From: Pristiophorus japonicus
Lineage: Eukaryota
Assembly: GCF_044704955.1 (NCBI RefSeq)
Contig: NW_027252026.1
Coordinates: forward strand, 124,001-188,000
Reading direction: 5' to 3'
DNA: 64,000 nt
Shown here: piece by piece, positions 1 to 64,000 of the stretch
Layout: each line of letters starts with the position of its first letter
Position numbering within the stretch: position 1 is the stretch's first letter
Position numbers and translations under genes: made by a program
Notes under the pieces: generated by a model
Seen by the model: the letters and a program-made list of their open reading frames with translations, nothing else
Databases searched by the model: none
Told to the model about the DNA's origin: nothing

Positions 1-1063
1 TTGTCAAAAGCCTTTTGAAAATCCAAATACACCACATCCACTGATTCTCCCTTGTCCACTCTACTAACTACATCCTCAAAAAATTCCAGAAGATTTGTCA
101 AGCATGATTTCCCCTTCATAAATCCAAGCTGACTTGGACCGATCCTGTCACTGCTTTCCAAATGTGCTGCTATTTCATCCTTAATAATTGATTCCAACAT
201 TTTCCCCACGACTGATGTCAGGCTAACCGGTCTATAATTACCCATTTTCTCTCGCCCTCCATTTTTAAAAAGTGGTGTTACATTAGCTACCCTCCAGTCC
301 ACAGGAACTTATCCAGAGTTGATAGACTGTTGGAAAATGATTACCAATGCATCCACTATTTCTAGGGCCACTTCCTTAAGTACTCTGGGATGCAGACTAT
401 CTGGCCCCGGGGATTTATCGGCCTTCAATCCCATCAATTTCCCTAACACAATTTCCCACCTAATAAGGATATCCTTCAGTTCCTCCTCTCACTTGACCCT
501 CGGTCCCCTAGTACTTTTGGAAGGTTATTTGTATCTTCCTTCGTGAAGACTGAACCAAAGTATTTGTTCAATTGGTCTGCCATTTGTTTGTTCCCCATTA
601 TAAATTCACCTGAATCCGACTGCAAGGGAGCTACGTTTGTCTTCACTAATCTTTTTCACTTCACATATTTATAGAAGCTTTTGCAGTCAGTTTTTATGTT
701 CCCGGCAAGCTTCTTCTCATACTCTATTTTCTCCCTCTTAATTAAACCCTTTGTCCTCCTCTGCTAAATTCTAAATTTCTCCCAGTCCTCAGGTTTGCTG
801 CTTTTTCTGGCCAATTTATATGCCTCTTCCTTGGATTTAACACTATCCTTAATTTCCCTTGTTAGCCAGGGTTGAGCCACCTTCCCCATTTTATTCTTAC
901 TCCAGACAGGGATGTACAATTGCTGAAGTTCATCCATGTGATCTTTAAATGTTTGCCATTGCATATCCACTGTCAACCCTTTAAATATCATTTGCAAGTC
1001 TACTCTAGCCAATTCATGCTTCAAACCATCGAAGTTACCTTTCCTTAAGTTCAGGACCCTGGT
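1..1063 (-). mobile_element. CR1 LINE ORF2 fragment (degenerate)
   Basis: Minus-strand peptides RVLNLRKGNFDG...QPWLTREIKD; homologous to the CR1 copies at 50.5-52.7 kb and 57.3-58.7 kb. Confidence 0.9.
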
Positions 1064-1128
1064 TGTAAGTTCAGCAAGAGTGAGTTCTCTCGGAGAAGTG
1101 GGCAGCACTCCCACCTGAGTCGGAAGGC

Positions 1129-3425
1129 TAGAACATAACAAGAAATAGGAGCAGGAGCATGCCATACGGCCCCTCGAGCCTGCTCCGCCATTTAATATGA
1201 TCATGGCTGATCCAATCATGGACTCGGGTCCACTTACCTGCCCGCTCTCCATAACCCTTTATTCCCTTATCGGTTGAGAAACTGTCTCTGTTTTAAATTT
1301 ATTCAATGTCCCAGCTTCCACAGCTCTCTGAGGCAGCGATTTCCACAAATTTACAACCCTCTGAGAAAAGAAATTCCTCCTCATCTCAGTTTTAAATTGA
1401 CGGCCCCTTATTCTAAGATTATGCCCCCTAGTTCTAGTCTCACCTATTAGTGGAAACATCCTCTCTGTATCCACATTGTCAAGCCCCCTCATAATCTTAT
1501 ACGTTTCGATAAGATCACCTCTCATTCTTCTGAATTCCAATGAGTAGAGACCCAAACTACCCAACCTTTCGTCATAAGTTAACTCCCTCATCTCTGGAAT
1601 CAACCTAGTGAACCTTCTCTGAACTACCTCCAAAGCAAGTATATCCTTTCTTAAATATGGAAACCAACATTTTACACAATATTCTAGATGTGGCCTCACC
1701 AATACCCTGCATAACTGTAGCAAGACTTCCCTGCTTTTATACTCCATCCCCTTTGCAATAAAGGCTAAAATTCCATTGGCCTTCCTGATCACTTGCTGTA
1801 TCTGCATACTAACCTTTTGTGTTTCATGCACCAAGACCCCCAGGTCTCGCTGTACTGCAGCACTTTGTAATTTTTCTCCATTTAAATAATAACTTGCTCT
1901 TCGATTTTTTCTGCCAACGTGCATAACCTTACATTTTATACTCCATCTGTCAAATCTTTGCCCACTCACTTAGCCTATCTATGTCCTTTTGCAAGTTTTT
2001 TGTCCCTCCTCACACGTTGCTTTTCCTCCCATCTTTGTATCATCAGCAAACTTGGCTACGTTACACTCGGTCCCTTCATCCAAGTCGTTAATGTAGATTG
2101 TAAATAGTTAGGTTCCAGCACTAATCCCCACAGCACCCCACTAGTTATTGATTGCCAACTTGAGAATGAACCATTTATCCCGACTCTGTGTTCTCTGTTA
2201 GTTAGCCAATCACTTTGTTCACAGTAATTGTAGCAGCACTTGTGTGCTGAGAGATTTGCATCGTATCGTCACTTGTGGCAATGAATGCCTGGGTTATCGC
2301 TATGGCCTTGGTCAAGGTTGGTGTCTCTACAGTCAAAAATTTGAGAAGTATGGTTTTGTGGACAATGCCAAGTACGAAAAAGTCTCGGAGTATGTGCTCC
2401 AAATGTCCTTCAAATTTGCAATGCACTTAGCTCGGCGACATAACTTGCCATTTCCTGGCCTTCAGACCTTTTGTAGGTGTAGAACCGGTACCTCGCCATC
2501 AGAATGCCTTCCATCAGGTTAAAATGCTCTCGGACCAGTGTGCACAAATCGTCGTACAATTTCTCCGTGGGTTTCGCTGGAGTGAGCAGATTCTTCATGA
2601 GGCTATACGTTGGTGCCCCACAGACGGTGAGGAGGATTGCCCTTCATTTGGCAGTGCTCTCTTTCCCATCCAGCTCGTTAGCCACGAAGTATTGGTCGAG
2701 TTGCTCCACAAAAGTTTCCCAATCATCTCCCTCCGAAAATGTCTTCAGGATGCCCACTGTTCTCTGCATCTTTGGATTTGTTATCTGTATCTCGTTGCCA
2801 GTTATTGTGTATGGAGAAAGAGTCAGACTGAACACTGTGAGCTCAAAGTAAAGTGTAACCTTAGTCTTTTATTGCAGGTCTCCAGAGTGCCTCTCCAACC
2901 TGTGAAACCTCCTTAAATACCTGTCCTCCCAAGGGATTATGCAATCCCTTGGGACTCCCGGGGATGAGCCCTCTGGTGGCTGTACAGAGTAAATACAAGT
3001 CCACATATATAACAACTTTCCTTTCATAAATCCATGCTGACTCTGCCTGACTGAATTCTGCTTTTTTAAATGTTCTGCTACTGCTTCTTTAATAATGGAA
3101 TCCAACATTTTCCCAACCACAGATGTCAGGCTAACTAGTCTATAGTTTCCTGCTTTTTTTCTGCCTCCTTTTTTAAATAGGGGTGTTACAATTGCAGTTT
3201 TTCAATCTGCTGGGACCTCCCTAGAATCCAAGGAATTTTGGTAAATTACAACCAATGCATCCACTAATCCACTAATCAGACCCTAGGATGCAAGCCATCA
3301 GGTCCAGGGGATTTCTACACCTTTTGTCCCATTATTTAATGAGTACCACCTCATTAGTGATTGTGATTGTGTTCCTCCTCCATTATAGCCCCTTGACTAT
3401 CCACTGTTGGGATATATTGTACTGT
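1129..3425 (-). mobile_element. CR1 LINE 3' portion, inserted in a SINE and interrupted by a Gypsy fragment
   Basis: ORF 1259-1969 encodes the CR1 C-terminus (LVRPHLEYC...RRMRGDLIETYKI...FFSQRVVNLW); 3' UTR and tail near 1129-1150. Confidence 0.9.
2209..3014 (-). mobile_element. Truncated Gypsy LTR retrotransposon (5' LTR 2803-3014, PBS, gag fragment)
   Basis: LTR similar to those at 6043, 9547, 18694 and 23028; PBS-like TGGCAACGAG at 2791-2800 (-); gag peptide FSEGDDWETFVEQLDQYFVANEL. Confidence 0.88.
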
Positions 3426-3429
3426 TGGG

Positions 3430-4235
3430 CTGTGGGTTCAAGTCCCACTCCAGAGACTTGAGCTCATAAATCTAGGCTGGCACTCCATTGCAGTGCTGAG
3501 GGAGTGCTGCAGTGTCGGAAGTGCCGTCTTTCGGGGGAGACATTAATCCGAGGTCCCGTCTGCTCTCGCAGATGGATGTAAAAGATCCCTTGGCACTATT
3601 TCGTAGAAGAGTTCGAAGAAGAAGGGTTAGCGCCCGTGTCCTGGGCCGATATTTATTCCTCAATCAACATTTGCCTCGATTTCAAAATTCTCATCCTTGT
3701 TTACAAATTCCTCCATAGCCTCGCCTCTCCCTATCTCTGTAATCTCCTCCAATGCCACAACCGCCCCCCCCCCCCTCGAGAATGTCTGTGCTCCTCATAT
3801 TCTGCCCTCTTGAGCATCCCTGATTATAATCGTTCAACCATCAGTGGCCATGCCTTCAGCTGCCTCGGCCCTAAGCTCTGGAATTTCTCCCTAAACCTCT
3901 CTGCTTCTCTTTCCTCCTTTGAGATGCTCCTTAAAACCTACCTCTTTGGCCAAGTTTTTGGTCATCTGCCCCATCTTACGTGGCTCGATGTCACATTTTT
4001 GTCTTATAACACTCCTGTGAAGTGCCTTGGGACATTTTACTACATTAAAAGGCGCTATATAGATACAAGTTGTTGTTGTAAAACAGATTATCTGGTCTTT
4101 ATCACAAAGCCGTTTGTGGGAGCTTGCAATTGGCTGCCGCCTTTCCTACATTACAACAGTGACTACACACCAGGCTGAAAAGCGTTTTGGGACGTCCTGA
4201 GGTTGTGAAAGGCACTATAGAAATGCAAGTCATTC
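3430..4235 (+). mobile_element. Deu-domain (SacSINE1-like) SINE interrupted by an L2 3' end (about 3672-4080); probable head fragment at about 1098-1128
   Basis: B-box GGTTCAAGTCC followed by GGAAGTGCCGTCTTTCGGGGGAGACATTAATCCGAGG; L2 peptide DFKILILVYKFLHSLASPYL and GGCGCTATATAGATACAAGTTGTTG tail. Confidence 0.75.
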
Positions 4236-4278
4236 TTACGTTAAGTTATATTTATTTACTTACCAATCACATTCCCAG

Positions 4279-4623
4279 GTGCAGTGGCGGAACTAGTACT
4301 GGTTCAGTCTCCGACAGTCTATAGCGTGAGAGAGCGTCAGACTGTGAGCTTACGCTGCACCATGAAGAAAGACAACGTCAGGCAAGTGGATGTTCACTGG
4401 TCCCAACAGCTCCCTGGTACACACAAGGAGATGATACTTCATTACACAAATAATACATTAAAAAAGTAGCGGGGTTTTGCTGACCATTTTCAGTCTTCCA
4501 GGGATGTCACCAGTATTAGCTTCATTCTGACCATCACAGGCGTGCAGCACAGAAACACCGCTGCCTATATCTGCAGTGTGTGGAGCCGTATCGATGGAGC
4601 AGGAACCCAGCTGAATGTCATCG
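4279..4623 (+). pseudogene. Germline-joined VJ-type Ig V-set exon V1 (phase 1-1) with in-frame stop
   Basis: Acceptor TTCCCAG|GT, donor G|GTATGT; GAVAELVLVQSP...VSLRCTM...VHWSQQLPG...KK*RGFADHF...FILTITGVQHRNTAAYICSVWSRIDGAGTQLNVI; TAG at 4467-4469; no RSS heptamer after the second Cys. Confidence 0.9.
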
Positions 4624-4778
4624 GTATGTAAATGTTAGCTATCACTCGCAGGTTCACAGGAACAGACCGCACTGGGACCTGTATCCGACCCACAGCAGGG
4701 CAGGGGGAAAGGATGGATTGTCCAAGATGGGAAGGGTTTTACTTTCACAAAGAAGTTGTTGGTTTAATAGAACAATAA

Positions 4779-4990
4779 TGTTGTGTATGAATAAAGAGTC
4801 TGACCAGATACTGAGAGCTCAAAGTAAAGTGTGACCGTAGTCTTTTATTACAGGCCTCCAGAGTGCCTCCCCAGCCTGTGAGGCCTCCTTAAGTACAGCT
4901 GCTCCCAAGGGCTTGTGGGATCCCTTGGGACTCCAGGGGATGGGCCCTCTAATAATTAAACAAGGTATTTACAGGTTTACATATATAACA
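4779..4990 (-). mobile_element. Gypsy solo LTR
   Basis: TGTT...AACA termini; similar to the LTRs at 6043 and 9547. Confidence 0.88.
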
Positions 4991-5589
4991 TAAGAAATTA
5001 AAATTCCAAAGACAGCCAAAGTCAGCTCCTGCCTGAATTCAAAAGCGACCCAACTGAAAGGGTGTGTGTGTTAATGTGGCATTTAAATAGGAGCCAGCAG
5101 TGGCTCCAAATGTGAATCATGTGTTCATCACAAGGGGAAATGCCAGGGTTGGGCTGTCCTGAGGATCTGCTAATGAGGCCAGCAGTTGGCACGTTAACGT
5201 TGACTTTAGCAACTCTGCAGTGGGGAAGGACAAGGCAGCCATGGTTCCCACACTAAATGACTAACCCATGGTCCCTGCCGGAAAGTGTGTGTGTGTGTGG
5301 ACACTGGCAGAGGACCAGGATCAGGCTTGGCGACAAGGCCTATAGAGTCAAGAGCCTGACAACACCCAGTGTCTGGGATTAGGTGAATAACGGGGAGAGG
5401 TTCTGGAAAGTGCGGCGCTCAGGATCAGAACTGAAAATGAAGCAAGGCAGCTCCTGCGCAGGTTTCCCGGGAGTCGGGTAATCCGGCAGTGAAAGGGAGG
5501 CGGGAGCGGCCCAATCCACAAGGTAAGTGCATGTTCCAGCACTGCTTCTGGGGCAAGAGGGGCAGGACTGCACCCCCCGCCATCACCTA

Positions 5590-5888
5590 CATCGATTGTA
5601 GCCTCTCCACCCCCGCCCAATCGTGTCCTCTCTCCCCCCCATCCCCCGCCCAATGGTGGCCTCTCTCTTTCTGCCCCCCACCCGATCGTGGCCTCCCTCT
5701 CTCTCTTTCACTCTCCCCCCCCCACCCAATCGTGGCCTCTCTCTCTTATCCCCCCATCGATCGCGGCCTCTCTCTCTCTCCCCCACCCAATCGTGGCTTC
5801 TCTCACTTCCCCACCACTGCCCGATCATGGCCTCTCTCTCTCCCCCACTCGTGGCCCCTCTCTCTCTCTCTCACACCGCCCAATCATG

Positions 5889-5919
<31 letters not shown>

Positions 5920-5938
5920 CCCACCCGCCCAATCGTGG

Positions 5939-5972
<34 letters not shown>

Positions 5973-6042
5973 GCCCGCCCAATCATGGCCTCTCTCTCCC
6001 CCACCCGTCCAATCGTGGTCTCTCTCTCACTCTCTCTCCCCC
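5590..6042. repeat. Minisatellite CCCACCCGCCCAATCGTGGCC(TC)n, left part
   Basis: Repeated CCAATC[GA]TGGCC followed by variable (TC)n; resumes at 9759-10230 after the Gypsy insertion. Confidence 0.9.
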
Positions 6043-9000
6043 TGTTATGAATGAATAAAGAGTCTGACTGGATACTGTGAACTCAAAGTAAAGTGTGACC
6101 TTAGACTTTTATTGCAGGTGTCCAGAGTGCCTCTCCAGCCTGGGAGGCCTCCTTAAGTACCTGTGCTCCCAAGGGATTGTGGGATCCCTTGAGACTCCAG
6201 AGGATGAGCCATATGGTGGCTGTACAAGGTATATACAAGGTTACATATATAACAACACTCCCCACAAAGTCAACAGTGTAACTATTTACAAGGTGAGTCG
6301 ATCTGGGGGCCTTCTTGCCGTGATTGATCGTCTCGGTACAAATGACGCTGGTATTGGTGAATTATCTGTTGGGCCGTCACTGGGCTACTGTGCAGCTGGC
6401 CTTGCTGAGCTGCCTAGTATGGTGAGTCCTGCTGGGCTGCTGTGGATGATGGGTTCTGCTTCGTGGCCAACCGCGGTGTCGGTTGGCACTGGTGTGTATG
6501 TTGGGGGGGGGGGGGGTCAAAGAAAGTAGGGTACAAAGTGGGTTGCTCAGTGAATCTGAGTTTGATTTGGTCCAAGTGTTTCCAGTGAATGAGTCCATTT
6601 GAAAGTTTGACCCGAAACACCCTGCTCTCTTTGGCCACAACAGTGCCAGGAATCTACTTGGGACCTTGTCCATAATTTAATACAAATGTAGGATCATTGA
6701 TTTCAATTTCGCGTGACACATTTGAGCTATCATAATATGTGCTTTGTTGAACAGGAAGAGAGCAGGCGGCTTCATGTAAATCAGGGTGAACTAACAAGAG
6801 CCTTGTCTTAAGTGCCCTTTTCATGAGCAGTTCAGCAGGTGGAATCCCAGTGAGCGAGTGGGGTCTCGGGCGGTAGCTAAGCAGGACTCAGGATAGGCGA
6901 GTCTGCAGTGAGCCTTCAGTTACCCTCTTCAAGCCCTGATTGATAGTTTGCACTGCTCTTTCTGCCTGACCATTGGATGCTAATTTGAACGGGGCAGATG
7001 TGACATGTTTGATCCCGTTGCGGGTCATGAATTCTTTGAATTCGGCACTGGTAAAACATGGCCCATTGTCGCTCACACGGACATTGGGTAGTCCGTGCGT
7101 GGCAAACATGGCCCGCAGGCTTTCAGTGGTGGCAGCGGACGTGCTTGCCAACATTATCTCACATTCAATCCATTTGGAGAACGCATCTGCAACCACAAGA
7201 AACATTTTACCCAAGAACGGGCCTGCATAGTTGACATAGATCCTAGACCACGGTTTGGAGGGCTAAGACCATAAACTTAGTGACGCCTCCCTGGGTGCAT
7301 TGTTCAACTGCAAGCATGTGTTACATCTGTGCATGCAGGACTCTAAGTCCGCATCGATACCGGGCCACCACACGTGGGATCTGGATATCACTTTCATCAT
7401 TGCGATGCCTGGGTGGATGCTGTGGAGGTCACTAATGAAGGTATCTCTGCCCTTCTTGGGGACCACTACTCGATTGCCCCACAGAAGGCAGCCTGCCTGT
7501 ATAGACATTTCATATTTGTGCTACTGGTACAGCTTTATCTGTTCCTGCATTTCCACTGGGATACTGGACCAGCTCCCGTGCAGCACACAGTTTTTAACTA
7601 GGGCAAGTAAGGGTTCCTGGCTTGTCCAAGTTCTAATCTGTTGGGCTGTGACAGGTGATTGCTCACTCTCAAATGCTTCCATTACGATGACTAAATCTGC
7701 GGGTTGTGCCATTTCCACCCCCGTGGTGGGCAATGGCAGCCTACTGAGAGCATGGGCAGAGTTTTCTGTGCCTGGTCTGTGGCGGATGGCATCTGTTATA
7801 AATGAAGAGACCTTTGTGTGTGTTAATGCAGGTGAGGCCCTTCGATGATTCCTCCAGCTCCTGCGTCATGTAGGCCAAGGTCAAGTCCAGATTCGTGAAC
7901 ATCTTTCCTCCCACCTGCGTGGCAAAAAGCCGTCGGACTTTGGTAGTGGGTATTGATTCTGCAGGGAGAAACGATTGATAGTTACTTTGTAATCACCACA
8001 GATTCTGACTGTGCCATCTCACTTGAGGATTGGAACGATCGGACTGGCCCACTCATTGAATTCGATCAGCGATATGATGCTGCTGGCCTAGCTCGATCTC
8101 TACCCTTTTTCTCATCATGTACGGTACTGCTCTTCCCTTGTAATGGATGGGTCACACCCCTGGAATTAGATGGATCTGCATTTCTGCTCCTTGGAACTTC
8201 CCGATGCTTGGTTTGAACAGTGAAGGGAACTTGTTTAAGACCTGGACACACGAAGTGTCGTCAGCGGGCAAGAGCACGCGGACGTCGTCCCAGTTCCAGC
8301 GTATCTTTCCCAGCCAGCTCCTGCCAAGCAGCGTGGGACCATCGCCCGGTACCACCCAGAGTAGTAGCTTGTGCACCGCTCCATCGTAGGAGACTTTTAC
8401 AGTAACACTGCCGACTATGGGAATCATTTCCTTTGTGTAAGGTCTCAGTTTTGTGAGGATTGGAGTCAAGACTGGCCTTGAGGCCTTGCTGCACCATAAT
8501 TTATCAAAAGTGTTTTTGCTCATAATGGGCTGGCTCGCACCCGTGTCCAGCTCCATTGACACCGGGAGTTCATTTAGTTCAACCTTCAGCATTATCGGGG
8601 GACACTTTGTGCTAAATGTGTTCACCCCATATACCTCTGCCTCCTCAGTCTGAGGCTCTGGTTCGTGATGATTTGCCGTGGATCTGTTCATCCTCTGCTA
8701 CATGGTGGTTTGCAGGATTAACAGGATTTGCAACTCGCCTGCACATACATTGGAGGTGTCCCATTGTTCCACAGCCCTTGCAAACGTACCCTTTGAAGCA
8801 GCATGAATGGAAATGATGCAGCGCCAACAAGGTGTTAATGGCCTTACATTCATCACCCTTGATGGTGGACTCTGAGACATCTGCGGACGTGCAGCTGCAG
8901 GCGTGTGGAGCCTGCCCTGTACGTTGCGATGTGAAAACAACATCACTTTGTTCACAGTACTTGTAGCAGCACTTGTGTGCTGAGAGATTTGCTCAGTATT

Positions 9001-9758
9001 GTCACTGGTGGCAATGAACGCCGGGGCTATTGCTATGGCCTTACTCAAGGTTGGGGTCTACACAGTCAAAAGTTTGTGAAGTATCATTTCATGGCCAATG
9101 CCAAGTACGAAAAAGTCTCTGAGCATGTGCTCCAAATGTCCTTCAAATTCGCAATGTCCTGCAAGGGCGTCTTAGCTCAGCGATATAACTCACCACTTCC
9201 TGCCTTCAGAACTTTTGTAGGTGTAGAACCGGTACCTCGCCATCAAAACGCTTTCCTTTGGGTTCAGATGCTCCCAGCCAAGTGTGCATAAATCATTGTA
9301 CGATTTCTCTCTGGGTTTCGCTGGAGCAAGCAGATTTTTCATGAGGCCATATGTTGGTGCCCCGCAGACGGTGAGGAGAATTGCCCTTCGTTTGGCAGTG
9401 TTCGCTTATCCTTCCAGCTCGTTGGCCACGAAGTATTGGTCGAGTCGCTCCTGGAAGACTTCCCAATCATTTCCCTCCAAAAATTTCTCCAGGATTGCCA
9501 CTGTTCTCTGCATCGTTGGGTTTGTCATCTGCATCTCGTCGCCAGTTGTTATGTATGAATAAAGAGTCTGACTGGATACTGTGAGCTAAAAGTAAAGTGT
9601 GACTTTAGTCTTTTATTGCAGGTCTCCAGAGTGCCTCTCCAGCCTGGGAGGCCTCCTTAAGTACCTGTGCTCCCAAGGGATTGTGGGATCCCTTGGGACT
9701 CCAGGGAATGAGCCCTCTGGTGGCGGTACAAGATATATACAAGGTTACAAATATAACA
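6043..9758 (-). mobile_element. Gypsy LTR retrotransposon with both LTRs (6043-6254, 9547-9758); internal RT/RNase H deletion
   Basis: PBS TGGCGACGAG (tRNA-Ser-GCT type) adjacent to the 5' LTR; protease ELDTGA; integrase VDYAGP, SDNG and NGQAER motifs; flanks CCCCC/CCCCA. Confidence 0.95.
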
Positions 9759-10230
9759 CCCCACACCCGCCCAATCATGGCCTCTCTCTCTCTCTCTCTC
9801 TCCCCGCCGCCCGCCCAGTCATGGCCGCTCTCTCCCCCACCCGCCCAATCGTAGCCTCTCTCTCTCTCTCTCTCACTCTCTCCTGCCCGACCAATCGTGC
9901 CCTCTCTCCCCGTCCACCTACCCAATCTTGGTCTCTCTCTCTCTCTCCCCCCCACCCTCCCAATTATGGCCTCCCTCTCTCTCCCCCAGCCGCCCAATCG
10001 TGGCCTCCCTCTCTCTCCCGCAGCTGCCCAATCATAGCCTCCCTCTCTCTTCCCCCACCCGCCCAATCATGGCCTCTCTCTCCCCCACCCGCCCATTCAT
10101 GGCCTCCCTCTCTCCCCCACCTGCCCAATCATGGCCTCTCTCTCCCCCACCCACACAATCGTGGCCTCTCTCTCTCCCCCAGCCACACAATCGTGGCTTC
10201 CCTCTCTCTCTCCCCCACTATCAATCTCCG
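9759..10230. repeat. Minisatellite CCCACCCGCCCAATC[GA]TGGCC(TC)n, right part
   Basis: Same unit as 5590-6042. Confidence 0.9.
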
Positions 10231-10245
10231 ATTACATCCTTCCTT

Positions 10246-11063
10246 CCTGAGGGAGTGCTGCACTATCAGAGGGGCAGTACTGAGGGAGCGCTATACTGTC
10301 GGAGGGGCAGTACTGAGGGAGTGCTGCACTGTCGGAGGGACAGTACTGAGGGAGCGCTGCACTGTCGGAGGGGCAGCACTGTGTGAGCGCCGCACTGTCG
10401 GAGGGGCAGCACTGAGGGAGCGCCGCATTATCGGAGGGGCAGTATTGAGGGAATGCTGCACTGTCGGAGGGGCAGTACCGAGGGAGCACCGCACTGTCAG
10501 AGGGGCAATACCGAGGGAGCGCTGCACTGTCGGAGGGGCAGTTCTGAGGGAGTACGGCACTGTCGGGGGAGCAGCTGAGGGAGAAAGGCACTGTCCGAGG
10601 GTCAGTACTGAGGGACGCTGCATTGTTGGAAGGGCAGTACTGTGGGAGCGCTACACTGTCGGAGGGGCAGTAGTGAGGGAGCGCTGCACTGTTGGGAGGG
10701 CAGTACTGAGGGAGTATGGCACTGTCAGAGGGGAAATACTGAGGGAACGCTGCACTCTCAGAGGGGAGCTACTGAGGGAGTATGGCACTGTCGGAGGGGC
10801 AGTACTGAGGGAGCACTGTACTGTTGGAAGGGCAGCACTGAGGGAGTGCTACACTGTCGGATGGGCAGTACTGAGAGAGTGCTGCATAGTCGGAGGTGCA
10901 GTACTGAGGGAGCGCTGCACTGTCGGAGGGGCAATACTGAGGGAGTATGGCACTGTCAGAGGGGCAGTACTGAGCGAGTGCTGCAATGTCGGAGGGGCAG
11001 TACTGAGGGAGTATGGCACTGTTGGAGGGGCAGTACTGAAGGAGTGCTGCACTGTCGGAGGTG
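10246..11063 (+). repeat. 33-bp minisatellite (about 25 units) derived from an internal SINE segment
   Basis: Unit CAGTACTGAGGGAGCGCTGCACTGTCGGAGGGG; continues at about 11061 into GTGCCGTCTTTCAGATGA as in the SINE at 3491-3540. Confidence 0.92.
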
Positions 11064-12017
11064 CCGTCTTTCAGATGAACATTAAACTGAGGCCCCGCCT
11101 GCCATCTCAGGCCGACTTAATAGAACCTACGGCCACTCCTTATTCCTACATTCCTTGTCCATTTTTTTTCCTTTCTGTTTCCTTATCTTGTTCTTTCATT
11201 GCCCGCCCCCCCACATGATGTGAATTTAAATCCTACACCACAGCACTGGTTCCTCTTCCAGCGAGGAAGAGGATTGTAAATTCAATGCGCCAATTGATAG
11301 GCCACAAATGTTACCTGCCAAATGTCAACCCAAGCCTAGATGTAGTCCAGGGTCTGCTGTGGAAATCACAAGTGAACAGCCCCACTTCTGACATTATGAT
11401 GGAGGGAAATTCATTGATGAAGCAGCTGCAGATGGTTGGGACAAAGGAACGAAGCATAATGTCCCAGGGCTGAAATGATTGTCCTCTGACAACCAAAACA
11501 TCTTCCTGTGTGTTAGGTATGGCCTCAGCTACAGGCCATTTACCTAATTTTGTTGAGGCTCTTTGGTGCCATACAGATTGGAAAGCTGCCTTGTGTCCAT
11601 GTTTGCATCAAGGCTGTTATGACATCTGGAGCTGAATGGCTGAAGTGGAAACTCAACGGAAAGAGAGGTGGCTATTAATGAGTAGGTGTCGCTTGATGGC
11701 ACTACAGATGAATCCTTCTATCACTACTGATTGGAAGGAGACTGTCCAGTACAGTAACCGCTAGGCTAATGGTTATGGGACTGGACTAGCAACCCGTCAT
11801 GAGTTCAAATCTCCCAATGGTGCCAACAGTTCAATACAAGCTCTGCATTAAAAGGTTTCTCTTCTCATGAATTAGTAATTAACTAACTCTACGAGTTAAT
11901 TATTGGAATTGATTTTGCTGAACAATGCAATATTGTGCTTTGCATTTAAGCACGAAGGACACCTCCCCATCTGTCGATGGTCTTCAAGCTATTTCTATCT
12001 TTCATTTCCCCTTAAAG

Positions 12018-12343
12018 GAGTAGTTATCCAGTCTCCGGGCCTGGAACGTGTCACAGAGGGTCACACGGCGCGGTTACAGTGCACCATGCGGCACTCCAGA
12101 GTGAGTGACACCGAAGTCCACTGGTACCGGCAACTACCGGGGCAAGATATGGAGTGGGTTTTAACACATGAGGCAAGTGGCAGCACACGAGGGAGCCCAG
12201 GTTCCACTGACCGTCTCCAGCCTTCCAGAGACACCTCCAATAACAGCTTCATTCTGACAGTCACAAATGTGCAGCCCAGTGACACTGCCGCCTATTACTG
12301 TAAAGTGTGGGGAGATATCAGTGGGAGCAGCTCAATGTAACCA
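12018..12343 (+). pseudogene. Germline-joined VJ-type Ig V-set exon V2 with a 7-bp frameshifting deletion in the G strand
   Basis: Acceptor CCCCTTAAAG|GA, donor A|GTAAGT; VVIQSPGLERVTEGHTARLQCTM...VHWYRQLPG...DTAAYYCKVWGDISGS; lacks GGAACCC relative to V3, giving TAA at 12338-12340. Confidence 0.92.
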
Positions 12344-12485
12344 GTAAGTACAGTTCACATTGTAATAATATTATATCTGCGTCTGACATCACCTTGTGGA
12401 TCAGGGCTGGTAAAGGTCCAATATTTGATGGCAAATACCTTATTCTGTTAGTCCAGTCCCTTACATGTCCCTCTCACTTTCACAG

Positions 12486-12620
12486 ATCCTAACGTGCAAA
12501 TGGATGAAGACCTGAGGATTGTCTGGATCAGTGTGGGGGCTGTGCTGGCACTTACTCTCATTGCTGGAGTTGCTCTTGTCTTCTGTATCAGACAGGCATG
12601 GTTCGGGAAACTGCAATCCT
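12486..12620 (+). CDS. Transmembrane exon of the + strand IgSF receptor (phase 1-1)
   Basis: Acceptor CTCTCACTTTCACAG, donor T|GTACGT; 135 nt open; PNVQMDEDLR-IVWISVGAVLALTLIAGVALVFCI-RQAWFGKLQS with an uncharged 24-aa hydrophobic span. Confidence 0.88.
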
Positions 12621-12691
12621 GTACGTTTAAATAAATATTTCACGGTAACTACCACATCTGGATCAGCTGCCCATAGTCATTGAAGGGATAA

Positions 12692-12915
12692 GAACAGAAA
12701 ATACTGGAAATACTCTGCAGATCAGCAGCAACTGTGCAGCGAGAAACAGAGTTAACGTTTCAGGATGATGACCTTTTGTCAGAACTGGAAGGGGTTAGAG
12801 ATGGACAGTTTTTAAGCAAATACACAGCCAGGGAAAGATGGGCATTCATAGGTGCTGTGAGTATTTCCAGCGTTTTCTGTTTTTATTTCAGATTTCCAGC
12901 ATGCTTAGTATTTTT
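12692..12915. mobile_element. Penelope-like element terminal remnant with a degenerate hammerhead-like core
   Basis: Inverted AACAGAAAATACTGGAAATACTC / GAGTATTTCCAGCGTTTTCTGTT; minus strand CTGACAAAAGGTCATCATCCTGAAAC. Confidence 0.55.
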
Positions 12916-13140
12916 CTATTGTTTGAGTCATTGAAAGGTGAGAGTATTAGTGAATTCAAGAGGGAGCTGAGTAGATTCTTTTGGTGAAAGAAGTGTTTTG
13001 GGCTATGGACGACAGTACAGTTTGGGTTTTTGTGAACTTTGGGACCACCCAATGGACTGCAATGGCCTTTCCCCAACCTCCATGTTTGCGTGTTCCTATC
13101 TACACTCGGTGTTGGTGACATTCTGTGATTTCCTTTACAG

Positions 13141-13214
13141 CCCCGTCTGTCCACACTGCTACTACATTGCCAGCACGCGATTATAAAAATACCTCTCTTC
13201 CCGGACGCTCACAA
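13141..13214 (+). CDS. Cytoplasmic exon 1 (phase 1-0) with YKN motif
   Basis: Acceptor TTTCCTTTACAG, donor CAA|GTGAGT; open in the phase required by the TM exon: SPSVHTATTLPARDYKNTSLPGRSQ. Confidence 0.8.
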
Positions 13215-13879
13215 GTGAGTCGAGTTGGTTGGCCCAGTGCCAGCCTTTTGTTAATGTTCTGGAGTATTTAAAGCATTAGGGCCTAGAAATTCGATGACTT
13301 TGAATCCATTTTACAGGCATAAAACGGGCGCCAAAATGTCCAGTGTAGTGGTCAAGCAGCACGTGTACATTCCACGTTGGGTGTGCGCCGCCCACCATAT
13401 TGGTATAGGCATCAAAAGAGGCATCCAAGGCCCACGTCTGAAACAGCCATTAGTCCTTTGCATTTGCAAATCAGGGGTCGAGTGCCTGGTTGATGCTTCC
13501 TTTACCAAACTGGTTTGCCTGAACACAGCTGGCACCAGGCCGGCTGCATTCAAGAAAACCAGGTCTTCCTGCAGCCTAACCAGCGCCCCTCAATGGAGCC
13601 GCTGGAGGCCACCAGCAAAAGGGCAAGTTTAAAATAAATACTTACATGAATGTGGAGCCGACAGGTGCAGGAGTGCCCCCCCACCCACCTGTCCAGATTC
13701 CCCCCTCTCCCGGGCACATTCCCTTCTCCCGAGACCTATACCTGATGCAGTAACCACAAATTCAAATACTCTTCAACGCCGTGCTGCCTGGGGAGATCCG
13801 AGCAGGTGTCTGCAGCTCGTCGGTTTGGTGTAAATGAGAAGCCCGATATTGGGTGAGCTTTGGGCCTGTCCGTTCCAGC

Positions 13880-14100
13880 ACAGAGATCGTTCTCTAGACT
13901 TGAATGTGGAGGCTCAGTCGTTGAGTATGTTCAAGACAGAGATCGATAGATTTTTGGATATTAAGGCAATCGAGGGATATGGGGATAGTGCGGGAAAGTG
14001 GAGTCGAGGTCGAAGATCAGCAATGATCTTACTGAATGGCGGAGCAGGCTCGAGGGGTCAAATGGCCAACTCCTGTACCTAATTCTTATGTTCTTATGTT
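13880..14100 (+). mobile_element. CR1 LINE 3' end
   Basis: FKTEIDRFLDIKAIEGYG; 3' UTR and TTCTTATGTTCTTATG tail. Confidence 0.8.
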
Positions 14101-14243
14101 GAACACACGACCTTCTGATTCAGAGATGAGAGTGCTACCAACTGAGCCAAGACAGACACCTTAGATTGTTGAGAGATACTAAAGTACCAAATATGCTGTT
14201 GCCTAAAGTGACCTATCTGGATTTCTTGCTTTCCTTTTTTCAG

Positions 14244-14606
14244 TTTTCCCAGAAGCCCAAGGAGTTGAGATCTGCCAACAGAGAAGCATGTACCTCCAGA
14301 AAATACCAAACTAGACGCTTCATTTCAGGACAAAGCAAGACTGAACAAGTGCTAGAGAAACACCAGCATTGCCGAGAACTGAAGGATCAGCAACTTCAAC
14401 CAACACAATGGACTCACCAGCATCAGTCGGCACCAAGAGGTCACCAGCACCAATCATCACTGAGGCGCTTTTTACCCTTTAAGAATTTAGCACCACCAAC
14501 CAGCAACAAGACTTTATTGGCACCGACTCGTTCTGAACTCTATGCAAACCAAAGACAGATTAAACCTCATCTCTCCAAGGAGGTAACTATCAGGCCGGTA
14601 ACATAG
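14244..14606 (+). CDS. Terminal cytoplasmic exon (phase 0 start) with YAN motif
   Basis: Strong acceptor TTGCTTTCCTTTTTTCAG; phase 0 matches the previous exon and the open frame of ORF 14166-14606: FSQKPKEL...SELYANQRQI...RPVT*. Confidence 0.75.
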   Translation, partial: FSQKPKELRSANREACTSRKYQTRRFISGQSKTEQVLEKHQHCRELKDQQLQPTQWTHQHQSAPRGHQHQSSLRRFLPFKNLAPPTSNKTLLAPTRSELYANQRQIKPHLSKEVTIRPVT

Positions 14607-14879
14607 GACTCCCTTCATACAGAGAACTCCCAATTCCCACCACTGCATTGGTCCAAATACACAGAACTATTTGTTGGGAACGTGGTCTCAATATACAAGC
14701 TCTGCAGATCCTGACCAGAGTAGAGCCCTTACTCTGCATCCTGCATACAACACTTCTGCTGGTTTGAGGTTTTTCATGCCCACATCCCTTTAGACCATAG
14801 TGTCAACATCTTACCTTAAAAGGAAGCCCAATGAAGCCCTTATACAGTACACTAGTTGAAACACTGAGTTTTTCCAATT

Positions 14880-16070
14880 TGAGTCATAGAATAGTTAAAG
14901 CGCAGGAGGCCATTCGGCCCATTGAGCCTGTGCTGGCTCTCTGGAAGAGCACTTAAGCTCATCCCACACAGCCGCCCGTTCCCTGTAGCCCTGCAATTTT
15001 TTTTTCCTTCAGGTCCTTATCCAATTCCCTTTTGAAAGCCATAACTGAATCTGCCTCCACCCCCCTTTCAGGCAGCGCATTCCATATCCCAACCACTCGC
15101 TGCGTAAAAAAGCTTTCCCTCATGTTGCCTTTGGTTCTTTTGCCAATCACCTTAAATCTGTGTCCTCTGATTCTCAGCGCTCCCGTCTGCGTTGCAGCCC
15201 TTGGAACAGCGGTAGGTATGAAGACCTGCAAAAAAGGTAAGTTACAGTTTTTATTTTTAAATTATTTTCGATAGCTAAGTGTCTTGTGATTTTTTTTATT
15301 CTTTTGCAATTTTTGGGGGTGTTTTCCACCCTCCCTAGGCCCAACTCGTAGCGGTATCGGCCTCGGAGAAAAGTTGCAGCAAATTTGCGATTTGCGCCAC
15401 GAATCCTTGTGCAACGCCGATTTTTACCCCTGGGCGCATTTTATCCTGAATGTTAGGCCTCGTAGCAGTAGCAGAGTCATAGCGGTATTAAAACAAAATT
15501 GAATTTCTAACCCTTAGAGTATTGCGTACAGTTCTGGTCGTCATATCATAACAAGGAAATAAAGAGGCACTGGAGAGGGTGCAGAGAAGATTTACAAGGA
15601 TGATACCAGAAATGCAAGGTATACCTATCAAGAATGAATGAACAGATTAGGTCTCTTTTCTCTTGAAAAACTTCGGCTGAGGGGTAGTCTCAGAGGGCTT
15701 TAAATTTATGAACGGTTTTGACAGAGTGGATAGAGAATGTTTCCACTTGTGGGCAAGAGCATAACTAGAGGCCATCATTATAAGATAGCCATCAAGAAAT
15801 CCAATAGGGAATTCAAAAGAAATTTATTTACCGAGAGAATGGTGAGAATGTGGAACTCGCTACCACAGGGAGTGGTTGAAACGAATAGTATAGATGCATT
15901 TAAGGGGAGGCCAGACAATCATATGAGGGAGAAGGGAATAGAGGGTAATATTGATAAATTTAGATGAGGAAGGATGGGAGGAAGCTCGAGTGGAGCATAA
16001 ACGCTGGCATGGACTGGTTGGGCCAAATGGCCTGTTTCTGTGCCATATATCCGATGTAATCCTATGTCAT
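14880..16070. mobile_element. CR1 3' ends (about 14880-15170 minus; about 15515-16070 plus) flanking a probable DNA-transposon remnant
   Basis: RGHRFKVIGKR...FFTQRVVGIWNALP (-) and TRGHHYKI...WNSLPQGVVE (+). Confidence 0.75.
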
Positions 16071-16819
16071 GTCTTTATGGGGGCAACATCAGCAGCTATC
16101 ACAACTGCCCTTGGACAGGGTTTATTTTGAACAGGTAGAACACATGCTGTTTTAAGTGAAACAAGCAGAATATATGTGCTTTGTAGGTGAAAAAGCAGAA
16201 TCCATTTTAAAAGCCTCTCTCACTCACCTGACAGACTGGGGCTCAGCTGCAGGCTTATTACACCCTGCATCGGGCACCAAGCTCTACAGCATCTGCTATA
16301 TTCGCAGTGACGTTCAGGTCCAAGGATCAGGTGCATGTGAGCCACCTCAGGCTTCAGAGGAGTGATGGAGCAGATATTGCCATCCCACCTATGGCCCTCG
16401 GAGAAAGCTGCCTGTACCAATCTGTAGCCATGTGGAGAAGTAGCACGGCAAATATCAGAGAGAGTTACTCTCTTCATTTCAGAAGCCTGTCTCACAGATT
16501 AGATCACACCACCCATTGCAGAGTTCTCAGATGAGACAGACAAGCTACATGGACTCAGTTAATGGATTCAGTCTGATTCCAAACATTTGTTTTAAATTAC
16601 AGAAATCAAGTGATCTTCAAGCGGATTCCAACTCGACATACATGGTAACTATATCAAATATAGTAATTCAAACTAAGTTAGTGATTGATGCCAATATAGC
16701 AATTCATGTCAATATAATGAGTTAAGCCAAATCAAACCAACCCTTCAGAATAAAATGTTAATGGATTGCATCTACCTTTTGTTTCAGAATTTTGATCCAG
16801 TCTTAAGTCAGTACAAAAA

Positions 16820-17300
16820 TAACCCCGTCGACAATCAAACCTGGAAAAGCTGTTGGTCCAGATGGTGTTTATCCCGAATTCTTAAAAGCACTGGGACCCA
16901 AAGCGAAGAGATGGTTGATCTCCTTCTTCTCTGAGATACTGGCAACCGGTAAAATTCCACCGGTTTGGAGGGAGACTAAATTAATTGCCCTCCTGAAGCA
17001 GGGGAAGAACACTTGTGAAGCCTCCAGCTACTGCCCAATCTCCTTCCTCTGTACTAGTTATAAAGTGCTGGAGAGGCTGTCTATCACCGAAGTGACCCTT
17101 ACCAGTTGTTTACAGAGAATGGAGGCTTACTTCCACCGATGGCAACTTCGGACAAATCAAGAGACTGACATCTCGACATTCCACCTCAACACCCATCAAG
17201 TCTCCTTTTGCAGCACTGAGGTAAACCATGCCCAAAACCCTCCTATTTAGGAGTCAAGCTTGATCGCATTCGGTCAGTAATTACATAAATAAATAAAATC
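16820..17300 (+). mobile_element. Deleted non-LTR retrotransposon RT fragment, Vingi/ingi-like
   Basis: KPGKAVGPDGVYPEFLKALGPKAKRWL...WRETKLIALLKQGK...YCPISFLCTSYKVLERL; (TAAA)n tail near 17286. Confidence 0.6.
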
Positions 17301-17489
17301 TGGAATAAAAAGCTAATGTCAGTAATGGTCACCATGAAACTCCATGATTGTCGTAAAAACCTAAACTAATGTCCTTTCGGGAAGGAAATCTGCCGCCCTT
17401 ACCCGGTCTAGCCTATATGTGACTCCAGTCCCACAGCAATATGGTTAACTCTTAACTAGGCTCTAAAAACAGTAATAATAATAAAACCG

Positions 17490-18693
17490 GACAGACCACC
17501 CAGCATCTACCTCAGCACCAGCTTCAGACACGACAAAGGAATACCCAGCCCAGCCAACTCTGCAAAGTCCTTCTCACTAACATCTGGGAACTTGTGCCAA
17601 AATTGGGAGAGCTGTCCCACATACTAGTCAAGCAACAACCTGACAGTTATACTCACGGAATCAAATCTATCAGCCAATGTCCCAGGCTCCTCCATCACCA
17701 CCTCTGGGTATGTCTTGTCCCACCGGCAGGATAGAACCACTTGTGGTGATGGCATAGTGGTATACAGTTGGGAGGGAGTGGCCCTGGGAGTCCTCAACAT
17801 TGACTAAGGACCTCATGAAGTCTCATGGTTTCAGGTCAAGCATGGGCAAGGAAACCTCCTGCTGATTACCACCGACTGCCCTCCCTCAGCTGATGAATCA
17901 GTACTCTTGAATATTGAACACCATTTGGAATAAGCACTGAGAGCAGCAAGGGCAGAGAATGTACTCTGGGTGGGGAACTCCAATGTCCATCACCAAGAGT
18001 GGCTCGGTAGCACCACTACTGACCAAGCTGCCCCAGTCCTGAAGGATATTAAATTATTATTTAAATGGGGAGAGATTACAAAATGCTGCGGTACAGAGGG
18101 ATCTGTGGGTCCTTGTACATGAAACACAAAAGGTTATAGCATGCAGATACAGCAAATAATTAAGAAGGCAAATGGAATGTTGGCCTTTATTGCAAAATGG
18201 ATGGACTATAACAGTAAGGAAGTCCTGCTACAACTGTACAGGGTGTTGGTAAGACCACGCCTGGAGTACTGCGTACAGATTTGCTCTCCTTATTTAAGAA
18301 AGGACATACTTGCATTGGAGGCAGTTCAAAGAAGGTTCACGAGGTTGATTCCTGAGATGAAGGGATTGTCACATGAAGAAAGGTCGAGCAGGTTGGGGAA
18401 TAATGAGGGAAATAGAATGGACACAGTTGAGGGCCATGTTAACCATGATAGAGGGGCATCCATGGTTGAGGAAAAAGGAAGAAATAAAGGATCCAAGAAA
18501 TCTCAGATGTAGGAAGCAAAGTGTATTAATGACCAATGGGTGTTTTTGTGACTGGAAGGCTGTTTCCAGTGGAGCACCGCAAGGCTCAGTACTCAGTCCC
18601 TTGCTTTTTGTGGTATATGTCAATGATTTGGACTTTAATGTAGGGGGTATGATTAAGAAGTTTGCAGATGATACAAAAATTGGCAGTGTGGTT
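17490..18693 (+). mobile_element. Mosaic of CR1-clade endonuclease and RT fragments
   Basis: EN-like GNSNVHHQEWLGS; LVRPRLEYCVQ; SGAPQGSVLSPLLF...FADDTK interrupted by the Gypsy at 18694. Confidence 0.75.
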
Positions 18694-21600
18694 TGTTATG
18701 TATGGAGAAAGAGTCAGGCTGATCACTGTGAGCTCAAAGTAAAGTGTGACCCGTAGTCTTTTATTGCAGGTCTCCAGAGTACCTCTCCAACCCGTGAGGC
18801 CTCCTTAAATACCTGTGCTCCCAAGGGTTTATGGGATCCCTTGGGACTCCAGGGGATGAGCCCGCTGGTGGCTGTACAGAGTAATTACAAGTTTACAAAA
18901 ATAACACTCCTTCCCAAAGTCAATAGTGTAACTATTCACGACGTGAGTCGATCTGGGGCCCTTCTTGCCCTGGTTGATCGTCTCGGTGTAAAAGCTGATA
19001 TTGTTAAATCATTTGTTGGGCCCTCGCAGGGCTGCTGTGCAGCTGGCCTTGCTGAGCTGCCTGATGTGTTGGGTTCTGCATCGTGCTCAACCGTGGTGCC
19101 GGTTGCCACTGATGTGTATGCTGGGGGGTCAAAAAAGGTAGGGTCCAAGGTGGGTTGCTCTGGATAGTCCGTGAATCTGAGTTTGATTTGGTCCAAGCGT
19201 TTCCGGTGAATGAATTCATTTGAAAGTTTGACCCGAAACACCCTACTCCCCTCTTTGGCCACGACAGTTCCGGGAAGCCACTTGGGACCTTGTCCATAAT
19301 TCAATACAAAAACAGGATCATTGATTTCAATCTCGCATGACACATTTGCCCTATCATGGTATGCACTTTGTTGAAGCCGCCTGCTCTCTACCTGTTCATG
19401 TAGATCAGGGTGAACTAATGAGAGCCTTGTCTTAAGTGCTCTTTTCATGAGCAGTTCAGCAGGTAGGATCCCAGTGAGCGAGTGGGATCTCGTGCGGTAG
19501 CTAAGCAGGACGCAGGGTAGGCAAGTCTGCAGTTACCCTCTTCAAGCCTTGCTTGATGGTTTGCACTGCTCTCTCTGCCTGACCATTGGATGCTGGTTTA
19601 AACGGGGCAGATGTGACATGTTTGATCCCGTTACGGGTCATGAATTCTTTGAACTCAGCACTGGTAAAACATGGGTACCATTGTTGCTCACCAGGACATC
19701 GGGTAAGCCGTGAGTGGCAAACATGGCCCGCAGACTTTCAGTGGTGGCAGCAGACATGCTCGCCGATATTATCTCACATTCAATCCACTTGGAATCCGCG
19801 TCTACAACCAGAAGGAACATTTTACCCAAGAATGGACCTGCATAGTTGACGTGTACCCTAGACCACAGTTTGGAGGGTCAAGATCATAAACTTAGCGGCG
19901 CCTCCCTGGGTACATTGCTTAACTGCGAGCATATATTGAATCTGTGAATTCAGAACTCTAAGTCCGCATCAATACCGGGCCACCACACGTGGGATCTGGC
20001 TATCGCTTTCATCATTACGATGCCTGGGTGGGTACTGTGGAGGTCAGTGGAGGTCTCTGCCCTTCTTGGGGACCACTACTCGATTGCCCCACAGAAAGCA
20101 GTCTGCCTGTATAGACATTTCATCCTTGCGCCTCTGCCATGGCTTAATCATTTCCTGCATTTCCACTGGGACACTGGACCAGCTCCCATGAAGCACACAG
20201 CTTTTGACTCGAGATAATAAGGAGTCCTGGCTTGTCCAGGTTTTGATCTGCCGGGCAGTGACAGGTGATTGCTCACTCTCAAATGCTTCCATAACCACGG
20301 CTAGATCTGTGGGCTGCGCCATTTCCACCCCCGTGGTGGGCAATGACAGCCTACTGAGAGCATCGGCGCAGTTTCTGTGCCTGGCTTGTGGCGGATGGCG
20401 TAGTTGTATGCGGACAACGTGATAGTCCATCTCTGGATGCGGGCCGATGCGTTGGTATTTATCCCTTTACTCTCGGAATACAGGGATGTAAGTGGCTTAT
20501 GGTCAGTTTCCAATTAGAATTTTAGCCCAAACAGGTATTGATGCATTTTCTTTACCCCATAGACACACGCAACGCTTCTTTTTCAATCATGCTGTCTGCT
20601 CTCTCAGCCTTAGACAGACTCCTGGATGCATAAGCAACCGGTTGCAGTTTCCCGAAATCATTGGCTTCTGCAGTACCCAACCGACGCCATATGGCGACGC
20701 ATCACATGCCAGTACCAAACGCTTACATGGATCATACAACACAAGCAATTTGTTTGAGCATAACAATTTTCTCGCTTATACAAAAGCATTTTCTTGGCTT
20801 TTGCCCCAAACACATTCGTCCCCTTTTCGTAGTAAGACATGCAATGGTTCGAACAGTGTGCTGAGACCCGGTAAGAAGTTACCAAAGTAGTTCAGGAGTC
20901 CCAGAAACGACCGCAGCTCCGTCACGTTCTGTAGCTTCGGTGCGTTCTCGATTGCCTCCGTCTTCGCGTTGGTGGGCCTGATGCCGCCTGCCGTGATTCT
21001 CCTTCCCAAGAACTCCACTTCAGGCACCAGGAAAATGCACTTCAAGCATTTTAACCTGAGCCCCACGCGGTTGAGTCGACTAAGAACCTCCTCCAGGTTC
21101 TACAGATGCTCGTCTGTGTTCCGACCTGTGACCAAGATGTCATCTTGGAAGACCACAGTGTGTGGGACCGACTTCAGTAAGCTTTCCATGTTTCTCTGGA
21201 ATATCGGCACCGCTGATCGGATTCCAAACGGGCATGTGTTATAAACAAAAAGACCCATGTGCGTGTTGATGCAGGTGAGGGCCTTCGATGATTCCTCCAG
21301 ATCAGACGTCATGTAGGCTGAAATCAGATCCAGCTTCGTGAACGTCTTTCCTCTCGCCAGCATTGCAAAGAGGTCGTCGGCCGTTGGTAGTGGGTATTGG
21401 TCCTGCAGGGATCAACGATTGATAGTTACTTTGTAATTGCCAGATTCTGACGGTGCTGTCTCCTTTGAGGACTGGGACGATAGGAGTGGCCCTCTCGTTG
21501 AAGTCGATCGGTGAAATGATGCCCTCTCTTTGCAGCTGGTCTAGCTCGATCTCTACCCTTTCTCTCATCATGTACGGTACTGCTCTCGCCTTGTGATGGA

Positions 21601-23237
21601 TGGGTTGAGCCCCCGGAATTAGGTGGATCTGCACTTTTGCTCCTTGGAATTTCCCGATGCCTGGTTCGAACAGCAAAGGAAACTTGTTTAATACCTGGGC
21701 ACACGAAGTGTCGTCAGCAGGCGATAGCGCTCGGACGTTGTCCAAGTTCCAGCATGTCGTTCCCAGCCAGCTTCTGCTAAGCAGGGTGGGACCATTGCCT
21801 GGTACCACCCAGAGTGGTAGCTTGCGCACTGCTCCATCATAGGAGACCTTTACGGTAGCACTGCCGATTACAGGAATAAGTTATTTTGTTTAAGTTCTTA
21901 GTTTCATGCAAACTTGAGTTAAAACTGGCCATGAGGCCTTGTTGCACCACAATCTTTCGAAAGTCTTTTTGCCCATGATGGACTGGCTCACGCCCGTGTC
22001 CAGCTCCATTGACACCGGGAGTTCATTTAGTTCAACATTCAGCATTATCGGGGGACACTTCATGGTAAATGTGTGCACCCCATATACCTCTGAGTCTTCG
22101 GTCTGAGACTCTGGTTCGTCGTGATCCTCCGTTGATCCGTCCTCCTCTGCAACATGGTAGTTTGACAGGATTTGCAGCTCACCTGCACACTCGTTGGAGG
22201 TGTCCCAATGTTCCACAGCCCTTGCAAACGTACTTTTTGAATCGGCATGAATGGAAAAGATGATTACCCCCGCAGTGCCAACAAGGTGTTAATGGCCTTG
22301 CATTCATCACCCTCGATGGTGGATTCAGACATCTGTGGACGTGCAGGTGTGTGTGACCTGCCCTGTACATTACGATTCAGAAACAACATTGCTTTGTTTA
22401 CAGTACTTGTAGCAGCACTTGTGTGCTGAGAGATTTGCTTGTACTTGTAGCAGCACTTGTGTGCTGAGAGATTTGCTTCATATTGTCACTGGTGGCAATG
22501 AACTCCTGGGCTATCGCTATGGCCTTACTCAAGGTTGGGGTCTCTACAGTCAAAAGTTTGCGAAGTATGGTTTTCGTGGCCAATGCCAAATATGAAAAAG
22601 TCTCAGAGCATGTGCTCCAAATGTCCTTCAAATTCGCAATGTCCTGCAAGGCGTCTTAGCTCGGAGACATATTTTGCCACTTCCTGGCCTTCAGACCTTT
22701 TGTCGCTGTAGAACCGGTACCTCGCCATCGGAACGTCTTCCTTCGGGTTCAAATGCTCTCGGACCAGTGTGCACAAATCATCGTATGATTTCTCCGTGGG
22801 TTTCGCTGGGGTGAGCAGATTCTTCACGAGGTCATACGTTGGTGCCCCAGACGGTGAGGAGGATTGCCCTTCATTTGGCAGCGTTCTCTTCCCCATCTAG
22901 CTCGTTGGCCACGAAGTATTTGTCGAGTCACTCCACAAAAGTTTCCCAATCATCTCCCTCCGAGAATTTCTCCAGGATGCCCAGTTCTCTGCATCTTTGG
23001 GTTCGCTATCTGTATCTCGTCGCCAGTAGTTATGTATGGAGAAAGAGTCAGATTGAACACTGTGAGCTCAAAGTAAAGTGTGACCTTAGTCTTTTATTGC
23101 AAGTCTCCCGAGTGCCTCTCCAACCTGTGAGGCCTCCTTAAATACCTGTGCTCCGAAGGGATTAAGGGATCCCTTGGGACTCCAGGGGATAAGCCCTCTG
23201 GTGGCTGTAGAGTAAATACAAGTTTACATATATAACA
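18694..23237 (-). mobile_element. Near full-length Gypsy LTR retrotransposon (LTRs 18694-18906 and 23028-23237), frameshifted gag-pol
   Basis: TSD TGGTT/TAGTT in a CR1; PBS TGGCGACGAG; ELDTG protease, FQDDIL RT, ETDHKPL RNase H, integrase motifs. Confidence 0.95.
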
Positions 23238-24665
23238 TAGTTGATAATGAAGAAGGAAGTTGTAGACTTCAGGAAGATATCAATAAACTGGTCAGGTGGG
23301 CAGAAAAGTGGCAAATGGAATTCATTCCGGAGAAGTGTGAAGTAATGCATTTGAGGATGGCCAACAAGGCAAGGGAATACACAATAAATGGTAGGACACA
23401 AAGGTGTAGAGGAACAGAGGGACCTAGGAGTGCATGTCCACAGATCACTGAAGATAGCAGGCAAGGTGGTTAAGAAGGCACACGGAATACTTGCCTTTGT
23501 TAGCCGAGGCATAGAATACAAGAGCAGGAAGGCTATGCTTGAACTGTATAAAACACTAGTTAGGCCACAGCTGGAGTACTGCGTGCAGTTCTGGTCACCA
23601 CATTACAGGAAAGATATGATTGCACTAGAGGCTTCAGAGGAGATTTATGAGGATGTTGCCTGGACTGGAGAATTTTAGCTATGAGAAATGATTGGATAGG
23701 CTAGCTTTGTTCTCATTTGGAACAGAGGAGGTCGAGAGGAGACCTCATTGAGTTGTATAACATTTTGAGGGGCCTGGATATAGTGGAGACCAAGGAACTA
23801 TTTCCCTTTGTTGAGGAGTCAATTACGAGCGGGCATAGTTTTAAGGTGGTTGGTGGAAGGTTCTGAGGGGATTTGAGGGGAGGCTTCTTCACTCAGAGGG
23901 TTATGGGGGTCTGGAACCCAATGCCCGAAGGGTGGTGGATACTGTTATGTATGTAACTCTTGGCAACCTGTATCATACCACCAGCAGAGGGCCTACCTGT
24001 TCGGAGTCCCAAGGAATCCCAGCATCCCTTGGGAGCACTGTATATAAGCAGGCCTCCCATGCTGTACCGACACTCTGGAGTTTAATTAAAGGAGCTAGGG
24101 TCACACTTACTCATTGCATACAGTACTCAATTGTATCACTTTCTTATGAGCGTAACAGATACAGAAACCTTCACCACATTTAAAAGGTGCTTGGATGGGC
24201 ACTTAAAAGTGCCGTAATCTGCAGGGTTACGGAACTACAGCTGCTAAGTGGGATTAGACTGGATAACCTCTTGTTGGATGGCGCAGATAAGATGGCAAGT
24301 ACTGCAGGGAATCGAATATGGCCAGGGTGATCTCCGGGACAAGTTTCGATCGCCTGGATGGGTCGGAGAAGAATTTTCCCAGATTTGTTTTTCCACAATT
24401 GGCCTGGATTTTAAAATCTGGTTTTTGCCTCGCTCAGGAGATCACCTGTCTCCGGTTGGGGTGGGATATAGAATGTTTCGGTGAAAGGGGTGTTGCGGTT
24501 GTGTGGGGGTGGACTGGTTAGGCTTTTTAGATTTTCCACATTGTTCATAGGTTTATCTGTAACCTTCAGGGCTGCTGACCGAGGGCCGTGTGGATCTTTG
24601 TCGGCCGGCACGGACACGATGGGTCGGAATGGCCTCCTTCTGTGCTGTAGGTTTCTATGTTTCTA
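23238..24665 (+). mobile_element. CR1 LINE 3' half, continuing the element split at 18693
   Basis: LVRPQLEYCVQFWSPHYRKD; TTTCTATGTTTCTATG tail. Confidence 0.85.
23943..24157 (+). mobile_element. Gypsy-type solo LTR
   Basis: TGTTA...TAACA termini; perfect 5-bp TSD GATAC; TATATAA box. Confidence 0.9.
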
Positions 24666-24829
24666 TGTAAAAGAGCAATGGCTTGTCAACAGGTTTGTTT
24701 GGCTGTTTAGAAATGCATCAGTGTCCAGTAAAGCTCTAGGAGAAAGCTCTGCCCACCTGGGGCTCGCTTGCCGTGTAGGAGTTCCAAGTAGAGCGTTTGA
24801 TTTGGGAGTCTTGTGTCGGGTATGCGAAC

Positions 24830-26620
24830 AATGTGGCCCGGCCAACGGAGCTGGTCGAGTGTGGTCAGTGCTTTGATGCTGGGGATGTTGGCCTGATCGA
24901 GAACACTGACATTGGTGCGTCTGTCCTCTCAGGGGATTTGCAGGATCTTGCAGAGGCATCGCTGGAGTTACTTCTCCAGCGATGTGAGGTGTGTACTGTA
25001 TATGAACCATACAGGAGGGCGGGTCTCGCACCCTCTCATCAAACTACAGTACGTGGACAACGCTTGTGTCTGCGCACATTCAGAGGCTGAACTCCAAGTC
25101 ATCGTCGACATCTTCACCGAAAAGCATTGGCCTTACACCAACCTGACCCCGCAACACAGCACTGCCCCCCAGTTATCAAGATCCACGGCCCGGCCCTGGA
25201 CAACGTGGATCACTTTCCATACCTCGGGAGCCTATTATCAGCAAGGGCAGACATCGACGACGAGGTTCAACACCGCCTCCAGTGCAACCGTCGGCCGCCT
25301 GAGGAAGAGAGTGTTCGAAGATTAGGCCCTCAAATCTGGCACCAAACTTATGGTCTAGTGATAGTGATTGTTTCAAGTCTACCCCCGCCTCCCACCCCAC
25401 AATAGCTCAATTATCAATTATTGGGATGTTTTTAGTGTCCTCTACTGTAAAGTCCGATACAAAATATTTGTTCAAAGTCTCTGCCATTTTCCTGTTTTTC
25501 CATTATTAATTCCCGAGTCTCATCCTCTAAGGGACCAACGTTTACTTTAGCTACTCGTTTCCTTTTGACATACCTGTAGAAGCTCTTACTGTATGTTGTT
25601 ATATTTCTTGCTAATTTATTCTCATATTCTACCTTCTCCATCTTTATCCCTGCAACACTTTGCAATTTTTCTCCATTTAAATTATAATTTGCTTTTAAAA
25701 AAAAATTCTGCCAGTGGATAACCTCACACTTTCCCACATTATACTCCACCTGACAAATTTTTGCCCACTCAGCCTGTCTATATCCCTTTGCAGATGTTTT
25801 GTGCCCTCCTCACAACTTGCTTTCCCACCCATCTTTGTATCATCAGCAAACTTGGCTTAATTGCACTCAATCCCTTCATCCAAATCATTATTATAGATTG
25901 TAAATAGTTGAGGCCCCAGCACCGATCCCTGCAGCACCCCACTAGTTATTGTTTACCAAATGGAAAATGACCCATTTATCCCATCTCTCTGTTTTCTGTT
26001 AGTTAGCTAATTCTCTATCCGTGCTAATATATTATCCCCAACCCCATGAACTTTTATCTTGTGCAGTAATCTTTTATGTGGCATCTTATCGAATGCCTTC
26101 TGGAAATCCAAATACACATCCACTGGTTCCCCCTTAACCACCCTGCACGTTACATCCTCAAAGAATTCCAGCAAATTTGTCAAACATGTTTTTCCTTTCA
26201 TGAAACCATGCTAACTCTGCTTAATTGAATTATGCTTTTCCAAATGTCCTGCTACTGCTTACTTAATAATGGATTCCAGCATTTGGCCAACGACAGATGT
26301 AAGGCTAACTGGTCTATAATTTCCTGCTTTCTGTCTGCCTCCTTTTTTAGATAGGGGCATTACATTTGCAGTTTTCCAGCCTCTGGGACCTTCCCACAAT
26401 CCAGGGAATTTTGGTTAAATTACAACCAATGCATCCACTATCTCTGCAGTCACTTTTTTTAAGACCCTAGGATGCAAGTCATCAGGTCCAGGGAACTTAT
26501 CCACCTTTAGTCCCATTATTTTACTGAGTACTTCTTCTTTAGTGGCAGTGATTGTTTTCAGTTCCTCCTGATAGCCCCTTGATTATCCATTATTGGGATG
26601 TTTTTGTCTTCTACCATGAA
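24830..26620. mobile_element. RTE LINE fragments (about 24830-25356) and CR1 minus-strand fragments (about 25360-26620)
   Basis: LQYVDNACVCAHSEAELQ, DHFPYLGSLLS (RTE); [15 protein letters not shown]...DFQKAFDK (CR1). Confidence 0.8.
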
Positions 26621-27605
26621 GTATACTGTACTGCGCTTGCTTCTGCGCACACTCAGAGGCCGAACTACAAGCCATGGTCAACACCATCATTGAGGCTACG
26701 AAAGCATAGCCTTGCACTAAACATCCGTAAGACAAAGGTCCTCCACCAACCTGACCCCGCCACATAGCACTGTGTCCCGGTCATCAAAGTCCACGGCACG
26801 GCCCTGGACAACGTGGACCATTTTCCATACCTCGGGAGCCTATTATCAGCAAGGGCAGACATCGACGACGAGGTTCAACACCGCCTCCAGTGCAGCCTTC
26901 AGTCATCTGAAGAAGAAATTGTTTGAAGACCAGGACCTCAAATCTGGCACCAAGCTTATAGTCTACAGTGAGGTAGCGATACCCGCCTTCCTGTATGGCT
27001 CAGAGACGTGGGCTATGTACAGTAAACACCGCAAAGCGCTGGAGAAATACCACCAACGATATCTCCGCAAGATCCTGCAAATCCCCTGGGAGGACAGAGG
27101 CACCGTCAGTGTTCTCGATCAGGCCAACATCGAAGCACTGACCACACTCGACCAGCTCCGTTGGGCGGGCCACACTGTCCGCACGTCTGACACAAGATTC
27201 CCAAAGCAAGCGCTCTACTCGGAAGTCGTACACGGGAAGCGAGCCCCAGGTGGGCAGAGGAAATGTTTCCAGGACACCCTCAAAGCCTCCCTGATAAAGT
27301 GCGACATCCCCACTGACACCTGGGAGTCCCTGGCCAAAGACCAGCCGAAGTGGAGGAAGAGCATCCGGGAGGGCGCTGAGCACCTCGAGTCCCGTCGCCG
27401 AGAGCGTGCAGAAACCAAGCGCAAGCAGCGGAAGGAGCGTGCGGCAAACCAGTCCCAGCCACCCTTTCCTCCAACCACTGTGTGTCCCACCTGTGGCACA
27501 GACTGTCATTCCCCAATTGGACGGTTCCGTCACCTGACAACTCAGTGTTAGAGTGGAAGCAAGTGTCCCCCGATCCCGAGGGACTGCCTGTGATGGTGAT
27601 GATGT
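26620..27605 (+). mobile_element. RTE LINE 3' portion
   Basis: YGSETW...QLRWAGH...PKQALYSE...CPTCGTDCHSPIGRFRHL zinc finger; (GAT)n tail. Confidence 0.9.
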
Positions 27606-27784
27606 GTTGTATACACGCGCTGTCTCCTGTTACCGTCCATGGTCCACAGGTGGCTCAATGTCACTTCACTTCCCCACATTGTTGTCACAGCTCGAATACA
27701 AGCGATCATATTGGGATGTGGGTTGAAAGGATTGGCCCCACGTTCTCAGCCAGGACTGTGAGCCTGTGTGCTGCAGGAGGGAAG

Positions 27785-27836
27785 ATGGAGTTGTCCCGGG
27801 AACTATTGGCATTGGCCGCAGTTACTGCCCTGACTG
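27785..27836 (+). pseudogene. Orphan signal-peptide (leader) exon, phase 1, with a mutated donor
   Basis: AAGATGG Kozak context; MELSRELLALAAVTALT+G followed by GGGAGT (GTGAGT with T>G); upstream CACTTCACTTCCCC ETS/PU.1-like site. Confidence 0.55.
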
Positions 27837-27859
27837 GGGAGTGTTGGAGGGAGTTTATC

Positions 27860-28250
27860 CCCGCCCCGCCCCGCCCCGCCCCGCTCACTGCCTCCTCCAG
27901 CCCACTGCCGCCACACCCCGCACCACCTCGGCCCCTGGAGCCCACTCCCCCCTAACCCCATCCATCCATCCCCCGCCCGGGTCCGCCCCCCGCTCACTGC
28001 AGGCCGAGGCCGGCCCCGGCCCCGGCCCCGGCCCCCAGCCTCTCCCCGCCCGCCCGGGCCCGGGCTCAGCCTCCGCTCACCGGCCGCCATCGCCTCCAAC
28101 CGCGGCGCCGCTCCGCTGTTCCCGCCTCATCCACTCGCCATTCTGATTGGTCCCCAGCGCCGCGCGGGGCGGGGCGGGGCGGGGCCGGTGGGCGGGGCCC
28201 CCGCGCGGGGCGGGGACGGTTGGGCGCGCGGGAAGTTTGAACCGGATGAC
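27860..28250. promoter_or_regulatory. CpG-island promoter with GC boxes, CCAAT and E2F/CHR-like element; minus-strand first exon ATG GCG GCC G|GTGAGC
   Basis: Very GC- and CpG-rich; tandem GGGGCGGGGC; ATTGG at 28146-28150; GCGCGGGAA at 28226-28234 plus TTTGAA at 28236-28241; ATG at 28090-28088 (-). Confidence 0.75.
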
Positions 28251-28729
28251 CCAAATATACAAACAAACCATTTGTGGTCAATCACAGCATGAGAAGGAAT
28301 AGAAGCGGGAAATCAAATCAATGAGTTGTGTGCAGCAACAATCCTGAAAGGAAGTGTGAGCTTGGACAGATAAACAAGGGCAAGGAGCAGCTTTAAATAC
28401 GGCCAAAAGATAAAGTCTGTCAATGCTGGGAGTGTGGGGCTTACTGAGGGAATGAGAAACAATGGTGGCACGGATTTAACAGCACTGACAAACCTGGCTG
28501 GGAATTGTGCAGGAGTGCAACATAAACACATCAGATTGCAATGTTTTCAGGAGGGGCAGAACAGGAGCAAGAGTGCAAGACAGGGTGAAGGAGGGAATAG
28601 ATTCTGCAGGGAGCTGATGTGCACAAAAAATAAGTTCAGACAAAAAAAGACAACAGCAGAAAAGAACCGAGATACAAGGAAAGTTGCGGGGGACCTCTCT
28701 ACTCTTTACACCTTTTAGGCTCTCCCTAA

Positions 28730-29180
28730 AATCTACCTCTTTGACCGAGCTTGTGGAGCGCCTTGGGACGTTTTACATTAAAGGCACTATATAAATACAA
28801 GTTGTTGTTGTTAAGGAGCATCTTGAAGGAGGAACGAGGTAGAGAGGCGGAGAGGTTTAGGCAGGGAGTTCCAGAGCTTGGGGCCAGGCAACAGAAGGCA
28901 CGGCCACCAATGGTGGAGCGATTATAATCCGGGATGCTCAGGAGGGCAGAATTAGAGGAGCGCAGACATCTCGAGGGGTTGTGGGGCTGGAGGAGATTAC
29001 AGAGATAGGGAGGGGCGAGGCCATGGAGAGATTTGAAAACAAGGATGAGAAGTTTGAAATTGAGGCATTGCTCAACTGGGAGCCAATGTAGGTCAGCGAG
29101 CACAGGAGTGATGGGTGAGTGGGACTTGGTGCGAGTTAGGACACGGGCTGCTGAGTTTTGGTTGACCTCAAGTTTACGTT
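28730..29180 (-). mobile_element. L2 LINE 3' end
   Basis: QNSAARVLTRTKSHSPITPVLADLHWLPV...FKSLHGLAPPYL. Confidence 0.88.
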
Positions 29181-30195
29181 GCCAATATAGATGATAAATA
29201 GGAGGGGGCCAAGGATAGATTCTTGGGGGGGGAACCAGAGTTAACATGCAGGAGTAGGAAGAGAAACTATTCTCTGGCAACGGTTAGATAGATAAGATTG
29301 AAACCAGGTGAATGCAGTCCCACCCAGCTGGTCAACGGTGGAGAGGGTTTGGAGGATGGATTGGTAAATCATGTCAAAGTCTGCAGACAAGTCAAGAAGA
29401 ACAACATAAAGACATTACGGTTACAATGTACAACGTCACAGGAGATTGGCTAATTTTTAAAAAGAACCTTGTCTTGTGCAATGAGGATTGGGCGGATTGT
29501 ACACTGGGTGTCAGCTCACAACAGCAGTTTTACACAAGTTGAAAATCTTACGTATTTGATTCAATGTATATTTTAACCTGTTGATGTTAGATGAAGAAAC
29601 CAGATGTGAATTGGTTTGCCTGGGCCTATCATAGCGACTGCTGATTGCACATCTTAATTTGTAGTTTTTGGAGCTTCGTGTTTTGGTGTTTTTCATTCCT
29701 GCTTGTTACCTGCTGATTCTCACGTTCTCCACCTGTGCAGTTGTGATCTGTTGGTGGTTGATGAATATGAAATTTAATCCTATTGGCTGGGAGAACTTTG
29801 CATATGAGAAGGTGTGACAGCCAAAGTGTGACACAGGAAATGTGACAGTCAAACAGGAAATGCATCCTGTGCACCATTTTTAATAGGTTGCCAGTGGATG
29901 TCCTGTGTTACTCACAATAAGTCAGAGAATGCTCTGTTTTATGGAGCAATATACATGAACCTTTCGTTAACTTCAAATAGCGATTCATTTTAAAGTGGCT
30001 TTTCTCCCTACGACTGACGGTAGTTTCAAGCTGGTTACTGGTCATTTATTTCAGTCTAGTTTTAAATAGTATCCATGAGCTGAGCATTGAGAGATTGTAC
30101 AGGGAGGTGCCACAGTAACCAACAGGAAGCTTACTTCATTGTAGAAAGAGACAGAACATGGGCATTTTAAAACAGGTCACTTATTAACGTTGGGT

Positions 30196-32775
30196 GGGGC
30201 CGAAATTGCCCCTTCCGATAAAGCCTCTTGCTGCCTGAAAGCAGCGGCTATGGGGCGGCGCGGAATGGCCGGGGACTCACGGCGGACTGGCCGATGTTCG
30301 TGGCATTGCCCTCAAAGGTTTTTGCTGCATTGTGAAGATCCGCCCCGCTCCAGCAGATGCGTCGTTAACGATGTCATCCGAGCGCGCACCGCATCGGACC
30401 CGCCCCGGAAGGTAAATTCATTCAAAAAGTCTTCCAGCCGCCTGTCGATGCCAACGACAGTTTTTTGGGTCGGTACACAGTGCTAGCTCAAGACCACCAG
30501 CAGCCTTTAAAAGCGTGTTGCATGTAGCAGCATTCTGCACTGACCCTCCCACTCCAGATATTGGGCGAAATGGAGAGAAGGCAGGGTGCACAGGAGGCAG
30601 ATGCTTGCCAGCAGCAGGCTGCAGAGGGTGAGGAGCAGCAAGAGCATGAAGGAGAAGGCAATGAGGCAGCTGCCATCGGAAGACGTGAACATAGACATGG
30701 CGGGGAGAAGGCCCTATCGTCCAAGGGTGTACAGACAGCAGTTCTCATACATGGACCTGACGGATGACCAGTGTCTCCGGAGACTTCGATTCCTGTGCAA
30801 TCTCCTGCAGCCAGACCTCCAGCCTCGAACAAAGTTGAGGACAGTGCTGACCGTTGCATCCAAGGTGACCATAGCACTCCATTTCTATGCGACTTGATCA
30901 TTCCAAGCTGCTACAGTAGACATCTCGAACATTTCACATTTCACCGCGCGTGGCTCCATCATTAAGTGACAGATGCTCTCTATAAGAGAAGGAGGGACTA
31001 GTTATCCTTCCCGATGAGCAGGGACAAACAGTTGGTGTGGAGACCGGATTCGGGAGGTGTGTGGGCTTCCCCAGGGTTCAGGGTGACATTGACTGCACCC
31101 ACGTCGCAATGAGGGCGACACAGAACAATCCCGAGATCTTCAGAAACTGCAAGGGATTCCACTCCCTCAATGTGCAGCTGGTGTGTGACACCCCACCACA
31201 AAATCATGGCAGCTGATGCCCGGTATCCTGGCAGCAGCCTCGTTGCTTTCATCCAGCGCCAGAGCGGTGCGCCTGACGTGTTTGTTGGACCAAGCCAAGG
31301 TTGCGGCTGGGTCCTTGGAGACAAGGGCTACCCACTGTGCACTTGGCTGCTGACTCCCCTTCACAACCCCAGGACTGCTGTGCAGCAAGCCGGCAATGAC
31401 TCTCATTCAGCCACCAGCTGCTTCATTGAGCAGTGCATCAGAATCCTTAAACAGAGGTTCCGTTGCCTGGATCACTCTTCCAGTACTCGCCTGAGCGGGT
31501 CTCCCTATTCGTGGTCGTCTGATGCATGCTTCATAACATGGCAATCATGAGGGCACAACCATTGGAGGACGAGGCACCAGTATCAGCTGAGGAGGAGGAC
31601 CAGGAGGAGGAGGACCAGGAGGAGGAGGCACAGGACCAGTACCAGGAGGAGTAGGAGGTCCAGGGTGAGGAGGAGGCACAGGAGCACGATGCACAGAAGG
31701 AGGAGGAGGCGCAGGAGGAGGACCAGGATGCGGGTCGCTGGCCAAGCTGGAGGCAGCGTCGCCATCCAAACCCTGCAAGGGAAGTGCAAAACCATCTCAT
31801 TGTTGCTCGTTTCTGATGAGTTCATGCGCACTTCACCCTTCACCTGTGCATCTCCATGGCCAACCCAATGAGCCCTTTCACACATCATTGCCCACAGTGA
31901 AATGAGACACCTGCACAGATATTGAAACACAAAATAAAGATTTATTACACAAGAAAGAATGGTGCAAAAAAACATACACCATCAATTATCATCCTTGTGC
32001 ATTTGCTTATTCTTACACAAACCTATTCTTGAACTATGCCCCAGTGTCTCGCCTGTGGCTGCATCATGCGTCTGGGAAGGCTGCTGTGTTTCAGGTGTAG
32101 AAGCTGCAGATGTCCTTCTAGGACGCCCTCGACCAGCTCTTTCCCTGGAAGTGCCAGCTGCAGACTGCACCGCATCCTCCTCGGTGCATTCAGTCAGGAT
32201 TGGCTGGGGCGATTCCATGCTTGATGGCAATGGCGGACTGAGAGGTCTCAGCTCAGGACTACTGAGAAAGCACATCAGAATCCTGGTCCGAGGAGCCTGC
32301 TCCACTCCCCCGGGGCAGCACCTCACCACCCCCACCAATCAGCTGGAGCACAGGTCAGTGGTGTGGCACGACACCGGAAGTTCCCCGTGGACCGTGGTGG
32401 ACCCAGCCGCGATGGCAACAGTCAGATCTCGCTTGGCATCCAGCTGAGACTGCATGAGAGCAGATACAGTCTCGATGCCACCAGAGACTACAGCAGTAAG
32501 ATGCTCCGTAAGACAGCAGCATGAGCCTGGAGCAGCTGAGGGAGATTTAAACATCAGCGTCTCCGGGACAACGGAGGCAGCGCGAGCCTGGTGCACCTGT
32601 TCGGCATGTGGCGTGGGTAATGGTGGCGGCCACTCTGACTTCTCCCACGATCCTTTGAGAAGCTAAAATGGAGCAGGACCCCAGCGTGTTTCATCCCATT
32701 CCCTCATCACACCTCAGATCTCCCACCACCTCTCCTGAAGGCACTGCTCAGTGCCGAGCTTACAGCTCACACCCC
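30196..32775 (+). mobile_element. PIF/Harbinger DNA transposon remnant: degenerate transposase (+, about 30697-31550) and probable convergent Myb/SANT-like gene remnant (-)
   Basis: GGGGCCGAAATTGCCCC terminus; peptides KVTIALHFYAT, FPRVQGDIDCTHV, KGFHSLNVQLVCD, ARYPGS, LGDKGYP, ILKQRFRCLD. Confidence 0.85.
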
Positions 32776-32789
32776 ACTATAGGCAATTA

Positions 32790-33779
32790 GGCCCATACAG
32801 TAGTGCCTGGTCTCCAATCGTCTCAGACCACCTTGCCACTGGACCAAGACCTTGCTCTGCTAAGCCCGTGTGGTAGCCGGTGTTCGGTGGCCACCCCACC
32901 GTAAAAAAACTCACGCACATGTATCTTCCACCCTTCAAAATGAAGTTTGGGACTTGGAACGTCCGGCCCCTCATGGACAACCCCAACAGCGACAGACTGG
33001 AATGCCGCACCGCCATCGATGCCCGGGAACTTAGAGGCTTCGATATCGACAGTGCCGCCCGAAGCAGATCCAGTGAGTAGGGGAAGGCCAGATCAAAGAA
33101 CAAGGTGGAGGTTACACCTTCTTCTGGGAAGGCAAATGGTACAGGGCTGTAGTGATACCCGCCCTCCTATATGCTCAGGAGACGTGGACCATATACAGTA
33201 GAGACCTCAAATCGCTGGAGAAATACCACCAACGATGTCTCCGCAAGATCCTGCAAATCCCCTGGGAGGACAGACGCACCAACATCAGTGTTGTCAATCA
33301 GGCCAGCTTCGAAGCACTGACCACATTCGACCAGCTCCATTGGGCAGGCCACATTGTCCGTATGTCCGACACAAGACTCCCAAAGCAAGCGCTGTACTCG
33401 GAACTCCGACACAGCAAGCGAGCCCCAGGTGGACAGAGGAAACATTTCAAGGGCACCCTCAAAGCCTCCTTGATAAAGTGCAACATCCCCACTGACACCT
33501 GGGAATCCCTGGGCAAAGATTGCCTTAAGTGGAGGAAGAGCATCCGGAAGGGCGCTGAGCACCTCGAGTCTCGTCACCGAGAGCATGCAGAAAACAAGCG
33601 CAGGCAGCGGAAGGAGCGTGCGGCAAACCAGTCCCACCCACCCTTTCCTTCAATGTCTGTCTGTCCCACCTGTGACAGAGACTGTAATTCCCCTATTGGA
33701 CTGTTCAGTCACCTGAGAACTCACTTCTAGAGTGGAAGCAAGTCTTCCTCGATTTTGAGGGACTGCCTATGATGATGAT
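32790..33779 (+). mobile_element. Internally deleted RTE LINE
   Basis: MKFGTWNVRPL endonuclease start joined to the C-terminus ...CPTCDRDCNSPIGLFSHLRTH; ATGATGAT tail. Confidence 0.9.
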
Positions 33780-33914
33780 ATTGCCTGTTTTGAACAAAAT
33801 TAAAAACAGTTATCTGCAGTAATCTCGTGTAAAATGTGACAATTCAGACATTGAGTTTATCCCGGGCATATCTGAGCCATACAGACTGGTAGGTCTCAGG
33901 ATTGTGTGAATCAG

Positions 33915-36900
33915 AATCGTGGAAATTCATGGCACAGGAGGCTATTCGACCCATCGTGTCTGTACCGGAGGACTAAGAGCTATCCAGCCTAATCCCACTT
34001 TCCAGTTCTTGGTCTGTGTCCTTGTAGGGTATGGCACTTCAAGTGCATATCCAAGTACTTTTTAAATGTGATGAGGGTTTTTGCCTCTCCCAGCCTTTTA
34101 GGCAGTGGATTCCAGAGCCCCACTGCTCTCTCAGTGGAAAAAGTTCTCAACTCCCCTCTAGTCCTACCAATCACCTTAAATCTATACCCCCTGGTTGTTG
34201 ACCCCTCTGCTAAGGAAAATACAGGCAACTCTCGATTATCCGGGTCCCACGGGGATTGAGCTATTTCGGGTAAACGATTTTTCCGTTAGGGCGAGTTTAC
34301 ATTTATAAGTTAAAACTTGAATGAATCAATACAAACAGTAACAAAAGATAGACATTACCAGCGTGCATGTACAGGTTCTGTGCCTGGAACCCGGTGCCAG
34401 CACCATCCCTGTTCCCAACGTCAGCGGCGGCCGCGAGAGACAGCGGCTGCAGCAGCGCGCACACACCTCAGCAAAGTAAAGGCAGAGGAGGGTGATTTTT
34501 ATGGTGAGTGAGAGAGTGTGTGTGAGAGAGAAACTGTGCGAGATTGTGTGTGCGAGAGAGAATGAGCAAATATAAATGAGCACAGTGTTTGGAAGGCGAT
34601 TTTTCCAAATTATTTGGAGCTGTCTTTTCACTTGTTAGCAACAGAATTTTAAATCCCGATACAACGGTTTCCCATTGGATCCGTGTACGGATAATCGAGA
34701 GTTGCCTGTAGGTCATTCCTATCCACTCTTATCTTGGCCCCTCATAATTTTATACACCTCAATAAGTCTCCCCTCAGCCACCTCTGTTCCAAAGAAAACA
34801 ACACCAGCCTATCCAATCTTTCTTCATAGCTAAAATTCACCAGCCATGGAAAAATTCTCGTAAATTTCCTCTTTACACTCTCAAGTGCAATTACATCTTT
34901 CCTGTAATGTGGTGACCAGAGCTGTATGCTGTGCTCTAGCTGTGGCCTATCAAGTGTTTTAATGCAGTTCTAGCATAAGCTCCCTGCTCTATGCCTCAGC
35001 TGAGAAAGGAAAGTATCCCGTATGCCTTCTTAATCACCGTATCTGCCTGTCCTGTTACCTTCAGGGATCTGTGCACATGCACTCCAAGAACCCTCTATTC
35101 CTCTACGCTTCTCCGTATCCTACCATTTATTGTGTATTCCCTTGCCTTGTTAACCCTCCCCAAATGGAATACCTCACACTTCTTCGGATTGAATTCCATT
35201 TGCCACCTTTCTGCCCACTTGACCAGTCCATTGGCATCTTCCTGCAGTCTGCCTCAGTGCCAACCACACGGCCAATTTTTGTATCATCTTCAAACTTCTT
35301 AATCATACCTCCTATATTGGAATCTAAATCATTGACGCATACCACAAAAAGCAAGGGACCTACTACTGAGCCCTGCGGAACCCCATTGGAAACAGCCTTC
35401 CAGTCACCAAAACACCCGTCGACCATTACCTTTTGCTTCCTGCAACTGAGACAATTTTGGATCCAACTTGCCACTTCCCCTTGGATCACATGGACTTTTA
35501 CTTTCCTGACCAGTCTGCCATGTTGAACCTTGTCAAATGCCTTGTTAAAATCCATGTAGACAAACGCACTACCCTCATCAACCATCCTTGTTACCTCCTC
35601 AAAAAATAATCAAGTTAGTCAGACATGACCTTCCTTTAACAAATCCATGCTGATTGTCCTCGATTAATTCATGCCTTTCTAAATGATGATTAAGACTGTG
35701 TCTCACAAATGTTTCCAACAATTTTCCCACCACCGAGGTTAGGCTGACTGGCCTGTAATTACTTGCTCTATCCCGTTCTCCTTTTTTAAACAATAGTACA
35801 ACATTAGCAGTCCTCCAGTCCTCCAGCATCACGCCTGTAGCCTGAGAGGATTGGAAAATGATGGTCAGAGCCTCTGCTATTTTCTTCCTTGCTTCTCCTA
35901 ACAGTCTGGGATACATTACATCCGGGTCTGGCGATTTATCTACTTTCAAGGATGTTAAACCCCTTAATATTTCCTCTCTCACTACGGTTATTTCATCTAA
36001 TATTTCACACTCCTCCCCTTTAACTACAATGTTTGCTTTGTCTCTCCTTGTGAAGACAGATGCAAAGTATTCATTAAGAACCATACCCATATCCTCCATC
36101 ACAATCTTCCTTTTTGGTCTCCCACAGACTCTACTCTTTCTTTAGTTATCCTCATGCTCTTTATGTAGTTATAAAACATTCTTGATTTTACTTGCCAATA
36201 ATTTTTCACATCTTTGCATTCCTAATTTTTTAATTTTACCTCTGCACTTTCTCTCCTCCTCTAGGCTTTCTGCAGTATTTAGCTCTTGGTATCCAACATA
36301 CACTTCCCTTTTTTGCCTTATCCCACTGTATGTCCCTTGGACATCCATGGAGTTCTAGATTTGGGAGTCCCACCACTGCTCCAACACTGATTTACCTTCG
36401 TTGCTGTTTGAAGTCCACTTTTGCTAAGTCACATCTCGAGTTAGTAAAATTGGCCTTTCCCCAACTGAGAACTTTTACTCTTGGTTTAACTTTCCCCCTT
36501 TCCATAACTACACTAAATCTAACTGAATTATGATCACTAACACCAAAATGCTCTCCCACTGATACCCCTACCATCTGTCCAGCATCATTCCATAAAACTA
36601 AGTCCAGAACCGCCCCTCTCTTGTTGGGCTTGCTACGACTGATTAAAAACATTCTGCTGAATGCATTTTATGAATTCTGTACCCTTTGTACGTTTTACAC
36701 TGATTCTATCCCAGTTAATGTTAGGGTAGTTGAAATCCCCTACTATTACCGCCCTATTGTTTTTGCACTTCTCAGAAATGTGCTTATATTTGCTCTTCTA
36801 TCTTCCTCTGACGATTTGGGGGTCTATAGTACACTCCCAGCAGTGTGATTGCCCCTTTTTTGTTCTTCAGTTCAACCCATAAGGCCTCATTTGATGATCT

Positions 36901-37030
36901 TTCTAATGTATTATCCTCCTCACAGCTGTAATTGTTTCCAATATTGCGACTGCCCCTTCCATTTTTTATCCTCCCTTCTATCTCGTCTGAAAACCCTGTA
37001 ACCAGGAATGTTTTGCTGCCATTCGTGGCA
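33915..37030 (-). mobile_element. CR1 LINE, long degenerate copy
   Basis: EN (AITLLGVYYRPP), RT ([32 protein letters not shown]) and 3' end. Confidence 0.9.
34222..34708. mobile_element. Tc1/mariner-pogo (Tigger-like) MITE
   Basis: Perfect 21-bp TIR CAGGCAACTCTCGATTATCCG with TA target duplication on both sides. Confidence 0.92.
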
Positions 37031-39720
37031 AGTAGAATCAGGGACAACCCAAAGATGTTTTATAAATACATTAAGAGCATGAGGATAACTAGAAAAGGAG
37101 TGGGGCCTATTAGATACCATAAAGTAAATCTGTGTGTGGAGGCAGAAGATGTGGGTATGATTCTTAATGAACATTTTGCATCTGTTTTGACAAAAGAGAG
37201 GAGCGATGAAGACTTTGCAATGAGGGAGGAGGAATGTGAAATATTCTATGAGATAAACATAGTGAGAAAGGAAGTATTAAGGGGCTTAACAACTTTGAAA
37301 GGGGATAAATCCCCAGGCCCGGAAGAAATGTATCCCTATTAAGAGAAGCAAAAGAAGAAATAGCAGAGGCTCTGACCATCATTTTCCAATCCTCTCTGGC
37401 TACAGGTGTGGTACCAGAGGACTGGAGGATTGCTGATGTTGTACCTTTGTTTAAAAAGGGAGAAATGGATAGACCAAATAATTACAGGCCAGTCAGTCTT
37501 ACCTCAGTGGTGGGAAAAATCCTGAGGGACAGGATAAATCTTCATTTGGAAAGACATGGATTAATCAAGGATAGTCAGCACAGATTGGTGAAGGAAAGGT
37601 CCTGTCTGACTAACTTGATTGAATTTTTTGAGGAGGTAACGAGGAGGGTCAAAGAGGACAGAGTGTATGATGTAGTGTATATGGATTTTAGCAAAGTTTT
37701 TGATAAGATCCCACATGACAGACTGGTCACGAAAGTAAAAGCCCATGGGATCCAGGGCAAAGTGGCAAGTTGGATCCAAAATTGGCTCATGGGCAGGAAG
37801 CAATGGGTAATGGTTGATGGGTGTTTTTGTGCCTGGAAGGCTGTTTCCAGTAGGGGTCCGCAGGGCTCAGTGCTGGGTCCCTTGCTTTTTGTGGTATATA
37901 TCAATGACTTGGTCTTGAATGTTGGGGGTATGATTAAGAGGTTTGTAGATGACACTAAAATAGGCTGTGTGGTTGATAATGAAGAAGCAAGCTGCGGATT
38001 GCAAGGCGATATCAGTGTACTGGTCAGGCGGTTGGAACAGTGGAAAATGGATTCAATCCGGATAAGTGTGAGGTAATGCATTTGGGGAGGTCTAACAAGG
38101 CAAGGGAATACACAGTAACTGGTACGACACTGAAAAGTGTAGAGGAACAAAGGGACCTTGGAATGCAGGTCCACAGATCCCTAAAGGTAGTAGGCCAGGT
38201 AGATAAGGTGGTTAAGAAGGCAGAGAGAATACTTGCCTTTGTTAGTCGAGGCATGGAATACAAGAGCTAGGAGGTTAAGCTTGAACTGTAAAAGCACAGG
38301 TTAGGCCGCAGCTGGAGTACTGTGTGTAGTTCTGTCACCCCATTACAGGAAAGGAGGGTAGCTAATGTTACACCACTTTTTAAAAAAGGAGAGAGAGAGA
38401 GAAAACGGGTAATTATAGACCGGTTAGCCTGACATCAGTAGTGGGGAAAATGTTGGAATCAATTATTAAAGATGAAATAGCAGCGCATTTGGAAAGCAGT
38501 GACAGGATCGGGCCAAGTCAGCATGGATTTATGAAAGAGAAATCATGCTTGACAAATCTTCTGGAATTTTTTGAGAATGTAACTAATAGAGTGGAGAAGG
38601 GAGAACCAGTGGATGTGGTGTATTTGGACTTTCAAAAGGCTTTTGACAAGGTCCCACACAAGAGATTGGTGTGCAAAATTAGAGCAAATGGTATTGGGGT
38701 AATGTATTAACGTGGATAGAGAACTGGTTGGCAGACAGGAAGCAGAGAGTCGGGATAAACGGATCCTTTTCTGAATGGCAGGCAGTGACTAGTGGAGTGC
38801 CGCAGGGCTCAGTGCTGGGACCCCAGCTATTTACAATATACATAAATGATTTAAATGAAGGAATTGAGAGTAATATCTTCAAGTTTGCAGATGACACTAA
38901 GCTGGGTGGCGGTGTGAGCTGTGAGGAGGATGCTAAGAGGCTGCAGGGTAACTTGAACAGGTTAGGTGAGTGGGCAAATGCATGGCAGATGCAGTATAAT
39001 GTGGATAAATGTGAGGTTAGCCACTTTGGTGGCAAAAACATGAAAGCAGAATATTATCTGAATGGCGGCAGATTAGGAAAAGGTGCAACGAGACTTGGGT
39101 GTCATGGTACATCAGTCATTGAAAGTTGGCATGCAGGTACAGCAGGTGGTGAAGAAGGCAAATGGCATGTTGGCCTTCATAGCTAGGGGATTTGAGTATA
39201 GGAGCAGGGAGGTAATTGCTGCAGCTGTGCAGGGCCTTGGTGAGGCCTCACCTGGAATATTGTGTTCAGTTTTGGTCTCCTAATCTGAGGAAGGATGTTC
39301 TTGCTATTGAGGGAGTGGAGCGAAGGTTCACCAGACTGATTCCTGGGATGGCAGGACTGACATGAGGAGAGACTGGATCGACTGGGCCTATATTCACTGG
39401 AGTTTAGAAGGATGAGAGGAGATCTCAGAGAAACATCTAAAATTCTGATGAGACTGGACAGGTTAGATGCAGGAAGAATGTTCCTGATGCTGGGGGAGTC
39501 CAGAACCAGGGGTCACAGTAAGGATAAGGGGTAAGCCATTTAGGACCGAGATGAGGAGAAATCTCTTCACTCAGAGAGTTGTTAACCTGTGGAATTCTCT
39601 ACCACACAGAGTTATTGATGCCAGTTTGTTAGATATATTCAAGAGGGAGTTGGCCCTTAAGGGATCAAGCGATATGGAGAAAAATAACCTCCTTCCGTGC
39701 TGTAAATTTCTATGATGCTA
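37030..39720 (+). mobile_element. Two adjacent CR1 LINE RT fragments (junction near 38352)
   Basis: Two successive RT cores (ORFs 37408-38076 and 38441-39186). Confidence 0.9.
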
Positions 39721-40164
39721 TACGTAGCTTTCCCTTGATTATTATGGTCTGTTTTCCCAGAATTAATGTGACATAGCTCTTGTTGGAAAACATCAGAGCC
39801 AATAATTTGCTTAACCCTTGAAACCAATGGAAAATGTTGAATTAGAAAATGAAGTGTGCTGGCTACTTTGAACCTGGTTACAATACTCAGTGTGAACAAA
39901 GGAGAGGATTTGTGTGTGTGCGGCTGTGGGTGTTGATGATTTAGTAAAAGCTGTTCATCACCACACAACATTCAATCCATCACCGTACTGGGCTACTGAT
40001 GGCCCGTTACCACACTGGGCCCATTGCTCTCAGTCTATTCCAGGCAGTGTTGCTGCTATGGATCCATTTTAGGTGAAGGTTTCCCACAGTTTCACCATTT
40101 ATACAAAAAGTGACAGATATCACACGCTTTGCCTCTACCCTTGCCAAGTGTGAGAGAAACATAC

Positions 40165-40207
40165 CTTTAAGCTCACTGTATATGGACTGATCCGATTCCT
40201 TCAATGC
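40165..40207 (-). CDS. Small cytoplasmic exon encoding an ITIM (SIYSEL), phase 0-1
   Basis: Acceptor CTCTGTTCCCTGTTAG, donor AAG|GTATGT; ALKESDQSIYSELK; same strand as, and downstream of, V3. Confidence 0.72.
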
Positions 40208-41175
40208 CTAACAGGGAACAGAGCAATGATAGAAACATAGAAAACAGGTGCAGGAGTAGGCCATTCGGCCCTTCGAGCCTGCACCGCCATTCAATAAGAT
40301 CTTGGCTGATCATTCACCTCAGTGCCCCTTTCCTGCTTTCTCTCCATATCCCTTGACCCCTTTAGCAGTTAGGGCCATATCTAACTCCCTTCTGAATATA
40401 TCTAACGAACTGGCATCAACAACTCTGTGTGGTAGAGAATTCCACAGGTTAACAACTTTCTGAGTGAAGAAGTTTCTCCTCATCTCGGTCCTAAATGGCT
40501 TACCCCTTATCCTTAGACTGTGACCCCTGGTTCTGGACTTCCCCAACATTGGGAACATTCTTCCTGCATCTAACCTGACTAGTCCTGTAAATGTGGATTC
40601 TTTTCCCTCAATCTGGTTCAGCAAAATTACTGAAACGAATACTGTTTGTGCTTTAAACAAAGCAAGCTTTTATTTAAAAAGCAAATCCCGATCGGGGACC
40701 TTATCAGACAGAAGGATTGCAACTCTGATAGAACGCACTCACTTCCTACGGACAAAGTGACGTGACATTGTAAAGGGACGACGGTTATACATTTTCGGCA
40801 AAAGATAACAAGATAGGGCTAGAGTGACATCCTAGTTCAGCCTATCCCTTTTGATCCCTCTTTCCCTTTGTCCACTCATAAGCCGACCTAAGTATGGTCT
40901 GATTTTAAACAAAGACCTTCTGTTAATGTTTCAGGTTAATAACATGATTTAATAAGACCTTGAGGTTTTTCTGCAAGCTGTGGGTTTTGTTTCAGTATGT
41001 GTTAGTGTTGTAACATTTCGCAGTCTCGAGTCTGAGATGTCATGGCTATTCCTCCATGAATTCTTTGTTAGCTTATACTGTCCCTATACAATTCCCACGT
41101 TCTCAACTTCAATGTCTCTATACATTTTTAAACATTCACATTCCCCCTTTTATCATTCCATGATAACCCTGGTGA

Positions 41176-41905
41176 CTATTCAAGGAGTATCGCATTCAGC
41201 CGTTCGCACTCTCTTTCCTGATCCATATTGTTGTTATTGTCGAGTAGTTCTTTACTTCGTTGGATCATAACTCGGGAGCCCTTGACCACAAGAGGGTTTG
41301 CTAACCTTGCCATCATTACTTTACAATAAAGGTTAAGGCAACCAACAATTAGATAGGATCTCCAAGATCCATCTGATAGCCAATCAAACCAGCTAGATCC
41401 TTCTGCTGGTGTGGATAACTTCTTCACCTTCCTTCTTATGTGATCAGCGAGATTGGTTATGTTTTCTGAACTATCAAGAATGTAAATGCAACATTCAGAC
41501 CCTATCAGGGCACACGTTCCCCCTTTCTCAGCTAACAGGTAATCGAGGGCCATTCGGTTTTGTAATGCTACGGTCCTTATTGCTACCATTTCAGCTGTGA
41601 TGCCCTCCAGAGCTTCAGCAGTATTGTATTGGCCCCCCTCCTCTCGTGATAGTCTGGCTCTGAATCCATCTGACAGTCTCAGTTAGGGTCAGTGGAACGG
41701 GGTGCAAAGGAATTCCCCCTTTGGAATGTATAGGGATATGTGAACACACCCAACATCTAGAAAAGTTCCCATTTTGCGCATAAACATAAGACATGTACAA
41801 AAAGGTGTCTACATGGAGCTCTCGTCTCTGTCTCCCCTCCCATGCGCCGAAACTGTCATATATCAACACTATTATGCAGACTGTGGCAAAGAGATACAGT
41901 TTCAT
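41176..41905 (-). pseudogene. env: ERV-A env remnant with internal deletions
   Basis: Signal peptide, CWVC, ISD LQNRMALDYLLAEKGGTC and CX6CC; most of SU missing relative to ERV-B. Confidence 0.9.
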
Positions 41906-41999
41906 CTTATGGCTCAGGATTCAGATAAATAGTCCAATTATTTTGCTAATTAAAAGAGTTTGGTTCTCCCGTCTCTCTTCTTAGGTCACCGTCGGTGTA

Positions 42000-44468
42000 G
42001 CTGGCTGTCTATCACTGTGGGTAAAAGTTCAAACTGGTCCACGTTCCAATTAGGATGCCAATGGCCTTGTTCAGCTATGGAGAAGAGTAAGTCTGGAACA
42101 GAAACAGGAGTTAGAATAACCAGTAAAATAGGTTCGTTAGAGGGTGGTGAGCTTGCAGTGGTGCAGGTGAACCCAGGCACTTTTTCCCTCAACCTTGGCT
42201 GCAGTGGGGGTAGTGAGTAACACCTGAAAAGGCCCCTCCCATTGTGGCTCTAATCCCTTCCGAATCCATACTTCCCTGGTGCCACGAGGGACAATTCGGG
42301 TAAAACTGGGAGGTCGAGGTGAGCATCTTGAACCTGGTTGTGAGCTAGTCGCAGAGCCTGAGTCAGAGAAAGAACATAGGTGGTCATCAGTTGAGCTGAG
42401 ATACCATATATAGGAACAATTTCCCTCATTAACACCTTAACAACAGTTTGAGTCTTATTGTCCAGGGTAGGGTAGGCTTCAATCCATCTGCTAAACACAT
42501 CTACTATTACTAACACATATTTGTAACACTGAACTTTTTGCAACTCAATGTAGTCCAACTGAAATGTCTCAAAGGGACCTTCGGGTAGGGGCGTTTTACC
42601 CCAATCACAGGGAACTCCCTTCCCTGGATTATGATGCTGGCAAACCAGGCAATGACTACTGATGTTCTGGGTGAGCGCCTGGAGTCTAGGGTGCCACCAA
42701 GTAGCCAAAAGTGTATCACTCGTGGTCCTTGCTCCACAATGAGTAGCAAAATGCATACATTCAATAACCCATAGAGCCAACTCGTCAGACATGCAAGTCT
42801 GTTCCGCGGGAGTGGTCCAGAGTTTAGAAACATTGTCATAAGTACATGCATAATATTTCCACAACAGTTTATCTTTTTCAGGAGCGTCCTCCTGTGCTTT
42901 TATAACATCTTGGATGGTTGGCATTGATTTTTCCGAGGCTAACTTATCCTTCGCAGGATTTTTAGTCTGACTCATCATTCTGGGCACTACCATCTGTTGG
43001 TCACGAGAGGCCTGTTTAGCCTCTTTGTCAGCACAGTGGTTCCCTATATCAACCGGGGATTTTCCGGTGGTGTGGGCGGTACATTTGACAATGGCAATGT
43101 GCTTGGGGAGCATGAGGGCTTGCAACAAATCAGATACTAGTTGCTTATTTTTCCATAATTGTCCGAAATCATGGGCCACCCCAAAGGCATACCTAGAATC
43201 GGTATAGATATTGACTTCGAGGTCTTTGGCCAAGATACAGGCTCGGGTGAGGGTGAATAGTTCAGCTTGTTGGGCAGAATAGGCGGTTTCAAAAACGGCA
43301 GATTCCAAGACCTGATTCTCCTGGTTTACTATAGCGTATCCTGAGATTCGTGTACCTTCTGGATTAATAGAAGAACTTCCGTCAACATACATAATACAGT
43401 CTGGATCTTAAATTGGTACATCAACTAAATCTTCCCTGACTGATGTGGCCTCTTGAATTAAAGATAAACAATCATTCCTCATCTTGGGGTGGCTCAGTAA
43501 GAAAACAGGCCGGATTAATTGCAGTACAGTGCCGAAAGGTCAGTTTAGGATTGCCTGTGATTTCAGTGGGTACTGTCGGATAGAGGGCCAGTCCACATTG
43601 CCCTGCACTGGGATCTCAATTGGATCAATGGGAGTATAACCCACTTGGGAGGGGTCCTCTTCCCACACATGAGAATCCACATAGTCAGGTATGTCAGAGC
43701 CAGTATGATGCTGCAGAGTCGTTAAGACCTTCTCGGGGTCCCCGTGGAATTGGACTGTTCGGCCATGTTTTACAATTTGCACATCCCGGCTGGTAGGGTC
43801 AGCCTCGTCTATAGCCTGGCACACCATAACTCCCAAATCTTTAGCGTGGTGGGGAGGTAATACTTCACGAGTAATATGTGGTGCCACCGTTGGGGGCTGT
43901 CCATTTCCACAAAATCTGCCTTCCCTTCCGGTCCAGTCACTCTAGCCCTTAATAGAATTTCCTTCACTTCCCCTTCGTGATCCTGATAAAAGTTCTGCAG
44001 GTCCTGATTCTTTCCACTGAGATCGTATGCTAGGGTCACGTGATAGGGTGCCTGCGGCAGGTCCAGAGACCACCACTGAGGGGTTCTAGTGGTATAATAC
44101 TGCCGCTTAAGGGTTTCTTGTTTTACAATAATCCCATCATCTCCACACTCCAAATGCAACTGGAATTTGCAGAGGAGGTCTCTAGCCATCAAGTTACAGT
44201 CCAGATTGGTTGTGATAACAAATCGATGTTCCACCGATTCTTCCTGGTAACCCATTTTAACCGGTTCTGACACCAGGAATGTAGAGACTTGTCCCAGGAA
44301 TCCTGACAGTCCCTGTGTTTCAGTGAAGGCGGGGAGTTTCAGCTTTGATTGTACAGAAGACATGAAGGCTCCCGTATCTATCAAGAAGGGTTGCCACTCA
44401 TTCCGAATTTTTAACAATATCATCGGTTCGTCATCCGGGGAGGGTCCCTGCACAATCAAGCTACGTAG
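42000..44468 (-). pseudogene. pol: ERV-A pro-pol remnant: protease, 2H phosphoesterase-like insert, RT largely deleted, RNase H, integrase
   Basis: FLIDTGA; YHVTL and PHIT; IRQYPL; YVDGSS, SAQQAEL, YTDSRY; HHCC zinc finger; QLDYIE. Confidence 0.9.
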
Positions 44469-45400
44469 TCAATACGAATAATCGGGGGACGGTTGGCCAA
44501 AGGGGTTGTTCTGGGAGAAGTTAGTGTAAGATCCCCGTCCTCTCCCCCCTTGCCCCCCTCCTCTTCCTCCTTTGTGCCGACACGGGAGGGACACTCTCTA
44601 CTCCAATGTCCTTCTTGCCCACAATTAAAGCATCCATCTCGTCTTTCCCAGCCCAACCTCTTCCCATACCAGGCCGGGGACAGTAGGGCGGTCCGTAATT
44701 AGCAGGGCCCGGGCCATTTGGGTGTTTGATATAACCGTATCCCTGTTTATCCACCAACCCTGCACGCAACACTGCGGTTCCATCTGGTATCCCCTTGGGT
44801 CGGGTTTTGGTCCTTCCACCCGAGGCGGCTCTTCCTTTCTAGTCACGTATTCAGTCTTGACCCAGGTTGGGGGCGCACCTCCCCCCTCTCCTTTCTTTTC
44901 TTACCAATAATATTTAACCGCCCTTTCCATCTGGGCTTTACTGTTATCTGCCCAATTCATATTATTTGTCCGGATAGCGTGAGCAATCGAATAGGGTAGG
45001 CACTGAAGTAGGATAGCGCAGAATTGAGGAGAATCCTCTCCTGCCCTGAAGGCATTATCTCCTGATTGACTTCCGTATATTTCAATAAATCTTTCCATGA
45101 ATTCATCGGCAGTTTCTTCTCGTTTGGGTTTAGTTTCTAATACTGCGGCCATACTGATGGGCTTCTGAAGGGTCGTGGTGAGAGCATTAGTGTTTAGGCG
45201 ATCCTGGACATCGTTAGGGTGAGCAACCAACAATGCATCATGAGTAGCACGTCCTCGGTGAGTTAGAAATCGGGCTTGCTCAGTTGGGCTCAGGGTTTGC
45301 TTTACCAGGGCCACAGGTCCCTTGATTCTGCATTATATCCATGCATGTCAGGTCACTCCGTGAAATCGGAGGTCAGGGTTAAGTTGGGTTTGTGGATCCC
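44469..45400 (-). pseudogene. gag: ERV-A gag remnant (CA and NC)
   Basis: MHR-like ETKPKREETADEFMERFIEIY; zinc knuckle CFNCGQEGHWSREC; frameshifted. Confidence 0.85.
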
Positions 45401-48400
45401 TTTCAGCTTATTTATCTTAGCCTTTTAACTCTTCAATTTGTTTTGTTTGAGTATCTATTTCTTTATTGTATCAGGCAAGTATTATTACATAAGCTAGTTC
45501 TGTTTTTATTTTTATTCTGACTATCGCACCATTCCTCTGTTAGGTGAGTCTTTTTTCTATTAAGAAATCCAAATTGATAATGTTCAGTATGAAACGGCTG
45601 TCAATGGAAAGGGTTAACTCCTTTACAGGTTTGTAAGAAGAGCTGATGTCATTACGTGACTTCACGTAACCATCTGAAAAAAAAATCTTTTCATCAGGAA
45701 AGGCAGCATTTGATTAAACTCCAATATTTTTTAACTTCTTATTCAAGTACTTGCCAAAGATATTTTTTTAATTGATTTAAAACGAGACCACACATTTTTA
45801 ATAACTATTTGTTTACTGAAATTCAATTTCGTCATCAGCCTCAGTCAATGCAAAGCCAACCATTTTAACTACGTAGTCTATCGATACCTTTCTCAGAGGT
45901 CCCAGTGGAACTCTGAGTACATTTCTCGTGCATGCACTCTTTCTTTAAGATGTCCACGGTTTTTAATATGTCCTCCTTCTGTCAATGAAAGCCCTAATTT
46001 AATGGAGTTTTTCTGCCAACTCGACAGGAGTGATTTTTTTTAGACTGCAGAATTTTTCTCATAATTTAAAATCTCAGAACATTTTTTTATCTTTCAGCAC
46101 CTATTTAGTACGTTACGTCTTTTTTTTGTCTTTTCCATAACTAGAGGGAAGTCTGGCACGTAGGCTGTGGACTGCTTTTCGTTATCTCAATTGTTCCAGC
46201 CTCAAGGTCGTGTTATTTAATCTAATATTTTTTTTGAATCCTTTTGAATCCATCTCAGTTGTTTTGCTGTGCCTTCTCTGAATATTTTCTTTCGACAAGT
46301 AAGTGAGCATGTCAAATCCTTTTTTAACCACCGGGACCATGTATTTTTTTCTTTTTTTTTTACTCAACAAACCTATCCTTTGTGCATTTCCTGGCTCTGT
46401 AACTTATCATCCGAATATACGTAATTCAATAAGGTTCACACTCTTAAACTGCCCACATACAGGACAACACTACGAAGGGTTAAAAAAACTTTCATCTGTT
46501 TGAAAAAGTGGGTGGAGCTAAAACAAACCACAACTCCCCGGCTTTTTTTTTACAGTAAAAATCACACAAGCATTTCTCATTTAAAACAGACGTTCACAAG
46601 AGTCTCTCTTCTTTCCTATTAATTTTTGGATCCATGATTGATCATCTATCCCTATCTAGCTCTAACTATCCCTACTTTCCGTGTCGCCGCACGGATCTAC
46701 TTGGGCCTCGAACCCACACAGAACCTGGGCCTCGAACCCAGGCAGGCTCTGGGCCTCGAACCCAGGCAGACTTACCTATCTTTCCAAGTCGCCGCTTGGT
46801 TTGCGTCACCACGCAATTTCCCTATCTCTATCCCTATTCTAAGTTTGAAAGGTATTCACCAGATTGTCCTGGATCTCGTTCAGACACTACCTGAGAACCA
46901 GCGAGTGGCTAAACTTTCCTCAGACTTTTGAAACCGGGGGAAACTGGAGCAGTATTGAAAGTATACTTACTCCAGTGGCCACTTTCCCCTCGTCTAGTCC
47001 AAGGCTAGTCTGGCTCTTAATTCGCAAGTTTTCGGCAGTCGTCCGTTGAGATCCCACTTCTGACACCAAATGTAAATGTGGATTCTTTTACCTCAATCTG
47101 GTTCAGTGAAATTACTGAAACGAATACCGTTTGTGCTTTAAACAAAGCAAGCTTTTATTTAAAATGCAAATGCCGATCGGGAACCTTATCAGACAGAAGG
47201 AATGCAACTCTGATAGAACGCACTCACTTCCTACGGACAAAGTGACGTTACATTGTAAAGGGACGACGGTTATACATTTTCGGCAAAAGATAACAAGATA
47301 GGGCTAGAGTGACATCCTAGTTCAGCCTATCCCTTTTGATCCCTCGTTCCCTCTTCTCAACTTCAATGTCTCTATACATTTTTAAACATTCACATTCCAG
47401 TCAGAATTTTATATGTCTCTATGAGATTCTCCCTTCATTCTTCTGGATCCCGAGAATCAGTCTGGTGACCCTTTGCTGCACTCCCTCAATAACAAGCACG
47501 TCCTTCCTCAAATTAGGAGACCAAAACTGCACACAATACTCAAGGTGTGGTCTCACCAAGGTCCTGTAGAACTGCAGCAAGATCTCCCTGCTCCTATACT
47601 CAGATCCCCTTGCTATGAAGGCCAGCATGCCATTTGCTTTCTTTGCTGTCTGCTGTACCTGCATGCCTAACTTCAAAGACTGATGTACCATAATACCCAG
47701 GTCTCGTTGTACCTCCCCTTTTACTAATCTGTCACCACTCAGATAATAATCTACCTTCCTGTTTTTGCCACCAAAGTGGATCACCTCACATTTATCCACA
47801 TTATACTGCATTTGCCCATTCACCTAACCTGTCCAAGTCCCCCTGCAGCCTCTTAGCATCCTCCTCGCAGCTCGCTCTGTCACCCATCTTAGTGTCATCT
47901 GCAAACTTGGAGATATTACATTCAATTCCTTCGTCTAAATCATTAATGTATATTGTAAATAGCTGGGGTCCCAGCATTGAACCCTGCGGCACCCACTAGT
48001 CACTGCCTGCCATTCTGAAAAGGACCCGTTTATTCCCACTCTTTGCATCCTGTCTGCCAACCATTTCTCTATCCACGTCAATACATTACCCCCAATACCA
48101 TGTGCCTTAATTTTGTACACTAATTTATTGTGTGGGACATTGTCAAAAGCCTTTTGAAAGTCCAAATACATCACATCCACTTATTCTCCCTTATCCACTC
48201 TACTAGTTACATCCTCAAGAAGCTCTAGAAGATTTGTCAAGCTTGATTTCCTGTTCATGCTGACTTGGTTCGATCCTGTCACTGCTTTCCAAATGCGCTA
48301 CTACTTCATCTTTAATAATTGATTCCAGCATTTTCCCCACCACCGATGTCAGGCTAACCAGTCTATAATTCCCTGTTTTCTCTCCCTCCTTCTTTAAAAA

Positions 48401-48500
48401 GTGGTGTTACATTAGCTACCCTCCAATCCATAGGAACTGAATCAGAGTCCATGGAATGTTGGAAAATGACCACCAATGCATCTTCTATTTCTAGAGCCAC

Positions 48501-48702
48501 TGAGAATGTATAGAGACATTGAAGTTGAGAATGTGGGAAAATGTATACAGACATTGAAGTTGAGAATGTGGGAAAAATGTATCGAGACATTGAAGTTGAG
48601 AATGTGGGAAAATGTATATTGACATTGAAGTTGAGAATGTGGGAAAAATGTACAGAGACAGTGAAATTGAGAATGTGGGAAAAATGTATAGAGACAGTGA
48701 AA
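48501..48702 (+). repeat. 35-36-bp tandem repeat in the ERV-B 5' LTR U3
   Basis: Unit TGAGAATGTGGGAAAATGTATAGAGACATTGAAGT; five full units plus a partial one, versus one full unit in the 3' LTR. Confidence 0.92.
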
Positions 48703-50524
48703 TTGAACAAAGGATTCATGGATGAATAGCCTTAAGAATGTCAGGCTGCAAATGTTACAACATTGACACAAATAACAGACTGGCTCCAAGATCTTGCTAC
48801 GTCACACCAGTAAACTTGAAACAATATAGGGTGAGAAAGACTCTGAAAGGCTCCTTTGTGTGAAAAGAGCACATACAGATGTCTGCTCATGAGTGGACAA
48901 AGGGAAGGAGGGATCAAAGGGGATAGGCTGAACTGAATGTCACTCTAATTGTATCTTGTACTGAAAATGTATAACCGTTGCGCCCTTACATTGTAACGGC
49001 ACTTGTCCGTAGGAAGTGGGTGCACTCTATAGGGAGAGCATTCCTTCTTTCTGATAAGTCCCGGCCGGTGAAACAAAAGAAGAAAGTCTGCTTTGTTATT
49101 AGCAACGGTGTTCGACTCAGTGAATTCGCTGAACCAGATTGAGGGAAAAGAATCCACATTTACATTTGGTGTCAGAAGTGGGATCTCAACAAACGACTGC
49201 CGAAAACTTGCGAATTAAGAGCCAGACTAGCCTTGGACGAGACGGGAGGAAAGTGGCCACTGGAGTGAGTATAATTTAAATACCGCTCCAGTTTCCTTTG
49301 GTTTCAAAAGTCTGAGGAAAGTTTTGCCACTCGCTGGTTCTCAGGTAGCGTCTGAACGAGATCCAGGACAATCTGGCGAATACCTTCTAAACTTAGAATA
49401 GGGAAGGATAGGGAATTCGCGCGGCAACGCAAACCGGGCGGCGACTCAGAAGGATAGGTAAGAATAGGTAAATCTGGAACCTAGAACAAATTAAGTAAGG
49501 CTTATCGCGCGGCGACACGGACAGGAAAACCGCGGGGTGACGCGGAGGGATAGACAATCGCGCGAACCGCGTGGGGGACGCGGATGTTAGGGAATTACGT
49601 AAAATTAAGCCGCGGGGCGATGCGGGACTGTGTAAATTTTAAATCGTACTTATTTCAGGTACGGCGTCGATCTTGTATATCACTTGGTCCGCCGAGGCTC
49701 TGGATAAGATAACTTAAACCACCGCGGGGCGACGCGGGGACAATCGGGACTAATTAGGACCCTGATCCTATGCGGGGCGACGCGAGGATGAGTAATTTAG
49801 ATAAAACTACGAATTCCCTGAAAGGTCATGGATCCAAAAATAGAGCCGGCCAAAACAATTAATAGGAAAGAAGAGAGACTTTTGTAAACGTCTGTTTTAA
49901 ATGAGAAGTGCTTGTGTGATTTTGACTGTGGATAAGAAACCCTGTTTGGGAAACCGGGGAGTTGTGGTTTGTTTTAGCTCCACCCACTTTTTCAAACAGA
50001 GTGAAAGTTTTTATAACTCTTCGTAGTGTTGTCCTGTATGTGGGAAGTTTAAGAGTGTGATCCTTATTGAATTACATATATTCGGATGATAAGTTACGGA
50101 GCTAGGAAATGCACAAAAGATAGGTTTGTTGAGGAAAAGATAAAAAATACATGGTTCCGGTGGTTAAAAAAAATAATTTATTTGACACGCTCACTTACTT
50201 GTCGAAAGAAAACATGCAATGATTGATTACATTGGGTTGAAAGACATAAATTTAGTCTCGGAATGAGATAAAGAATGCCTTTTAAAAAAAGGCTTCTAAG
50301 CTCAAAAAAAGTTTTAAATAAAGATTGAAATTACAAAGTTTGAATTGGGATTTTGAGATATTCAGAGAAGGCACAGCAAAATACTGAGGTGGATTCAAAA
50401 AAAATTATTATTATATTAAATCTGCAGTTTAGAAGAGACAGTATAACACAACCTTGAGGTTGGAACAATTGAGATAATGAAAAGCAGCCCTCAGCCTACG
50501 TGCTCGGCTCCCCTCTAGTTATGG

Positions 50525-52738
50525 AAAACTTTGAAGGTATGAGGCGTGAATTGGCTGGGATGGATTGGCAAATGATACTTAAGGGGTTGACTGTGGATGG
50601 GCAATGGCAGACATTTCGAGACCGCATGGATGAACTACAACAATTGTACATTCCTGTCTGGCATAAAAATAAAAAAGGGAAGGTGGCTCAACCGTGGCTA
50701 TCAAGGGAAATCAGGGATAGTATTAAAGCCAAGGAAGTGGCATACAAATTGGCCAGAAATAGCAGCGAATCTGGGGACTGGGAGAAATTTAGAACTCAGC
50801 AGAGGAGGACAAAGGGTTTGATTAGGGCAGGGAAAATGGAGTATGAGAAGAAGCTTGCAGGGAACATTAAGACGGATTGCAAAAGTTTCTATAGATATGT
50901 AAAGAGAAAAAGGTTAGTAAAGACAAACGTAGGCCCCCTGCAGTCAGAATCAGGGGAAGTCATAACGGGGAACAAAGAAATGGCGGACCAATTGAACAAG
51001 TACTTTGGTTCGGTATTCACGAAGGAGGACACGAACAACCTTCCGGTTATAAAAGGGGTCGGGGGGTCTAGTAAGGAGGAGGAACTGAGGGAAATCCTTA
51101 TTAGCTGGGAAATTGTGTTGGGGAAATTGATGGGATTGAAGGCCGATAAATCCCCAGGGCCTGATGGACTGCATCCCAGAGTACTTAAGGAGGTGGCCTT
51201 GGAAATAGTGGATGCGTTGACAGTCATTTTCCAACATTCCATTGACTCTGGATCAGTTCCTATGGAGTGGAGGGTAGCCAATGTAACCCCACTTTTTAAA
51301 AAAGGAGGGAGAGAGAAAACAGGGAATTATAGACCGGTCAGCCTGACATCGGTAGTGGGTAAAATGATGGAATCAATTATTAAGGATGTCATAGCAGTGC
51401 ATTTGGAAAGAGGTGACATGATAGGTCCAAGTCAGCATGGATTTGTGAAAGGGAAATCATGCTTGACAAATCTTCTGGAATTTTTTGAGGATGTTTCCAG
51501 TAGAGTGGACAAGGGAGAACCAGTTGATGTGGTATATTTGGACTTTCAGAAGGCGTTCGACAAGGTCCCACACAAGAGATTGATGCGCAAAGTTAGAGCA
51601 CATGGGATTGGGGGTAGTGTACTGACATGGATTGAGAACTGGTTGTCAGACAGGAAGCAAAGAGTAGGAGTAAATGGGTACTTTTCAGAATGGCAGGCAG
51701 TGACTAGTGGGGTACCGCAAGGTTCTGTGCTGGGGCCCCAGCTGTTTACACTGTACATTAATGATTTAGATGAGGGGATTAAATGTAGTATCTCCAAATT
51801 TGCGGATGACACTAAGTTGGGTGGCAGTGTGAGCTGCGAGGAGGATGCTGTGAGGCTGCAGACGACTTGGATAGGTTAGGTGAGTGGGCAAATGCATGGC
51901 AGATGAAGTATAATGTGGATAAATGTGAGGTTATCTACTTTGGTGGTAAAAACAGAGAGACAGACTATTATCTGAATGGTGACAGATTAGGAAAAGGGGA
52001 GGTGCAAAGAGACCTGGGTGTCATGGTACATCAGTCATTGAAGGTTGGCATGCAGGTACAGCAGGCGGTTAAGAAAGCAAATGGCATGTTGGCCTTCATA
52101 GCAAGGGGATTTGAGTACAGGGGCAGGGAGGTGTTGCTACAGTTGTACAGGGCATTGGTGAGGCCACACCTGGAGTATTGTGTACAGTTTTGGTCTCCTA
52201 ACCTGAGGAAGGACATTCTTGCTATTGAGGGAGTGCAGCGAAGGTTCACCAGACTGATTCCCGGGATGGCGGGACTGACCTATCAAGAAAGACTGGATCA
52301 ACTGGGCTTGTAGTCACTGGAGTTCAGAAGAATGAGAGGGGTCCTCATAGAAACATTTAAAATTTTGACGGGGTTAGACAGGTTAGATGCAGGAAGAATG
52401 TTCCCAATGTTGGGGAAGTCCAGAACCAGAGGTCACAGTCTAAGGATAAGGGGTAAGCCATTTAGGACCGAGATGCGGAGGAACTTCTTCACCCAGAGAG
52501 TGGTGAACCTGTGGAATTCTCTACCACAGAAAGTTGTTGAGGCCAATTCACTAAATATATTCAAAAAGGAGTTAGATGAGGTCCTTACTACTAGGGGGAT
52601 CAAGGGGTATGGCGAGAAAGCAGGAATGGGGTACTGAAGTTGAATGTTCAGCCATGAACTCATTGAATGGCGGTGCAGGCTAGAAGGGCCAAATGGCCTA
52701 CTCCTGCACCTATTTTCTATGTTTCTATGTTTCTATGT
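50525..52738 (+). mobile_element. Relatively young 5'-truncated CR1 inserted in the ERV-B leader/gag region
   Basis: 459-aa open RT ORF, one frameshift and one stop downstream, (TTCTATGT)3 tail; ERV-A is uninterrupted at the equivalent site. Confidence 0.95.
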
Positions 52739-53874
52739 AAAAGACGGGAAAAGAAAGATGCAACCTTAAAAGAAAACAAATTGAACGAATTTGAAAGAAA
52801 AAGTGTCTTCGATTGCCTGAGATTTTAAATTAACAAATTTACCGAGACCCGAGCCCTCTGTGTAAAATACAAAACCTAATTTGAAGAAAGGAGATCTTAA
52901 AAAAGACGTAACATACTAAATAGGTGCTGAAAGGAAAAAAAAAATGTTCTGAGATTTTAAATTATGAGAAAGTTCCACTGCAGTTTGAAAAGATGCGTCA
53001 ATTCTGTCGAGTTGGCAGAACGCCACTAAATTAGGACTCTCATTAATGGAAGGAGGACATGTTAAAACCGTAGACGTCTTAAAGAAAGAGTGCGCGCACG
53101 AGAAACGTACTAAGAGTTCCACTGGGACTTCTGAGAAAGGTATCAATAGACTACATAGTCAAATGGTTGGCTTTGCATTGACCGAGGCTGATGGCAAAAT
53201 TGAATTTCAGTAAACAAATAGCTATTAAAACTGTGTGGTCTCATTTTAAATCATTTAAAAAAAAATCTTTGGCAAGTACTTGAATTAGAAGTTAAAAAAA
53301 ATTGGAGTTTAATCTAAATGCTGCCTTTCCTGATGAGAATACTTTTATTATGACGGCTTTACTAATGATTTCTGCTGTTTAACGGATTCCTAATTTCTAA
53401 GCAAGTTTTGAAGGCACAAAGACTTTTTTTTCAGATGATTACGTGAAGTTACGTAATGACATGAGGTCTTCTTACAAACCTGTAAAGGAGTTAACCCTTT
53501 CCATTGACAGCCGTTTTATACTAAACATTATTAATTTGGATTTCTAAATAGAAAAAAGACTCACCTAACAGAGGAAATGGTGCGATAGTCAGAATGAAAA
53601 TAAAAACAGAACTAGCTTATGTAATAATACTTGCCTGATACAACAAAGAAATAGATACTCAAACAAAACAAATTGAAGAGTTAAAAGGCTAAGATAAATA
53701 AGCTGAAAGAGATTTAAAAAACGGGACCAGACAGATATAGATAGTGCAGTGCACAGCCATAGCACCATCACCTGTGGCAAAAGAGCCAATGTACCCCACG
53801 GTGGGGAATCCACAAACACAACCTAACCCTGATCTCCGATTTCACGGAGTGACCTCGAAATGCATGGATAAAAG

Positions 53875-55240
53875 ATGAGTCAGGCTAAAAATCCTGCAAA
53901 GGATAAGTTAGCCTCGGAAAAACCAATGCCAACCACCTAAGATGTCATTAAAGCACAGGAGGACGCTCCTGAAAAAGATAAACTGTTGTGGAAAAATGAT
54001 GGATGTACTTATGACAATGTTTCTAAACTCTGGACCACTCCCACGGAACAGACTTGCATGTCTGACGAGTTGGACCCTATGGGTTACTGAATGTATGCAT
54101 TTTGCTACTCATTGTGGAGCAAGGACAACAAGTGACACACTTTTGGCCACTTGGTGGCACCCTAGACTCCAGGAGCTGGCCCAGAACTTCAGTAGTCGCT
54201 GCCTTGTTTGCCAACAGTATAATCTGGGGAAGGGAGTCCCCTGTGATTGGGGTAAGACGCCCCTACCTGAAGGTCCCTTTGAGACATTGCAGTTGGACTA
54301 CATTGAGTTGCAAAGAGTTCAGTGTTACAAATATGTGTTAGTAATAGTAGATGTGTTTAGCAAATGGATCGAAGCCTACCCTACCCTGGACAATAAGGCT
54401 CAAACTGTTGTTAAAGTGTTAATGAGGAAATTGTTCCTAGATATGGTATCCCAGCTCGACTGAGTTCCGATAATGGCCCTCACTTTATTGGCCAAGTTAA
54501 CAAAGAATTCTGTTCCCAGATGCGCATTAACCAGCAGCTGCATTGTGCCTACCGACCCCAAGCTGCGGGATTAGTTGAACGTGCTAATCAAACTCTTAAA
54601 ACCAAGCTTGCAAAACTGGTAGCATCAACCGGATTCAATTGGCTCAAACTCCTTCCCATAGCCCTATTCCAGATCCGAACTACTCCCACCGGTAAGGCTA
54701 GAGTGACCCCCGCTGAGATCATTTATGGTAGGCCCCTTAGGACTCCCTGGAATCAGAATGTCCCCTCCACTGTCCAATTCCACCACATGACTGAGGAACT
54801 GACCACCTATGTTCTTTCTCTGACTCAGGCTCTGCGAATAGCCCACAATCAGGTTTGAGATGCTCACCTCGACCTCCCAGTTTTACCCGAATTGTCCCTC
54901 GTGGCACCAGGGAAGTATGTCCTGATTAAGAAATGGATTCGGAAGGGATTAGAACCACGATGGGGAGGAGCCTTTTCAGGTGTTACTTACTACCCCCACT
55001 GCAGCTAAGGTTGAGGGGAGAAGTGCCTGGGTTCACCTGCACCATTGCAAGCTCATCACCCTCTAACGAACCTATTTTACTGGTTATTCTAACTCCTGTT
55101 TCTGTTCCAGACTTCCTCTTCTCCATAGCTGAACAAGATCCTTCCTAGGAGCGTCCTGACTAACCGAGTGATTCTCCGAGGAGAGCAGTTTGAACTCCTA
55201 CTCGTAGTGATAGACAACCAGCTACACCGACGGTGACCTG
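53875..55240 (+). pseudogene. pol: ERV-B integrase region
   Basis: HFATH...CLVC, LQLDYIE, SSDNGPHF, YRPQAAGLVERANQTLK; frameshifted. Confidence 0.9.
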
Positions 55241-55363
55241 AGAAGAGAGGCGAGAAAACCGAACTCTTTGAATCAGCAAAATATTCGGACTATTTATCCT
55301 TGTCCATAGAGACGCTACAAGAAACATTTTGTTCCCGAGTAATTGTTAACCTAGAGCGATAAG

Positions 55364-56803
55364 ATGAAACTGTGTCTGTGTGCCACAGTCTGTATAGTAG
55401 CGTTTGTGTACGTCAGGTGCGGCACATGGGAGGGGAGACTGAAGCGAGAGCTCCATGCAAACACCTTTTTGTACATGTCTTATGTTTATGCGCGAAATGG
55501 GAACTTTTCTAGATGCTGGGTGTGCTCACATATCCCTATACATTCCAAAGGGGGAATTCCTTTGCGCCCCGTTCCACTGACCCTAACTGAGACTGTCAAG
55601 TGGCTTCTGAGCCAGACTAGCATGAGCGGAGGGGGGCCAATGCAAATACGAGAGAGGAAAGGCGGGTCAAAAGAGGGATCACAGAGATCAGGAGGCGTAT
55701 TATACCGTTACCACATGAACGACCACGGGGAGGTCACCAAGTGGGAGAGTGCTGGAGACCCCATTAGTCAGATGTCCCAGGGATGGTACCAACCAACCTA
55801 CGACTGTGGAAAGGAACCCCCATTCTTAGCTCTGACCAATACCTCGGGGATTGGGAGGTCAACCGGGAACATATGTTTAACCCGAAATGACACCAGTAGC
55901 AAGGGACATATCATAGGGTACAGCGATTGCCCACACAGTCTCAACATCACAACAGATGCACGAGTCACTATCCTCTCTCACCTTCCGAATAAAACAGGTG
56001 GAGGTCTGTGGGCCCAGTCTTGGGACCCCGACACAATATATCAGAAGGCAGCGTATAATGGCACGTATTTTGTGTGCGGGCATAGGGCATATCCCTGGTT
56101 GCCTAGGCGATGGACAGGGTCCTGCTATCTGGGATATGTGGTGCCATTTGTGCGGCAAACACGTACCCTGGCGGAAGCACATGCCTCCAGCCGACACAGG
56201 TGAGCCCTCACCCCCGCCGAAAGGTTCTTTGGGGTCATGATGTTCCCATTCGGGATAGGACGCACCATGGATGAAGTACAGAACCTAGAGAGGGTATTGG
56301 AACAGATAGCTAACTATACTGCTGAAGCTCTGGAGGACATCACGGCCGAAGTGGTAGCAATGCGGACCGTAGCGTTACAAAACCGAATGGCCCTCGATTA
56401 TCTGTTAGCTGAGAAAGGGGGAACGTGTGCCCTGATAGGATCTGAATGTTGTACTTACATTCCCGATAGTTCAGAAAACATAACCAATCTCGCGGATCAC
56501 ATAAGAAGGGAGGTAACAAAGTTATCCATGCCAGCAGGAGGATCTAGCTGGTTTGATTGGCTATTAGGTGGATCCTGGGGATCCTATCTAATGCATGGGG
56601 CAATTATTCTCATCGGAGTAATAATTACCTGTTGCTTGATTGTTGGTTGCTTTAACCTTTGTTGTAAAGTCATGATGGCAAGGTTAGCAAACCCTCTTGT
56701 GGTCACGGGCTCCCGGATTATGATCCAGCAAGCTAAAGACCTACTCGACAAGGAGGATCAGGAAAGAGAGTGTGAACGGCTGAATGCGATACTCCTAGAA
56801 TAA
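55364..56803 (+). CDS. env: ERV-B gamma-type env, in frame throughout except TGA at 56201-56203 (SU-only ORF of 279 aa)
   Basis: Signal peptide, CWVC, RHR* at the furin site, fusion peptide, ISD, CX6CC and TM helix all in one frame. Confidence 0.92.
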
Positions 56804-58784
56804 TCCTAAGGGTTATCATGGAATGATAAAAGGGGGGAATGAGACATTGAAGTTGAGAATGTGGGAAAATGTATAGAGACAGTGAAATTGAACAAAGGAT
56901 TCATGGATGAATAGCCTTAAGAATGTCAGGCTGCAAATGTTACAACATTGACACAAATAACAGACTGGCTCCAAGGTCTTGCTAAGTCACACCAGTAAAC
57001 TTGAAACAATAAAGGGTGAGAAAGACTCTGAAAGGCTCCTTTGTGTAAAAACAGCCCATACAGATGTCTGCTCATGAGTGGACAAAGGGAAGGAGGGATC
57101 AAAGGGAATAGGCTGAACTGTATGTCACTCTAATTGTATCTTGTACTGAAAATGTATAACCGTTGCGCCCTTACATTGTAACGGCACTTGTCCGTAGGAA
57201 GTGGGTGCACTCTATAGGGAGAGCATTCCTTCTTTCTGATAAGTCCCGGCCGCTAAACAAAAGAAAGTCTGCTTTGTTATAAGCGGCAACGGTGTTCGAC
57301 TCAGTGAATTCGCTGAACCAGATTGAGGGAAAAGAATCCACATTTACACCACTTCCTTAAGTACTCTGGAGTGCAGCTATCAGGCCCCGGGGATTTATCG
57401 GCCTTCAGTCCCTTCAATTTCCCTAACACCATTTCCTGACTAATAAGGATTTCCCTCAGTTCCCCCTTCTCGCTAGACCCTCGGTCCCATAGTATTTTCG
57501 GGAGGTTATTTGTGTCTTCCTCAGTGAAGACAGAACCAAAGTATTTTTTCAATTGGTCTGCCATTTCCTTGTTCCCCATTATGGATTCCCCTGATTCTGA
57601 CTGCAAGAGACCTACATTAGTCTTCACTAATATGTTTCTCTTCACATATCTGTAGATGCTTTTGCAGTCAGTTTTTATGTTCCCTGCAAGCTTACTCTCA
57701 TATCCTATTTTCTCCTCTCCTAATTAAACCCTTAGTCCTCCTCTGCTGAATACTAAATTTCTCCCAGTCCTCAGGTTTGCTGCTTTTTCTGGCCAATTTA
57801 TATGCCTCTTCCTTGGATTTAACACTTTCCCTAATTTCCCTTGTTAGCCACGGCTGAGCCACCTTCCCTTTATTTTTACGCCACACTGGGATGTACAATT
57901 GTTGTAGTTCATCCATGTGATCTTTAAATGTCTGCCATTGCCTATCCACCGTCAACCCTTTAAGTATCAGTCGCCAGTCTATCCTAGTCAATTCATGTCT
58001 CATACCGTCGAAGTTTCCTTTCTTTAAGTTCAGAACCCTAGTCTCTGAATTAACTGTGTCACTCTCCATCTTAATGAAGAATTCTACCATATTATGGTCA
58101 CTCTTCCCCAAGGGGCCTCGCACGACCAGATTGCTAATTAATCCTCTCTCATTACACAAAACCCAGTCTAGGATGGCCTGCTCTCTCGTTGGTTCCTTGA
58201 CATATTGTTCTCGAAAACCGTCCCTTGTACACTCCAGGAAATCCTCCTCCACAGTATTGCTACCAGTTTGGTTAGCTCAATCAATATGTAGATTAAATTC
58301 ACCCATGATAACTGCTGTACCCTTATTGCACGCATCTCTAATTTCCTGTTTGATGCCATCCCCAACCCCCATTTTACTGTTTGATGGTCTGTACACAACT
58401 TCCACGAAAGTTTTCTGCCCTTTGGTTCTTCGCAGCTCTACCATATAGATTCCACATCATCCACGTTAATGTCCTTCCTTACGATTGCGTTAATCTCCTC
58501 TTTAACCAGTAACGCTACCCCACCTCCTTTTCCTTCCTGTCTATCCTTCCTGAATATTGAATACCCCTGGATATTGAGTTCCCAGCCTTGGTCAGCCTGG
58601 AGTATGTCTCCGTAATCCCAATTACATCATATCCATTAACATCTATCTGCGCAGTTAATTCGTCCACCTTATTGCATTAAGTTTACCAGCGGTTTTTGTG
58701 ATATTAATCAGATACTGATCAATAAATCTATGTGTAAGAGGTTATTCCTTCTATTCAGGTTAATATAATGTAAACTGTATTTAC

Positions 58785-59126
58785 TGGTTACATTGAGCTG
58801 GGTTCCGCTCCCGCTGATATCGCCCCACACTTTACAGTAATAGGTGGCAGTGTCACTGGGCTGCACGTCTGTGACTGTCAGAATGAAGCTGTTATTGGAG
58901 GTGAGTCTGGAAGGCTGGAGATGGTCAGTGGAACCTGGCTCCCTCGTGTGCTGCCACTTGCCTCGTGTTAAAACCCACTCCGTATCTGGCCCCGGTAGTT
59001 GCCGGTACCAGTGGACATCGGTGTCACTCACTCTGGCGTTCCGCATGGTGCACTGTAACCGTGCCGTGTGACCCTCTGTGACACGTTCCAGGCTCGGAGA
59101 CTGGGTCAGGACAGGGACAACTGCAC
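58785..59126 (-). CDS. Germline-joined VJ-type Ig V-set exon V3 (phase 1-1), open
   Basis: Acceptor TTCCCATTAAAG|GT, donor A|GTAAAT; 342 nt; GAVVPVLTQSPSLERVTEGHTARLQCTMRNARVSDTDVHWYRQLPG...DTATYYCKVWGDISGSGTQLNVT. Confidence 0.92.
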
Positions 59127-59459
59127 CTTTAATGGGAACATATCAATAGCTTAAAAACTGGTCTGAAGGTTACAAAGTGTCCCCGGTATTTAAAGGGACA
59201 GTCCAGGCAGTACAAGTTAGACGAAGATCAAAGATTGCAATCCTGGAGCAGTGCGGTTAGTCAGTTACTGATTCCGATCCAAAATGTGGAAAACCTGTGT
59301 TGTGAACCCTGTCTTTTATTTGAACAAGTTCACCAATAGAAGAGAAGGTTCTTTTTCTTTTCATTCACCAGCTGGCGTTGGCACGGGTACAATGGGCCGA
59401 ATCAGTGTCCTTCGGTGCTGTCTGATTCTATCATGGAAACTGGTAAAGGGAGACCTGGG

Positions 59460-60490
59460 GAGGGAACAACAACTGGTATTGATATAGCGCCTTTAATGCA
59501 GTAAAAGGTCCCAAGGTGCTTCACAAGAGTGTTATTAGACAAAAGATGGTTCCTTCAAGCTGCGAGGAACCATCAGCGGAAGGTCGGGGCTTTAAAAGGA
59601 GGAGCAGCATGGCGGCATACCACTGCAAGGTACAGCGCGAGCCAGTCAGGGAGGGCAACGACTGTGAAGAGGGCGACTGGAATGGACATCCTCATAATGC
59701 AGGTCGGTGATTGGAGCGTGGGCAGGTACAGCAGGAGCGATGAGGTCGGTGCGAAGTAGTGGCGAGGGATTGCAGACCAACGTGATCGGGGCCCAGGAGA
59801 GGCATGAGTTCGGGGACCAGAAGAGGCGAGGGCCCAGGGGCACACGGGCCAGCCCACACTGCAATATGTGTGTGCAGTAGATCCGTGCAGCAGAGCTGGT
59901 TTCCAGTCGTCAAGGTTAATCCTTGCCACTGGACCAAGACCTAGCTCTGTCAAGCCCGTGTGGTGGTTGGTGTGCAACGGTCACCACACGTTAAAAAAAT
60001 CCACACTCTGGCATCATCCATCCTTCAATCTGCAGTTCGGGACTTGGAATAGCCAGTCCTTCATTGAAACACATGTGAACTCATCCCTTTTTGGTGGAAG
60101 CAAGTCATACTCGATACAAGGGACCGCCGAAGAGAAGATAAGACAAAAAATTTGATACCAAGACACATGACACAAATGGTCAAAGAAGTAGGTTTTAAGG
60201 GGCGTCTTACAGGAGAAAAGAGGGTCGAGAGGATTAGCAAGGAATTCCAGAGCATAGGGAGCTGGAGGCACGGCCGCCAATGGTTGAGTAATTATAGTCG
60301 GGGGTGCTGAACAGGCCAGAATTAGTGGAGCGCAGACATCTCTTTGGCGGGGGGTCATGGGGCTGGAGGAGATTACAGAGAGTGTGAAGGTCGAGGCCAT
60401 GGAGGGATTTGAAAACCAGGATGAGCATTTTTAAAATCGAGGCGTTGCTTAACCGGGAGCCAATGTAGGTCAGCGATCACAGGGGAGATG
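59460..60490. mobile_element. SINE, RTE-related and L2 fragments
   Basis: CTTGCCACTGGACCAAGACC...AAGCCCGTGTGG shared with the RTE 5' UTR at 32832; L2 PVIADLHWLPVKQRLDFK on the minus strand. Confidence 0.7.
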
Positions 60491-60499
60491 GGTTTACAG

Positions 60500-62605
60500 G
60501 ACTTGGAAAGTTTACAGCACACAAGCGACCTATTCGGTCCATCGTGTCCGTGCCGGACGACAAAGCTATCCAGCCTAATCCCACTTTCCAGCTCTTGGTC
60601 CATAGCCTTGTATGTTACGGCATTTCAAGTGCATATCCAAGTACTTTTTAAATGTGGTGAAGGTTTCTGTCTCTACCACCCTGTCAGGCAGTGAGGGGAT
60701 AAGGGGTTATGGGGAGCGGGTGGGGAAGTGGAGCTGAGTCCATAATCAGATCAGCCATGATCTTATTGAATGGCGGAGCAGGCTCGAGGGGCCATATGGC
60801 CTACACCTGTTCCTATTTCTTATGTTCTTATAGACCCCCACCACCCTCTGGGTGAAAAGAATTCTCCTCAAATCCCCTCTAAACCTCGTACCAATTACTT
60901 TGGTGACCCCTCTGCTGATGGAAATAGGTCATTCCTCCACTCTATCTAGGCCCCACATAATTTTATACACCTCAATTAGGTCTCTCCTCAGCCTCCTATG
61001 TTCCAAAGAAAACCCCAGCCTATCCAATCATTCATTATGGCTAAAATTCTCCAGTCCAGGCAAAATCCTCGTAAATCTCCTCTATACCCTCTCTAGTGCA
61101 ATCACATCTTTTCCTGTAATGTGGTGACCAGAACTGTAGACAGTACTCTAGCTGTGGCTTAGCTAGTGTTTTATACCATTCAAGCATAACCTCCCGGCTC
61201 TTATATTCTATGCCTTGGCTAATAAAGGCAAGTATCCCGTATGCTTTCTTATCCACCTTATCTACCTGTCCTGCTACCTTCAGGGATCTGTAGACACAAG
61301 AACATAAGACATTTGAGCCGTTGTAGGCCATATGGCACCTCGAGCCTGCTCCACCATTCAATAAGATCATGGCTGATCTGATCTTGGCCTCCACTCCACT
61401 TTCCTTCCTGTTCCCCATAACCCTTGACTCCCATATAGTTCAAGAATATGTCTATCTCAGCCTTGAATATCTTCAATGACAGCCTCCACATCTCTCTGGG
61501 GTAGAGAATTCCAAAGATTCATGACCCTCAGTGAAGAAATTACTCCTCATCTCCGTCTTAAATGGACGATCCCTTATTCTGAAACTATGTGCCCTAGTTC
61601 TAGATTCCCCCATAAGGAGAAACATCCTCTCAGCATCTGCCCTGTCAAGCCCCCTCAGAATCTTATATGTTTCAATAAGATCACCTCTCATTCTTCTAAA
61701 GTCCAAAGAGTACAGGCCCAACCTGCTCAACCTTTCCTCATAACATGCCTTCATCCCAGTAATCAACCAAGTGAGCCTTCTCTGAACAGCCTCCAATGCA
61801 ACTATATCCCTCCTTAAATAAGGAGACCAAAATAGCACGCAGTACTCCAAGTTTGGTCTCACCAATGCCCTGTACAGTTGCTGCAAGACTTCCCTACATT
61901 TATACTCCATCCCCCTTGCCATAAAGGCCAACATTCTATTTGCCCTCTTAATTACTTGCTACTTGAATGTTAACTTTTTGTGTTACTAGTACAAGGACCC
62001 CCAGATCCCCCCGTACCACAGAATTCTGTAGTCTCTCTCCATTCAAATAATATTTTGCTTTTCTGTTCTTCCTATCAAATTGGATAACCTCGCATTTTCC
62101 CACATTATACTCCATCTGCCAAATGTTTTCCCACTCAGTTAACCTATCTATATCCCTTTGCAGACTCTGAGTCCTCCTCACAACTTGATTTCCCACCTAT
62201 CATTGTATTGTCGGCAAATTTGGCTGTAATACTCTGTCCCTTCACCCAAGTCACTCCTATTGATTAAAATAGATTGTAAATAGGTGAGGCTCCAGCACTG
62301 ATCGCTGTGGCACCCCACTAGTTACAGTTTGCCAACCTGAAAATGGCCCATTTATCTCGACTCTCTGTTTTCTGTTAGTTAGCTAATCCTCTACATGCTT
62401 ATATATTACCCCCCAACACCATGAGCTCTTATCTTGTGTAGTAACCTTTTATGACGCATCTTATCGAATGCCTTTTCGAAATCAAAGTACACAATATCTA
62501 CTGGTTCTCCATTACGCACCCTGCTTGTTACATCCTCAAAGAACAATAATAAATTTGCCAAAAATGATTTCCCTTTCATAAAACCATGTTGAATCTGCTT
62601 GATTG
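60500..62605 (-). mobile_element. Nested CR1 3' fragments
   Basis: ORFs 61041-61418, 61473-61934 and 61948-62196 encode CR1 C-terminal peptides. Confidence 0.88.
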
Positions 62606-63205
62606 TATTATTACTTTTGTATTAATTCTTTGGGGTCACTAGACACCAGAGGGCACCGTCGTCGGAGGTCATCAGGCTGTATGCATGTGGCATGTGTGCT
62701 TGGTCACCTGTATATAAGCTGGGTGTCTTTGTCACGGTGACAGTCTTGGGCTGGAATAAAGATGGATCAAGTTGCACCTGAGTGAGTTTCCAGTAACCAG
62801 ACTCTTGCGTCATTACAATTGGCGACGAGGTAATTTAAGAACCTTCGCATGCACAATGAGCACTGTTTGAGAGATCTGTGGAGGGCGAGGATTGGGTGGA
62901 TTTTGTCGACCGCCTGGATCAATATTTTGTGGCCAATGGCATGGAGGCAGAGGCCTACGCAGTTAAGTGCAGGGCAGTTCTCCTCACCGTTTGTGGTCTG
63001 AAAATTTACGGCTTCATGAAGAATCTTCTCTCGTCTGTACATCCGGTGGAAAAGGTACGCGGAATTGTGTACATTGGTGGGTAACCATCTGAAACCAAAA
63101 GAGGGGATCATCATATCACACTACCGTTTCTACACACATGTTCATGCTGAGAGCCAGGACGTGTTGGGATTTGTCGCTGACCTGCGACGTCTTGCTGAGC
63201 CGTGT
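62605..63205 (+). mobile_element. Truncated Gypsy element (LTR ending at 62817, PBS, gag start)
   Basis: TATATAA and AATAAA in the LTR; TACA-AT-TGGCGACGAGG; EGEDWVDFVDRLDQYFVAN. Confidence 0.85.
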
Positions 63206-63209
63206 AAGT

Positions 63210-64000
63210 TCAGGAACAAACAGTAGTAACAAGGTTGGGGATGGCATCAAACAGAAAATTAGAGACACGTGCAATAAGGGTACAGCAGTTATCATGGGTG
63301 ACTTTAATCTGCATATTGATTGGGCGAACCAAACTGGTAGCAATACTGTGGAGGAGGATTTCCTGGAGTGTATAAGGGATGGTTTTCTAGACCAATATAT
63401 CGAGGAACCAACTAGAGAGCAGGCCATCCTAGACTGTGTAACGAGAGAGGATTAATTAGCAATCTAGTCGTGTGAGGCCCCTTGGGGAAGAGTGACCATA
63501 ATATGGTAGAATTTTTCATTAAGATGGAGAGTGACACAGTTAATTCAGAGACTAGGGTCCTGAACTTAAAGAAAGGAAACTTCGACGGTATGAGACGTGA
63601 ATTGGCTGGGATAGACTGGCGACTGATACTTAAAGGGTTGATGGTGGATAGGCAATGGCATACATTTAAAGATCACATGGATGAACTACAACAATTGTAC
63701 ATCCCTGTGTGGCATAATAATAAAAAAAGGGAAGGTGGCTCAACCGTGGCTAACAAGGGAAATTAGGGAAAATGTTAAATTCAAGGAAGAGCTATATAAA
63801 TTGGCCAGAAAAAGCAGCAAACCTGAGGACTGGGAGAAATTTAGAATTCAGCAGAGAAGGGCCAAGGGTTTAATTAGGAGGGGGAAACTAGAGTATGAGA
63901 GTAAGCTTGCAGGGAACATAAACCCTGCAAAAACTTCTACAGATATGTGAAGAGAAAAATATTAATGCAGACTAATGTAGCTCCCTTGCAGTCAGAATCA
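63210..64000 (+). mobile_element. CR1 LINE endonuclease region
   Basis: VIMGDFNLHIDW...EPTREQAILD...GKSDHNMVEF. Confidence 0.9.

Follow-up and report, generated by a model that had tools for sequence, protein, structure and literature searches.

A 64,000-nucleotide stretch of Pristiophorus japonicus DNA, hereafter the window, carries exons for a V domain, a transmembrane (TM) segment and a cytoplasmic tail, which raises the question of whether it encodes a signalling receptor and, if so, of what kind. The initial annotation had drawn a forward-strand gene with one V exon, one TM exon and two tail exons. The exons at 12486-12620 (phase 1-1), 13141-13214 (phase 1-0) and 14244-14606 indeed have AG/GT ends, and joined they read as a single open frame. 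The TM exon encodes an uncharged TM with one juxtamembrane Cys and contains an in-frame ATG at 12500. A tail of 155 residues follows, in which DYKN and LYAN are present and ITIM and ITAM absent, as annotated; YxxM and PxxP were also looked for in this tail model, and neither was found. At least two YxN motifs appeared in 0.2% of 20,000 shuffles of the same tail, the motif having been picked after it was seen.

The exon starting at 14244 had been taken as terminal, and this part of the model did not hold. Two database gene models labelled Pristiophorus japonicus, P0104 and P0105, splice at 14582|GTAACT to 16603-16644 and 16788-16934, which makes 14244-14582 an internal second cytoplasmic exon (339 nt, phase 0-0). 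Reading through the donor at 14582 adds seven codons and the stop at 14604-14606. The third cytoplasmic exon (16603-16644; 42 nt, phase 0-0), absent from the initial annotation, has Tyr-Met at its end, and the first Asn of the last exon (16788-16934) completes a YMN built across the junction. In the orthologues the stop lies two residues past NFDP, whereas the window's last exon is instead extended by a LINE-like fragment from about 16800. Among the joints of the sequence-run contigs, mostly repeats, no exon junction was seen, and no listed run is recorded as RNA. A 411-letter contig from run X13 (kind and species unrecorded) aligns exactly on 14244-14582 with its first 339 letters and elsewhere with the remaining 72, from which we infer its continuation past 14582 into the next exon.

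Exon 14244-14582 was considered as an exonised repeat and rejected as such, its 18 strong matches all lying inside this cassette, with one weak match in addition. A lineage-specific origin was overturned by homologues in P0123, P0134, P0136 and P0138. A word-indexed search found the exon in 2 of 84 candidate proteins, and it appeared as an insertion in one alignment. Its low divergence between copy groups is not evidence of selection, because it is not bounded by the exon and runs about 800 nt into the upstream intron.

The corrected tail thus contains YKN at 13182-13190 in the first cytoplasmic exon, YAN at 14541-14549 in the second and YMN across the last junction, plus a fourth YKN in the LINE-like sequence. 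The fourth is missing from five other copies and from the orthologues. Conservation of the YxN motifs in homologues, proposed as a check in the initial annotation, was confirmed for the first three sites, since the proteins of white shark (P0123) and basking shark (P0134) retain YKN, YAN and YMN alike. In two bamboo sharks (P0136 and P0138) the second and third sites persist (YAN, YAN-FDP) and the first YxN, the Tyr of which is aligned in the orthologues, has been lost. Background identity to the orthologues is 42-56%, with 45% over the long exon and 51% over the whole TM-tail region; their structures are automatic database models, P0134 lacking a V domain and P0136 and P0138 the TM exon. The TM type recurs in seven relatives with a short tail, drawn from seven shark species, and these bear two YxN motifs, at the first and last positions. 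Within this genome, the TM exon occurs in 19 copies (the window and 18 fetched loci), a count that unmerged haplotypes may inflate, and the first motif, YKN in the window, reads YEN in 6 of them.

The extracellular part of the gene is damaged. The membrane-proximal VJ-type V exon (12018-12343; Pfam V-set E 2.7e-17) measures 326 nt, where intact paralogues have 345 nt. Seven nucleotides that the paralogues possess are deleted behind 12327, within the G strand. Its frame reaches a TAA at 12338-12340, three nucleotides ahead of the GTAAGT donor at 12344, which is now out of phase, and the V-TM join, described as phase-consistent, is frameshifted. The upstream VJ-type V exon (4279-4623; 345 nt, phase 1-1), of the same domain type as the V of the long-tail orthologue P0123, contains an in-frame TAG at 4467-4469. 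A stop is likewise found in the 43-45% matches beside other window-type copies. No leader was found on the forward strand in C1414:92,700-128,279, the 35 kb upstream, in a search that recovered both family leader types at control sites. Together, the frameshifted join, the upstream stop and the missing same-strand leader contradict a locus that makes a V-TM-tail receptor as drawn. The V-frame stop lies 593 nt ahead of the last junction, and V-containing transcripts are therefore predicted to be degraded.

A sequencing error behind the frameshift was rejected, because the 326-nt V exon, with the identical deletion, is present in 13 of the 19 copies, over nine contigs; two of the 13 have lost the donor too. 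Other frameshifts affect the V exon in 4 of the 19, and the two copies with an intact 345-nt V exon have a TGA in the upstream V. Paralogues that carry other tails also have the intact 345-nt form. Extra letters stand at 12326-12327 in contigs of runs X13, X1 and X5, seven of them in X13 and X5. At 12327 the whole depth of X13 (572) is of the undeleted form, in contigs that drop rare variants and from a run of unrecorded kind and species, and its variant letters fit copies L021-L026, not the window copy.

All 19 copies have an open TM exon and an open first tail exon. The tail exons of L023 and L031 carry frameshifts and those of L059 a stop, and in three copies extra sequence is inserted between the final two exons. 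No copy of the 19 is intact across all examined exons, and no functional long-tail gene was found in this genome; X13 nonetheless covers the TM exon and exon 14244-14582. Comparing the window copy with an intact-V copy, we counted 24 replacement changes over 675 sites and 6 silent changes over 198 (ratio ~1.2, p = 0.83), a small count that does not separate neutrality from mixed selection. Given the broken V exons, the failure to find a leader and a deletion common to 13 of the 19 tail copies, the window locus has most likely become a pseudogene.

An inverted repeat (98.8-98.9% over ~10.8 kb) has the window copy as one of its arms, and its spacer holds a leader that faces the twin copy. On C1414, C2898, C137, C2277, C3977, C284, C3920, C3833 and C9, genes with this tail usually stand head to head with an opposite-strand leader 28-52 kb off, an arrangement that, as sequence, resembles a palindromic amplicon. 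Other elements of the window include a degenerate leader-like relic (27728-27781, forward), a last exon of the ITAM-like class standing alone (40163-40207, reverse) and a second family V exon (~58785-59135, reverse), whose frame shifts over a short stretch and is then restored and whose donor, GTAAAT, is weak; the upstream V of the latter, at C1414:199,618-200,000, looks frameshifted. By eye, we also recognised two opposite-facing copies of broken retroviral-like frames (41179-45332, reverse; 53912-56200, forward) and a broken DNA-transposase-like frame (30544-32444).

To which family does the gene belong? Of 161 candidates, a search with the window V retrieved 103 proteins; those with a named source come from sharks, rays and a chimaera. 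A profile search gave 118 matches among 7,997 scored, only one of them non-chondrichthyan (P0131, from a bony fish). The window V is 90% identical to domain 2 of P0061 and 56-80% identical to shark, ray and chimaera members, and the window's TM and tail exons are homologous to those of other members. The family's single-exon VJ domain ends in C-x-x-W-x(3)-G-x-G-T-x-L-x-V; the window copy has this domain type, its own G strand having been lost by the deletion, and lacks the intact leader-V-TM frame of functional members. In a domain tree of 43 rows, from 15 proteins and 9 genomic domains, the family had support of 86/73 on long branches that do not resolve its origin, and the P0131 domains fell outside it, also on long branches (27% identity). 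Sequence searches of the PDB brought up nothing other than multi-domain antibody constructs. We found no description of a chondrichthyan multi-VJ receptor family in the literature covered, which includes few subscription journals; RefSeq names the members "uncharacterized", "IGSF3-like" or "SIRP-like". By sequence, the gene is one of a family of multi-VJ receptors in cartilaginous fishes that do not rearrange, the other members of which carry predicted ITIM/ITSM or ITAM-like tails on homologous exons.

Eighty of the 103 proteins bear a TM, and in none is the TM core charged. Nineteen tails have an ITAM-like pair and 38 a loose ITSM-type pattern, a few having both, and six have at least two YxN motifs without ITAM, one of these (P0065) being an ITAM-class variant. 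The ITAM-like and YxN tails share one exon layout: the TM exon is followed by an exon with YxN and then by a short one that closes with Tyr-Met, and the last exon supplies either the rest of the ITAM (YM|AL) or the Asn (YM|N). The genome matches include 4 ITAM-class and 18 ITIM-class TM exons, and the family clusters on C9 plus unplaced contigs. The multi-YxN tail would thus form a third tail class in a little-studied family, and this conserved class is what appears to be new here.

Other members show features of their own. At G000:C9:4,433,000-4,442,200 (reverse strand; L077/L078), a family V runs intronless into an open frame of ~3,000 residues, made of an 11-residue repeat that has many N-x-T/S sites and is reminiscent of the J-like end of the V domain. 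Comparable stalks occur in P0078 (skate, 1,999 residues, with a TM) and P0101 (bamboo shark). ITIM-class members with multi-VJ ectodomains (P0016, P0049, P0023 and others) have tails ending in Y-A-D-I-Q-F ... T-E-Y-A-x-I, much like the two tail motifs of PD-1 described in PMC12151841.

We consider it likely that the window holds a duplicated copy that probably makes no surface receptor, since a stop and a frameshift disrupt its V exons, and that the intact shark orthologues are Grb2-docking receptors acting through two or three tail tyrosine motifs. The intact gene would be laid out as leader, one or more V domains, TM and four tail exons. Binding of a ligand by the germline VJ domain would cluster the receptor, Src/Syk-type kinases would phosphorylate the YxN tyrosines, and the phosphorylated tails may then recruit Grb2/Gads at several sites at once, as on LAT/NTAL. 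YxN is treated as a Grb2/Gads site in PMC11599192 and PMC3342071. No DAP12 or FcR-gamma partner would be needed, and the motif around the junction tyrosine would depend on the last exon, YM|N in this gene and YM|AL in the ITAM-like class. The original proposal of a co-stimulatory or adaptor-type receptor signalling without DAP12/FcR-gamma is thus upheld in its motif argument at the level of the family, with YxN conserved and the TM uncharged in 80 of 80. It does not hold for this disabled locus, and the co-stimulatory sign is not established, because Grb2-docking adaptors can dampen signals too.

Indeed, the YxN tail of intact orthologues might sequester Grb2, or recruit a phosphatase through it, and so dampen rather than co-stimulate. 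The 155-residue tail model, free of YxxM, ITAM and PxxP, would be compatible with such a role, and the YxN adaptor NTAL is called a negative regulator in the title of PMC2211846; however, the family already has dedicated ITIM/ITSM members, and YxN tails of the CD28H type are taken as positive in PMC11599192, and we regard dampening as rather unlikely. The window copy itself might still work through a cryptic donor at 12320, giving a V without its G strand, or secrete a lone truncated V domain. The V-TM join from 12320 is open, in phase and retains both cysteines, and the V frame is open over 106 codons. Yet this donor matches only 4 of 9 consensus letters, where the true donor matches 7, the G strand belongs to the core of V domains, and either product would face an upstream V with a stop and no leader found. 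We hold both to be very improbable.

Broken-V copies could also have been retained as a V-less transmembrane adaptor of the LAT/NTAL kind, starting at the TM-exon Met or after skipping of both V exons. The database models P0104 and P0134 have no V, though they are possibly just incomplete. A Met stands 6-9 residues ahead of the TM in the window and in P0123, P0134, P0067, P0070, P0085, P0088 and P0126, but the TM-exon ATG has a weak start context, with C at -3. The TM and first tail exons, open in every copy and covered by X13, point the same way; against them stand the disrupted tail exons and insertions described above, replacement changes that are not depleted, a single Cys without CxxC and a same-strand leader that was not found. 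We therefore judge this retention quite unlikely. Equally speculative is a broader version, in which sharks fuse antigen-receptor-like VJ domains to three interchangeable signalling tails, encoded by homologous exons and including a LAT-like multi-Grb2 scaffold, and in which the scaffold gene has in this lineage lost its V domains, been amplified ~19-fold and become a free transmembrane adaptor. If true, the V-less scaffold would show a LAT-type adaptor arising from a receptor.

With this locus read as a probably dead duplicate of a predicted Grb2-docking receptor gene, the tail class matters more than the copy itself, as it adds Grb2 docking as a third predicted output beside ITIM/ITSM and ITAM-like signalling. 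All three tail classes of this undescribed shark family do without a charged TM. The change of last exon, which would give one tyrosine a new meaning, suggests a simple route for motif evolution. The evolution of receptor signalling motifs thereby becomes testable in named intact orthologues, white shark P0123 and the bamboo shark P0136 locus.

By the features tested, the gene is not a member of CD28, LAT, NKp30, SIRP, CD300, NITR or UrIg. It shares a single-exon VJ domain and a split leader with UrIg, UrIg2, PRARP and NKp30, as described in PMC12227049 and PMC10751288. It differs from UrIg, PRARP and SIRP in that no C1-set match followed the V in 10 of 10 proteins scanned (precomputed annotation places PF07654 on 3 of the 103 family hits), and from UrIg, UrIg2, PRARP and NKp30 in its family's tyrosine-motif tails and lack of a charged TM residue. 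NKp30/NCR3 has a charged TM residue, in contrast to 0 of 80 family TM cores. MHC class II alpha, the sole marker used, gave hits on C6 and C19, and IgH V hits lay on C23, compared with C9 and unplaced contigs for the family. On C23 (G000), a different single-exon VJ domain (L099:4830-5189, reverse; 39%) was among the best non-family hits, on a contig that carries IgH V genes, and a pattern search for a C-like exon in ~34 kb downstream gave no match. A germline-joined heavy-chain VDJ exon was seen on G000:C1467 (L100:4787-5140, forward).

CD300, pIgR and MDIR have a second disulfide in the V domain, whereas 226 of 252 matched family domains contain only two Cys (25 contain three and one contains four). 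NITRs have non-rearranging VJ-type domains, a multigene cluster and both activating and inhibitory tails, features that the shark family shares. They combine a V with a cysteine-rich I domain, however, and in the shark family all domains are V-set, with no such I domain; P0131, which by eye we take to be a teleost NITR, is only 27% identical.

The likeness to CD28 and CD28H lies in the V-TM-tail layout, the GxG of the G strand and the YxN tail motif, including a YMN, as set out in PMC11599192. The gene differs from CD28 in its CDR3 loop, which reads KVWGDI and lacks the PPP/EIP motif that the same paper gives as a feature, in a TM exon that has no Tyr and hence no YxxxxT motif, in its YMN, which is followed by F and so forms no YxxM, and in its multigene cluster, with usually two or more V domains per member. 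With LAT, NTAL and LAX it shares a single uncharged TM, an enzyme-free tail and several YxN Grb2 sites after acidic residues, as these adaptors are portrayed in PMC3342071. It has one juxtamembrane Cys and no CxxC, unlike LAT/NTAL; LAX likewise lacks CxxC (PMC3342071). No sequence similarity to LAT, NTAL or LAX was found, P0104 giving seven hits against 1.84 billion representatives, six of them in its own family. Further, the orthologues P0123 and P0136 carry V domains in place of an ectodomain of a few residues, the V-less P0104 and P0134 being possibly incomplete, and the one or two V domains present make the long-tail orthologues receptors. Where other multi-VJ members have ITIM/ITSM or ITAM-like tails, the window copy, itself disabled, has a multi-YxN tail, and by analogy an intact gene of this class would work as a receptor fitted with a tail of the LAT/NTAL type, or as a CD28H that has additional sites.
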